Of a DNA stretch of 64,000 nt, positions 1 to 64,000 are shown piece after piece (positions within the stretch are counted from its first letter, which is position 1; each line of letters opens with the position of its first letter). The position numbers and the translations under genes are program-made. This stretch comes from Squalus acanthias (Eukaryota), in the NCBI GenBank assembly GCA_030390025.1, contig CM059432.1, positions 2,108,001 through 2,172,000 on the forward strand. Reading direction: 5' to 3'. Under the pieces are notes generated by a model that ran no database searches, was not told where the DNA came from, and saw only the letters and a list, made by a program, of their open reading frames with translations.

Positions 1-865
1 GAGAGGTTGGAGTCCGGGGTGGTGCTGGACACAGACGTGTATCCAACGGTCACCATGGAAGGGCTGTTGCTGTGGTTACTGGGCTCGGGCTGCTGGTGGC
101 TGTCCATGTGGCTGTACAGCTCCTCCACGGACAGGAAATGCTCGGAGCAGATGTTGCAGCGGTTGCCCTTCTCCCGACTGTGCATCTGGTCAATGTGGGT
201 CAGCAGGCCGCCCTCCTCGGTAAACAGGTCGGAGCAGTAGATGCACTGAAAGGCAGCTCGGTCCTCGCTGGGCGAGCACTCCGGGTGGCACTCGGCGATG
301 TGCTTCTGCAGATCCTCGGGCAAGTCGAAGCCCTCCTCGCACTGGCTGCACTTCTGCGCGTCCCTCAGCTTCCACTCCTCCAGCCGCGACAGCGACCCGT
401 CCTTGTTCTTCTCGTGAACCTGCATGTGGCCGTGGAGCGAGCTGGAGGTCAGGAAGCCCCGCCGGCAGATGGCACACTTGTAGGGCTTGCTGGAGGTGTG
501 GGTCTTGAGGTGAATCTTCAGGTGGTCGCTGCGGGAGAAGGCGGCGTCGCACTCGCTGCAGTGGTACTTCTTGTCCCCGGTGTGGAGCTTGATGTGGCGG
601 TCGCGGCTCCGCTTGTGCTTGAAGAGGCGGCTGCAGAAGGTGCACTTGAAGGGCAGCTTGTCGCTGTGGCTCTGCTCATGGTGCTTCAGGTAGCTGAGGC
701 GGCTGAACGATTTGTCGCAGAACTGGCAGGGGTAAGGCAGCCCAGATCCTCCTTCCTCCTCGCCAAAGTCACAACCGTCCCCGTGACTGGGTGAAGCGTG
801 GTCCTTGCTGGACGGAGACGAGGGTGGCCACGAGCAGGAGGGATCATCTTCCCCATCGGGACCAT
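1..865 (-). CDS. ZNF521: Zinc finger protein 521, large internal C2H2 zinc-finger exon (partial; continues beyond position 1)
   Basis: Manual minus-strand translation (phase 1 start, not in the ORF track): (D)[137 protein letters not shown]...[17 protein letters not shown]. It is open throughout and matches vertebrate ZNF521 as I recall it, including the linker regions. Confidence 0.95.
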
Positions 866-880
866 CTGCAAAACATCAAT
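866..880 (-). promoter_or_regulatory. 3' splice acceptor of the large ZNF521 exon
   Basis: Minus strand reads ATTGATGTTTTGCAG|ATGGT, with AG at 867-866. ZNF521 similarity begins exactly here, in phase 1. Confidence 0.9.
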
Positions 881-949
881 CACTCAATGTCACTACATGC
901 TCACTTCCTCTCGCTGCCAGAGATACATCAACATCAAAAAATACAGGCC

Positions 950-1305
950 GTTAAAATTGTGAAGGGGTTTCGATAGGGTAGGCGTAGAGAAGATGTTTTC
1001 ACATACAGGGAGACCTGAACTAGGGGCCATCAATATAAGATAGTGAGTAATAAATCCAATGGGGAATTCAGGAGAAACTTCTTTACCCAGAGAGTGGTGA
1101 GAATGTGGAACTCGTCACCACAGGGAGTGGTTGAGGCCAATAGTATAGATACATTTAAGGGGAAGCTAGATAAGCACATGAGGGAGAAAGGAATAGAAGG
1201 ATATGATGATGGGGTGAGATGAAGAGGGGTGGAAGGAGGCTCGTGTGGAGCATAAACACCGGCACGGGCCTGTTGGGCCGAATGGCCTGTCTCAGTGCTG
1301 TAGGT
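950..1305 (+). mobile_element. CR1-type LINE 3' fragment
   Basis: RRNFFTQRVVRMWN-type ORF2 C-terminus plus 3' UTR, seen many times in the window. Confidence 0.85.
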
Positions 1306-1308
1306 TCT

Positions 1309-1820
1309 ACACGAGCCTCCTCCCACCCCTCTTCACCTCACCCCATCATCATATCCTTCTATTCCTTTCTCCCTCATGTGTTTATCGAGCTTCCCCTTAA
1401 ATGCATCTGTGCTATTCGCCTCAACCACTCCCTGTGGCAGCGAGTTCCACATTCTCACCACTCTCTGGGTAAAGAAGTTTCTCCCAATTCCTTATTGGAT
1501 TTATTAGTGACGATCTTATCTTTATGACCCCTAATTTTGGTCTCCTCCCACAAGTGGAAACATCTTCTCTACGCCTACCCTATCAGACCCCGTCATTATG
1601 TTAAACTCTTCTAACAGGTCACCCCTCAGCCTTCTCTTTTCTAGAGAAAAGAGCCCCAGCCTGTTCAGTCTTTCCTGATAGTTAGAACCTCTCAGTTCTG
1701 GTACCATCTTGTCAATCTTTTTTTTGTTCTTTTTTGTAATATGGAGACCAGAACTGTGCACAGTATCTGAGTGTGGTCTCACGAAGGTTCGATACAAGTT
1801 TAACATAACTTCCCTGCTAT
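1309..1820 (-). mobile_element. CR1-type LINE 3' fragment (inverted partner of 950-1305)
   Basis: ORF 1531..1806(-) contains ERLNRLGLFSLEKRRLRGDL. Confidence 0.85.
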
Positions 1821-1842
1821 GGCAGCGCCTCTATTATAAACC

Positions 1843-2300
1843 ATTGCTCAGTGGGTAGCACTCTCGCCTCTGAGTCAGAAGGTCGTGGGTTCAAGTCCCA
1901 CTCCAGAGACTTGAGCACAAAAATCTAGGCTGACACTCCAGTGCAGTGCTGAGGGAGTGCTGCACTGTCGGAGGTGCCGTCTTTCGGATGAGACGTTAAA
2001 CCGAGGCCCCGTCTGCTCTCTCAGGTGGATGTAAAAGATCCCATGGCAATATTTCAAAGAAGAGCAGGGGAGTTCTCCCCAGTGTCCTGGGGCCAATATT
2101 TATCCCTCAATCAGCATCACTAAAACAGATTATCTGGTCATTATCACATTGCTGTTTGTGGGAGCTTGCTGTGCGCAGATTGGCTGCCGTGTTTCCTACA
2201 TTACAACAGTGACTACACTTCAAAAAGTACTTCATTGGCTGCAAAGCGCTTTGGGATGTTCTGAGGTCGTGAAAGGCGCTATATAAATGCAAGTCTTTCT
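1843..2300 (+). mobile_element. tRNA-derived DeuSINE-type SINE (SacSINE1/AmnSINE1-like), near full length
   Basis: A box GCTCAGTGG, B box GGTTCAAGTCC, conserved body (GAGGTGCCGTCTTTCGGATGAG...ATTATCTGGTCATTATCAC) and L2-like tail GGCGCTATATAAATGCAAG. More than 12 copies or fragments occur in the window. Confidence 0.85.
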
Positions 2301-2630
2301 ATTGTTGCATTGGGTGAGAGCAGTTAACTCACCACAAACCGGGGATCAAGCTTCGGATCTCCCTGATCCATGAGGCTCAGCTATAGTCAAGGATAAACTC
2401 ACTGAACTGTCAGGGGAATCTCTCGCTACAGTCTTTAAATGTAAGTGAGGAGTTCTGACGTAGAGTGGGTTCGATGGACTAGTTCTAAGATGCTTTGCCT
2501 TCAAGGGATGAGAATTATGTTCGTTTTTTTTTATACCAATAACCTTTCTTTTTTTAAGATTAATATTTCTTATTTAATGTATTTACTTGTAATTTCTGTT
2601 CTTTTTCCTGTTGTTTTGGAAGATTCCTTA

Positions 2631-2909
2631 GGGGTCGATTCTAACCCTACTCACTCAGCAGAAACCTGGCGGGCGGGCGGGCGGGCAGTTAAAATCGCCC
2701 CGGGCTCTCACCTGTCCGAAAGCCGCCACGATCGCAACATCTGCGATTTTAACCGTCTCTCCTGAGCAGGCAGCGAGGACACCCGCCCGGAGCCAACAGG
2801 GGTCCTTCTTTACATGTGCGTGTTGCGGCCCGATGACATCATTGAGGCCCGACTGTGATTTTAACTCAGGCCTGAGCGGGGAATCCACCCGGAGTTAAAA
2901 TCGGGGCTC
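2631..2909. mobile_element. Short putative non-autonomous DNA transposon (MITE)
   Basis: CpG-rich ~280 bp block in AT-rich DNA, with imperfect terminal inverted repeats and repeated GATTTTAAC/GTTAAAATC sub-motifs. Confidence 0.45.
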
Positions 2910-3438
2910 TATTTCTACTTATGCCAGAAAGATTGGCTCAGCCTGTTGATGAATGGAGAATAGCTGAAATCAGCTATTACTTAGAATAAAGTCTTAATAA
3001 AAAGTCAGGAGGTAGATTCGATTGAAGGCACATAAGTGGTACTTTAAAAAAAAATTGTTTTAAATGATGAAATAAAGCAGGAGAGGATGAGGAATAGACT
3101 GTGTATATCTCACTGCACTCTCCTGCATGGATTGCCTTGCTGTGAACCTTGGATAGACCACATTCAGAGTACTGCGCACAGTTCTGGTCTCCATATTGTA
3201 AAAAGGTTACAGAGGCACTGGAGAAGGTGCAAAATAGATTTCCAAGGATGATACCAGGACTGAGAGGTTATAACTATCAGGAGAGACTGAACAGGCTGGG
3301 GCTCTTTTCTCTAGAAAAGAGAAGGTTGAGGGGTGACCTGATAGAGGTCTTTAAAATTATGAAGGGGTTCAATAGGGTAGAAGCAGAGAAGATGTTTCCA
3401 CTTGTTGGCAAGACCAAAACTAGGGGTCATAAATATAA

Positions 3439-3580
3439 AATAAAGGTTCTGACGAAAGGTCATCGACCTGAAACGTTAACTCTGTTTCTCTCTCCACAGA
3501 TGCTGCCTGACCTGCTGAGTATTTCCAGCACTTTCTATTTTTATTTCAGATTTCCAGCATCTGCAGTATTTTGCTTCTGC
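3439..3580 (+). mobile_element. Penelope-like element terminal fragment (family A) with 11-bp TSD
   Basis: Flanked by CATAAATATAA at 3428-3438 and 3581-3591 inside a CR1. The same sequence follows the GIY-YIG tail at 7440-7508. Confidence 0.8.
3445..3481 (+). ncRNA. Minimal type I hammerhead ribozyme motif (family A)
   Basis: GGUU-CUGACGA-A-AGGUC(AUC)GACCU-GAAA-CG-UU^AACU: intact core, helix II, 4-bp helix I and palindromic ACGU helix III. Confidence 0.8.
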
Positions 3581-3730
3581 CATAAATATAAGCTAATCAC
3601 TAATAAATCCAATCGGGAATTCAGGAGAAACTTCTTTACCCAGAGAGTGGTGAGAATGTGGAACTTGCTACCACAGGGAGTGGTTGAGGCGAATAGCACA
3701 GATGCATTTAAGGGGAAGCTAGATAAACAC

Positions 3731-4787
3731 GAGGTCCCTCAAGGATCTATCCTTGGCCCCCTCCTATTTCTCATCTGCATGTTGCCCCTTGGCAACATCA
3801 TCCGAAAACACAGCATCAGATTCCACATGTACGCTGACGACAGCCAGCTCTACCTCACCACCTCTTCTCTTGATCCCTCCACTGTCTCTAAATTGTCAGA
3901 CTGCTTGTCCGACATCCAGTTGTGGATGAGCAGAAATTTTCTCCAATTAGATATTGGGAAGACCGAAGCCATTGTTTTCGGTCCCTGCCACAAACTCCGT
4001 TCCCTAGCCACTGACTCCATCCCTCTCCCTAACATCTGTCTGAGGCTGAACCACACTGTTCGCAACCTTGGTGTCATATTTGACCCTGAAACGAGCTTCC
4101 GACCACATATCCGCAGCATAACAAAGACCGCCTACTTCCACCTCTGTAACATCGCCCGTCTCCGCCCTTGCCTCAGCTCATCCGCTGCTGAAACCCTCAT
4201 CCATGCCTTTGTTACCTCTAGACTTGACTATTCCAACGCACTCCTGGCTGGCCTCCCACATTCTACCCTACGTAAACTTGAGGTCATTCAAAACTCGGCT
4301 GCCCGTGTCCTAACTCGCACCAAGTCCCGTTCACCCATCACCCCTGTGCTCGCTGACCTACATTGGCTCCCGGTTAAGCAGCGCCTCGATTTCAAAATTC
4401 TCATCCTCATTTTCAAATCCCTCCATGGCCTCGCCCCTCTCTATCTCTGTAATCTCCTCCCAGCCACACAACCTCCCCGAGATATCTGCGCTCCTCTAAT
4501 TCTGCCCTCTTGAGCATCCCTGATTATATTCGCTCAACCATTGGTGGCCGTGCCTTCTGTTGCCTGGGCCCTAAGCTCTGGAATTCCCTCCCTAAACCTC
4601 TCCGCCTCTCTCTCTCTCCTTTAAGACGCTCCTTAAAACCTCTCTCTTTGACCAAGCTTTTGGTCACCTGTCCTAATATCTCCTTATGTGGCTCGGTGCC
4701 AATTTTTTATCTTATAATACTTCTGTGAAGCGCCTTGGGACGTTTTACTACATTAAAGGCGCTATATAATTACAAGTTGTTGTTGTT
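3731..4787 (+). mobile_element. L2-type LINE 3' fragment (RT C-terminus + 3' UTR)
   Basis: VPQGSILGPLLF...YADDSQLY...HAFVTSRLDYSNALL...LHWLPVKQR, with tail GGCGCTATATAA..CAAG(TTG)n. Confidence 0.9.
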
Positions 4788-5592
4788 GATATGGTGATGG
4801 GGTGAGATGAAGAGGGGTGGGAGGAAGCTCGTGTGGAGCAGAAACACCGGCACGGACCAGTTGGGCCGAATGGCCTGTTTCTGTGCTGTAAATGCTTTGT
4901 AATTCCCTTGATACCCTTACCTAACAAAAATCTATCGATCTCAGTCTTGAAAGCTCCAATTATCCCAGCCTTCTGGGGGAAGAGAGTTCCAGATTTCCAC
5001 TACCCTTTGCGTGAAAATTGCTTCTTGATTTCTCTCCTAAATGGCCTTGCTCTAATTTTAAGATGATGTCCCCATGTTCTGGAGTCCCCCACCAGAGGAA
5101 ATAGTTTCTCTGTATCTACACTATCGAATCCTTTCAACATTTTAAACACACGTGTGAAGCACCTTGGGATTGTGCGTGAAAGGTACAATATAAATTTAAG
5201 TTGCCATACTAACATTATGACCTTGGAAACGTAGATAGCTTATATTGGTGAAGAGTCATTTATTTTGAGCGATCAAATTCTCTGACTTGCTTTCACACAC
5301 ACACACAGTACCCATAGTGGTTCATATCATAGAATCATATAAGAATCATAGAACGATACAGCACAGGAGGCCATTCGGCCCATCGTGCCTGTGCCGGCTC
5401 TTTGAACGAGCTCTCCAATTAGTCCCACTCCCCCCTGCTCTTTCCCCACAGCCCTGCAAATTCTTCCCTTCAAGTATTTATCCAATTCCCCTTTTGAAAG
5501 TTACTATTGAATCTGCTTCCACCGCCCTTTCAGGCAGCGCATTCCAGATCACAACAACTCGCTGCGTAAAGAAATCTTTCCTCATGTTAGTG

Positions 5593-6800
5593 TTAGCCGT
5601 GGCTCAGTGGGTAGCCCCCTCGCCTCTGAGTCAGAAGGTTGTGGGTTCAAGTCCCACTCCAGAGACTCGAGCACAAAAATCTAGGCTGACACTCCCAGTG
5701 CAGTGCTGAGGGACTGCTGCATTGTTGGAGGTGCCGTCTTTCGAATGAGATGTTAAACCGAGGCCCCGTCTGCTCTCTCAGGTGGACATAAAAGATCCCA
5801 TGACTACTATTTCGAAGAAGAGCAGGGGAGTTATCCCCAGTGTCCTGGTCCAATATTTATCCCTCAATCAACATCACTAAAACACATTGGCCCAAAAATT
5901 AGCGTTGCTACGCGAGAGTACGCACTGTGTACTCTCGCGTATTCTGTCTCCAATTGCCGGTTTTCTGCATGCACTGCGCATGCGCTGAAAACCGGCACTT
6001 GGTGATTTCAAAAGGGGGCGGTTCCTAGGTGAACCGCGTGCGCGCTACAGGCTGCGCGCACGCAGTGCACTTAGTGCTTTGGACGCGCAGGTAAGCATGG
6101 AAGATTTTGCACATAAAGAAAGGAGGCGTAAGACCCTCTTTTAACAAGGTAAGTAGTTAATTAAGTATTATTTTGAATTTTTTTCAACAGGTATATCTTT
6201 TTTAGAGACTTTAAAGAAAGGTAAGTTTATTTTTATAACTTTTTTAAAGATTTTAAATTTTTTCAAAAATTTAATTTTTTGTTTAAAATGGTTAATTTAT
6301 TTAACTATACTTATTTTATTAATGTGATGGTTTTTAAAAAAAATTTAATTGCGGTTTAGCTGTTCTTTTGGGGGGGTATAGATTCATAGCTTTCACAGCA
6401 CTTGTGTGAAAGCTATGAATGAAAGATGGTGTGCTGCCATTGGCTCTAACTGAGTCACGTGATCCCACAGCTCGCACGAATTAACTGCGCCTGTGGGATA
6501 CGGAAGCCCTGCACAGCTGCTGTCCAGAACATCAAGTTCGTGCGAGCTGGGAATGAAAAAGCCAACGCGCAGTGAGAGATTGCGGGGAAGCCTTACCCTC
6601 GCACGAAGGCTCCCTCACTAATTTTTGGGCCATTATCTGGTCATTATCTCATTGCTGTGTGTGGGAGCTTGCTGTGCCCAAATTGGCTGCCACGTTTCCT
6701 ACATTACAACAATGACTACATTTCAAAAAGTACTTCATTGGCTGTAAAGCGCTTTGGGACATCCGATGTTCGTGAAAATCGCTATGGAAACGCAAGTCTT
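5593..6800 (+). mobile_element. DeuSINE-type SINE split by a MITE
   Basis: SINE head and body at 5593-5888; the SINE resumes at 6632 (ATTATCTGGTCATT) and runs to the tail. Confidence 0.85.
5889..6631. mobile_element. Non-autonomous PIF/Harbinger-like MITE (743 bp)
   Basis: 14-bp perfect TIR GGCCCAAAAATTAG/CTAATTTTTGGGCC and 3-bp TSD ATT (5886-5888, 6632-6634). Removing it restores the SINE. Confidence 0.8.
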
Positions 6801-7419
6801 TTTTTAATCTTTATGTCACCTCTGGTTCTTTTGCCAATGACCTTAAATCTGTGTCCTCTGGTTACCGACCCTCCTGCCACTGGAAACAGTTTCTCCCCAT
6901 CGACTCTTATCAGAACCCTTCATGATTCTGAACACCTCTATCAGATCTCCCCTTAACCTTCTCTGCTCCAAGGAGAACAACCCCAGCTTCTCTCAGTCTC
7001 TCCAGTGGAAAATAACCAAAGGAAATGATGCAGAATTTTCATCTGAGTCAAGCAGGGCTTGATCAGAAGTGGCTCCCGTTCTCTGAGTATTACAAGTTCG
7101 TTTTCTGAGTATTACAAGTTCCTTCTCCTCGCCTCTCCTAACTGAACTTCCAACATCGCCTCTCCACACTGCACCACATTACAATATCATTTCATTATAA
7201 CTTTATTTGATTACGTCTCTTGCTCTTGGCTACCTACTGTGCATTATATAATTTGTGCACTTTACTGAGGAAAGCCAAATAAGTTTTTTTGTTTAAATTC
7301 AAGGGGAAATTGTAAAGCGTAGCTTGAGCGCTGCATTGGTAGAAGTCCAGGGTCGAGGGGTCAGTTAACTGCCTGCCCATCAATCAGGGTTAATGCACGG
7401 CATAGAGGAAGTAAGAAAG

Positions 7420-7817
7420 GAACAACATGATACTGGGGTCTCATCTTTCGATTCGGCACTTTACAGCCTTCTGGACTCAACATTGAGTTCAACAATTTCA
7501 GACTATAACCCCTGCCCCCATTTTTCAGGCTGTTGATGATTCTGCCATCCCCATTTGCAACATTTAATCTTTCCTGCCTCCTACCCTAGCACAGACCGTC
7601 CCTTGAATTCCTTCCTCCCCTCCCCTCCCCCTCTCCCTGTCTCTGCACCTGCTTAAAATCTGTCGCCTCTCTAACTTCTTCCAGTTCTGATGAAGGGTCC
7701 CAGACCTGAAACGTTGACTCTGTTTCTCTCTCCACGGATGCTGCCTGGCCTGCTGAGTATTTCCAGCGTTTTCTGTTGCTATTTCAGATTTCCAGCATCC
7801 GCAGTATTTTGCTCTGA
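7420..7817 (+). mobile_element. Penelope-like retroelement 3' end (GIY-YIG endonuclease C-terminus, 3' UTR, terminal repeat)
   Basis: EQH (7420-7428), then LIFRFGTLQPSGLNIEFNNFRL* (7440-7508), resembling the C-terminal motif of PLE GIY-YIG domains; followed by a pyrimidine-rich UTR and a hammerhead. Confidence 0.8.
7683..7719 (+). ncRNA. Minimal type I hammerhead ribozyme motif (family A)
   Basis: AGUU-CUGAUGA-A-GGGUC(CCA)GACCU-GAAA-CG-UU^GACU. Substitutions relative to 3445 preserve pairing. Confidence 0.75.
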
Positions 7818-7819
7818 TA

Positions 7820-8315
7820 TTGGAGTTCTCCTTCGAGCAGAGAAGGTTAAGGGGAGATTTAATAGAGGTGTTCTTCAGTTATGTGGAGAGACTGGAGAAG
7901 CTGGGATTGTTCTCCTTCGAGCAGAGAAGGTTAAGGGGAGATTTAATAGAGGTGTTCAAAATTATGAAGGGTTTTGATAGAGTAAATAAGGAGAAACTGT
8001 TTCCAGTGGCAGGAGGGTCGGTAACCAGAGGACACAGATTTAAGGTTATTGGCAAAAGAAACGGAGGGAGAAGATGAGGGGAATTTTTTTTACGCAGCGA
8101 GTTGCTGTGATCTGGAACGCGCTGCCTGAAAGGGCGGTGGAAGCAGATTCAACAGTAACTTTCAAAAGGGAATTGGATAAATACGTGAAAAGGAAAAATT
8201 TGCAGAGTTATGAGGAAAGAGCCAGGGGAGTGGGATGAATTGGAGAGCTCTTTCATAGAGCTGGCACAGGCACGATGGGCCGAATGGCCTCCTCCTGTGC
8301 TGCATGGTTCTATGA
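7820..8315 (+). mobile_element. CR1-type LINE 3' fragment with internal duplication
   Basis: FSFEQRRLRGDLIEVF occurs twice, followed by the 3' UTR. Confidence 0.8.
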
Positions 8316-9014
8316 TATAGCTTGAACAAAATGGCCCTGGTGAAAAAAAATGCAACAGCAGAAAGGTTAACAGTTTCTCCTGATACCGTACTTACATCAC
8401 CCAGTAAATGAGGTTAACAGGAGTACTGAAGCAATCACTGATGTGCAACTACAGAGTGCGATAAGAACCTATCTGTCCCATGCAGTTCAATTAATTAAGA
8501 TGAATGGTTTTAATTGTTTCCTCATACACTGGAATTATCATCTTCAAATAATATCCTAAATTCACGCAAAATAAATCATTTAATTTAATGTTTCTTCTGG
8601 TGCACGCAGTCTCGTTTTGAAAATCCTTCAGTAATAAGTTGATGCAATGTCCCCTCACCTTCACTTCCTTGCTGTAAAACTCATTAATGTGAAATAAAAC
8701 TTAAGTGATAAGAAGTCATTTTTTTTATTGACAAGGTCAAGAGTTTGGACCTGACAATGATGCTATTTATCAAACGCCTTTCAAGTGTGTATCTAGAGAG
8801 AGAGTGTGAAAGCCGTTGCCAGCCTTTTTAATATTAAGGGTTTGGGCAAATTAACTGTTCGGGCGACGGGTTTGTAAATGCGTGGAAAAGAAGAGATTTT
8901 AGGAATTGGAATCGTCCATTGGGTTCAACTCATCTTCAAAGAACTAGGCTTCACCTTCTCACCATAACCCTTGACCCCTTCTCTCTGAAAATGTAATCGT
9001 CATTTAAACTACGT

Positions 9015-9530
9015 AACCCTACGTAAACTTGAGGTGATCCAAAACTCGGCTGCCCCGTGTCCTAACTCGCACCAAGTCCCGTTCGCCCATCACCCCCTGT
9101 GCTCGCTGACCTACATTGGCTCCCTGTTAAGCAACACCTCGATTTTAGCATTCTCATCCTTGTTTTCGAATCCCTCCATGGCCTTGCCCCCCTCCCTATC
9201 TCTGTAATCTCCTCCAGCCCCACAACCCACCGCGATATCTGCGCTCCTCTAATTCTGCCCTCTTGAGCATCCCTGATCATAATCGCTCAACCATTGGTGG
9301 CCGTGCCTTCAGCTGCCAAGGCCCTAAGCTCTGGAACTCCCTCCCTAAACCTCTCCACCTCTCTTTCCTCCTTTAAGACGCTCCTTAAAATCTACCTCTT
9401 TGACCAAGCCCTGCCCTAATTTCTCCTTATGGGGCTCGGTGTCAAATTTTGTCTGATAATCGCTCCTGTGAAGCGCCTTGGGACGTTTTACTACTTAAAG
9501 GCGCTATATAAATACAAGTTGTTGTTGTTG
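9015..9530 (+). mobile_element. L2-type LINE 3' fragment
   Basis: Near-identical to 4265-4787 and ends in (TTG)n. Confidence 0.85.
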
Positions 9531-9605
9531 GTGTAAACTGTCCATTGCAATGGCTTACCCTGTTAACAGGTTCCATACTTTATTACACTTTATCTAAAAA
9601 CATGC

Positions 9606-9957
9606 AATAACAACTTGCATTTATACAGCGTCTTTAACATAGTTAAATGTCCCAAGGCGCTTCACCGGAGCGATTATCAGGCAAAATTTGACACTGAGCC
9701 ACATAAGGAGATATTAGGACAGGTGACCAAAAGCTTGGTCAAAGAGGTAGGTTTTAAGGAGTGTCTTAAAGGAGGAGAGGCGGAGCGGTTTAGGGAGGGA
9801 ATTCCAGAGCTTAGGGCCCAGGCAGCTGAAGGCACGGCCGCCAATGTGAAGCGATGGAAATCGGGGATGCTCAAGAGGCCAGAATTGGAGGAGCGCAGAG
9901 ATCGCGGGGGGGTTGTGGGGCTGGAGGAGATTACAGAGATAGGGAAGGGGAGGCGAT
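9606..9957 (-). mobile_element. L2-type LINE 3' fragment
   Basis: Reverse complement of the L2 3' UTR; tail-to-tail with 9015-9530. Confidence 0.8.
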
Positions 9958-10021
9958 AAATATCTCCATCAATGAAGCTGACCAGTGAACTCACGAACAG
10001 CAGTCGTCAGGGTGTTACAGC

Positions 10022-10932
10022 TGGGGTGGGCAACTCTGGTTAGACGTATCCCTGGAGGTTTTAGTACATGAGCAGCGGGGATGCACGAGAGGCCAGAATT
10101 GGAGGAGCGTCAGATTAACGTCTCATCTGAAAGACAGCACCTCCGACAGATGTGTTTAAACTGTTGAAATGATTTGGTAGGGTAGGTGCAGAGAAACTAT
10201 TTCCTCTGCTGGGAAAATCGAGAACGAGGGGACATAATCTTAAAGTAAATCTCACAACGCTTTTAATGATTTTTTGGGGGGGTTTTGCACGCGGCAGTGC
10301 CCTGGAGAGTAGTCTGTAATTCCTGGAGACACCAGGACATAACAACCTAAGAAATAGGAGCAGGAGTCGGCCATTCGGCCCCTCGAGCCTGCTCCCCCAT
10401 TCAATAAGATCATGGCTGATCTTCGACCTCAACTCCACTTTCCTGCACTATCCCCATATCTCTTGATTCCCTTAATGTTCAAAAATCTATCGATCTCGGT
10501 CTTGAATATACTCAACGACTGAGCCTCCACAGCCCTCTGGGGTAGAGAATTCCAAAGATTCACCACCCTCCGAGTGAAGAAATTTCTCCTCATCTCAATC
10601 CAAATGGCCGACCCCTTATTCTGAGACTGTGACCCCTGGTTCTAGACTCCCCAGCCAGGGGAAACATCCTCCCTGCATCTACCCTGTCAAGCCTTGTAAG
10701 AATTTTGTATGTTTCAATGAGATCACCTCTCATTCTTACATTACAACAGTGACTCCACTTCAAACATACTTCATTGGCTGTAAAGCGCTTTGAGACGTCC
10801 GGTGGTCGTGAAAGGCGCTATAGAAATGCAAGTCTTTCTTTTTCTTTTTTCATTCTTCTAAACTCTAGAGAATAATGGCCTAGTCTACTCAATCTCTCCT
10901 CATAGGACAATCCTGGAGAATTGGCCACCCGA
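10022..10932. mobile_element. hAT-like non-autonomous element carrying nested LINE/SINE fragments (CR1 at ~10345-10910, minus strand)
   Basis: Ends TGGGGTGGGCAAC.../...TTGGCCACCCGA and CCTGGAG sub-repeats, shared with 47661-48036. Confidence 0.5.
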
Positions 10933-11107
10933 AACGCAGGTCCCAATCGGTTTCCAGAACGCACTGAAAACAAGCGGTGTGACTTCCACTCAAATAGATG
11001 CCCGCCTCGCCCTATTTGGGCTTGGCGCTGCGTAGAATGTAACTCCAGTGAGGTGTGAAGCTGGGTTTATGGAGTGCTCAACTGGTGCGTTGCAAGCCTG
11101 TTAGCAG

Positions 11108-11530
11108 GTGTCAGCCGTGGCTCAGTGGGCAGCACCCTCGCCTCTGAGTCAGGAGGCTGTGGGTTCAAGTCCCACTCAAAAAACCTGAGCCCACAATCCT
11201 GATCAACACTCCCAGTGCAGTGCTGTGGGAGGTGCCGTCTTTCGGATGAGACGTTAAACCGAGGCCCCGTCTGCTCTCTCAGGTGGACGTAAAAGATCCC
11301 ACGGCACTATTTTGAAGAAGAGCAGGGGAGTTATCCCCGGTGTCCTGGGGCCAATATTTATCCCTCAACCAACATCACTAAAACAGATGATCTGGTCATT
11401 ATCACATTGCTGTTTGTGGGAGCTTGCTGTGCGCAAATTGGCTGCCGTGTTTCCTACATTACAACAGTGACTACACTTCAAAAAGTACTTCATTGGCTGT
11501 AAAGTGCTTTGGGACAAATGCAAGTCTTTA
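11108..11530 (+). mobile_element. DeuSINE-type SINE
   Basis: tRNA head, Deu body and tail; followed by an L2 tail to ~11643. Confidence 0.85.
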
Positions 11531-11884
11531 TTTTCTTATGTGGTTCGGTATCAAATGTTGTTTGATAATCGCACCTGTGAAGCGCCTTGGGACGTTTTAC
11601 TACGTTAAAGGCGCTATATAAATACAAGTTGTTGTTGTTGTTGAAAACATCAAGTTGTATGTGAAGAAAAAAAAGACTTACTCCTCATATTATAGAAATA
11701 TTGCAGCATTTGTAAGTTTTGGGGGAGCTTAAGCAGATCGTGTGAAAACCACGCTGTGTTGAGTTGTAGATGGATGATCTTCCCTCAGTGCCGAAACAAC
11801 ATACAATGCAGCCACCTACTATTTCCACATTTATGTGAGGATTGCTCTCCTCAGAGCAGAGAAGGTTAAGGGGAGATTTAAGGT

Positions 11885-13157
11885 ATCATAGAATCATTAC
11901 AGCACAGAAGGAGGCCATTCGGCCCGTCGAGCCCGTGCCGGCTCTCTGCAAGAGCACTTCAGCTAGTCCCACTCCCCCCCGCCCTTTCCCCGTAGCCCTG
12001 CAAATTTTTTCCTTCAGGTACTTATCCAACTCCCTTTTGAAAGCCATGATTGAGTCTGTCTCCACCACCCTTTCAGGCAGTACATTCCAGATCCTAACCA
12101 CTCGCTGCGTAAAAAAGTTTTCCCTCATGTCTCCTTTGGTTCTTCAGCCAATCACCTTAAATCTATGTCCTCTGGTTCTCGACCCTTCCTCCAATGGGAA
12201 CAGTTTCTCTCTATCTGCTCTGTCCAGACCCCTCATGATTTTGAACACCTCTATCAAATCTCCTCTCAACCTTCTCTGCTCGAAGGAGAACAACCCCAGC
12301 TTCTCCAGTCTATCCACGTAACTGAAGTCCCTCATCCCTGGAATCATTCTCGTAAATCTTTCTGCACCTTCTCTAAGGCCTTCACATCCTTCCTAAAGTG
12401 CAGTGCCCAGAATTGGACACAGTACTCCAGTTGGGGCCGAACCACAGTTTTATACAGGTTCATCATAATTTCCACACTTTTGTGCTCTATACCTCTATTC
12501 ATGAAGCCCAGGATCCCGTAAACCTTTTTAACTGCTTTCTCAACCTGCCCTGCCACCTTCAACAATTTGTGCACATATACCCCCAGGTCTCTCTGTTCAT
12601 GCACCTCCTTTAGGATTGTACCATTTAGTTTATATTTCCACCCTTCATTCTTTCTACCAAAATGTATCACTTCACACTTTTCTGCGTTAAATTTCATCTG
12701 CCACGTGTCCGTCCATTCCACCAGCCTGTTTATGTCCTTTTGAAGTCTATCACTATCCTCCTCACTGTTCACTATACTTCCAAGTTTTGTGTCATCTACA
12801 AATTTTAAAATTGTGCCCTGTACACCCACGTCCAAGTCATTAATATATATTAAGAAAAGCAGTGGTCCTAGAACCGACCCCTGGGGAACACCACTGTATA
12901 CCTTCCTCCAGTCTGAAAAACAACCGTTCACCACTACTCTCGGTTTCCTGTCACTTAGCCAATTCCGAATCCATACTGCCACAGTCCCTTTTATTCCATG
13001 GGCTTCAACTTTGCTAGTAAGCCTATTATGTGGCACTTTGTCGAACGCCTTGTGGAAGTCCATGCACATCACGTCAACCGCATTGCTCTCATCAACCCTC
13101 TCTGTTACCTCATCAAAAAACTCGATCAGGTTGGTTAAACAAGATTTGCTTTTAACA
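11885..13157 (-). mobile_element. CR1 LINE fragment containing the reverse transcriptase domain
   Basis: KSCLTNLIEFFD...DFHKAFDKVPH...SGVPQGSVLGPLLFLIYINDL...FVDDTKL, with a frameshift near 12345. Confidence 0.9.
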
Positions 13158-13224
13158 AGGTAATTGGCAAAAGAACCAGAGGTGACATGAGGAAAAACAA
13201 TTTTCACGCAGCGAGTTGTTGTGT

Positions 13225-14196
13225 TAGAACATAAGAACATAAGAAATTGGAGCAGGATTAGGCCATTCGGCCCTTCGAGCCTGCTCCGCCTTCCAATGAG
13301 ATCATGGCTGATCTTCTGCCTCAACTACATTCACCGGCCCTATCGCCATATCCCTTGATGCCCTTACTAGTCAGAATCTATCGACTTCTGTTTTGAATAT
13401 ACCCAATGACTGAGCCTCCACAGCCCTCTGGGGTAGAGAACTCCAAAAATTCACCACCCTCTGTGTGAAGAAATTTCTTCTCATCTCAGTCCTGAATGGC
13501 CTACCCTTTATCCTGAGGCTGTGGCCCCTGGTTCTAGACTCCCCAGCCAAGGGAAACATTCTCCCAGCATCCATCCTATCAAGCCCTGTAATAATTTTGT
13601 ATGCTTCAATGAGATCCCCTCTCATTCTTCTGAATTCAAGAGAATGCAGGCCTAGTTTACTCAATCTCTTCTCATACGACAGTCCCGCCATCCCAGGAAT
13701 CAACCTCGTGAACCTTCGTTGCACTCCCTCTATGCCAAGTGTATCCTTCCTTAGGTAAGAAGACCAAAATTGTACACAGTACTCCAGGTGTGGTCTCACC
13801 AAGGCCCTATATAATTGGAGTAAGACTTCTTTACTCCTGTACTCAAATCCTCTTGTAATGAAGGCCAGCAGACTATTTGCCTTCCTAACGGCTTGCTGCA
13901 CCTGCACATTCACTTTCAGTGACTCATGTACAAGGACACCCAGGTCCCGTTGAGCATCTGCATTCCCCAATCTTTCACCATTTAGGAAATACTCTGCCTA
14001 TCTGTTTTTTCTACCAAAGTGGATAACTTCACATTTATCCACATTATATTCCACCTGCCATGGTCTCGCCCACTCACTGAGCCTGTCGAGATCCCCTTGA
14101 AGCCTCTTCACAACTGACACTGCCACCTCGCTTTGTATCATCAGCAAATTTGGAAATGTTACATTTAGTCCCCTCATCCAAATCATTGATATAGAT
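13225..14196 (-). mobile_element. CR1 LINE 3' fragment (second subfamily)
   Basis: QRDLGVLV...LVRPHLEYCVQFWS...SLEFRRMRGDLIE, with a (TTCTTATG)n tail. Confidence 0.9.
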
Positions 14197-14688
14197 TGTT
14201 CTGGAACGCGCTGCCTGAAAGGGCGGTGGAAGCAGATTCAATAGTAACTTTCAAAAGGAAATTGGATAAATATGTGAAGGACAAAAAAATTTGCAGGGCT
14301 GTGGGGAAAGAGCAGGGGGGAGTGGGACTAATGGGAGAGCTCGTTCAAAGAGCCGGCACAGGCACGATGGGCCGAATGGCCTCCTCCTGCGCCATTGGGG
14401 TTCTTTTCTATGAATTGTGGCTGTTAACTTAGTTCGAGACAACAAAACCTTTTGTTAATTCTAAGCACTCCTGCATGTTATTGGTATTGCATTATTTACA
14501 TGCACCTGGGGGTTTATAGCAGTACGGTTTGGAACTATTCTTCATACAGATTACTTTCTTTTTAATGTCCTACAAGTGCGAGCACAAGTGAAACATTTAG
14601 TGCCTGTAATAGTGGGACTTATCTCCCCAGCCCCTCCCACAAAAAAAATCGTCACTGCAGCAAATGCTCGCGGCCACCCCCGCATAAT

Positions 14689-16704
14689 GGGGAGGAATTT
14701 GCTGGAATTGGGTATCTCACGACGTTCCCCATTAGTCAAACTTGCTCCTGCACTCTTCAGGCCAAAATATTTTTGCGCCGTGACTTGCTGGAAGTGGGAG
14801 CTGATAACGGCGAGAACACAAGAATTAGGAGCAGGAGTCGGCCACACGGCCCCTCGAGCCTGCTCCGCCATTCAATAAGATCATGGCTGATCATCGACCT
14901 CAGCTCCACTTTCCTGCCCGATCTCCATATCCCTCGATTCCCCTAGAGTCCAAAAATCTATCAATCTCAGCCTTGAATATACTCAATGATTCAGCATCCA
15001 CAGCCCTCTGGGGCAGAGAATTCCAAAGATTCACAACCCTCTAAGTGAAGAAATTCCTCCTCATCTCAGTCTTAAATGGCCGACCCCTTATCCTGAGACT
15101 GTGACCCCTAGTTCTAGACTCTCCAGCCAGGGGGGAACAACCTCTCAGCATCTACCCTGTCAATCCCCCTCAGAATCTTGTATGTTTCAATGAGATCGCC
15201 TCTCATTCTTCTAAACTCCAGAGAGTATAGGCCCATTCTACTCAATCTCTCATCATAGGACAGCCCTCTCATCCCAGGGATCAATCTAGTGAACCTAGGG
15301 CATCTGGGACCTTGGTGAACATGGGAACAGGAGGAGGCCTTTCAGCCCCGCGAGCCTGTTCCGCCATTCAGTGAGACCCTGGCTGATCTGTATCCTAACT
15401 CCATCCACCCGCCTTGGCTCCATGTTCCTTCATACCCTTGTCTAGCAAAAATCTGTCGATCTCAGATTTAAAATTATTAATTGAGCCCCAGCATCGACTG
15501 CTTTTTGTGGGAGAGAGTTCCACACTCCTACCATCCTTTGCCTGAATGATGGGACCAACAGTCTATCTCCTTCACCAATGAGATTTAAGGATTTAGAAAG
15601 AAACAGAGGACGACGGAGAAGGAAATCGGGTGAATTAGAGTCAAATCAGGCACAGAAAGAGAAATAAAGAGGGAAAGAAAGATTGGATTCAGAGAAAGAG
15701 AAAAAGAGGCAGAATGGAATAATAATTTGAAAAATTAAATTTAAAATTTGACATTTTAAAAATCTCCAACAATAATTCACTACCTGAAGGAATGAGATGC
15801 CACACTGAGGAACATAGGAGCAGGAGGCCATTCAGCCCCTCGAGCCTGTTCTGCCATTCAGTGAGTTCATGTCTGATCTGCGACCTAACTCCATAGACCC
15901 GCCTTTGGCCCATATCCCTTAATACCATTGGTTAACAAAAACCTATCAATCTCAGATTTAAAATTAACAATCGATCTAGCATCAATTTCTGTTTGCGGAA
16001 GGGAGTTCCAAACTTCTACCACCTTTTGTGTGTAGAAGTGTTTCCTAATTTCCTAGTAACTTTTAATTGTTCATTTCCTGGGCCAGAGAGGTTGATTGGC
16101 AGTCATTATCAATTATCATGTCGTTAAAAGGGTACTTACACTGTTAATTACTAGACTTAACTTTCTGCGGCGAGTGTAATGGCCAATTAATGTGCAAATG
16201 CAACAACTTCATGAGACTCACGGGGGAGGTGAAGCGTGAGATCCCATTTTTGTGAGGCTAACCCTAGAAGGACAAGGGCAGCAGGCGCATGGGAACACCA
16301 CCACCTCCAAGTTCCCCTCCAAGTCACACACACCATCCTAACTTGGAAGTATATCGGCCGTTCCTTCATCGTCGCTGGGTCAAAATCCTGGAACTCCCTC
16401 CCTAACAGCACTGTGGGAGTACCTTCACCACACGGACTGCAGCGGTTCAAGAAGGCGGCTCACCACCACCTTCTCGAGGGCGACTAGGGATGGGCGATAA
16501 ATGCCGGCCTTGCCAGCGACGCCCACAATCCCAGGAACGAATAAAAGAAAAAATGGCCGGCGTGTCGCAAATCATCCAACGACTTGCGGCAATTCGCGAC
16601 TCACGGGACATCTCCTGCTCGCTAACAAGTTGCTGGCCGATTTACACATTAATAACGGCGTGCGTCGTACACACGCTGTTCTAACTTCCGGGAAATTCCA
16701 GCCT
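14689..16704. mobile_element. Putative old Harbinger-like non-autonomous element with several nested LINE insertions
   Basis: Imperfect TIRs GGGGAGGAATTTGCTGGAA and TTCCGGGAAATTCCAGCCT (14/19 match). CR1 fragments lie at ~14815-15540 and ~15810-16055. Confidence 0.4.
16262..16555 (+). mobile_element. Non-LTR retrotransposon 3' end (third LINE family)
   Basis: AGSKSWNSLP...FKKAAHHHLL plus an AATAAA-containing tail. Other copies at 29470-29705(-), 42978-43080 and 51634-52280. Confidence 0.8.
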
Positions 16705-18666
16705 ATATATGCGCATGTACAGTCGGCTCAATCGCTTCGGCTTTCTGAGCCACAGACGGAAGTCTGTGTCGGAATCCCTGCCTCATTTGACGCCGAAAGA
16801 CTTGTTTCCGCCCCTTAGACCTCGAGCGTAGAAATTTTATTTAAAAAAAAAATGAGGTGGGAAATAAATAAAACTGCTCAATTTAACACGAGTTAAATAA
16901 ACGACAAGTAAATGAAAAGGAGTATTAAATTGCAGGGTTCTAAATTGGCTGATTTGTGAAACAAGAAATCCCTTCAGCTGATGATCAGCGATGGGGAAAC
17001 ACAGCCTGATATGACACTCTGCTGCTGAGACGAGCGTGGCGCGGGCAAACGTTTCCTGGAGCCCAGATACACACAGAGACTTTGGCGGGAAAAAACCCCC
17101 ACCCCCCCCCCCCAGACAGCGTTCAGATATGTTTAAAATAACGTGGTTTTACAGTACTGTTTAACTGTCTGCTCGCTGTGAAATGCTTGCTACTTCCCAA
17201 AGGCACTGTCAAAGTCCCCGGAACAAAGGGAATCAGAAAAGTTTACGGGCACAGAAGGAGGCCATTCGGCCCATCGTGTCTGCGCTGGCCAAAAAAAAAG
17301 AGCCTAATCCCACTTTCCAGCTCGTGGTCCGTAGCCTTGCCGGCTAAGCAAGGCCTCGATTTTAAAATTCTCACCCTTGATTTTAAATCCCTCCGTGGCC
17401 TTGCCCCCTCCCTATCTCTGTAACCTCCTCCAGCCCCCCACAACCCGGCCCCCCACCCCCCACCCCGAGATCTCTGCGCTCCTCCAATTCTGTCCTCTTG
17501 AGCATCCCTGATTATAATCGGTCAACCATTGGCGGCCGTGCCTTCAGCTGCCTGGGCCCCGAGCTCCGGAATTCCCTCCCTAAACCTCTCCGCCTCTCTC
17601 TCTCTCTCTCCTCCTTTAAGACGCTCCTTAAAACCTCCCTCTTTGACCAAGCTTTTGGTCGCCTGTCCTAATATCTCCTTATGTGGCTCGGTGTCGAATT
17701 TTGTCTGATAATCGATCCTGTGAAGTGTCTTGGGACGTTTTACTACATTAAAGGCGCTGTATAAATACACGTTGTTGTTACAGCACTTCAAGTGCATATC
17801 CAAGTACTTTTTAAATGTGATGAGGGTTTCTGCCTCTCCCACCCTTTCAGGCAGTGAGTTCCAGACCCCACCACCCTCTGGGTGAAAAAAGTTCTCCTCA
17901 ACTCCCCTCTAATCCTTCTACCCATTACTTTAAATCTCTGCCCCCTGGTTATTGGCCTCTCTGCTAAGAGAAATAGGTCCTTCCTATCCACTCTATCTAG
18001 GCCCCTCATAATTTTATACACCTCAATTAAATCTCCCCTCAGCCTCCTCTGTTCCAAAGCGCGCGGAGTGTCCGATCAAGCTGCGTTTCCCCATCACTGA
18101 TTCCCAGCTGGCGGGATTCCTTGTTTCAAAGGGAGTAGTTCATTCAGTAATAAAAAGGAAAACAGAATGATTCATCTCGTTCAACCCAAGTCCTCACAAT
18201 CAAATGAGTATTAAATACAGCAGAATAAAGTTCCCTCCTGTTCTGCTCATTACCTGACTTTTTAATTCTGATCAATTCCACCCCAACCCCCCTCGGAAAC
18301 TACCTTTCAATTGTTTTAAACAAACACAATTAGCACAACTCCCCTGACATCACTTAATCCTTGAAGTACTGAGGCAGCAGAGATTCCAGTGTTTGGTGGC
18401 GGGCAGGGGGCAGCAGGAATTGTTTAGATTACATCTGTTGAACGTCAAGCGGGATTAAAGCTACTATCAGGCCAGCACATCAGGCTGCAGTCCCAACTCG
18501 GCATTATCTGTAAGTTCAAGAGGTGATCCGCCATCTCTTCCTGCTGCTGCAGGGTCTGTGACCAGACTTCCTCGCTCAAATAAAAACCAGCCCATTCTGG
18601 CATCTGGAGGCAGAAAGTATCCAGTGAGGAACTGGAAACAGGAAGACATGATAATGAAGAAAAATG

Positions 18667-18978
18667 CATACACAGACACACTCAGACACACACACACACT
18701 CACACACACACACTCAGACACACACACACACACACTCACACACACACACACACACACACTCTCACACACAACTCAGACACACACACACACACACACACAC
18801 TCTCACACAGACACACACACTCTCAAACACTCACACACACACACACTCACGACACACACACACACACACTCAGACACACACACACACTCACACACACACA
18901 CACTCACACACTCACACAGACACACTCACACAGACGCACACACTCAGACACACACACACACACTCACACACACACACA

Positions 18979-19017
<39 letters not shown>

Positions 19018-19048
19018 AGACACACACACACACACTCACACACACACT

Positions 19049-19080
<32 letters not shown>

Positions 19081-20100
19081 CTCAAACACTCACACACATA
19101 CACACTCACACACACACACACACACACTCAGACACACACACACACTCACACACACACACACTCACACACTCACACAGACACACTCACACACACTCAGACA
19201 CACACACACACTCTCACACACACACACACTCACACACACACACACACACACACTCACACACACACACTCAGACACACACACACACTCTCACACACACACA
19301 CTCACACACACACACACACACACACTCACACACACACACACACACACACTCTCACACACACACACACTCACACACACACTCTCACACACACACACACACA
19401 CACTCACACACACACACACTCACACTCAGACACACACACACTCACACACACTCACTCACACACTCACTCACACACAGACACACTCAGACACACACACACT
19501 CACACTCACTCACACACACACACACACACACAGACACTCACACACACACACTCAGACACACACACACACTCACACTCACACACACACTCACATAGACACA
19601 CAAACACTCACACACTCACACACACACACACACATGCACGTACACACACTCACACACTCACACTCCCTCACACACACACACCCTCACACACACACTCACA
19701 CATAGACACACTCTCACACTCACACACAGACATACTCACACTCACACAAACCCTCACACACACACTCACACTCTCTCACACTCACACACCCTCACACACA
19801 CACTCACACTCAGACACACACACACAGGCACACACACACCCTCACACTCAGACACACAGACACACTCACACACACACTCACACAGACACACACACACTCA
19901 CACGCAGACACACACGCAGACACACACTCACCACACACTCACACACACCCTCACACACACCCTCACACACTCACACAGACACACCCACAGACACACACCC
20001 ACAGACAGAGACACACACTTAGAGACACACAATTAGAGACACACTCACACAGACACAGACACAGACACACACACTCACACAGACACAGACACAGACACAC
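18667..20100. repeat. Complex (CA)n microsatellite with CT/GA interruptions
   Basis: ~1.4 kb of CACA with CTCA/CAGA variants. Confidence 0.95.
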
Positions 20101-22760
20101 GCTAACTATGTAACACCTTCCTGCCAGCCACATGTTAGACAGTGAATTTCTCACCCCACCTGTACAATGTCTGTGGTGAGGCAACAGCGGCCAGGCAACT
20201 GCACTGCTTTGAGCTGCACCGTTCAATCCAAATACCGCTGACATCCGGAATACATTCCACTCCAATCGCACACCCTTCTGAATTGTTGAAGAGCTGTTAA
20301 TGGACCCCAAGCCAAGTCACACACACACACTGACACACACACACTCACAGACACACACGTTTGCCTAACTTCTAATACCCAGCATCCCCCTCATCCCAAC
20401 GATGCTAAACTGACTCGTCAAAGCTTATCCACAGGAAACAGATAAGATGTCGACTCTTCCCCGGGTCGACAGGCTGATGACAACATCACAGTCTTCACAC
20501 AGATGGCGAGAAAAATGTGGCAAAGAAGAGTAAACAGACAAGTGTCATTCCTGTGTGGCCCAGGTGGCCTATAAGGTCCGAGCACTGACATAGGAGACAT
20601 TACGATATTAGTGCATAAGTGCAGCTGTTTGCAGACTAGATTCAGTTGCTAATGGTTTCCAGCGATTCCACGCCAACGCGTTAAAGTAAGTGTGTGAACA
20701 CTACGAGGATGAAAGCAACAAACACTCTGGAGAAATCAGTGGAAAGCAAAGCTTGCCTGACTCCCGGCCAAGTAGACAGGAATGCCCAGGCTCCTGCAGC
20801 CTGTGTAAATAAAAGAGGTCCTTATTTCCTAATTCTGCTGGCTGGTCTCACTGCAGCCGTCTCTGTGATACTGCCAAAGGGGATGCAGGGCTGGAACTAC
20901 ACCCAGCAGCTGAAGGGCCGTCTTTGTCCGCCCGGCAGACCTTCCCGAGCATCCTCCTGGCAACACTCGGCCATATCCTGTAAGGAAGAGCGCCGTCTCA
21001 CGCCTGACAAGTTTCTCAGCGACCCCGCACCACCCACCCACCCCTCCCACCCACCCCTCCCTCTCACCCCCAGCTTCACAAGAGCAAGAGAAAAAAAAAG
21101 CCCCTGACATTAACTGCTCGCTCGCTCCTTGCTGCGATGTGGCGGCAGCAATCCTAGTCAGCAGCGCTCAGAAAAAAAACACCTGTACGTTCCTGTACAG
21201 AAGAGACAGCAGAAGGTCTGGCAAAAAGAACCAGAGGGGGAGATGAGCAGAAATTATGTTTTTTTACGCAGCGAGTTGTTGTGATCTGGAACGCGCTGCC
21301 TGAAAGGGCGGTGGAAGCAGATTCAATAATAACTTTCAAAAGGGGAATTGGATAAATACTTGGAAAGAAAATATTTGCAGAGCTACAAGGAAAGAGCAGG
21401 GGGGGGGGGTGGGAGTGGGACTAATTGGGCGGCTCTTCCAAAGACAATACAGCACAGAAGGAGGCCATTCGACACAGCCTGCCTAAGCCGGAAACTATCA
21501 AAAGGGGAACTGGATATCTAGGAACAGGTGGAGGCCATTCAGCCCCTCGAGCCTGTTCCGTCATTCAATACGATTGTGGCTGATCTGTGTCCTAACCCTT
21601 ACCCTCCTCCCTGGCTCCATATCCCTTAATATCCTTGGCCAGCAAAAATCTATCGATCTCAGATTTAAAATTATTAATTGAGTTAATCCCCAGGAGGACA
21701 GCAGAGATACTTATGGGGCTAGGACAACATAGGAACAGGAGGAGGCCATTCAGCCCCTCGAGCCTGTTCAGCCATTCGCCGAGATCATGGCTGATCTGTC
21801 TGCTAACTCCATCCACCCACCTTGCCTCCAATTCCTTTTATACCCTTGTCTAGCAAACATCTCAGATATTAAAATTATTAATTGAGCCCCAGCATCGACT
21901 GCTTTTTGTGGGAGAGAGTTCCACACTTCTACCACCCTTTGTGTGAAGAAGTGTTTCCCTAACTTCTCTCCTGAATGGCCAGGCCCTAATTTTAAGGGGA
22001 TGCCCCCTTGTCCTAGACTCCCCCCACCAGCCGAAATAGTTTCTCTCTATCGATCCTATCAATTCCTTTCAAAATGCTAAAAACCTCAATTAAATCACCG
22101 CTTAGCCTTCTATATTCCAGGGAATACACTGGAAGGGGAAACATTTGCAGGGCTATGGGGAAAGGGCAGCGGAGTGGAACTGATTGGAGAGCTCGGCCAA
22201 AGAGCCGGCACAGGCACGATGGGACATTTTTGTTAACCAGAGGTATTAGGGGATATGGGGCAAAGGCGGGTATATGGAGTTAGGTCGCAGATCAGCCTTG
22301 ATCTCACTGAATGGAAGAAGAGGCTCGAGGGGCTCAATGGCCTCCTCCTGTTCCTATGTTCCTTCAGCTGCCCAGGGCCCTAAGCTCTGGAATTCCCTCC
22401 CTGAACCTCTCCGCCTCGCTCTCCTACTTTAAGACGTTCCTTAAAACCTACCTCTTTGGCAAAGCTTTTCTCATAGAGTCATAGGGGGAGAAATTCAGTA
22501 TCGCCCCGTATGGGGTGCGATTATCGGCCGGGCGCAAAGTTTAGCGCCTGTCGCTAATTATCGCCTCCAATGGCAAACTTGGTTTTTATCGCCCCCGGAG
22601 GTGATTGAAGCGCTAAATCAGGCGCTTCACACCTGTTTTAAGGTGCAACAAAGGCCGAGGAGCGAGGAGCGAGGCGCTACCTCAGAGCGCTGGCGAAGCT
22701 CATGTGATGTCAGTCAGGAATGGAACAGAGACACACTGGCGCCAGCCAGTTCTTAAAGGG

Positions 22761-22799
22761 GAGTTCTGACGAAAGGTCATCGACCTGAAACATTAACTC
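22761..22799 (+). ncRNA. Minimal hammerhead motif (family A; helix III palindrome mutated to ACAU)
   Basis: GAGUU-CUGACGA-A-AGGUC(AUC)GACCU-GAAA-CA-UU^AACUC. Confidence 0.65.
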
Positions 22800-22860
22800 T
22801 TTTTCTGTCTTCACAGATGCTGCTTGACCTGCTGAGTTTCTCCAGCATTTTCTGTTTTTA
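22764..22860 (+). mobile_element. 97-bp Penelope-like terminal fragment (family A) with 13-bp TSD
   Basis: TCTTAAAGGGGAG at 22751-22763 and 22861-22873. Confidence 0.8.
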
Positions 22861-23462
22861 TCTTAAAGGGGAGGGTTGATCTTGCTCTCCATCCACATCC
22901 TGCTCATTGCAGCCTTGAATATCGGCCTGGAGAGACCTGTACATCAAATCTGCTGGAAAGAACAATGGAGAGTCCCAGGGAAAGAGCTCGGAGTGCAGCC
23001 CCCACAGTCTCTTCTAAATCGATACAAGGAAGGGCAAATCAAAGTGCTGCTCAGTACCCAAAACTCCTTCACACAGCGTTGAATCTCTCCAGAAGTCTCT
23101 CTCTCTCTCTCTCAGAATGCGTGGTGCAAAATTGTCACCAACAAAAAAAGGCAGGAAGCGGTCGCCTTTAAATAGCGCTCCCCCAGTCCCTTCCTGACTG
23201 CAAAACACTCCCCTTAACCTGTCGTTGCTAGCGGCAGGCGGTAAGGCAGGGGGCTCCACTCAATATCCGCTACCGGGGCGTTGCATGCTCGACTGACGTC
23301 ACGATCTGCCGGCGCAGGAGATTGTGGCGGTAGTGTTTAGCGCCGCCGCAAAATGTCTAGTTAATTTCGCGAGCGGCACAAACATTGCCGCGCCCGGGCG
23401 CTAGTTGCTTTGCGACCTATTAGGGCACTAACGGGAGGCGCAAAGCAACCGAATTTTCCCCC

Positions 23463-24045
23463 ATAGAGTCATAGAGTTATACAGCACAGAAAGAGGCCCT
23501 TCGGCCCATCGTGTCCGCGCCGGCCATCAAGCCCTGTCTATTCTAATCCCATTTTCCAGCACTTGGTCCGTAGCCTTGTATGCTATGGCGTTTCAAGTGC
23601 TCATCTAAATGCTTCTTGAATGTTGTGAGGGTTTCTGCCTCTACCACCCTTTCAGGCAGTGAGTTCCAGATTCCAACCGCCCTCTGGGTGAAAAAGTTTT
23701 TCCTCAAATCCCCTCTAAACCTCCTGCCCCTTACCTTGAAACTATGCCCCCTGGTTATTGACCCCTCTACTAAGGGGAAAAGTTCCTTTCTATCTACCCT
23801 ATCTATGCCCCTCATAATTTTGTACACCTCAATCAGGTCCCCCCCTCAGCCTTCTCTGCTCTGAGGAAAACAACCCCAGCCTGTCCAGTCTCTCTTCATA
23901 GCTGAAGCGCTCCAGCTCAGGTAACATCCTGGTGAATCTCCTCCGCACCCTCTCCAATGCAATCACATCCTTCCTATAGTGTGGCGACCAGATCTGCACA
24001 CAGAATTCCAGCTGTGGCCTAACTAGCGTTTTGTACAGCTCCATC
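23463..24045 (-). mobile_element. CR1 LINE 3' fragment
   Basis: LYKTLVRPQLEFCVQIWSP...KNFFTQRAVGIWNSLP. Confidence 0.85.
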
Positions 24046-25269
24046 GTAGCCTGCCCTAATATCCCCTTATGGGGCTCGGTGTCAAATTATGTTTGATAAT
24101 CGCTCCTGTGAAGCTCCTTGGGAACGTTAAAGGCGCTGTATAAATGGAAGTTGTTGTTGTTGTTGTCGTTGGAACAATGCTGCTGTATTAGAAAGTATTC
24201 GTAAACACAAAGTTCGAAGTCAGGTGCTTGGCAGGGACCTCTGTACAGGTCAGGTGACAATAAAGCTGATGACAGGAATTTCCTGCAGAGCGCAATTCCT
24301 CTGACAGTTAAGAATCCCTGCGCCAAGCACAGTTTTTTCCCCCCCAGGATTTTTTTCATTAATGAGATTTTTTTTTTTTTTTTTATGAAAGCCGTTCAGG
24401 AAACCAAACTCCAAACTGCAACTGAAATCTTTTTAAATGATCTGTCCGAGGTTTAGCCGTGACCGTGCGATGCGCCACGCAGGAAAGGCGGGAGGTCACG
24501 CCTTCGGCTTTTTGCGGCACACCAGCCATCCGAGCTCAGCCTCGTCATCAGGGAGCGAAGGACAGGCATCGGCGGAGGCAGGTGGTCTCCCAGCGGACAG
24601 ATGGGGAGGAGGTCGGGGGGGGGGGGGGAATTGGCAGCCGCGTCACCCTGGTAACTGTCGCATACATCCTCACAGCTCATTACACACCAGCGTCAGCAGG
24701 TCAGGACAACAAGGCTCAGAGTGTGACGCAGGGAGATGTGGAATAGGGGGCTTTGGCTGAAAATCAAAGGCCTTTGGAATCGACGTAGCAACTGCAATTT
24801 CCCAAATTCTATAGCGAAAATAACAATGGCTATTTTGTTCAAACTAGGAATAGAAGATGAACATTATTGGAACCGTATAGTGCAGAGGGAGGCCATTCGG
24901 CCCATCGTGCCTGTGCCGGCTTTTTTTGAAAGAGCTCTCCAATCAGTCCCACTCTCCCCCTGCTCTTTCTCCATTTCTCCTATTCAAGTCTATATCCAAT
25001 TTTCTTCTGAAAGTTACTGTTGAATCTGCTTCCACCGCCCTTTCAGGCAGCGCGTTCCAGATCACAACAACTCACTGCGTTTAAAATAAATTCTCCTCCT
25101 CTCCCCCTCTGGTTCTTTTGCCAATGACCTTAAATCTGTGTCCTCTGGTTACCGACCCTCCTGCCAGTGGAAACAGTTTCTCCCTCTCTACGCAAACGGT
25201 GGTAGAAGTTTGGAACTCTCTTCTGCAAACGGCAGTTGATGTAGGTCAATTGTTAATTTTAAGTGTGAG

Positions 25270-25763
25270 ATTGATAAAAAAAAGGGAAAAAATAGAATGA
25301 GAGTAAACTAGCAAGGAACATAAAACAGATTGTAAGAGCTTCTACAAGTATGTAAAAAGGAAAAGAGTAGCAAAAGTAAACGTTGGTCCCTTAGAGGCGG
25401 AGACAGGAGAAATTAGAATGGGGAATAAGGAAATGGCAGAGACTTTAAACAAATATTTTGTATCTGTCTTCACAGTAGAAGACACAAAAAGCATACCAAA
25501 AATAGTGGGGAACCAAGGGGCTAATCAGAGTGAGGAACATAAAATAATGAATATCAGTAGAGAAAAAGTACTTGAGAAACTAATGGGACTATAAATACAA
25601 GTTATTGTTGCTGTTGACTAAAAGCCAACAATTCCCTTGGACCTGATGGCCTACATCCTAGGGTTCTAAAAGAAGTGGCTGGAGAGATAGTGGATGCATT
25701 GGCTAAGATCTTCCAAAATTCCTTAGATTCTGGAACAGTCCCAGCGATTGGAAGGTAGCAAAT
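25270..25763 (+). mobile_element. CR1 LINE internal ORF2 fragment
   Basis: KLARNIKTDCKSFYKYVKRKR...MAETLNKYFVSVFT...GPDGLHPRVLKEVA. Confidence 0.8.
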
Positions 25764-25805
25764 GGCAAATATTTATCCCTCAAGCAGCATCCACTAATAA
25801 ACAAA

Positions 25806-26365
25806 GGCCGAGGAATTGTGGTCGGAGGCGTACCTCCGGAGCACGCCTCCGACCCGCGAAACACTTTAACCTCCCGGCGCCTGGGCTGCGGAGAGTTGCG
25901 GTCTCAGGACTCGAGGCGGACGGCAGCGTAACGGCCCACGGATCCCAGGGACGCAGGCGGTTCGGAAGCATACCTGGGATCACGTGGGCCCGGTCCTCCA
26001 ATGACAAAGGAGAATTCCATTGCAATCATTTACGAAGGGAATCCCCCAGTGATATGCAATGGAATCCCCAAATTAATATACAATGTACAGAATTGCCACT
26101 TTATTCCACCAACCTCAATAAACATTTAATTTTTTGATAAATAATCCTAATCCGGGCCAATATTGGCATAAACCCATTTAAAGTGTATGTGCATAATTTT
26201 GGATTTTTAAATGTTTTATTTAAGACTTGTTATATACCCTTACGCTGATGCAAGCAGGCCCTAAGCCTGCTTTTACCAGCCGTAAGAGTTGCGTGGGCGA
26301 CTGCTGGGCAGTTGTTGGGCAAATTGCCCCACCCTGCGCGTTGAAGACACTGCAATTTCAGGGCC
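25806..26365. mobile_element. Harbinger-like MITE (copy A), inserted in a SINE fragment
   Basis: Imperfect TIRs GGCCGAGGAATTG and CAATTTCAGGGCC; homologous in inverse orientation to 26382-27137 and 61130-61762. Confidence 0.7.
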
Positions 26366-26381
26366 ATTATCCGGTCATTAT

Positions 26382-27137
26382 GGGCTGTATATTCCGATGC
26401 CTAAGGGTGGGTACACGCTGTGTACACACCCGTAGGGACCTCGCAAGTGCCGGTTTCAGGCATGCCAAGCGCATGCGCTGAAAACCGGCATTTCTGATCT
26501 GTCAAGAATGTTCTTGACAGATCGGACGCCTGCCCTGGAGAAGGGCCTCTGCGGGCGGATAGTTCCACTTTCTGCAGAATCTCTGCCCACTGAAAACCCT
26601 TTGAAATCTTACGCCTGGTAAAAGCAAGCGTAAGGCCTGCTTTTACCAGCATAAGGGTTGAAAAAAGTAAAACAAATAAAAAAAATGTCACTCATTTATC
26701 ATTTAAAAATACTTTAAAAAAGGTATGTTTATTTTTAGCCCCGTAAAAAACTATTTTTTTCATAAAATTACAAATTTTGTTTAAAATATTTAATTTATTG
26801 TAATTTTAACTCTTTTAAAAATGTGATTTAAAAAAAAATGTATTGACTGTTTTACTGTGTTTTTAGGGTGATCTCCATTCGTATATTTGACGGGTCTATC
26901 TGTCAAGTGTATGAAGGGCGATTCCCTTCTGCTATTGGCTCCCCATGGCCCACCTGATCCCAGGGACGCTTGCGAACCGCCTGCGCCCCCTGGGATACGT
27001 GGGCCCTGCGCATTTCGAGTTGGAGAGGCCCAGGAGCGGAAGTGTCCGGACCTCGGGATCCCTCGGGTAAGTCCGTAGATTTTTTCCAGATCGGAGGCCT
27101 CCGCACGCAGGAAGCCCCCGATCGGAAAATACGGGCC
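26382..27137. mobile_element. Harbinger-like MITE (copy B), inserted in the same SINE
   Basis: TIRs GGGCTGTATATTCCGAT and ATCGGAAAATACGGGCC (14/17 match), flanks TAT/AAT. The SINE resumes at 27138. Confidence 0.75.
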
Positions 27138-27617
27138 AATGACATGGCTGTTTGTGGGAGCTTGCTGTGCGCAGGTTGGCTGCCGCGTTTCCCACATTAC
27201 AACAGTGACTCCACTTCAAAAAAGTACTTAATTGGCTGTGAAGTGCTTTGGGACGTCCTGAGGTCGTGAAAGACGCTGGGGAAATGCGAGTTCTTTCTTT
27301 CTTCATTAGAAAAAAGACACAGAGAAAGGAAAGAGAGAAACTGACACTTTTTCAGCATAATATCCTCAGGATGGCACAACCCCGTGGATTACTTTTCAAA
27401 GGCAGTCACTGCGGCTGTAAATTTCTCAGCGTTTTGCCAGCCCAAGTCCGGAGGAAACTAGCACTTTGTACAGTTACAGAACATTCGCAGGTATTGAATG
27501 CAGTTTGGCAGCCAGCATTGGAAACAGCAGGGGGGCGGGGGGGGAAAGTTAGCATCAAGAACATCGTCTGAGATTCAGTGAAAGTTCACCAACACTGTAC
27601 ACTTGAATAGTTGGAGA

Positions 27618-28715
27618 TCATAGAATCATACAACACAGAAGGACAACCCTTCGGCCCATCGTGCCTGTGCTGCCTCACTGATAGAGCTACCCAATTAGAC
27701 CCAATTCCCCCTGCTCTTTCCCCACAGCCCTGCAGTTTTTTTTACTTTTCAAGTATTTCTCCAATTCTCTTTTGAAAGTTACTATTGAATCTGCTTCCAC
27801 CGCCCTTTCAGGCAGCGCATTCCAGATCATAACAACTCACTGCGTAAAAAAAAATCTCCTCATCTCCTCCCTCTGGTTTTTTGCCAATTATCTTAAATCT
27901 GTGTCCTCTGGTTACCGACCCTCCTGCCAGTGGAAACAGTTTCTCCTTATTTACTCTATCAACACCCCTTAAGATTTTGAACCCCTCCAATAAATCTCCC
28001 CTTAACCGTCTCTGCTCTAAGGAGAACAATCCCAGCTTCTCTCCAGTCTCTTCACTTAACTGAAGCCCCTCATCCCTGCTACCATTCTAGTAAATCTCCT
28101 CCGCACTCTCTCCAAGGCCTTGACATCCTTTCTAAAGTCTGGTGCCCAGAATTGGAGACAATACTCCAGCTGGGGTCTAATCCTTCTTGAACACAAAAAC
28201 AAGGAAGTCATGCTAAACCTTTACAAGTCTCTGGTTAGGCCTCAGCTGGAGTATTGTGTACAATTCTGGGCACCACAGTTTAGGAAGGATGTCAAGACCT
28301 TGGGGAAGGTACAGAGGAGGTTTACCAGGATGATACCAAGGATGAGGGACTTCAGTTATGTGGATAGATTGGAGAAGCTGGGATTGTTCTCCTTGGAGCA
28401 GAGAAGGTTAAGGGAAGACCTAATAGAGGTATTCTAAAAAAGATTTAAAATAATTGACAAAAGAACTGGAGGGGAATTGAAGAGAAATTTCTTCACACAG
28501 AGGGTTGTTAAGATCTGGAACGCACGACCTGAAAGGGCAGTGGAAGCAGATTCCACAGGAACTTTCAAAAGGCAAATGGACACGTACTTGAAGAGAACTA
28601 ATTTGCAGGGTTATGGGGAAAAAGTCAGGGAGTGGGACTAATTGGAGAGCTCTTTCAAAGAGCCGGCACAGATACGACGGGCCGAATGGCCTCCTCCTGC
28701 GCTGTAAGAGTCTAT
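27618..28715. mobile_element. Two CR1 3' fragments in opposite orientations (27618-28160 minus, 28165-28715 plus)
   Basis: SLEQRRLRGDL and LYKSLVRPQLEYCVQFW motifs. Confidence 0.8.
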
Positions 28716-29364
28716 GGGCTGGATTTTGTCTTGGGGTCGGGTTGGGGTCGTGTCATCCGCATTTCGTGTTGTCCCAACTCCAGATTAATGTGGATGAATG
28801 ATGCAATTTTCACTTAATTGGGTAATTGAGTTCCAGCATGTGAGAACCCATGAACCAATTGGTGGTTTCAGTGGGAAAGTCACCTCTGATGATGTCATCG
28901 AGAGAGAGAGAGAGAGAGAGAATTTTTTTTTCATCCAGGGCCTCTCACAGCAAGGCCAGGCAGTCTCTGAAGACAATGCAGCAGCATCAGAGGCGACTTT
29001 CACACCTAATACTACTACCTTCATCACATCTCCGTTGTAATAGTGGACCTGCAGCTCATAGTCAGCTATCAACTTGTGCTCCCGCCAGGTTTCACTGGCG
29101 TGTTTCACATCAGGCGTACTTCACGTCCGAAAAGGGTTAAACTAGCTAAAACGTTTCAAAATGGCATTACAGAGCCAATTTAGGGCTTGTTAAGGGCTTT
29201 AATGGCCTCTCCCGCCTCTTGGAGGCGGGACGGAGGCGGGAACTCCGTGTCTGATTTTGTCAAAATTGCGTGGAGGCGGGATGGAGTCGGGACCCCCGAC
29301 CCCGCAACTTTAACCCCCCACACGCCTCCAAACCCGACTCCACGGGTCATTGAAAATCCAGCCC
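28716..29364. mobile_element. Harbinger-like MITE (649 bp)
   Basis: 12-bp perfect TIR GGGCTGGATTTT/AAAATCCAGCCC with flanks TAT/AAT, inside a CR1 tail. Confidence 0.75.
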
Positions 29365-30103
29365 AATGATTCTAAGTCAGAGCATGATCCCAGTCCATTG
29401 AGCCATCCTTCCAAAGCGTGCAAATTCGAACTGCATGCTCCGACCTCACCTGGCATCGCACTGCAAAGATATTTTTTTCACATTCGTTTATGGGATGTGG
29501 GCGGCATTTATTGCCCATCCCTAGTTGCCCTTGAGAAGGTGGTGGTGAGCCGCCTTCTTGAACCGCTGCAGTCCGTGTGGTGAAGGTGCTCTCACAGTGC
29601 TGTTAGGGAGCGAGTTCCAGGATTTTGACCCAGCGACGATGAAGAAACGGCCGATATATTTCCAAGTCAGGATGGTGTGTGACTTGGAGGGGATCTTGGA
29701 TGTGGTTGCATACAATATACGTGGGGAAAGATCGGAGTCTGTCCATATGTGGGCCCTGTAGCACCATCACTGACAGAGGAGCAGCATGGGCAAGTAACCA
29801 GTGAGCTGCCCACCTCTACGATGCTTAGAGACCACTGAACCATAGCCAATGTAACAAGACTTTGGGATGGTTCCACAGGACCGGAATACCGATCCTTTCC
29901 CGTCCCTTCCAACGCTCCTACAAGACACACAAGAACATAAGATTTAGGAGCAGGAGTAGGCCATACGGCCCCTCGAGCCTGCTCCGCCATTCAATAAGAT
30001 CATGGCTGATCTTCGACCTCAACTCCACTTTCCCGCCCGATCCCCATATCCCTTGATTCCCTGAGAGTCCAAAAATCTATCGATCTCAGCCTTGAATATA
30101 CTC

Positions 30104-30197
30104 TACCTCTACCTGACAAAGGAGCAGCAGCTCCGAAAGCTCGTAATTTTAAATAAAACTGTTGGACTATAACCTGGTGTTGTGCGACTTCTCATTT
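30104..30197 (+). mobile_element. Penelope-like terminal fragment (family B) with 12-bp TSD and a core-mutated hammerhead (30110-30145)
   Basis: TTGAATATACTC at 30092-30103 and 30198-30209 within a CR1. The core reads CUGACAA. Confidence 0.75.
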
Positions 30198-30926
30198 TTG
30201 AATATACTCAATGACTCAGCATCCACGGCCCTCTGGGGCAGAGAATTCCAAAGATTCACCACCCTCTGAGTGAAGAAATTCCTCCTCATCTCAGTCCTAA
30301 ATGGCCGCCCCCTTATCCTGAGACTGTGACCCCCGGTTCTAGACTCTCCAGCCAGGGGAAACAACCTCTCAGCATCTCAGAGGCTTTCACATACCACTGC
30401 TAGAGACCTTGCAAGCATGAAATACAGGCTATGCAAGACTATAATGCTTTTCTTTCAGGCGGTTCCAACACATTGCGGAACACATACCCTTCCACACCTC
30501 TCCTGAAATATCTATGGTCTGATTACATCTATAAGCTTCTCTCACGGGGTCAGAGCACACAGGATGACTAGGTTTGCAAGGAATAAAAAACTCTCCACTG
30601 CTGTCAGAGAATGGGCAATCTGCCCAGAAGCCCACGGATCTGAGATACAGTTTCACACCTGAGGGTACAGAAGAAATTTCCACCTTTGAAGTGAAATCTC
30701 AGCTGAATCAAACTTCCATTCAAATCACTCGACCCTCTCTAACCCGATATCAATGTCCAAGCTCCTTCCCAGACCAGGGGCACACGAGGCCCTTCACTCT
30801 CAATAATTTGGTTTGTTATCTGGGTTTATCATGCAGCCAAGTTGTCAAGGGGCCTAAGTGAGTATCTTAGTAACAGTAAGAGCCTCTCCATCCCTGCTTA
30901 TGGGATTGAACTATCAGAAAGGAAAT

Positions 30927-31102
30927 TGAGAGAGAGAGAGAGAAACAAAGAGAGGGAGAGAGAGAGAAAGAAAGAGAGAAAGGGAGAGCGAGAGAAAGAG
31001 AGCGAGAAAAAGAGAGAGAAACAAAGAGAGAGAAAGAGAGAGCGAGAGAAAAAGAAAGAGAAAGAGAGAAGAGAAAGAAAGAGAGAAAGAGAAAGAAAGA
31101 GA
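30927..31102. repeat. GA-rich simple repeat (continues at 32243-32478 beyond the L2)
   Basis: Purine-rich AGAG/AAAG tract. Confidence 0.9.
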
Positions 31103-32232
31103 TACAACAACAACAACTTGTATTTATATAGCGCCTTTAACGTAGTAAAACGTCCCAAGGCGCTTCACAGGAGTATTTTAACACAAAAAATTTGACACCA
31201 CATTAGGATAAATTATGGCAGGTGACCAAAAGCTTGGTCAAAGAGGTAGGTTTTAAGGAGCGTCTTAAAGGAGGAAAGAGAGGTAGAGAGACGGAGAGGT
31301 TTAAGCAGGGAATTCCAGAGCTTAGGGCCCAGGCAACAGAAGGCACGGCCACCAATGGTTGAGCGATTATAATCAGGGATGCTCAAGAGGGCAGAATTAG
31401 AGGAGCGCAGATATCTCGGGGGGTTGTGGGGCTGGAGGAGATTACAGAGATAGGGAGGGGCGAGGCCACGGAGGGATTTGAAAACAAGGATGAGAATTTT
31501 GAAATCAAGGCCAATGTAGGTCAGCGAGCATAGGGGTGATGGGCAAACGGGACTTGGTGCGAGTTAGGACACGGGCAGCTGAGTTTTGGATGACCTCATG
31601 TTTACGTAGGGTGGAATGTGGAAGGCCAGTCAGGAGTGCATTGGAATAGTCAAGTCTAGAGGTAACAAAGGCATGGATGAGGGTTTCAGCAGCGGATGAG
31701 CTGAGGCAGGGGCGGGGACGGGCGATGTTACGGAGGTGGAAGTAGGCGGTCTTTGTTATGCTGCGGATATGTGGTCGGAAGCTCATTTCAGGGTCAAATA
31801 TGACACCAAGGTTGCGAACAGTGTGGTTCAGCCTCAGACAGATGTAGGGAGAGGGATGGAGTCAGTGGCTAGGGAACGGAGTTTGTGGCGGGGACCGAAA
31901 ACAATGGCTTCAGTTTTCTCAATATTTAATTGGAGAAAATTTTTGCTCATCCAGAACTGTATGTCGGACAAGCAGTCTGACAATTTAGAGACCGTGGAGG
32001 GTTCGAGAGAAGCGGTGGTGAGGTAGAGCTGGGTGTCATCAGCGTACATGTGGAAAGTGACGCTGTGTTTTCGGATGATGTCGCCAAGGGGCAACATGTA
32101 GATGAGAAATAGGAGAGGGCCAAGGATAGATCCTTGGGGGACACCAGAGGTAATGATGCGGGAGCGGGAAGAGAAGCCATTGCAGGTGATTCTCTGGCTA
32201 CGATTAGATAGATAAGAGTGGAACCAGGCGAG
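31103..32232 (-). mobile_element. L2 LINE 3' fragment with RT domain, inserted into a GA tract
   Basis: WFHSYLSNRSQ...SGVPQGSILGPLLFLIYMLPL...YADDTQLY, with a (CAA)n tail at 31104. Confidence 0.9.
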
Positions 32233-34666
32233 TGCGAGTGCAGATAAAGAAAGAGAAAGAGAGGAGAGAGAGAAAGAGAGAGGAGAGAGAGAAAGAGAAA
32301 GAGAGAGGAGAGAGAGAAAGAGAAAGAGAGGAGAGAAAGAGAGAGGAGAGAGAGAAAGAGGAAGGATAGAGAGAAAGAGAAAGGAGAGAGAGAAAGAGAA
32401 AGAGAGGAGAGTGAGAAAGAGAGAGGAGAGAGAGAAAGAGAAAGAGAGGAGAGAGAGAAAGAAAAAGAAAAAGAGAGACATGCATTCCTCAAGCACCTTT
32501 CACAACCTCACCACATCCCAAAGTGCTCGACAGCCAATGAAGTACTTTTGAAGTGTAGCCACTGTTGTCATGTAGAAACTATAGAGGTTAAAAATGCTGC
32601 AGGAGGAGATAAACGAGACAGTAACACCAGGCATTGGCTAATGACACTTCTGCTTCTCACCAGCTAATATTTGGTCCTCCGGGGCCTGCCTCTCCACTCT
32701 AAATCGGAACACATCTGAGACGCCCAAAAATAGTTCAGGCAGCTGGGGGAATAGGATGCCTTGGCGTCTCCAGGGAGCTTTAGGCACGATAGCTTGACTC
32801 AAGGACATGTGCCTTTCCAAACAAAATGAGGTAATCTTAACTTTCTAAGAGATGGACCTGAGCAACTACACTGGGGAAAAAAAAGTCTTCAAATCATTGG
32901 CTTAACTAAAGGGAGAGGGTGGGGGAGGAGGGGAAGGAAAGGAGAGTGCCTGTAATCAAAAGACCGTGGATAGTTGAAAGAATACCAGGGCAGCTTGACT
33001 CAAACCATGTGCTGGTGATCCCATCTTCACCTGCCATCAAATATCATCAACAGAATTTTCTCTACCGTCCCTGGGCACGCAGTTACCCTGGTCAGCATCT
33101 TCAACTGCTACCACTGGGATATCTTTGGAAGCGCCACAGCCAGACTGTGGAAAAATATTCCTCTGTGTGGTATTGATAACAGAAATCACAAATACTTTCT
33201 TAATAAACAACAACTTGTATTTATAGAGCGCCTTTAATGTAGCAAGAACATCCCCAAGGCGTTGCACAGGAGTGTTGGACAACATTTGACACCGAGCCAC
33301 ATAAGGAGATATTAGGACAGGTGACCAAAAGCTCGGTCAAAGAGCATTTTAAGTTGCGTCTTAAAGGAGGAGAGAGAGAGAGAGGTAGGAAAGTGCAGAG
33401 GTTTAGGGAGGGAATTTCAGAGCTTAGGGCCCAGAACATAAGAATTAGGAGCAGGAGTCGGCCGTACGGCCCCTCGAGCCTGCTCCACCATTCAATAAGA
33501 TCATGGCTGATCTTCGACCTCAACTCCACTTTCCCGCTCGATCTCCATATCCCTTGATTCCCCAAGAGTCCAAAAATCTATCGATCTCAGCCTTGAATAT
33601 ACTCAATGATTCAGCATCCACAGCCCTCTGGGGTAGAGAATTCCAAAGATTCACAACCTTCTGAGTGAAGAGATTCCTCCTCATCTCAGGAATTTCTTCA
33701 CTCAGAGGGTTGATGGCGCGGCCGCCAATGGTGGAGCGAAGGAAACTGGGGACGCGCAAGACAAACGTGTTTACAATTTTGCTGCACATTGCAAACCAAG
33801 GTTTCATTACCCGCTAAGTTCTCCTTTATAAATTATGCTGATGACATCTGCTCAAGAAGAAGCAGCCTTGACCAACTAGTCTAATCACCTGAAAACACTC
33901 AAAAAAACTATAACTTGGTTTGCCTCCAGCTCAACTTTTTTCATTGCTATCTTGAAAGAAATACCCCAGTGCAAGATGTGTACGCATGTCCTGGCCAGCT
34001 GGGACAGTATCAAACAAGTTACTTTGGACTGGTGTCTCATCAATCAGATCCAGATTTCATCTGTGCGTAAACCAAAAATAAAAAGAAAATTTTTAGCTCT
34101 GGATTGTCATATCTCATCCCAACATCCAAGTACGAGCGCTGGCTACCAGCCCTGGCTAAATGAGGGATGCAGTGTAGCATTGAGCACGAAAAGCACCAAC
34201 GTTTGCACAGCTGGAAGAAGATCAAGCAACCGACCGAAAGGAAACTCATCACCGTATGAACTTAAAACAACTCGCTAGAAGTGAAAGCCCAAGATCCAGG
34301 ACACATGTTTTTCAGACAAGTTCTGAGGGTTGATCCAAGGTACTTAAAAATTGGTTTCCAAAAATTGCGACTCATTTCACAACATCGCCAAAGTCACATG
34401 AAATTTAAAGGCTAGGTCCCGGCACAGACACGATGGGTCGAACGGCCTCCTTCTGTGCCGCAAATTTCTATGATTCTATACCTAAAAATAACCAAGAGAA
34501 TTGGATAAATACTTGAAGGGAGAAAACATTTCAGGGCTACGGGCAAAGAGCAGGGGGAGTGAGATTAATCGGAGAGCTCTACCAAAGAGCCGGCACAGAC
34601 ACGATGGGCCAAATGGCCTCCTTCTGTGCTGAATCATTCTATGATTCTATGAATTCATTCTAGATG

Positions 34667-34785
34667 TGAGAAGTCGCACAACACCAGGTTATAGTCCAAC
34701 AGCTTTATTTGAATTCACAAGCTTTCGGAGCGCTGCTCCTTCGTCAGTGCGACTTCTCACATTTGTCCAACACCGGCATCTCCAC
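34667..34785 (-). mobile_element. Penelope-like family B fragment with internal inversion; hammerhead core at 34716-34750 (-)
   Basis: GTGAGAAGTCGCAC (34666-34679) is inverted relative to GTGCGACTTCTCAC (34747-34760). TSD TTCATTCT(A/C)GATG at 34654-34666 and 34786-34798. Confidence 0.7.
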
Positions 34786-36589
34786 TTCATTCTCGATGAT
34801 ACTAGAACTGAGAGGTTATACCTATCAGGAAAGGTTGAACAGGCTGGGGCTCTGCTTTCTAGAAAAGAGAAGGCTGAGGGGTATATTCAAGGCTAAGATC
34901 GATAGATTTTTGGACTCTAGGGGAATCAAGGTAATATGGATGAGAAAGTAGTGCTGAGGTCGAAGATCAGCCATGATCTTATTGAATGGCGGAGCAGGCT
35001 CGAGGGGCCGTATGGCCGACTCCTGCTCCTATTGGGTGACCTGATAGAGGTCGTTAAAAATTAAGAAAAGGGTTTGATAGGGTAGACACAGAGAAGATGT
35101 CTCCACTTGTTGGGGAGACCAAAACTAGGGGCCATCAATACAAGGTAATCACTAATAAATCCAATCGGGAATTCAGGAGAAACTTCTTTACCCAGCGAGT
35201 GGTGAGAATGTGGAACTCGCTACCACAGGGAGTGGTTGAGGCGAATAGCAGATGCATTTAAGGGGAAGCTGGATAAACACATGAGGGAGAAAGGAATAGA
35301 AGGATCTGTCGATAGGGTGAGATGAAGATGTGTGGGAGGAGGCTCATGTGGAGCATAAACATAAGAACATAAGAAATAGGAGCAGGAGTTGGCCATACGG
35401 CCCCTCGAGCCTGCTCCGCCATTCAATAAGATCATGGCTGATCATCGACCTCAGCATTACTTTCCCATCCATATTACCTCGATTCCCCTAGAGTCCAAAA
35501 ATCTATCGATCTCAGCCTTGAATATACTCAACGACTCAGCATCCACAGCCCTCTGGGGTAGAGAATTCCTCCTCATCTCAGTCCTAAATGACCGACCCCT
35601 TATCCTAAGACTATCCTAAGACCCCTAGTTCTAGACTCCCCAGCCAGGAGACACGACCTCTCAGCATCTGCCCTGTCAAGCCCTCTCAGAATTTTATACG
35701 TTTCAATGAGATCACCTCTCATTCTTCCAAACTCCAAAGAGTTTAGGCCCATAAACATTGGAATAGACCTGTTGGGCAAATGGCCTGTTTCTGTGCTGTA
35801 CATACTCTGTAATTCAGCCAATTCAAGATCCCTGGTCCCAGAGAAGCTATGGGTTTCTGCATCCAAAGGCCAGTCTGAAAAGCTAGTTGCTTCCCTGGTT
35901 CATCAACTATCTCAGCCAAGTAGACAGTAGCAAACATGTGTGGCCATCCACAAGGATGAAACAAAGTCAGGTCCCCAGTGACTACAGACCAAGGACATCA
36001 TTCACAAATAGCGTTACCTTTCAATACCTAGCATGAAGGAAGAAAGAAAGACTTGCATTTCTATAGCGCCTTTCACAACCTTAGGACGTCCCAAAGCGCT
36101 TTACAGCCAATAAAGAACTTTTGAAGTGTAGTCACTGTTGTAATGTAGGAAACGCGGCAGCCAATTTGTGCCAAAGGATGATCAAAGCATGGCCCAAAAA
36201 GTGTACTGATCAATCATTCGGATAATGCCACACCTTACAAATGTATTACAGTATAAAAAGTGGGCTGCATATAGTGACACCACAAGACCTGGCCAGAATG
36301 GAGATGATTGGGTAATTTCCCCCCCGTCAATCACGCACATCCCTTGTATTGTGTAACTATCCTCCACTCACTGCATTGCGCTGGAGAAATAATCCTGCTT
36401 TTATCAGGAGACTTTGCTGTAGTTTGGGTCATGAGTTCTGCTTGTTGCAGTTTGTCGAGACTCTTTTTAAATAGACTCTGTAGACTGTTTGCTGTTTAAA
36501 CAGACTCTGCTGAGCAAATAGACTTTGCTCGCCTTAAGATAGACTGCTTGCTGTGAGTCCTGCTGTAAGTCACGAGTTAGGCCACAGCT

Positions 36590-37165
36590 AGATAAGACAC
36601 TCGTTAGGGCACAGCTAGAGTACTGTGTACAGTTCTGGTCACCACATTCACAGGAAAGATGTGAGTGTAATAGAGAGGGTCCAGAGGAGATTTACGAGGA
36701 TGCTGCCAGGATTGGAGAATTTTAGCTACGAGGACAGATTGGATAGGCTGGGGTTGTTTTCTTTGGAACAGAGGAGGCTGAGGGGAGACTGGATTGAGGT
36801 GTATAAAATTATGAGGGGCCTAGATAGAGTGGATAGGAAGGACATATTTCCCTTAGCAGAGCGGTCAATAACCAGGGGGCATAGATTTAAAGTAATTGGT
36901 AGAAGGATTAGAGGGGAGTTGAGGAGAACTTTGTTCACCCAGAGGGTGGTGGGGGTCTGGAACTCACTGCCTGAAAGGGTGGTAGAGGCAGAAACCCTCA
37001 TCACATTTAAAAAGTACTTGGATATGCACTTGAAGTGCCGTAACCTACAGGGCTACGGACCAAGAGCTGGAAAGTGGGATTAGGCTGGATAGCTCTTTGT
37101 CGGCCGGCACAGACACGATGGGCCGAATGACCTCCTTCTGTGCCGTAAATTTCTGTGATTCTCTG
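36590..37165 (+). mobile_element. CR1 LINE 3' fragment
   Basis: ORF 36625..37083: ERVQRRFTRMLPGL...FTQRVVGVWNSLP. Confidence 0.9.
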
Positions 37166-39345
37166 AGGCCCGTCCCACCCCACCTCCAGCTCACTGGCTG
37201 ACACAGTGGTGTGAATAGACACTTCGCAAAAAAGTGTGCCAGCGCTAAAATGGCCTCTGTGATAAAAAGGTTAGGGGCCTTGTAATTAAGAGCATGAACA
37301 TTAAGAAAGGTTTCTCTCTCGTCAACTATGCAGGAGGCCGTGGATCACGTTCTCCTTCATGATTTCCGAGTTCTCGATGCATGAGAATTCTCATCCCATT
37401 CGCTTAAAAATACTAAAAGGAAAAGACTGCACGACCCACCAAATCCTACCCAAAGGTTTTTCACGCTTCAGAGAGCTAACACAGATTTCCTGCAGAGAGA
37501 CTACGCCAGGTAACTAAAGCAATTCTCTCCTTTGGTGCAATGACTGAGTCCCTCGACAGTGTGTAGACTGGTTCTTCAGCTCAGTCACCAGAGAGGATAA
37601 GGAGAATATATCCGAATAAATTGTCATAAAATGAGGGTATGTGATTTTCCTTCTGTCTCCGGAGCTTTGCTTTTTGGTCAGCCGCATGTCGGAGACACAC
37701 AGAAACCCATCAGCATGCTTAACAGTCTCTGAACCCAACTACTCAGGAATTCAAAACCCACTTAACTAGCATTTCTGTCAGCCTGGTACAGATTACACAT
37801 TCCTCCCTTCAACACTCTGCTTACCTGAACCCAGAGAACTTAACATAACAACGTCAGAACATAAGAATGAGGAGCAGAAGTCGGCCATACGGCCCCTCGA
37901 GCCTGCTCCGCCATTCAATAAGATCATGGCTGAACTTCGACCTCAACTCCACTTTCCCGCCCGATCCCCATATCCCTCGATTCCCTTCGAGTCCAAAAAT
38001 CTATCCATCTCAGCCTTGAATATACTCAATGATTCAGCATTCACAGCCCTCTGGGGTAGAGAATTTCAAAGATTCACAACCCTCTGAGTGAAGAAATTCC
38101 TCCTCATCTCAGTCTTAAATGGCCGACCCCTTATCCTGAGACCGTGACCCCTAGTTTTAGACACTCCAGCCAGGGGGAAACAACCTCTCAGCATCTACCC
38201 TGTCAATCCCCCTCAGAATCTTATATGTTTCAATGAGATCACCCCTCATTCTTCTAAACTCCAGAGAGTATAGGCCCAATCCACTCAATCTCTCCTCATA
38301 GGGCAGCCCTCTCATCCCAGGGATCAATCTAGTGAACAAGAATAGCCTTATGTGCCCAGGATACTGCAGGAATATCACCACCAAAAGCTACACAGCTTAC
38401 CATCATAGTACAGCGGCAAGCTTCTTGCTATAGACATCCTACCTATTCGGGTGCTGGGCTTGCAGAGTTAACTGGAGCTAATCAGAGAGTCAGATAGCAC
38501 AGGAGGCCATTCGGCCCATCGTGCCTGTGCCGGCTCTTTGATAGAGCTCTCCAATTAGTCCCACTCCTCCCCCGCTCTTTGCCCACAGCCCTGCAAATTT
38601 TTTCTCCTTCAAGTATTTATCCAATTCCCTTTTGAAAGTCACTACTGAATCTGCTTCCACTGCCCTTTCAGGCAGCGCATTCCAGATCACAACAACTCGC
38701 CGCGTAAAAAAAATTCTCCTCATCTCCCCCGACTATTTTTTTGCCAATTATCTTCAATCTGTGTCCTCTGGTCACCGACCCTCCTGCCAGTGGAAACAGT
38801 TTCTCCTTATTTACTCTATCACAACCCTTCATAACTTTGAACGCCTCCATTAAATCTCCCCTTAGCCTTCTCTGCTCTAAGGAGAACAATCCCAGCTTCT
38901 CCAGTCTCTCCACGTAATTGAAGTCCCTCATAAACAAGACAGACTTGCATTTCTATAGCGCCTTTCACCACCTCAGGACGTCCCAAAGCGCTTTACAGCC
39001 AATTAAATACTTTTGAAATGCAGTCACTGTTGTAATGTGGGAAACGCGGCAGCCAATTTGTGCACAGCAAGGTCCCACAAACCGAAATGTGATAATGACC
39101 AGACAATCTGTTTTATCCTGCCTGAACTTTATGCTCAAGTCTCTGGAGTGGGACTATGAACCCACAACCTTCTGCCTCAGAGGCGAGCGTGCTGCCCACT
39201 GAGCCATGGCTGACACCTAATGAGGAAACTGAAGACTCTAAGGGTACGCGTTCCTCGAAGCTTGCATCATTCATGCTATCTGACGAGAGGTGGCACTGGC
39301 ACTGAGGCAAAAATGCCTGCCCCCCCCGCCCCCCTGCTTGACTGC

Positions 39346-39393
39346 AGAACACTGATGCGCAAGAAGTTCAATGACCTGACTAGGGCTGGCAAG
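39346..39393 (+). pseudogene. Fragment of a Myb/SANT-like (trihelix) DNA-binding domain, probably Harbinger ORF2-derived
   Basis: RTLMRKKFNDLTRAGK followed by a GTAATA donor; resembles the RTxxQCRKKxNDL third helix. Confidence 0.45.
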
Positions 39394-40170
39394 GTAATAC
39401 ACCCAACCTCACTCTCCCCTTTCTTCCTTGACAACAGTGGGCCCCATAACCACTAATGCACTGAAACTACCCAGGAAATTCACCCCCTTCGTCCTGTAGC
39501 CTTGTTCCCAGAATATTCCCCATTCATCTTCCCCTTTGAAGGGTTTTTAAGAGGGAAACACAGCTTTCCCAATACACCACTGAAATCTCACCTTACCGCT
39601 CACCGCCTGGGAAGAGACAAGCAATAACAAAATCATTCTGCAATGAGCTTTGACGGGCCCCTCCACACACAGGCCCGAATCCTGTTCGTGCCACTAGATA
39701 TGGGGATGATGCAACTTAACTTCAAAGCCAGCATTAAAACATATTCTGTGGCACTCTCCATCCCCTTTAACCCAAATAGTTACACATGTGCATTCCTCAG
39801 GTTACACTGTGCCTCCAGCAATCAAAATGCGTGCTGTTTGCCAGTAAGGAAATGTGCTTTTTCAGGGTGTCCCAGCAATCACAACATCCGATCACTGGAC
39901 TCTCAATAAAAGACGTTTCGACTCGCGCTTTCAAAATATGCCTCCGACAAACTCATATACAACTGGCCCCGATTTTTAAGTTCAGGATATATTCATAGGT
40001 TTGTTGAAAGAATTCAAAATGGGTCACAACCAAAGTTCCTCTGAAGCCGCGCGGCGCCCTCAGCGCCCGCACAGACGGCTCGCCCGCTTCTAAACGGAAA
40101 AAACGGCACGGTCCACGCAGCCAAAATAAATTAAAGAGAACATTGGTCACAACCCCCTCTCCACGTTAAC

Positions 40171-42480
40171 CCACACACCCTCACACACACACACACCCTC
40201 ACGCACACACCCTCACACACAAACACACACCCTCACACACACACACCCACACACACCCTCACACACACACACTCACACACACAACCTCACACACACACAC
40301 CCACACACACACACACACCCTCACACACACACACACCCACACACACACACACCCACACACACACACACACCCTCACACACACACACTCACACACACAACC
40401 TCACACACACACACCCACACACACCCTCACACACACACACCCACACACACCCTCACACACACACCCACACACACACACACCCACACACACACCCTCACAC
40501 ACACACCCACACACACACCCTCACACACACACACCCTCACACACACACCCCCACACACACACACCCTCACACACACACACCCTCACACACACACTCACAC
40601 ACACCCTCACACACACCCTCACACACACACACCCTCACACACACCCTCACACCATCACACACACCCTCACACACACACTCACACACACACCCTCACACAC
40701 ACACACCCTCACACACACCCTCACACCATCACACACACTCACACACCCTCACACCATCACACACCCACACACACACACCCTCACACACACACTCACACAC
40801 ACACTCACACACACACCATCACACACACCCTCACACACACACCATCACACACACATCGTCACACACACCCTCACACACACACCCTCACACACACACACCC
40901 TCACACACACACTCACACACACACCCTCACACACACACCCTCACACACACACACCCTCACACACACACCCTCACACACACTCACACACCCTCACACCCTC
41001 ACACCCACACACACACACCCTCACACACCCTCACACACACACTCACACACACACACCATCACACACACACCATCACACACACACCGTCACACACACCCTC
41101 ACACACACACCCTCACACACACACACACTCACACACACACCCTCACACACACACACCCTCACACAGCCTCACACACACACACCCTCACACACACACCCTC
41201 ACACACGCACACCCTCACACACACCCTCACACACACACACACTCACACACCCTCACACACACACTCACACACACACCCTCACACACACACCCTCACACAC
41301 ACACACCCTCACACCATCACACACACCCTCACACACACACTCACACACACCCTCACACACACACACCCTCACACACATCCTCACACCATCACACACCCTC
41401 ACACCATCACACACCCACACACACACACCCTCACACACACCCACACACTCACTCACACACACACCATCACACACACCCTCACACACACCATCACACACAC
41501 ACCGTCACACACACCGTCACACACACCTCACACACACCCTCACACACACCCTCACACACACACCATCACACACACACCGTCACACACACCGTCACACACA
41601 CCCTCACACACACACTCACACACACACCGTCACACACACCCTCACACACACACCCTCACACACACACCATCATACACTCACCCTCACACACACACACCCT
41701 CACACAGCCTCACACACACACACCCTCACACACACACAGCCTCACACACACACCCTCACACACGCACACCCTCACACACACCCTCACACACACACACTCA
41801 CACACCCTCACACACACACCCTCACACACCCTCACACACACACTCACACACACCCTCACACACACACCCTCACACACACACACCCTCACACACACCCTCA
41901 CACACACACACACTCACACACCCTCACACACACACCCTCACACACCCTCACACACACACTCACACACACCCTCACACACACACCCTCACACACACACCCT
42001 CACACACACACCCTCACACACACCCTCACACCATCACACACACTCACACCCTCACACACACACTCACACACACACCCTCACACACACACCCTCACACACA
42101 CACTCACACACACACCCTCACACACACCCTCACACACACACCCTCACACACACCCTCACACCATCACACACACTCACACACGCTCACACCATCACACACC
42201 CACACACACTCACACACACTCACACACACACCCTCACACACACAGTGTCACACACACCATCACACACACACCCTCACACACACACCCTCACACACACGCC
42301 ATCACACACACACCCTCACACACACACACTAACACACACCCTCACACACACACCCTCACACACACTCACACACTCACTCACACACACACACCCTCACACA
42401 CACACCCTCACACACACCCTCACACACACTCACACACACCCTCCCACACACACCCTCGCCCTCACCCTCACACACACACG
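40171..42480. repeat. Complex CA microsatellite with CCCT/CCAT punctuation
   Basis: ~2.3 kb of CCCT(CA)n units. Confidence 0.95.
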
Positions 42481-45000
42481 CAGTTGATCTTGATGATCCC
42501 GGTTGCCACCAATCATTGTTGTGCTGGACAGTGAAGTCTGGTTTTGCGGTTCAGGATCCTAATGCTTTGTAAAAGAATGAGTATGAGCTTCCATGTATAA
42601 GCAGAGGACCAAATTTGAGTTAGTTTGCAATTCTGTGGCATTAGTTAACTGATATCCTATAGCCAGAATGCTCCAGTGAATGACACCCAAAATTCTCAGC
42701 ACAGTTTTCCAGTGTCAATGCCACTGAAGCGAGGTGTTAAATCCCTCCCTCCCGGTCACTGCACTGTTCCAAAAGAGGTGAAAAATATGCAGCTCTTGCT
42801 GTGCTGTTTATGGTGAAAGATTCCTTCTTGGATTTGTCCTCTCCAGATAGGTTCTTACTGGAAGTTTCTGGAATTTTGGATCAAATTCGCTGCTGTTGAG
42901 AAATCCAGAGAGAAAGAAGGAAAGGAAAAGAAGAGAGGATACTTGTGAAGTGTAGTCACTGTTGTAATGTAACACGAGGTTCAGGAAGGCGGCTCACCAC
43001 CACCTTCTCAAGGACAACTCGGGATGGGCAATAAATGCCGGCCTGGCCAGCGACGCCCACATCCAAGAATGAATTAAACAAAATATACATGATAGTGTCG
43101 CACTAGAATCATTGAACGATGACACAGCACAGAGGGAGGCCATTCGGCCCATCGTGCCTGTGCCGGCTCTTTGGTCGAGCTCTCCCATTAGTCCCACTCC
43201 CCCCCGGCTCTTTCCCCACAGCCCTGTGAATTTGCAGGAAACAGCAATGAGTTAAATGATCAGATAATCAGTTTCAGTGATGTTGGTTGAGGGATAAATA
43301 TTCCAAGTCCTTCTTAGCTCGCGAATTACTCGATTTATTCAATTCAATTTCACGATTTGTCACAGTGGGATTTGAACTCCCGACCTCTAGTCCTGCACCG
43401 TTACCACTAGGCTGCTGTACCCATGAAAAATCAATAATACAATGAGACAGGGTGGGAGAAGGAGCAATCAGATCCTTGACCAAACCGTGTAATCCTCTGA
43501 TCTGACCATATCTCGAGTACTGCGTCTAGTTCGACTCGCGGGAAGCTACAAGACTGATCCCTGTCTGACGGAGGTGTGACAGCAGGTGGCTCAGAGGTGA
43601 CCTTATGTAGAGATAGATGCAAGATTGTGAATAGTACAGAAAAGGTAGACGCGGAGCATGACAACGTAAGAAATAAAAAAAGGCTGCACCCCTCCCTCAG
43701 CTCATCCGCTGCTGAAACCCTCATCCGTACCTTTGTCACCTCTAGACTCGACTATTCCAACGCACTCCTGGCCGGCCTCCCACAAGCCATTTAGGACAGA
43801 AATGAGGAAGAATTTCTTCACCCAGAGAGTGGTGAACCTGTGGAATTCTCTACCACAGAAGGTAGTTGAGGCCAAGTCATTAAATATATTCAAGAAGGAG
43901 TTAGATATATTTCTTAAGGCTAAAGGTATCAAGGGATATGGGGAGAAAGCAGGGACAGGGTACTGAGTTTGGATGATCAGCCATGATCTCATCGAATGGC
44001 GGAGCAGGCTGGAGGGGCCGAATGGCCTACTCCTGCTCCTATCTTCTATTCTACTCTACATAAACTTGAGGTCATCCAAAACTCGGCTGCCCGTGTCCTA
44101 ACTCACACCAAGTCCCGTTCACCCATCACCCCCTGTGCTCGCTGACCTACATTGGCTCCCGGTTAAGCAACACCTTGAGTATAAAATTCTCATCCTCGTT
44201 TTCAAATCACTCCCTATCTCCTCCAGCCCTACAACCCTCTCCACCTCCCTAAACCTCTCTGTCTCTCTACCTCTCTCTCCTCCTTTAAGACGCTCCTTAA
44301 AACCGACCTCTTTGACCCAGGTTTTGGTTATCTGCCCTAATATCTCCTTGTGTGGCTCGGTGTCAAATTTTGTTTGATAATCGCTCCTGTGACGCGCCCT
44401 GGGACGTTTCACTACGTTAAAGGCGCTGTCTAAATACAAGTTGCCCTTATTCCCGACACAGGGGTGTCAATGGACACTCTGAACAAACTCAGGCCCAATA
44501 TAAAAACTTTTGTACTCTTAAAAGCAGCGGAAGGGATAAAGTTGGGCAGGGTCTGTGGCTAACAGATCTCGCATTATTGTGGTCATATAAAACCGAAATA
44601 TATCACTGTTAAATTATCAGATATTGGCAGTCATTTCACAGTCACAGATTTTGAATAATATTCCTTTATTTGACATGCATTGTATTTAATACCACATTGG
44701 GAATAGTGTCATTTGCCACTAATATAGTTAAAGTCCTGTTATTAACCGGATATATGTAGCTAACTGACTCCATTCATCTTACAGCAACTCAACCTGTATT
44801 CCAGAATTTGCATACAGAGACTTGTACCAAATGGATTAGAATATTGCTGTAGTGAAATGAATGCAGGAAACTCAAACTTGAAAGAAGAAATTCCCCTTTC
44901 AAATATTTCCCAGAATCTCTACATTTATGGGCTTTGAATACATTTACGGATCAGAGATTGATGGGATGGCTTCTCCTTCTCAATTCATGCACTGTGCTAA

Positions 45001-45356
45001 AAAGACTTGGATTTCTATCGTGCCTTTCATGACCTCAGGATGTCCCAAAGCTCTTTACAACCAAAAACATTACTTTTTTTTTGAAGTGTAGGCACTGTTG
45101 TAATGTAGGAAACGCGGCAGCCAATTTGCGCACAGCAAGCTCCCACAAACAGCAATGTGATAATGACCTGATAATCTATTTTATGTGAATGTTGGTTGAG
45201 GGATAAATATTGGCCAGGACACCGGGGAGAACTCCCCCAGCTCTTCTTCAAAATAGTGCCATGGGATCTTTTACATCCACCTGAGAGAGCAGACGGGGCC
45301 TCGGTTTAATGTCTCATCCAAAAGACGGCACCTCCGACAGTGCAGCGCTCCCTCAG
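45001..45356 (-). mobile_element. DeuSINE-type SINE (5'-truncated)
   Basis: Reverse complement of the SINE body and tail. Confidence 0.85.
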
Positions 45357-47660
45357 CAGAAAAAGGAATAAGTCCACGTGAACTTATTTAACTCGTGTCC
45401 TAACTCGCACCGAGTGCCGTTCACCCATGCTCAGGGCATCAAGGGATATGGCGATAGGGCCGGTGAATGGAGTTGAGGCAGAAGATCAGCCATGATCTCA
45501 TTGAATGGCGGAGCAGGCTCGAAGGGCCGAATGGCCGACTCCTGCTCCTAATTCTTATGTTCTTATGGCTTGAATTTAAAATTCTCATCCTTATTTTCAA
45601 ATCCCTCAATATCGATGTAACCTCCTCCAGCCTTGCAACCCCCCGAGATCTCTGCTCTCCTCCAATTCTGGCCTCTTGAGCATTTCCGATTTCCATCGCT
45701 CCACTATTGGCGACCGTGCCTTTATGCTGCCTGGGCCCTAAGCTCTGGAATTCCCTCCCTAAAGCTCTCCGCCTCTCTCTCCTCCTTTAAGACGCTCCTT
45801 AAAACCTACCTCTTTGACCAAGCTTTTGGTCACCTGTCCTAATATCTCCTCATGTGGCTCAGTGTCAAATTTTTGTTTGATGATCGCACCTGTTAGGCAA
45901 GGGTATTAAGGGATACGGAACCAATGGAGTTAAGATACAGATCAGCCATGATCTAACTGAATGTCAGAACAGGCTCGAGGGGCTGAATGGCCTCCTCCTG
46001 CTCCGATGTTCCTATTTTTAAAACTCATTAATGAAAAGTGAATGCCCCTATGATGTTTCTCCTGGGTGTTTCTCGCCGCAGTGTCCCGGAGATTAATCTT
46101 CAATTCCTGGAGACGCCAGGGCCAACCCTGGAGGGTTGGCAATTATGTCACGTGGCTTTTACTGTACTAGGCCTCGGCCCACTCCTGACCACGTGCTTTT
46201 GCTGTTGAAGTGAGCACACTTATTGGCGTAGACAGATTAGCAGATTCTATCATAATCATTTATTTAATCATAGAAATTATTTCAGGGAGCTGTAATTGTT
46301 CAACATCGGATTAACTTCCACATCACTGCCCTCACATTCAAAGAAACACTTGCTTATAACCATAATTTAGTGAGTTCTTGTAAAACTGAATCGAGTGGCT
46401 TTCCATCTTAGTAAAATTTTGTAAATCTTGTCTTTAAAAAAAGACACGAAGACATTCTGAAAATATTAATGCCAGCAACATTTTAACATTTCTAATTCAC
46501 AGATCTCTGCCGAGCAAGTGAACAAAAGAACGAAAAACGTGTGGGAGAAGGAAAAAGACCTTTTGTACTGTTCACAGAAGAGCCAAAGAAGCCAATCACC
46601 CAGAGCTAAGTGCTGTAACCCTTGTGACTTGGTCGAGTCCTCCTGTATCGTTGCAACACAGCACCGCGAGGTCCTGACTGCAAGGGGTTTATTTTTTCCT
46701 CGTCTTGCTCCAATTGTACCTTTCAGTGAACGGGAACACTGCCATAAAACAAATGGGTAACTACCGAGGAAACCTAGATATAGTAAAAGCTACCTGGTGG
46801 GAATAACCCTTTGGAAAGCAAAACACTCCCTTTATCCATTCATTCTTCTTGAAGAATTACAAGTCAGTGTTTGGTTCCCAGTCAGAATGAATGTGCTTCC
46901 AACGTTTGCACAAAGGATGTCATTATCATCAACTACAACAACTTGCATTTGTATAGCGCCTTTAACGTAGTAAAACGTCCCAAGGTGCTGCACAGGACAA
47001 GATGTGACACCGAGCCACACAAGGAGATATTAGGCCAGGTGACCAACAGCTTGGTCAAAGAGGGAGGTTTTAAGGAGCGTCTTAAAGGAGGAGAGAGAGG
47101 CGGAGAGGTTTAGGGAGGGAATTCCAGAGCTTAGGGCTCAGGCAGCTGAAGGCACGGCCGCCAATGGTGGAGCGATTAAAATCGGGGGATGCACAAGAGG
47201 CCAGAACTGGAGGAGCTCAGAGACCTTGGAGGGTTGCATTTGGTAATAAGAATTAAAACCCTTCTCATTCAGTGTAAAAATGGTAGTACAATGCTACAAA
47301 TCTCATCCCATTCTAACTGCACTGCCTCTACCAAGACCAATCCACAATGATGGTCCTTTGATGTATCTCAGGTGCCTCACGTCCCGAGGTTGTGAAGTGC
47401 GCTATATAAAGGTAAGTCTCACTTCCTTCACCAAACTGGTCATTATCACATTGCTGTTTGTGGGAGCTTGCTGTGCGCAAATTGGCTGCCGCGTTTCCTA
47501 CATGACAACAGTGACTACACTTCAAAAAGTACTTCATTGGCTGTAAAGCGCTTTGGGACATCCTGAGGTCATGAAAGGCGCTGTAGAAAGGCAGGTCTTT
47601 CTTTCTTCCTTCTTAACAAAAACTAACCCTCTTGGAACTTGTTGGCACTGGTTGCCTGAA

Positions 47661-48036
47661 TAGAGTTGCCAACAGTGGTTGGACGTATTCCTGGAGGTTT
47701 CCTCACATCATCTCCCGCCTCCAACCGCCCCGCCCCCATGCTCTTGCCATTGGTCGCCTGGCAGATCAATCCTCGCTGTAATTGGCCAGCTACAATACCC
47801 ACAATCTCCTGTGCCGCAGAAACCCGCTCTATCCATCGTGTGGTCAGAGGAGTTTCAACAGCAGTTTCTCCACAACTCGAATAGTTTTGTAGCTAATAAA
47901 TGAAGATGCACACAAACAATTAAAAGCTTTAATGCATCAATAGTTTTCCTCCCGGTTGCTCACAGCAGTATCCAGGAGATTAATCTTCAATTCCTGGAGG
48001 CTCCATGATGACAATCCAGGAGGGTTGGTAAGACTA
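47661..48036. mobile_element. hAT-like non-autonomous element
   Basis: TIRs TAGAGTTGCCAAC and GTTGGTAAGACTA; 8-bp TSD TGCCTGAA/GGCCTGCA (6/8 match). A fragment also lies at ~46050-46145. Confidence 0.6.
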
Positions 48037-48231
48037 GGCCTGCACTAGGACCTTGGGCACAGTCACACCCGTAGTGCGAAGCAGCTAAATGTAAACTCTC
48101 CGTTCACATTCCACCAGCTCCGAGCTCGATTCTGCGACGCCCATTTCAAGCTTGTGATTATGCCAAACGATTTCAGTTCATCGATAACCTTTAGAATCTT
48201 GAAAACTTCAGTCATGACTCCTCCAGTCACC

Positions 48232-48992
48232 TGAGCTGTGGCTCACTGGGTAGCACCCTCGCCTCTGAGGCAGAAGGTTGTGGGTTCAAGTCCCACTCCA
48301 GACTCTAGAGCACATAAAGCTAGGCTGACACTCCCAGTGCAGTACTGAGGGAGTGCTGCACTGTCGGAGGTGCCGTCTTTCGGATGAGACGTTAAACTGA
48401 GGCCTCATCTGCTCTCTCAGGTGGACGTAAAAGATCCCATGGCACCTCTACCTGACGAAGGGGCAGCAGCTCCGAAAGCTCGTAATTTTAAATAAAACTG
48501 TTGGACTATAACCTGGTGTTGTGCGACTTCTCATTTTTGTCCACCCCAGTCCAACACCGACATCTCCGCATCATGACTATTTCAAAGAACAGCAAGGGAG
48601 TTCTCCCCGGTGTCCTGGCCAATGTTTATCCCTCAATCAACATCACTAAAACAGATTATCTGGTCATTATCACATTAGTACAATACTACAAATCTCATCC
48701 CATTCTAACTACATTGCCTCTACCAAGACCAATCCACAATGATGGTCCTTTGATGTATCTCAGGTGCGTCACGTCCCGAGGTTGTGAAGTGCACTATATA
48801 AAGGTAAGTCTCACTTCCTTCACCAGACTGGTCATTATCACATCGCTGTTTGTGGGAGCTTGCTGTGCGCAAATCAGCTGCTGCGTTTCCCACATTACAA
48901 CAGTGACTACACTTCAAAAAGTACCTCATTGGCTGTAAAGCGCTTTGAAATGTCCGGTGGTCGTGAAAGGTGCTATAAAAATGCAAGTCTTT
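48232..48992 (+). mobile_element. DeuSINE-type SINE carrying two insertions
   Basis: Head at 48232; PLE insert at 48446-48574; 152-bp insert at 48676-48827. Confidence 0.85.
48449..48484 (+). ncRNA. Minimal type I hammerhead ribozyme motif (family B)
   Basis: UAC-CUGACGA-A-GGGGC(AGCA)GCUCC-GAAA-GC-UC^GUA, with palindromic AGCU helix III, inside the PLE insert 48446-48574. Confidence 0.75.
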
Positions 48993-49384
48993 CTTAAAAA
49001 AAACCCTATTAAATAAGGGAAAAATTAAACAGGTAAGATTGCACTGAATATGCATCTAGTCTTCAACGGAAAGTTGGGAGGTATGTAATGATGGCTGTAA
49101 CTTAGAACGGCCAAATTAGTTAGCAATAGGATGACAAAATCCAATGTGACAACACACAGTGTCTGTCACAATCCCTTCACAGTTCTAAGGTGATAAGAAG
49201 ATCCTGAGGACATGCATTGTAACAGGGTAAATGGCCGTTAAGGTTGAGAAATTTTGTCGAAGTGGCAACTAGGATAACACGACAAAGGAATAATACATAG
49301 AATTTTACAGCACAGAAACAGGCCATTCGGCCCAACTGGTCCATGCTGGTGTTTGTGCTCCACACCAGCCTCCTCCCATTTTAC

Positions 49385-49516
49385 AAGTCGCTCTCTGTGT
49401 ATATATACTGTGTATTAGATTCCCTCACTGTACCTCTACCTGACGAAGGAGCAGCAGCTCCGAAAGCTGGTAATTTTAAATAAAACTGTTGGACTATAAC
49501 CTGGTGTTGTGCGACT
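49385..49516 (+). mobile_element. Penelope-like family B fragment with 11-bp TSD; hammerhead at 49437-49472 with a CUG triplet
   Basis: TCCCATTTTAC at 49374-49384 and 49517-49527 inside a CR1 UTR. Confidence 0.75.
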
Positions 49517-49660
49517 TCCCATTTTACTTCAACTAACTCTATCAGCGTCTCCTTCTATTCCTTTCTCCCTCCTGTGTTTATCCAGCTTCCCCTTAAATGC
49601 ATCTGTGCTATTCGCCTCAACCACTCCCTGTGGTAACGAGTTCCACATTCTCACCACTCT

Positions 49661-50100
49661 GTGTCAGTTGTGTCTCAGTTGGTAGCACCCTCGCCTCCGA
49701 GTCTCACTCCAGGGTCTTGAGCACATAAAGCTAGGCTGAGGCTCCCAGTGCAGTGCTGAGGGAACGCTGCACTGTCAGAGGCGCCATCTGTCGAAAGAGA
49801 CGTTAAACCGAGGCCCCGTCTGCTCTCTCAAGTGGACGTAAAAGATCCCATGTCACTATTTCGAAGAAGAGCAGGGGAGTTCTCCCCGGTGTCCTGGGGC
49901 CAATATTTATCCCTCAACCAACATAACAAAAACAGATTATCTGGTCATTATCACATTGCTGTTTGTGGGAGCTTGCTGTGCGCAAATTGGCTGCTGCGTT
50001 TCCCACATTACAACAGTGACTACACTTCAAAAAGTACTTCATTGGCTGTAAAGCGCGTTGAGACATCCGGTGGTCATGAAAGGCGCTGGAGAAACGCAAG
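49661..50100 (+). mobile_element. DeuSINE-type SINE
   Basis: Head with a deleted B box, followed by body and tail. Confidence 0.8.
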
Positions 50101-50567
50101 CCTTTCCCTGGGTAAAGAAATTTCTCCTGAATTCCCTATATTTCTGGCCCCTCGGTCTGGACTCTCCCACAAGTGGAAACATTTTCTCTGCATAAGAACA
50201 TAAGAAATAGGAGTCGGCCATTTGGCCCCTCGAGCCTGCTCCGTCATTCAATAAGATCATGGCTGATCTACGTCTACCCTATCAAACCCCTTCAGAAATT
50301 CAGTCACCCCTCAGCCTTCAATTTTCTGGAGAAAAGAGCCCCAGTTTGTCCTGATAGGTTTAACCTCTCAGTTCTGGAATCATCCTGGTGAATCTTGTTG
50401 CACCTTCTCCAGTGCCTCTATGTCCATTTTGCAATATGGAGACCAGAATATCAAACCAGATGCTGCAGCAAAAGAATGTGGGTGCAGGAGCTGTCCAAAT
50501 CTTGAGCGTGGTGTCACGATGTATTGCAAAGATGGTCAAGAGAAATAGAACATTAGGGTATTGGGGC

Positions 50568-51039
50568 ACGATAGCAAAATACTGCGGATGCTGGAAATCC
50601 GAAATAACAACAGAAAACGCTGGAAAAACTCAGCAGGCCAGGCAGCATCCGTGGAGAGAGAAACAGAGTTAACGTTTCAGGTCGAAGACCTTTCGTCAGA
50701 ACTGGAAATAGCAGGAAATGAAATAGATTTAAGGCAAGGATAAAGCTGGGAAAAGCGGGAGGGGATGAAAGAACAAAAGGAGAGATTAAGAGACATTAAG
50801 AGATGATCAAGGCAAGAGGTGGTGTTAATGTGACAGGTTGAGGCTAAAAGACTTGGCAGATACCTGATCAAACACGAGAAGAGAAACTGAAAGCAGTGAA
50901 GATGAACAAGGTTGAAGAGACAAACGGAGGTCCCGTCGAAGAGAAGAGCAGAACTTCTTCAAGGTAGTCATTCCTAGAAGAGAGGTGGCAGTGGACCAAA
51001 CACTAATACGATAGCAAAATACTGCGGATGCTGGAAATC
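50568..51039 (-). mobile_element. Internally deleted Penelope-like element with a 32-bp terminal direct repeat
   Basis: ACGATAGCAAAATACTGCGGATGCTGGAAATC at 50568-50599 and 51008-51039. A short ORF (50971-50825, MTTLKKFCSSLRRDLRLSL...) is joined to the family A 3' region. Confidence 0.7.
50667..50703 (-). ncRNA. Minimal type I hammerhead ribozyme motif (family A), sense to ZNF521
   Basis: AGUU-CUGACGA-A-AGGUC(UUC)GACCU-GAAA-CG-UU^AACU. Confidence 0.8.
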
Positions 51040-51633
51040 AGTTCCGCAGAGTCCTGGTGCAAGAAATGAAGTTAATACACACACGCGTTTCCTACATTAC
51101 AACAGTGACCACACTTCAAAAAGTACTTCATTGGCTGTAAAGTGCTTTGGGACGTGCTGAGGTTGTGAAAGGCGCTATGGAAATGCAAGTTCTTTTCTTT
51201 TACCTCTCTCCTCCTTTAAGACGCTTCTTAAAACCTACCTCTTTGACCAAGCCTGTCCTAATATCTCCCTGTGTGGCTCGGTGTCAAATTTTGTTTGATA
51301 ACGCTCATATGAAGCGCCTTGGGACGTTTTACTACATTAAAGGCACTATATAAATGCAAGTCGTTGCTGTTGTTCTTGGCGGGACCACACAGAATTCTGT
51401 TTCCATTCTCTGCACTTGTAGAGTGTAGAGGCAGCAGAGGAAAAGGACTTAAAAGAAAAAGAAAAGCAACAATCGTGAATCCAGGTCTTTTGAATCTCGA
51501 AGCTTAGAAGAGCTAATCTGTTCTCACTGGGGAAAGCAATTAGGGAAGAAATAAGTTGCATGTTTCATTTTCTCTCTTCTTCTTTGCACTTTAGATTGTA
51601 CAGAATACGGAGCGGGTCGCAGAGAGTGCTAAC

Positions 51634-52280
51634 TTGTTGAACCATTAACTGGACCAGCCACATAAATACTGTGGCAACAAGAGCAGGTCAGAGGCTGGGT
51701 ATTCTGCGGCGAGTGTCTCACCTCCTGACTCCCCAAAGCCTTTCCACCATCTAAAAGGCACAAGTAAGGAGTGTGATGGAATACTCTCCACTTGCCTGGA
51801 TGAGTGCAGCTCCAACAACACTCAAAAAGCTCGACACCATGCAGCCCACTTGATTGGCACCCCATCCACCACCTTAAACATTCACTCCCTCCACCACCGG
51901 CGTACCGTGGCTGCAGTGTGTACCATCTACAAGATGCACTGCAGCAACTCGCCAAGGCTTCTTCGACAGCACCTCCCAAACCCGCAACCTCTACCACCTA
52001 GAAGGACAAGGGCAGTAGACGCATGGGAACACCACCACCTCCAAGTTCCCCTCCAAGTCACACACCATCCTGACTTGGAAGTATATCGGCCGTTCCTTCA
52101 TCGTCGCTGGGTCAAAATCCTGGAACCCCCTCCCTAACAGCACTGTGGGAGCACCTTCACCACGCGGACTGCAGCGGTTCAAGAAGGCGGCTCACCACCA
52201 CCTTCTCAAGGGCGATTAGGGATGGGCAATAAATGCCGGCCTTGCCAGCGACACACACATTCTGTGAATAAATAAATAAA
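51634..52280 (+). mobile_element. Non-LTR retrotransposon 3' fragment (third LINE family)
   Basis: NWTSHINTVATRAGQRLGILRR...AQVRSVMEYSPLAW RT C-terminal region, containing an in-frame stop. Confidence 0.8.
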
Positions 52281-53604
52281 AATAATTCAAAGCCAAATGG
52301 ACAGATTCTTGTTTGAAGGGGAGTAGGGCGTGGAGAGAGATGAAAATGCATGAGAAGGTCCTCAAACAAAAATCAGAAATGGGCTGGGTCGGACAAGGTG
52401 AATCAAGCTTCAGTGATTAGGAAAGGGAGCTGGAGGGGGTGACTGCCTCCGATCTTAGCGCCAAAAATGTGGACATCACCCCCTCCAGCTCCAATTCCAA
52501 CATTTATGATGCTAAAATAGGAGGCAGAGTAAATAATTCTGAGGGCCAAAGGAATCTGCAAGGCAATATTGATCAAATGAAGTGTCACCTGTGGCCCAGT
52601 GGGCCGCACGCTCGCTCGCCTATGTGTCAGAGGTTTGTGGATTCAAGTCTCACTCCAGAGGGACCGAGGCCCCGTCTGCTCTCCCAGGTGGACACAGAAG
52701 GTCCCATGGCACTATTTCAAAGAATAGTAGGGGAGTTATGTGTTTCCTACATTACAACAGTGACTACGCTTCAAAAGTACTTCATTGGCTGGATAAGCGC
52801 TTTGGGACGTCCGGTGGTCGTGAAAGGCGAGACTTGCTTTTTTTTTTAAATGTAACCCAGACTTTGCCCAATGATTGAAGGGTCTAGGACACAGGGATGT
52901 AGATACAAGATGAAATGTGAGAGGTTTAGGACAGAGAGTTCCTGTTTGTTTTTTTATGTTGGGAGGTTTGAGGTGCTGTGCGCAATGCTCTACCAGAGAT
53001 AGTGATTGAAACATGGACCGTGCCAACATTTCAGAATAGCTTAGACAGGTGGTTGATGGAAAAAGGAATAAAGGAGTATGGAAATAGAGCAGACACATGG
53101 GATTAGGACTATTGCTCCTGTGGACTGGTCGGGCCTGTTTCTCTGTTTCTATAATTCTATAATTCTTAAACCAGTCTTATTCAGTTCTTAGGATTGATGA
53201 GAAGAATTTATAGCGGCAATATCAGGTTCAAGTCCTGGATAACGGGACACTTTTTCCAATAATCCCAGATCAACAACAACAACAACAACAACTTGCATTT
53301 ATATAGCGCATTTAACGCAGTAAAGCATCCCAAGGCGCTTCACAGGAGCGATTATCAAACAAAATTTGACATCGAGCCACAGGCACAGGTTGCTGTTGGT
53401 TGTTGTTGTAGTAACCGTAAAAAATCCTCAACATTGACTTCAAACTGTTTCAAGGAGATCCAACGCCTCACCTTTTAAAGCATCGTCATCCTGTGTCGGA
53501 GTCATTCTCCTCCCAGTGTGGAGGCCAAGTGAGAAGCTCCTCTGGGAGAGAGGTCTTCCACTGCTTGGCTTTGGAAGTCAGAACAATCTGCATTATACTT
53601 CCAC

Positions 53605-54065
53605 TATTCCAGGAATGACGTATGAGGAGAGATTGGGTCGATTGGGCTTATACTCGCTGGAGTTTAGAAGAATGAGAGGGGATCTCATCGAAACTTATAA
53701 AATTCTAACAGGACTAGACAGACTAGATGCAGGAAGGATGTTCCCGATGGCGGGGGAGTCCAGAACCAGGGGTCACAGTCTAAGGATAAGGGGTAAGCCA
53801 TTTAGGACTGAGATGAGGAGGAATTTCTTCACCCAGAGAGTGGTGAACCTGTGGAATTCTCTACCATAGAAGGCAGTGGAGGCCAATTCATTAAATATAT
53901 TCAAGAAGGAGTTAGATATATTTCTTAAGGCTAAAGGGATCAAGGGATATGGGGAGAAAGCAGGGACAGGGTACTGAATTTGGATGATCAGCCATGATCT
54001 CATTAAATGGCGGAGCAGGCTCGAGGGGCCGAATGGCCTACTCCTGCTCCTATCTTCTATGTTTC
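53605..54065 (+). mobile_element. CR1 LINE 3' fragment
   Basis: YEERLGRLGLYSLEFRRMRGDL...NFFTQRVVNLWNSLP. Confidence 0.9.
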
Positions 54066-55418
54066 TATCGTATTGATGTGCGCCCGCATTTATACAGCGC
54101 CTTTCACGACCTCAGGACATCCCAAAGCCAATTAAGTATTTTTTTGGAGTGTAGTCACTGTTGTAATGTAGGAGAAGCGGCAGCCATATTGCGCACAGCA
54201 AGCTCCCACAAATAGCAATGTGTTAACGACCGGATAATCTGGGTTTTTTTTTTAAGTGGTGTTGGTTGAGGGATAAATATTGGCCCCAGGTCACACGGGG
54301 AGAACTCGCCCTGCTCTTCTTCGAAATAGTGGCCGTGGGATCTTTTACGTTCACCCGAGAGAACAGACGGGGCCACGATGAGAAAAGTGCTTCTTCACCC
54401 ATTGGAGACAATATTTTTTTTACAATCGGGAGAGATTTATGCAGGAAAGAGGTTCACACACAGTTAAAGTACAAACGAAAATGGCTGCGTTAATTCCGAC
54501 CTCGCTTTTTGGTTGGATTTGATCTGATTGAATGGCTCGAGGGGCTGAATGGCCTCCTCCTGTTCCTGTGTTCACAGGCTTCAAGTATAAATGATGCAGA
54601 CATAGTTTTAATTGGAATTCAAATTAATGCCCCCATTTCTCTTTGACCACACAGCTGGCCATGGAGCTAGGAGACTCCCACCAGGCCAGTATAAAAACAC
54701 CAGATGTGAATCTCTTGTCGTTTTCTGCGGATATAGGAAACTTGGCGCATGCGCCGGGCTGGAAATCCAATACCTCTCCTTACAGCCGAACCCCTGGCCC
54801 GAGAGAGAGAGAGAGAGAGAGAAACAGACAAGGGGACAAAGAATAAATTTAGATGCGGCTCGGCACTTTCAAACTGTAACCAAACACGACGCGAGCTGGT
54901 GCGACTGCGCAGTTGGGCGAACGCTTTAGCCAACAACGGAACATAAAAACACAAGACAAAAGCAAAATACTGCAGATGCTGGAAATCTGAAATAAAAACA
55001 GAAAATGTTCTCTCCACAGATGCTGCCTGACCTGCTGAGTATCTCCAGCATTTTCTGTTTTTATTTTCTATAAGAACATAAGAATTAGGAGCAGGAGTTG
55101 GCCACACGGCCCCTCGAGCCTGCTCCGCCATTCAATAAGATCATGTCTGATCTTCGACCTCAACTCCACTTTCCCGCCCGATCCCCATATCCCTCGATTC
55201 CCCTCGAGTCCAAAAATCTATCGATCTCAGCCTGGAATATACTCAACAACTGAGCATCCACAGCCCTCTGAGGCGGAGAATTCCAAAGATTCGCAATCTG
55301 CTGAGTGAAGAAATTCCTCCTTATCTCAGTCTTAAATGGCCTACCCCTTATCCTGAGACTATGCCCCCTAGTTCTAGACTCCCCAGCCAGGAGAAACAAC
55401 CTCTCAGCATCTACCCTG

Positions 55419-56677
55419 TCAATCCCCTTCAGAATCTTCAATCCCCCTCAGAATCTTCACTCCCCCTCAGAATCTTCAATCCTCCTCAGAATCTTCAATC
55501 CCCCTCAGAATCTTCAATCCCCCCTCAGAATCTTCAATCCCCCTCAGAATCTTCACTCCCCCTCAGAATCTTCAATCCTCCTCAGAATCTTCACTCCCCC
55601 TCAGAATCTTCAATCCTCCTCAGAATCTTCAATCCTCCTCAGAATCTTCACTGCCCCTCAGAATCTTCAATCCCCCTCAGAATCTTCAATCCTCCTCAGA
55701 ATCTTCAATCCCCCTCAGAATCTTCAATCCCCCTCAGAATCTTCAATCCTCCTCAGAATCTTCACTCCCCCTCAGAATCTTCAATCCCCCTCAGAATCAT
55801 CCATCCTCCTCAGAATCTTCAATCCTCCTCAGAATCTTCAATCCCCCTCAGAATCATCCATCCTCCTCAGAAACTTCAATCCTCCTCAGAATCTTCAATC
55901 CCCCTCAGAATCTTCAATCCTCAGAATCTTCAATCCCCCTCAGAATCTTCAATCCTCCTCAGAATCTTCAATCCCCCTCAGAATCATCCATCCTCCTCAG
56001 AATCTTCAATCCTCCTCAGAATCTTCAATCCCCCTCAGAATCTTCAATCCTCAGAATCTTCAATCCCCCTCAGAATCTTCAATCCCCCTCAGAATCTTCA
56101 ATCCTCCTCAGAATCTTCACTCCCCCTCAGAATCTTCAATACCCCTCAGAATCATCCATCCTCCTCAGAATCTTCAATCCTCCTCAGAATCTTCAATCCC
56201 CCTCAGAATCATCCATCCTCCTCAGAATCTTCAATCCTCCTCAGACTCTTCAATCCCCCTCAGAATCTTCAATCCTCAGAATCTTCAATCCCCCTCAGAA
56301 TCTTCAATCCTCCTCAGAATCTTCAATCCTCCTCAGAATCTTCAATCCCCTCAGAATCTTCAATCCTCCTCAGAATCTTCAATCCCCTCAGAATCTTCAA
56401 TCCTCCTCAGACTCTTCAATCCTCCTCAGAATCTTCAATCCCCTCAGAATCTTCAATCCCCCTCAGAATCTTCAATCCCCTCAGACTCTTCAATCCCCCT
56501 CAGAATCTTCAATCCCCTCAGAATCTTCAATCCTCCTCAGAATCTTCAATCCTCAGAATCTTCAATCCCCTCAGAATCTTCAATCCCCTCAGAATCTTCA
56601 ATCCCCCTCAGAATCTTCAATCCCCCTCAGACTCTTCAATCCTCCTCAGAATCTTCAATCCCCCTCAAAATCTTCAA
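55419..56677. repeat. Minisatellite, 19-bp unit TCAATCC(C/T)CCTCAGAATCT, roughly 65-70 copies
   Basis: Tandem array with 16-20 bp unit variants, continuous with the CR1 fragment at 55070-55437(-). Confidence 0.95.
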
Positions 56678-56959
56678 CACCCCCCCCCCCCTCAGCAAGC
56701 AAATATTTTTCAGAAGGAAAAAAGAATCACGATAACAAATTTGTGAGCAGCTGTTTGTTGTTTTATGCCAGTTTTATGTGAACATAGAAATGACAGCACA
56801 GAAACAGAGCACTGGACCAGTTGCCCTGGAATGTCCACGTATGGATTACGCCACGTGGTGTATTCGCATTCCTCAGCCACACCATTCGTGCAACATCACA
56901 CTTCAAAGGGCAGCAGGCAAAGCCAATCTGCCAAAAAGAGATATTATGAACAAAAAGTG

Positions 56960-57412
56960 TTCACTGGACTGATTCCTGGGATGAGAGATTGAGTAGATTG
57001 GGCATATACTCTCTAGGGTTTAGAAGAATGAGAGGTGAGCTCAGGATTCTGAGAGGGATTGACAGGGTAGATGCTGAGAGGTTGTTTCCCCTGTCTGGAG
57101 TGTCTAGAACTATGGGGCATAGTCTCAGAATAAGGGGTTGGTCATTTAAGACTGAGATGAGGAGAAATTTCTTCACTCAGAGGGTTGTGAATCTTTGGAA
57201 TTCTCTGCCCCAGAGGGCTGTGGATGCTGAGTCGTTGAGTATATTCAAGGCTGAGATAGATAGATTTTTGGATTCTAGGGGAATCGAGGGATATGGAGAT
57301 CAGGTGGGAAAGTGGAGTTGAGGTCGAAGATCAGCCATGATCTTACTGAATGGCGGAGCAGGCTCGAGGGGCCGTATGGCCGACTCCTGCTCCTACTTAT
57401 CTTATGTTCTTA
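56960..57412 (+). mobile_element. CR1 LINE 3' fragment
   Basis: ORF 56989..57321; inverted relative to 55070-55437. Confidence 0.85.
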
Positions 57413-57547
57413 AGAAGCATCCTCCCACCATCTAATTAAAGAGGTTGTTTGTTGGGGGTGGGGAGGGGAGCGGGAAGGGGGAACACACCATTTAGGGTCT
57501 TCCTACACATATGCAACGTGAAGAGTCACCCAATTATCATTCATATT

Positions 57548-58345
57548 TCAAAAGTACTTCATTGGCTGCAAAGTGTTTTGGTACGTCCTGAGGATGTGAA
57601 AGGTACTATATAAATGCAAGTCTTTCTTTCTACAGGGAGAGCAGGAGTCAAGAAAGAAAGGAAGTACTTTTTGAAGTGGAGTCGCTGTTGTAATGTAGGA
57701 AACGCGGCAGCCAATTTGTGCACAGCAAGCTCCCACAAACAGCAATGTGATAATGACCAGGTCATCTGTTCTTGTGATGTTGATTGAGGGAAAAATATTG
57801 GCCAGGACACCGGGGAGAACTCTCCTGCTCTTCTTCAAAATAGTGCCCTGGGATCTTGTACGTCCACCTGAGAGAGCAGACGGGGCCTCGGTTTAACGTC
57901 TCATCCGAAATAGGGCACCTCTAACAATGCAGCACTCCCTCAGTACTGACCCTCCAACAGTGCGGCGCTCCCTCAGTACTGCTCCTCCGATAGTGCGGCG
58001 CTCCCTCAGCACTGCCCCTCCGACAGTGCAGCGCTCCCTCAGTACTGCCCCTCCGACAGTGCTGTGCTCCCTCAGTACTGACCCTCCGACAGTGCGGCGC
58101 TCCCTCAGTACTGACCCTCCGACAGTGCAGCGCTCCCTCAGTACTGCCCCTCCGACAGTGCGGTGCTCCCTCAGTACTGCCCCTCCGACAGTGCGGCACT
58201 CCCTCAGTACTGCCCCTCCGACAGTGCAGCACTCCACTGGAGTGTCAGCCTGGATTTTTGTGCTCGGGTCTCTGGAGTGGGACTTGAACCCACAACCTTC
58301 TGACTCAGAGGCGAGGGTGCGACTCACTGAGCCACAGCTGACACA
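57548..58345 (-). mobile_element. DeuSINE-type SINE with an expanded internal 33-bp tandem repeat (57915-58232)
   Basis: About 9-10 units of CTCCCTCAGTACTGCCCCTCCGACAGTGCGGCG between the SINE head and body. Confidence 0.9.
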
Positions 58346-59504
58346 TCAGGAAGAGGTTGGGTTACAGACTTCTACTTCAGTACAGTCAAGCTCAACATAG
58401 CACAAAATTAAGACAGATATGAAAAAACGTCTGTGCGTCCAACCTTACGATCATCGAAACATAACCTAGAAAAGGTGTATCGCCACAGTAGCTAATCACA
58501 CCCCATCAGTTCATTGTTCTGATGCTGGTAAAGTAGCACAAAACTAAGTAAATGAAGGAGAGAAAAAAAGAGCAGAAAAATAGACAACCGTGTTATGAGG
58601 AGGCTTGTGTGACTGAAATTCCAACCCCTTAGCACTTCTGGGAGTTGAGTCACCACTGTGGCTTATTTCCTGCAACACTGGGATAATCAGGAAGCAGCCA
58701 GGGCAAGCATACGATATGGAAAAAAAATAAAGAATCCCAGCCTAACACAACAGCGCACATGTGAGCATTATCCTGCGCAGAACAGGGGGGGCGGGGGGGG
58801 GGGGGGGGGGGGGGGGTGGGGGAGGGTCACCCCCACTCGGGACGGAGCCCTGCCCAGATTCTCAGAAACTGATCTGCCTCACACCACGGTGGGCCTGACC
58901 TCACGGGAGCGTTCCCCCTCCACCCCTCCCCCCGGGGGGCAGCCTGGAGAAAGAGGCGCTGCCGGTTGTAACTACAGGAGGGGAGAAGGGAACGGACGGA
59001 CGGGGTGGGGGGGGGGGCGGTTTGGCAGCAGCAAGCAGCAGCCGCCAATGCCACTCGCATATCAGTTTCCGCCAGGAAACCCTGCTGATCTTCATCGCCA
59101 CAGCTTCAAAGCAAACCCGAGCAGATTTTCTCCAGTCTCCACAGACTGTGGCCCTTTTGTTTGACCTGCACAGGCTCTGTTACAAAGCATTTAAAAAATT
59201 TAAATCTGCATAACATCTCATTTAACTTTAACTCTTCAGCCCACAGATGTTTCCTATACAATGTGCACATGGCCCCTCAGGACAGTTCCTCCTCTCCCTC
59301 TGCCCCATTAGCAAAACTAGTCATTCAATAGTTTAAATAAACAGCACACTATTATTTATCCCTCTCAGTTACGGTGCAGATCCCCGCGTAACAGTGACTT
59401 GGAAGATGCAAAATAAAAAATAGGATATCGAAAGGCGACATATTCCACAGTGATTGAGTAAGTTCAATCGCATTTTCATTGGAGTATTGTGGGAGTGTTA
59501 AACT

Positions 59505-60020
59505 CTCGTTAACTTGAGCTCATCCAAAGCTCTGCTGCAACCGTGTTCCTAACTCGCACCGAGTCCCGTTCACCCATCGCCCCCCCCTGTGCTCGCTGAC
59601 CTACATTGGCTCCTGCTCTGGCAATGCCTCAATTTTAAAATTCTCATCCTGGTGTTCAAATCCCTCCAGGGCCTCGCCCCCGCACACACCCCTCCCTATC
59701 TCTGTAATCTCCTCCAGCCCCACAACCCTCCCGAGATATCTGCGCTCCTCCAAATCTGGCCTCTTGCGCATTTCCATCGCTCCACCATTGGCGGCCGTGC
59801 CTTCAGCTGCCTGGGCCTCAAGCTCTGGAATTCCCTCCCTAAACCTCTCCGCCTCTCTCCTCCGTTAAGACGCATCTTAAAACCTATCGCTTTGACCCTC
59901 ACTTGTCCTAATTTATCCTTATGTGGCTCGGTGTCAAATTTTGTCTGATAATCGCTCCTGTGAAGCACCCTGGGACGTTTTACTACGTTAAAGGCGATGT
60001 ATAAATACAGGTTGTTGTTA
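59505..60020 (+). mobile_element. L2 LINE 3' fragment
   Basis: LADLHWL...FKILILVFKSL plus the L2 tail. Confidence 0.85.
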
Positions 60021-60524
60021 ATGGTATTTAAGACTTGACTTCCATGATTGTCTCCACATTTGTCTTGTTTGATAAGGATGAGGATTATATCGTGTATCCA
60101 CTTTTGTGCTGTTATATTTAGGTGTTAGTTATAAATAAAAAAATAAATGTAAAATAGAGTGAGGAATAATATGGCCATGGAAATTAAATTAAGTTAATTT
60201 AATTGAAAAATAAAGAACTAAGGAACAGGAGGCCATTCAGGCCTGTTCCACCATTCTATTAGATCTTAACTCCATTTACCCGCCTTGGTTCTGTGCCCCT
60301 TACCCAACAAAAATCTATCAATCCCAGTTTTGAAATGTTCCGTTGACCCAGCATTCATTGCCTTTTTGGGGAAAGGATTCCAGATTTCCTCTACCCTTTG
60401 TGTGAAAAAGTGCTTCCTGATTTCACTCTTGGAAAACCCAGTTCTAATTTTAAGATTGAGCCCCCGCTGTTCTGGACTGCCCCATCAGAGGAAATCGAAT
60501 CTCTATAGCCACCCTATCAAACGC

Positions 60525-60985
60525 TGTCAGCTGTGGCTCATTGGGTCGCACTCTCTCTCGCTTCTGAGTCAGAAGGCTGGGGGTTCAAGTCCCACTCCAG
60601 AGACTTGAGCACAAAAATCTAGGCTGACACTCCAGTGCAGCGCTGAGGGAGTGCCGCACTGTCGGAGGTGCCGTCTTTCGGATGAGACGTTAAACCGAGG
60701 CCCCGTCTGCTCTCTCAGGTGGATGTAAAAAATCCCACGGCGCTATTTCGAAGAAGAGCAGGGGAGTTATCCCCGGTGTCCTGGGGCCAATATTTATCCC
60801 TCAACCAACATAGCAAAAACAGATGATCTGGCCATTATCACATTGTTTTTTGTGGGAGCTTGCTGTGCACAAATTGGCTACATTACAACAGTGACTACAC
60901 TTCAAAAAATACTTCATTGGCTGTAAAGCGCTTTGGGACATCCTGAATTCGTGAAAGGCGCTATAGAAATGCAAGTCTTCCTTTT
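60525..60985 (+). mobile_element. DeuSINE-type SINE
   Basis: Head, body and tail are all present. Confidence 0.85.
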
Positions 60986-61129
60986 TCTTTCATTTGTACA
61001 GAGAATTGGTCAGACCCGATCTGGAGTCACCGTGTTCAGTTCTGGGCCCCGCACCTCGGGAACGACATACTGGCCTTGGAGGGGGAGCAGCGCAGATTCA
61101 CCACAATGATACCCAGGGCTAAATTATGA

Positions 61130-61762
61130 GCATGCGCTGAAACCTGGAACTTGCGATATGTCAAGAATCCTCCGCATCCCCGGGAGACGGGCCTCCGCGG
61201 GCGGAGAGTTGCGCTATTTGCCCAACTCCCACCCGCTGAATGCCTGTGAAATTCCTACGCCAGGTACAAGCAGGCGTTAGAGTTTAAAAAAAAATAAAAA
61301 TAACATTTTATCACTCATTTATACATTAAAAATCCTGTCCAATAAGGTAAGTTTATTTTAGCCCCGTTAAAACGTATTAAAAAAAAATTCCAAACATTAA
61401 ATTTTCGTTTAAAATATTTAATTAAATGGCATATTAATTAATTTTAAATATGTAATTAAAAAAAACATGTATTTCAACGTGTTCGTGTAGTTTTTTAAGT
61501 GATCCCTATTCATACTTGTACAAAGAGTATGAAGGGGGATTCCCGTCTTATTGGTTGGGACCGGCCCACGTGATCCATGAGGCGCTCGCGAACCGCCTGC
61601 GCCCCTGGGATACGTGGGGGTCAGCCCGCGCGGACCCGGGAGAGGCCCAGGACCGCGAGCCTCCGTATCTCCCGGGCCACCAGGTACATTGGTAGATTTT
61701 TTTTTTACAGTTCGGAGGCGCCCGCCCGCGGGGGGAAAGCCTCCGATCGCAATTTCAGGCCC
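61130..61762. mobile_element. Harbinger-like MITE, left end lost
   Basis: Colinear with 26470-27137; right end CGCAATTTCAGGCCC|AAT. Confidence 0.7.
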
Positions 61763-62089
61763 AATCTGTTTTATTGCTGTTGGATGAAGCCTCACTTCCT
61801 GCCCCTTGTAGTTCAGCCCTTGAGATAAAATTAAACATTCCATTAGCCTTTTTCATTAAGTTGCATATAATGGGATTATATAATTGTGGATGGAATGGGA
61901 GTTGAAAATAAATTCATGTGTGCGATGTATATTTGTGAAGAGTAAATATTTTATATGATGTCTGCATTCAATATCATTTTTATGGAATGTTGTGTATAAT
62001 TGATAAGCGGATGTCACGTTGCTGATGGAGAATTGAGACCAAGGAGACTATTGCGGTAAGACTGGACAATTGACTAGCTCACTGTAAAT

Positions 62090-62596
62090 CACAGAATCAT
62101 AGAAATTTACAGCACAGAAGGAGGCCATTCGGCCCATCGTGTCCGTGCCGACCGACAAAGAGCTCTCCAGCCTAATCCCACTTTCCAGCTCTTGGTCCGT
62201 GGCCCTGCAGGTTACGGCACTTCAAGTGCATATCCAAGTACTTTTTAAATGCGATGAGGGTTTCTGCCTCTGCCACCCTTTCAGGCAGTGAGTTCCAGAC
62301 CCCACCATCCTCTGGGTGAAGAAAGTTCTCCTCAACTCCTCTCTAATCCTTCTACCAATTACTTTAAATCTATGCCCCCTGGTTATTGGCCTCTCTGCTA
62401 AGGGAAATAGGTCCTTCCTATCCACTCTATCTAGGCCCCCCATAATTTTATACACCGCAATTAAATCTCCTCTCAGCCTCCTCTGTTCCAAAGAAAACAG
62501 CCCCAGCCTATCCAATCTTTCCTCACAGCTAAGATTCTCCAGTCCTGGCAGCATCCTCGTAAATCTCCTCTGTACCCTCTCTAGTGTAATCACATC
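62090..62596 (-). mobile_element. CR1 LINE 3' fragment
   Basis: ORF 62222..62593(-). Confidence 0.9.
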
Positions 62597-62940
62597 TTGT
62601 CAAGTGAAACTGAGCTGTAACTCAGTGCTCCGAGAAGCTGGTCAAATCCTATAGTCCTATAACCACTGAGTAGTCACGATGCGTAGAACTTTTGAGATGT
62701 TAAAAGGGTTTTCGTTTCAATTCTATGAAAGAAAACGAAATAAAGACTTGCATTTCTACAGCGCCTTTCACGACCTCCGGACGTCCCAAAGCGCTTTACA
62801 GCCAATGAAGTACTATTGAAGTGTAGTCACTGTTGTAATGTGAGAAACGCGGCACAGCAAGCTCCCACAAACAGCAATGTGATAATGACCAGATAATCTG
62901 ATTTAGTGATGTTCATTGAGGGCGAATCGTTAGCCAGGAC

Positions 62941-63098
62941 CAATGTTCCCCGTCAATATTTTTTTGGGGTGCGGGGCCCCTTTAAGGGGCCGCACGGCCC
63001 AGTGACGGTTCTGCGCATGCGCGAAACCTAACAGCGAAAAAGCCGGACCCGGGCAGCGTGGGATCGCCAAACGGCCGCACAGCTTTGTGGGAACGTTG
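62941..63098. mobile_element. 158-bp hAT-type MITE inside a minus-strand SINE (62745-63215)
   Basis: TIR CAATGTTCCC/GGGAACGTTG; 8-bp TSD GCCAGGAC/GCCTGGAC. Confidence 0.75.
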
Positions 63099-63517
63099 GC
63101 CTGGACACCGCGGAGAACGGCCCCTGCTCTTCTTCGAAATAGTGCCCGTGGGATCTTTTACGTCCACCTGAGAGGGCAGACGGGGCCTCGGTTTAACGTC
63201 TCGTCTGAAAGACGGATTTATATGTAATTTTTAAAAAATGTTTGAAAACACAAATGCCTTCCACCAATGAATGCGTTCAGCTCAAGGTCACCTACTTTTT
63301 GCATCTATCTATTCTTGCTGTCAATTTAAAATTACAGGCTATTCCCAATTCTCTCAGATTTCTAAATACACATGCCATCACCTGTTAGTGTTGACACACT
63401 TAGTTTCTCTGCCATCTGTGAGATCAGAAGGATCTTCCCCATTAACTGGAGAGAAACTGGAATTATCAGGAAGGCACACCTGACTGGCCATGAGGTCACT
63501 TCTGTCAACGGCTCTTT

Positions 63518-64000
63518 ACAACAACAACTTGTATTTATACAGCGTCCTTAACGTAGTAAAACGTCCCAAGGCGCTTCACAGGAGCGATTATCAAACTAAA
63601 TTTAACACTAAGTCACATCAAAAGCTCAATCAAAGAGGAAGGTTTTAAGGAGGGTCTTAATGGACGTAGAGAGAGGCGGAGCGGTTTAGGGACGGAATTC
63701 CAGAGCTCAGGGCCCAGGCAGCTGAAGACACGGCCACCAATGGTTGAGCGATTAAAATCGGGGATGCTCAAGAGGGCAGAATTAGAGGAGCGCAGAAATC
63801 TCGGGGGGTTGTGGGGCTGGAGGAGATTACAGAGATAGGAAGGGGCGAGGCCATGGAGGGATTTGAAAACAAGGATGAGAATTTTAAAATCGAGGCGCTG
63901 CTTAACCGGGAGCCAATGTAGGTCAGCGAGCCCAGGTGAACGGGACTTGGTGCGAGTTAGGACACGGGCAGCCAAGTTTTGGATGACCTCAAGTTTACGG
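63518..64000 (-). mobile_element. L2 LINE 3' fragment (runs off the window)
   Basis: ORF 63613..63975(-): LHWLPVKQRLDFKILILVFKSLHG. Confidence 0.85.

What the first reader, a model, noticed from the sequence alone, without database searches (positions are those of the whole stretch)
48446..48574. Second hammerhead family with a different dimerisation palindrome (AGCU versus ACGU)
Seen: UAC-CUGACGA-A-GG(A/G)GC(AGCA)GCUCC-GAAA-GC-UC^GUA, with an unrelated tail (AATAAAACTGTTGGACTATAACCTGGTG), four copies in the window (30110, 34716-, 48449, 49437). Helix III is AGCU here and ACGU in family A; each is self-complementary, but the two cannot pair with each other. Inference: two co-resident PLE families use orthogonal codes so that each ribozyme dimerises only with its own family, a self-recognition system at the RNA level.
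Basis: partly seen in the sequence, partly recalled or inferred. Interest (0 to 1): 0.7.

Follow-up and report, generated by a model that had tools for sequence, protein, structure and literature searches.

The report
Penelope-type minimal hammerhead, AGCU variant
This is a short leftover end-piece of a jumping gene carrying a known kind of small self-cutting RNA motif; its four-letter pairing palindrome does differ from that of a neighbouring family, but such differences are already published and look like ordinary variation, not a selected self-recognition code.

Summary
The motif is real. 48444-48575 is a 132-bp 5'-truncated end of a Penelope-like element, inserted into a SINE. It carries a minimal type I hammerhead with AGCU at helix III; family A has ACGU in 3 of 4 copies. 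AGCU and ACGU cannot pair, but a selected code is not supported. (1) Cervera and De la Pena 2014 already list AGCU and ACGU families together in Schistosoma mansoni. (2) In their table 9 of 20 co-resident family pairs share a palindrome (5.9 expected), so there is no avoidance. (3) In a type I dimer helix I is also strand-swapped; A and B mismatch there too, so a palindrome swap alone should not cross-activate them. (4) Subfamilies B1 and B2 keep AGCU and differ in helix I. Cleavage, a family-B ORF and a genome-wide survey could not be tested. The scan noted such hammerheads before, in this genome and others. Side lead: 5 of 9 copies start within 9 nt upstream of the ribozyme core.

The parts
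48444..48575 (+). Family B (subfamily B1) insertion: 5'-truncated pLTR end with hammerhead and tail; left boundary uncertain by 2 nt (AC)
   Evidence: Removing it rejoins the host GATCCCATGGC|ACTATTTC, as in other SINE copies
48449..48451 (+). Helix I 5' strand UAC
   Evidence: Pairs with 48482-84 in the fold and in the pairing table
48452..48459 (+). Core CUGACGA plus the extra A between positions 9 and 10.1
   Evidence: the extra nucleotide is a listed min-HHR trait
48460..48473 (+). Helix II GGGGC/GCUCC (one G.U) with loop AGCA
48474..48481 (+). GAAA core, palindrome AGCU (48477-80), C17 (48481); predicted cut after 48481
   Evidence: cut site inferred from standard hammerhead numbering
48482..48484 (+). 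Helix I 3' strand GUA
48537..48575 (+). Optional ~38-nt terminal tail, absent from the 3' ends of the other three B copies, present in the inverted arm of the 34747 copy
   Evidence: loose ends behind 49518 and 49525
48221..48996 (+). Host SINE (multi-copy in the window; DeuSINE/SacSINE1-like by recall, not tested) interrupted by the insertion; right end approximate
   Evidence: Flanks hit many window copies at about 78-97% identity
30104..30197 (+). B1 copy, C3 at 30113, G8A change, 12-bp TSD (30092-103 / 30198-209)
49385..49516 (+). B1 copy, C3 at 49440, G17, 7-nt inverted 5' arm, 11-bp TSD (49374-84 / 49517-27)
34662..34785 (-). B2 copy, C3 at 34747, fold-back 5' arm of ~38 nt, 8-bp TSD (34654-61 / 34786-93)
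3439..3580 (+). Family A copy, C3 at 3449, ACGU, 11-bp TSD (3428 / 3581)
7621..7813 (+). Family A copy, C3 at 7687, ACGU (extent by similarity to the 50699 copy)
22764..22860 (+). Family A copy, C3 at 22766, ACAU (palindrome broken), 13-bp TSD (22751 / 22861)
50568..51039 (-). Family A copy, C3 at 50699, ACGU, with a 32-bp tail repeat at both ends (partial-tandem-like)
54961..55066 (.). Family A tail-only fold-back fragment, no hammerhead

Best explanation
Family B is a very high-copy Penelope-like retroelement of a shark-like vertebrate, and the finding is one of its short 3'-end insertions. Its pLTR carries a minimal type I hammerhead. Inferred from published work on this class: two motifs, normally the two pLTRs of one tandem transcript and probably helped by the element's protein, swap strands. 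The AGCU palindromes pair to give a shared 4-bp helix III, and each 5' helix I strand pairs with the partner's 3' strand. Self-complementarity of positions 15.2/16.2 is what is needed; which of the four possible palindromes a lineage uses is inherited and can drift (CG commonest; GC, UA, AU rarer). A and B are old, unrelated lineages that fail to cross-pair in helix III and in helix I as a by-product of divergence. Shown here: motif, copies, TSDs, inverted arms, tail, helix I compensatory change (phase inferred), in-silico incompatibility. Inferred: PLE identity of B, dimer cleavage, protein help. The copy at 48452 has an intact core but is a solo, ORF-less fragment and most likely inert.
For: Motif far above chance (7 vs 0.04). 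It fits the published consensus NNN CUGANGAH G..C GAAAN Palind NU H NNN and the four traits listed in PMC4209133. TSDs of 12, 11 and 8 bp in 3 of 4 B copies, inverted 5' arms in 2 of 4, optional ~38-nt tail: the tail and inverted copies are described PLE features (PMC8557442 passages; PMC11167929). Summed contig depth up to 6.4 million over the tail in run X5 against about 54 at the flank, and presence in a second organism's run (X6): high copy, though depth is no copy number. No other letter reached 3% at G15.2, C16.2 or U16.1 in the three contig runs, while position 17 and helix I position 1.3 varied. Helix I shows a two-sided change: U-A in B1; C-G in B2, from the 5' loose-end consensus of X5 (UUCAC) and the GUGAA of copy 34747. 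Published table: CG 29, GC 5, UA 5, AU 1, CA 1 of 41 minimal motifs; co-resident pairs share codes at least as often as chance. Helix I x2 contributes -8.4 (A) and -6.0 (B) kcal/mol against -5.8 and -6.6 for helix III.
Against: No family-B ORF or full-length element was seen: no genome is held, the metagenome scan found 0 matches and the window has no B-linked RT (one search covered 22 of the 24 ORFs of >=150 aa). No Rfam hammerhead match. Cleavage untested. A helix III mismatch alone costs about 8 kcal/mol in the model (B/B -16.1 to -7.7), so it is a real discriminator and selection on it is not excluded. The permutation test uses hand-picked representatives read from PDF text, and related families are not independent. 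The lack of variants at AGCU is not special: most positions of the stretch also show none. The copy at 48452 has no clear TSD.
Confidence: 0.8

Rival explanations
1. One reading: the helix III palindrome is a selected family code that stops A/B cross-dimerisation.
For: AGCU in 4 of 4 B copies, ACGU in 3 of 4 A copies; the two cannot pair. The mismatch costs about 8 kcal/mol in the model. GC is the rarer code, 5 of 41.
Against: 9 of 20 co-resident pairs share a code vs 5.9 expected, P(<=9)=0.94; 8 of 11 species have a shared code. Only four Watson-Crick codes for up to 6-8 families per genome (Fig. S4 legend). A and B are already incompatible in helix I (0-1 bp), also after an in-silico palindrome swap. 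B1 and B2 share AGCU. Dimers are thought to form between motifs of one tandem transcript.
Confidence: 0.05
2. Self-recognition is real and selected, but the barcode is helix I plus helix III together (10-14 intermolecular pairs), with helix I doing most of the fine discrimination between young subfamilies.
For: Both helices are intermolecular by topology; A/B mismatch in both. B1 and B2 differ by a compensatory pair in helix I.
Against: Compensatory change is expected from structure alone. B1 and B2 remain partly compatible: the B1 5' strand makes 3 bp with the B2 3' strand. No sign that cross-cleavage happens or harms. Ribozyme mutants did not affect insertion in vitro for the Anolis element.
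Confidence: 0.07
3. The motif works as a protein-assisted monomer or has a structural role, and the palindrome is a relic; dimerisation is not the working mode in vivo.
For: The Anolis PAc hammerhead cleaves only with protein, mutants do not affect insertion, and no RNA-seq reads end at the cut site (PMC11167929). In the nearest-neighbour model even homodimers are uphill against the monomer ensembles (+9.7 A/A, +3.2 B/B kcal/mol). 0 of 9 window copies start at the cut site.
Against: 40 of 41 minimal motifs in the published table are palindromic; monomers were inactive while dimers and trimers cleaved weakly.
Confidence: 0.08

Closest known systems
Minimal hammerheads (min-HHR) in the pLTRs of metazoan Penelope-like elements (Cervera and De la Pena 2014, PMC4209133; main text parts 1-2 of 4 and supplement parts 1-2 of 3 read)
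   Same: Type I topology, short helix I, extra nucleotide after A9, G10.1-C11.1, no loop III, palindromic 15.2/16.2, mostly solo truncated copies, several families per genome. AGCU listed for S. mansoni (1) and (3), Adineta vaga (2), Philodina roseola and Chrysemys picta; S. mansoni holds AGCU and ACGU families together.
   Different: No cartilaginous fish among the 56 rows read; this family's sequence is not in that table. A/B heterodimers were not tested in the parts read.
Small hammerhead variants of PLEs that cleave as dimers (Lunse, Weinberg and Breaker, RNA Biol, PMC5785218; not held, seen only as title and as cited in PMC6765202 and PMC6466107)
   Same: Dimer-type hammerheads with palindromic, extremely short stem III in PLEs.
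   Different: Text not available; it may hold palindrome-swap or heterodimer tests that bear on the claim.
Poseidon PAc of Anolis carolinensis (Frangieh et al. 2024, PMC11167929; passages and part 2 of section 3 read)
   Same: Vertebrate PLE with a pLTR hammerhead and an optional 30-40 bp tail.
   Different: PAc is characterised with its protein; here only ORF-less end fragments are seen and the clade is not determined.
Double-hammerhead of ASBVd and newt satellite RNA (PMC6466107 section 7; PMC7229834 passages)
   Same: Two motifs merge their stems III to become active.
   Different: Those have canonical helices I/II with tertiary loops and a short stem III with a tetraloop; the motif here has no loop III.

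Membership tests
PLE min-HHR | Core CUGANGA ... GAAA ... UH intact | tested here: met
   Met in 48452 and 34747; not in 30113 (A8) or 49440 (G17)
PLE min-HHR | [quoted passage not shown] | tested here: met
   A48459; G48460-C48473; 4 of 4 B copies
PLE min-HHR | Palindromic 15.2/16.2 with no loop III | tested here: met
   AGCU in 4 of 4 B copies; no variant at 3% or more in three contig runs
PLE min-HHR | Short helix I with covariation | tested here: met
   3 bp in B1; 5 bp in B2 with U-A to C-G change; the linkage of the B2 5' strand to its 3' strand is inferred, not phased
PLE min-HHR | Self-cleavage as a dimer | not testable with these tools
   Needs a cleavage assay; no raw RNA reads were listed
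Canonical type I hammerhead (Rfam) | Match to an Rfam hammerhead model | tested here: not met
   No hammerhead hit
Penelope-like element | ORF with telomerase-like RT and GIY-YIG endonuclease linked to the repeat | tested here: inconclusive
   None linked in the window; no genome; 0 metagenome matches
Penelope-like element | Optional 30-40 bp tail and inverted 5'-truncated arm | tested here: met
   Tail 48537-48575; inverted arms at 34748-34785 and 49385-49391; features described
Penelope-like element | Dispersed retro-insertions with variable-length TSD and 5' truncation | tested here: met
   TSDs of 12, 11 and 8 bp in 3 of 4 B copies; none clear at 48444
Non-LTR retrozyme | Tandem repeats, each unit with a hammerhead | tested here: not met
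   No tandem array covers any copy; definition
Selected orthogonal code (proposed) | Co-resident families share palindromes less often than chance | tested here: not met
   9 of 20 pairs share vs 5.9 expected in the published table; not testable genome-wide here
Selected orthogonal code (proposed) | Helix III alone decides A/B compatibility | tested here: not met
   In silico only: after a palindrome swap A/B still forms 1 and 0 bp of helix I

The most novel reading that the evidence does not exclude
Co-resident Penelope families are under selection to keep their strand-swapped hammerhead dimers family-specific, using a composite RNA barcode (helix III palindrome plus both helix I duplexes), so that one family's RNA cannot cleave, or be cleaved by, another's. 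B1 and B2 would be an early stage of such divergence.
Probability: 0.08. Interest if true: 0.65.

Novelty: new member of a known kind. Interest (0 to 1): 0.17.

Why it matters
As found, it adds one more vertebrate family to a described class and shows that most genomic copies are decayed or solo. The useful point is mechanistic: in a type I minimal hammerhead dimer helix I is swapped as well, so partner choice rests on 10-14 base pairs, not on two letters, and a palindrome-swap test alone would mislead. If a selected composite barcode were shown, it would be RNA-level self/non-self recognition among competing retroelements and would bear on the open question of what PLE hammerheads are for.

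Tried and rejected
Whole-genome survey: no genome held, so the palindrome survey across this genome's families was not run. Rfam: no hammerhead hit; the miRNA hits are fold-back repeats below gathering scores. Pfam on 22 of 24 long ORFs: RVT_1 in three, none adjoining a B copy. Sequencing runs: no RNA holder on record listed, which is no evidence on expression; X7 is only guessed to be RNA; raw-read run X21 laid 6 reads and was uninformative; only the B copy 49385-49535 was laid, so family A variation was not measured. Lunse et al. not held. Paper searches hammerhead+Penelope+heterodimer and hammerhead+Terminon+family-specific gave 0 papers; Penelope-like+shark+hammerhead ribozyme gave 1 review, listing only. 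Earlier findings by place (near) and by sequence: none. Rejected: chance motif; tandem retrozyme; copies as ribozyme cleavage products (0 of 9 start at the cut site). Energies are nearest-neighbour values without tertiary contacts, Mg2+ or protein, and treat A15.1-U16.1 as Watson-Crick; they rank options only.

Full report
Observation. The window (47% GC, repeat-rich; shark-like by recall of its repeats and by earlier notes on this genome) holds at 48449-48484 the motif UAC CUGACGA A GGGGC AGCA GCUCC GAAA GC U C GUA. By standard numbering A15.1-G15.2-C16.2-U16.1 is the palindrome AGCU (48477-80), C48481 is position 17, and UAC/GUA is a 3-bp helix I. A descriptor with intact core boxes and a helix II of at least 4 bp finds 7 sites against 0.04 on average in 200 shuffles; allowing one mismatch adds the eighth copy and four unrelated hits without a family. 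The eight fall into two families that are unrelated outside the core. B: 30113+, 34747-, 48452+, 49440+, all AGCU. A: 3449+, 7687+, 50699- with ACGU and 22766+ with ACAU. 30113 has A8 opposite C3; single C3 or G8 changes abolished cleavage in the Anolis element. 49440 has G17, which breaks the NUH rule (established knowledge). 34747 belongs to a second subfamily (B2) and lost its 5' helix I strand at an inversion junction. The three B1 copies are each 80 of 82 identical. Rfam gave no hammerhead match.

What the element is. The insertion is 48444-48575: taking it out rejoins a SINE that occurs many times in the window. The other three B copies have target-site duplications of 12, 11 and 8 bp, two have inverted 5' arms (7 and about 38 nt), and all three end about 38-45 nt earlier than the 48452 copy, whose extra tail is also found in the inverted arm of 34747. 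An optional 30-40 bp tail and inverted 5'-truncated copies are described features of Penelope-like elements (PMC8557442, passages; PMC11167929). Contigs laid on the 49440 copy reach a summed depth of 6.4 million over the tail against about 54 at the flank in run X5, and the family is also in a run of another organism (X6); this shows high copy number but does not count it. No ORF of family B was seen: no genome is held, a metagenome scan found nothing, and none of the 22 ORFs scanned that adjoin a B copy has an RT hit. PLE identity is therefore inferred from anatomy.

Variation within B. In X5 position 17 is U in 83% and C in 16% of summed depth; helix I position 1.3 is often G; no other letter reached 3% at G15.2, C16.2 or U16.1 in X5, X7 or X6. 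Most other positions showed no variant either, so this shows constancy, not special constraint. The loose-end consensus before 49438 in X5 (22 contigs, agreement 0.65) gives a 5' strand UUCAC that pairs over 5 bp with the GUGAA of copy 34747. B1 has U-A where B2 has C-G: a two-sided change that supports helix I, though the two strands were not phased on one record. So the two closest co-resident lineages keep the palindrome and differ in helix I.

Mechanism. PMC4209133 (main text parts 1-2 of 4) defines this motif class, argues that it works as a dimer through the palindrome, and found monomers inactive and dimers or trimers weakly active. A review (PMC6765202, passages) adds that tandem PLE layout would bring the two motifs together. 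From topology (my inference): when A15.1 of one motif pairs with U16.1 of the other, the core uses the partner's position 17 and the partner's 3' strand of helix I, so both helices I are intermolecular too. A x A gives 4 bp or more, B1 x B1 3 bp, A x B 0-1 bp. Nearest-neighbour terms are -8.4 (A) and -6.0 (B) kcal/mol for the two helices I and -5.8 and -6.6 for helix III. An in-silico palindrome swap restores helix III between A and B but leaves 1 and 0 bp of helix I. In fairness, a helix III mismatch alone also costs about 8 kcal/mol, so it does discriminate. All active dimers are uphill against the monomer ensembles in this model (+3.2 to +17.5), in line with a need for tandem linkage or protein; the Anolis motif cleaved only with its protein, and its mutants did not affect insertion in vitro.

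Is it a code? Four Watson-Crick codes exist, six with wobble, and the wobble ones cross-react. I read positions 15.2/16.2 from the 56 rows of Fig. S3 of PMC4209133 (PDF text) and dropped one duplicate row (intronless D. virilis). Of 41 minimal motifs 29 are CG, 5 GC, 5 UA, 1 AU, 1 CA; two random ones differ 48% of the time. Of 20 within-species pairs 9 share the code, against 5.9 +/- 2.2 in 20,000 permutations (P(<=9) 0.94, P(>=9) 0.12), and 8 of 11 multi-family species have a shared code. A selected code predicts fewer shared pairs. S. mansoni is listed with two GC and two CG families, so the very contrast reported here is in print. Limits: the rows are chosen representatives, related families are not independent, and column reading from the PDF can be off. 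The self-recognition idea itself was not found in print, but Lunse et al. (PMC5785218) could not be read and may hold swap tests; supplements of the bioRxiv preprint 10.64898/2026.07.22.740005 (parts 1-2 of 5 read) are closed.

Earlier notes of this scan describe the same class in this genome and in others; I used them as leads only. One of them pointed me to PMC11167929.

Verdict. A real, ordinary member of a described class, correctly spotted. The incompatibility of the two palindromes is true but most likely incidental (0.8). A code in helix III alone is unlikely (0.05); a selected composite helix I plus III barcode is not excluded (about 0.07). The clustering of 5' ends at the edge of the ribozyme (5 of 9 copies; binomial P 0.0009 if each copy had a 10% chance, a post hoc figure) is the side lead most worth a genome-wide look.

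Noticed in passing
window 3439, 22764, 30104, 34747(-), 48444: 5 of 9 A/B copies have their forward 5' boundary 0-9 nt upstream of C3; three extend further (7687, 49440, 50699) and one is tail-only (55009); none starts at the cut site. Possible reading (inferred): reverse transcription starts internally at the tail of the 5' pLTR and runs off a transcript end near the ribozyme, or stalls there. Small sample, post hoc.
   Followed up: partly
window 7668-7684 (+) and 50702-50720 (-): Family A has a pyrimidine tract and CAG directly before the helix I 5' strand, like a 3' splice site; PMC4209133 reports an intron ending at helix I in D. virilis Penelope. Copy 22766 starts right at that AG|TT.
   Followed up: no
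window 50568-51039 (-): Family A copy with a 32-bp tail repeat at both ends and about 330 nt between the upstream repeat and the hammerhead; looks like an internally deleted partial tandem.
   Followed up: partly
window 50662-50711 (-): Family A monomer folds into a trap in which the core's CUGAC(G) pairs with the ACGU palindrome region; family B with AGCU does not.
   Followed up: partly
window 30104, 48452, 49440: 3 of 4 B copies are subfamily B1, which is about a sixth of summed contig depth in run X5; perhaps local clustering, but depth is no copy number.
   Followed up: no
window 1167-1387 and 28091-28324: Long fold-back inverted repeats that give sub-threshold miRNA-family hits; probably SINE or LINE fragments in inverted orientation.
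   Followed up: no
window 3146-4513 (+), 12344-13324 (-), 31834-32499 (-): Reverse transcriptase (RVT_1) fragments of LINE type by context; the A copy at 3449 sits inside the first.
   Followed up: no
window 55419-56677 and 57924-58235: Minisatellites of 19 bp (67 copies) and 33 bp (9.5 copies); the 33-mer overlaps SINE-like sequence. Long CA-rich arrays at 18670-20100 and 40172-42479 explain the long open frames there.
   Followed up: no
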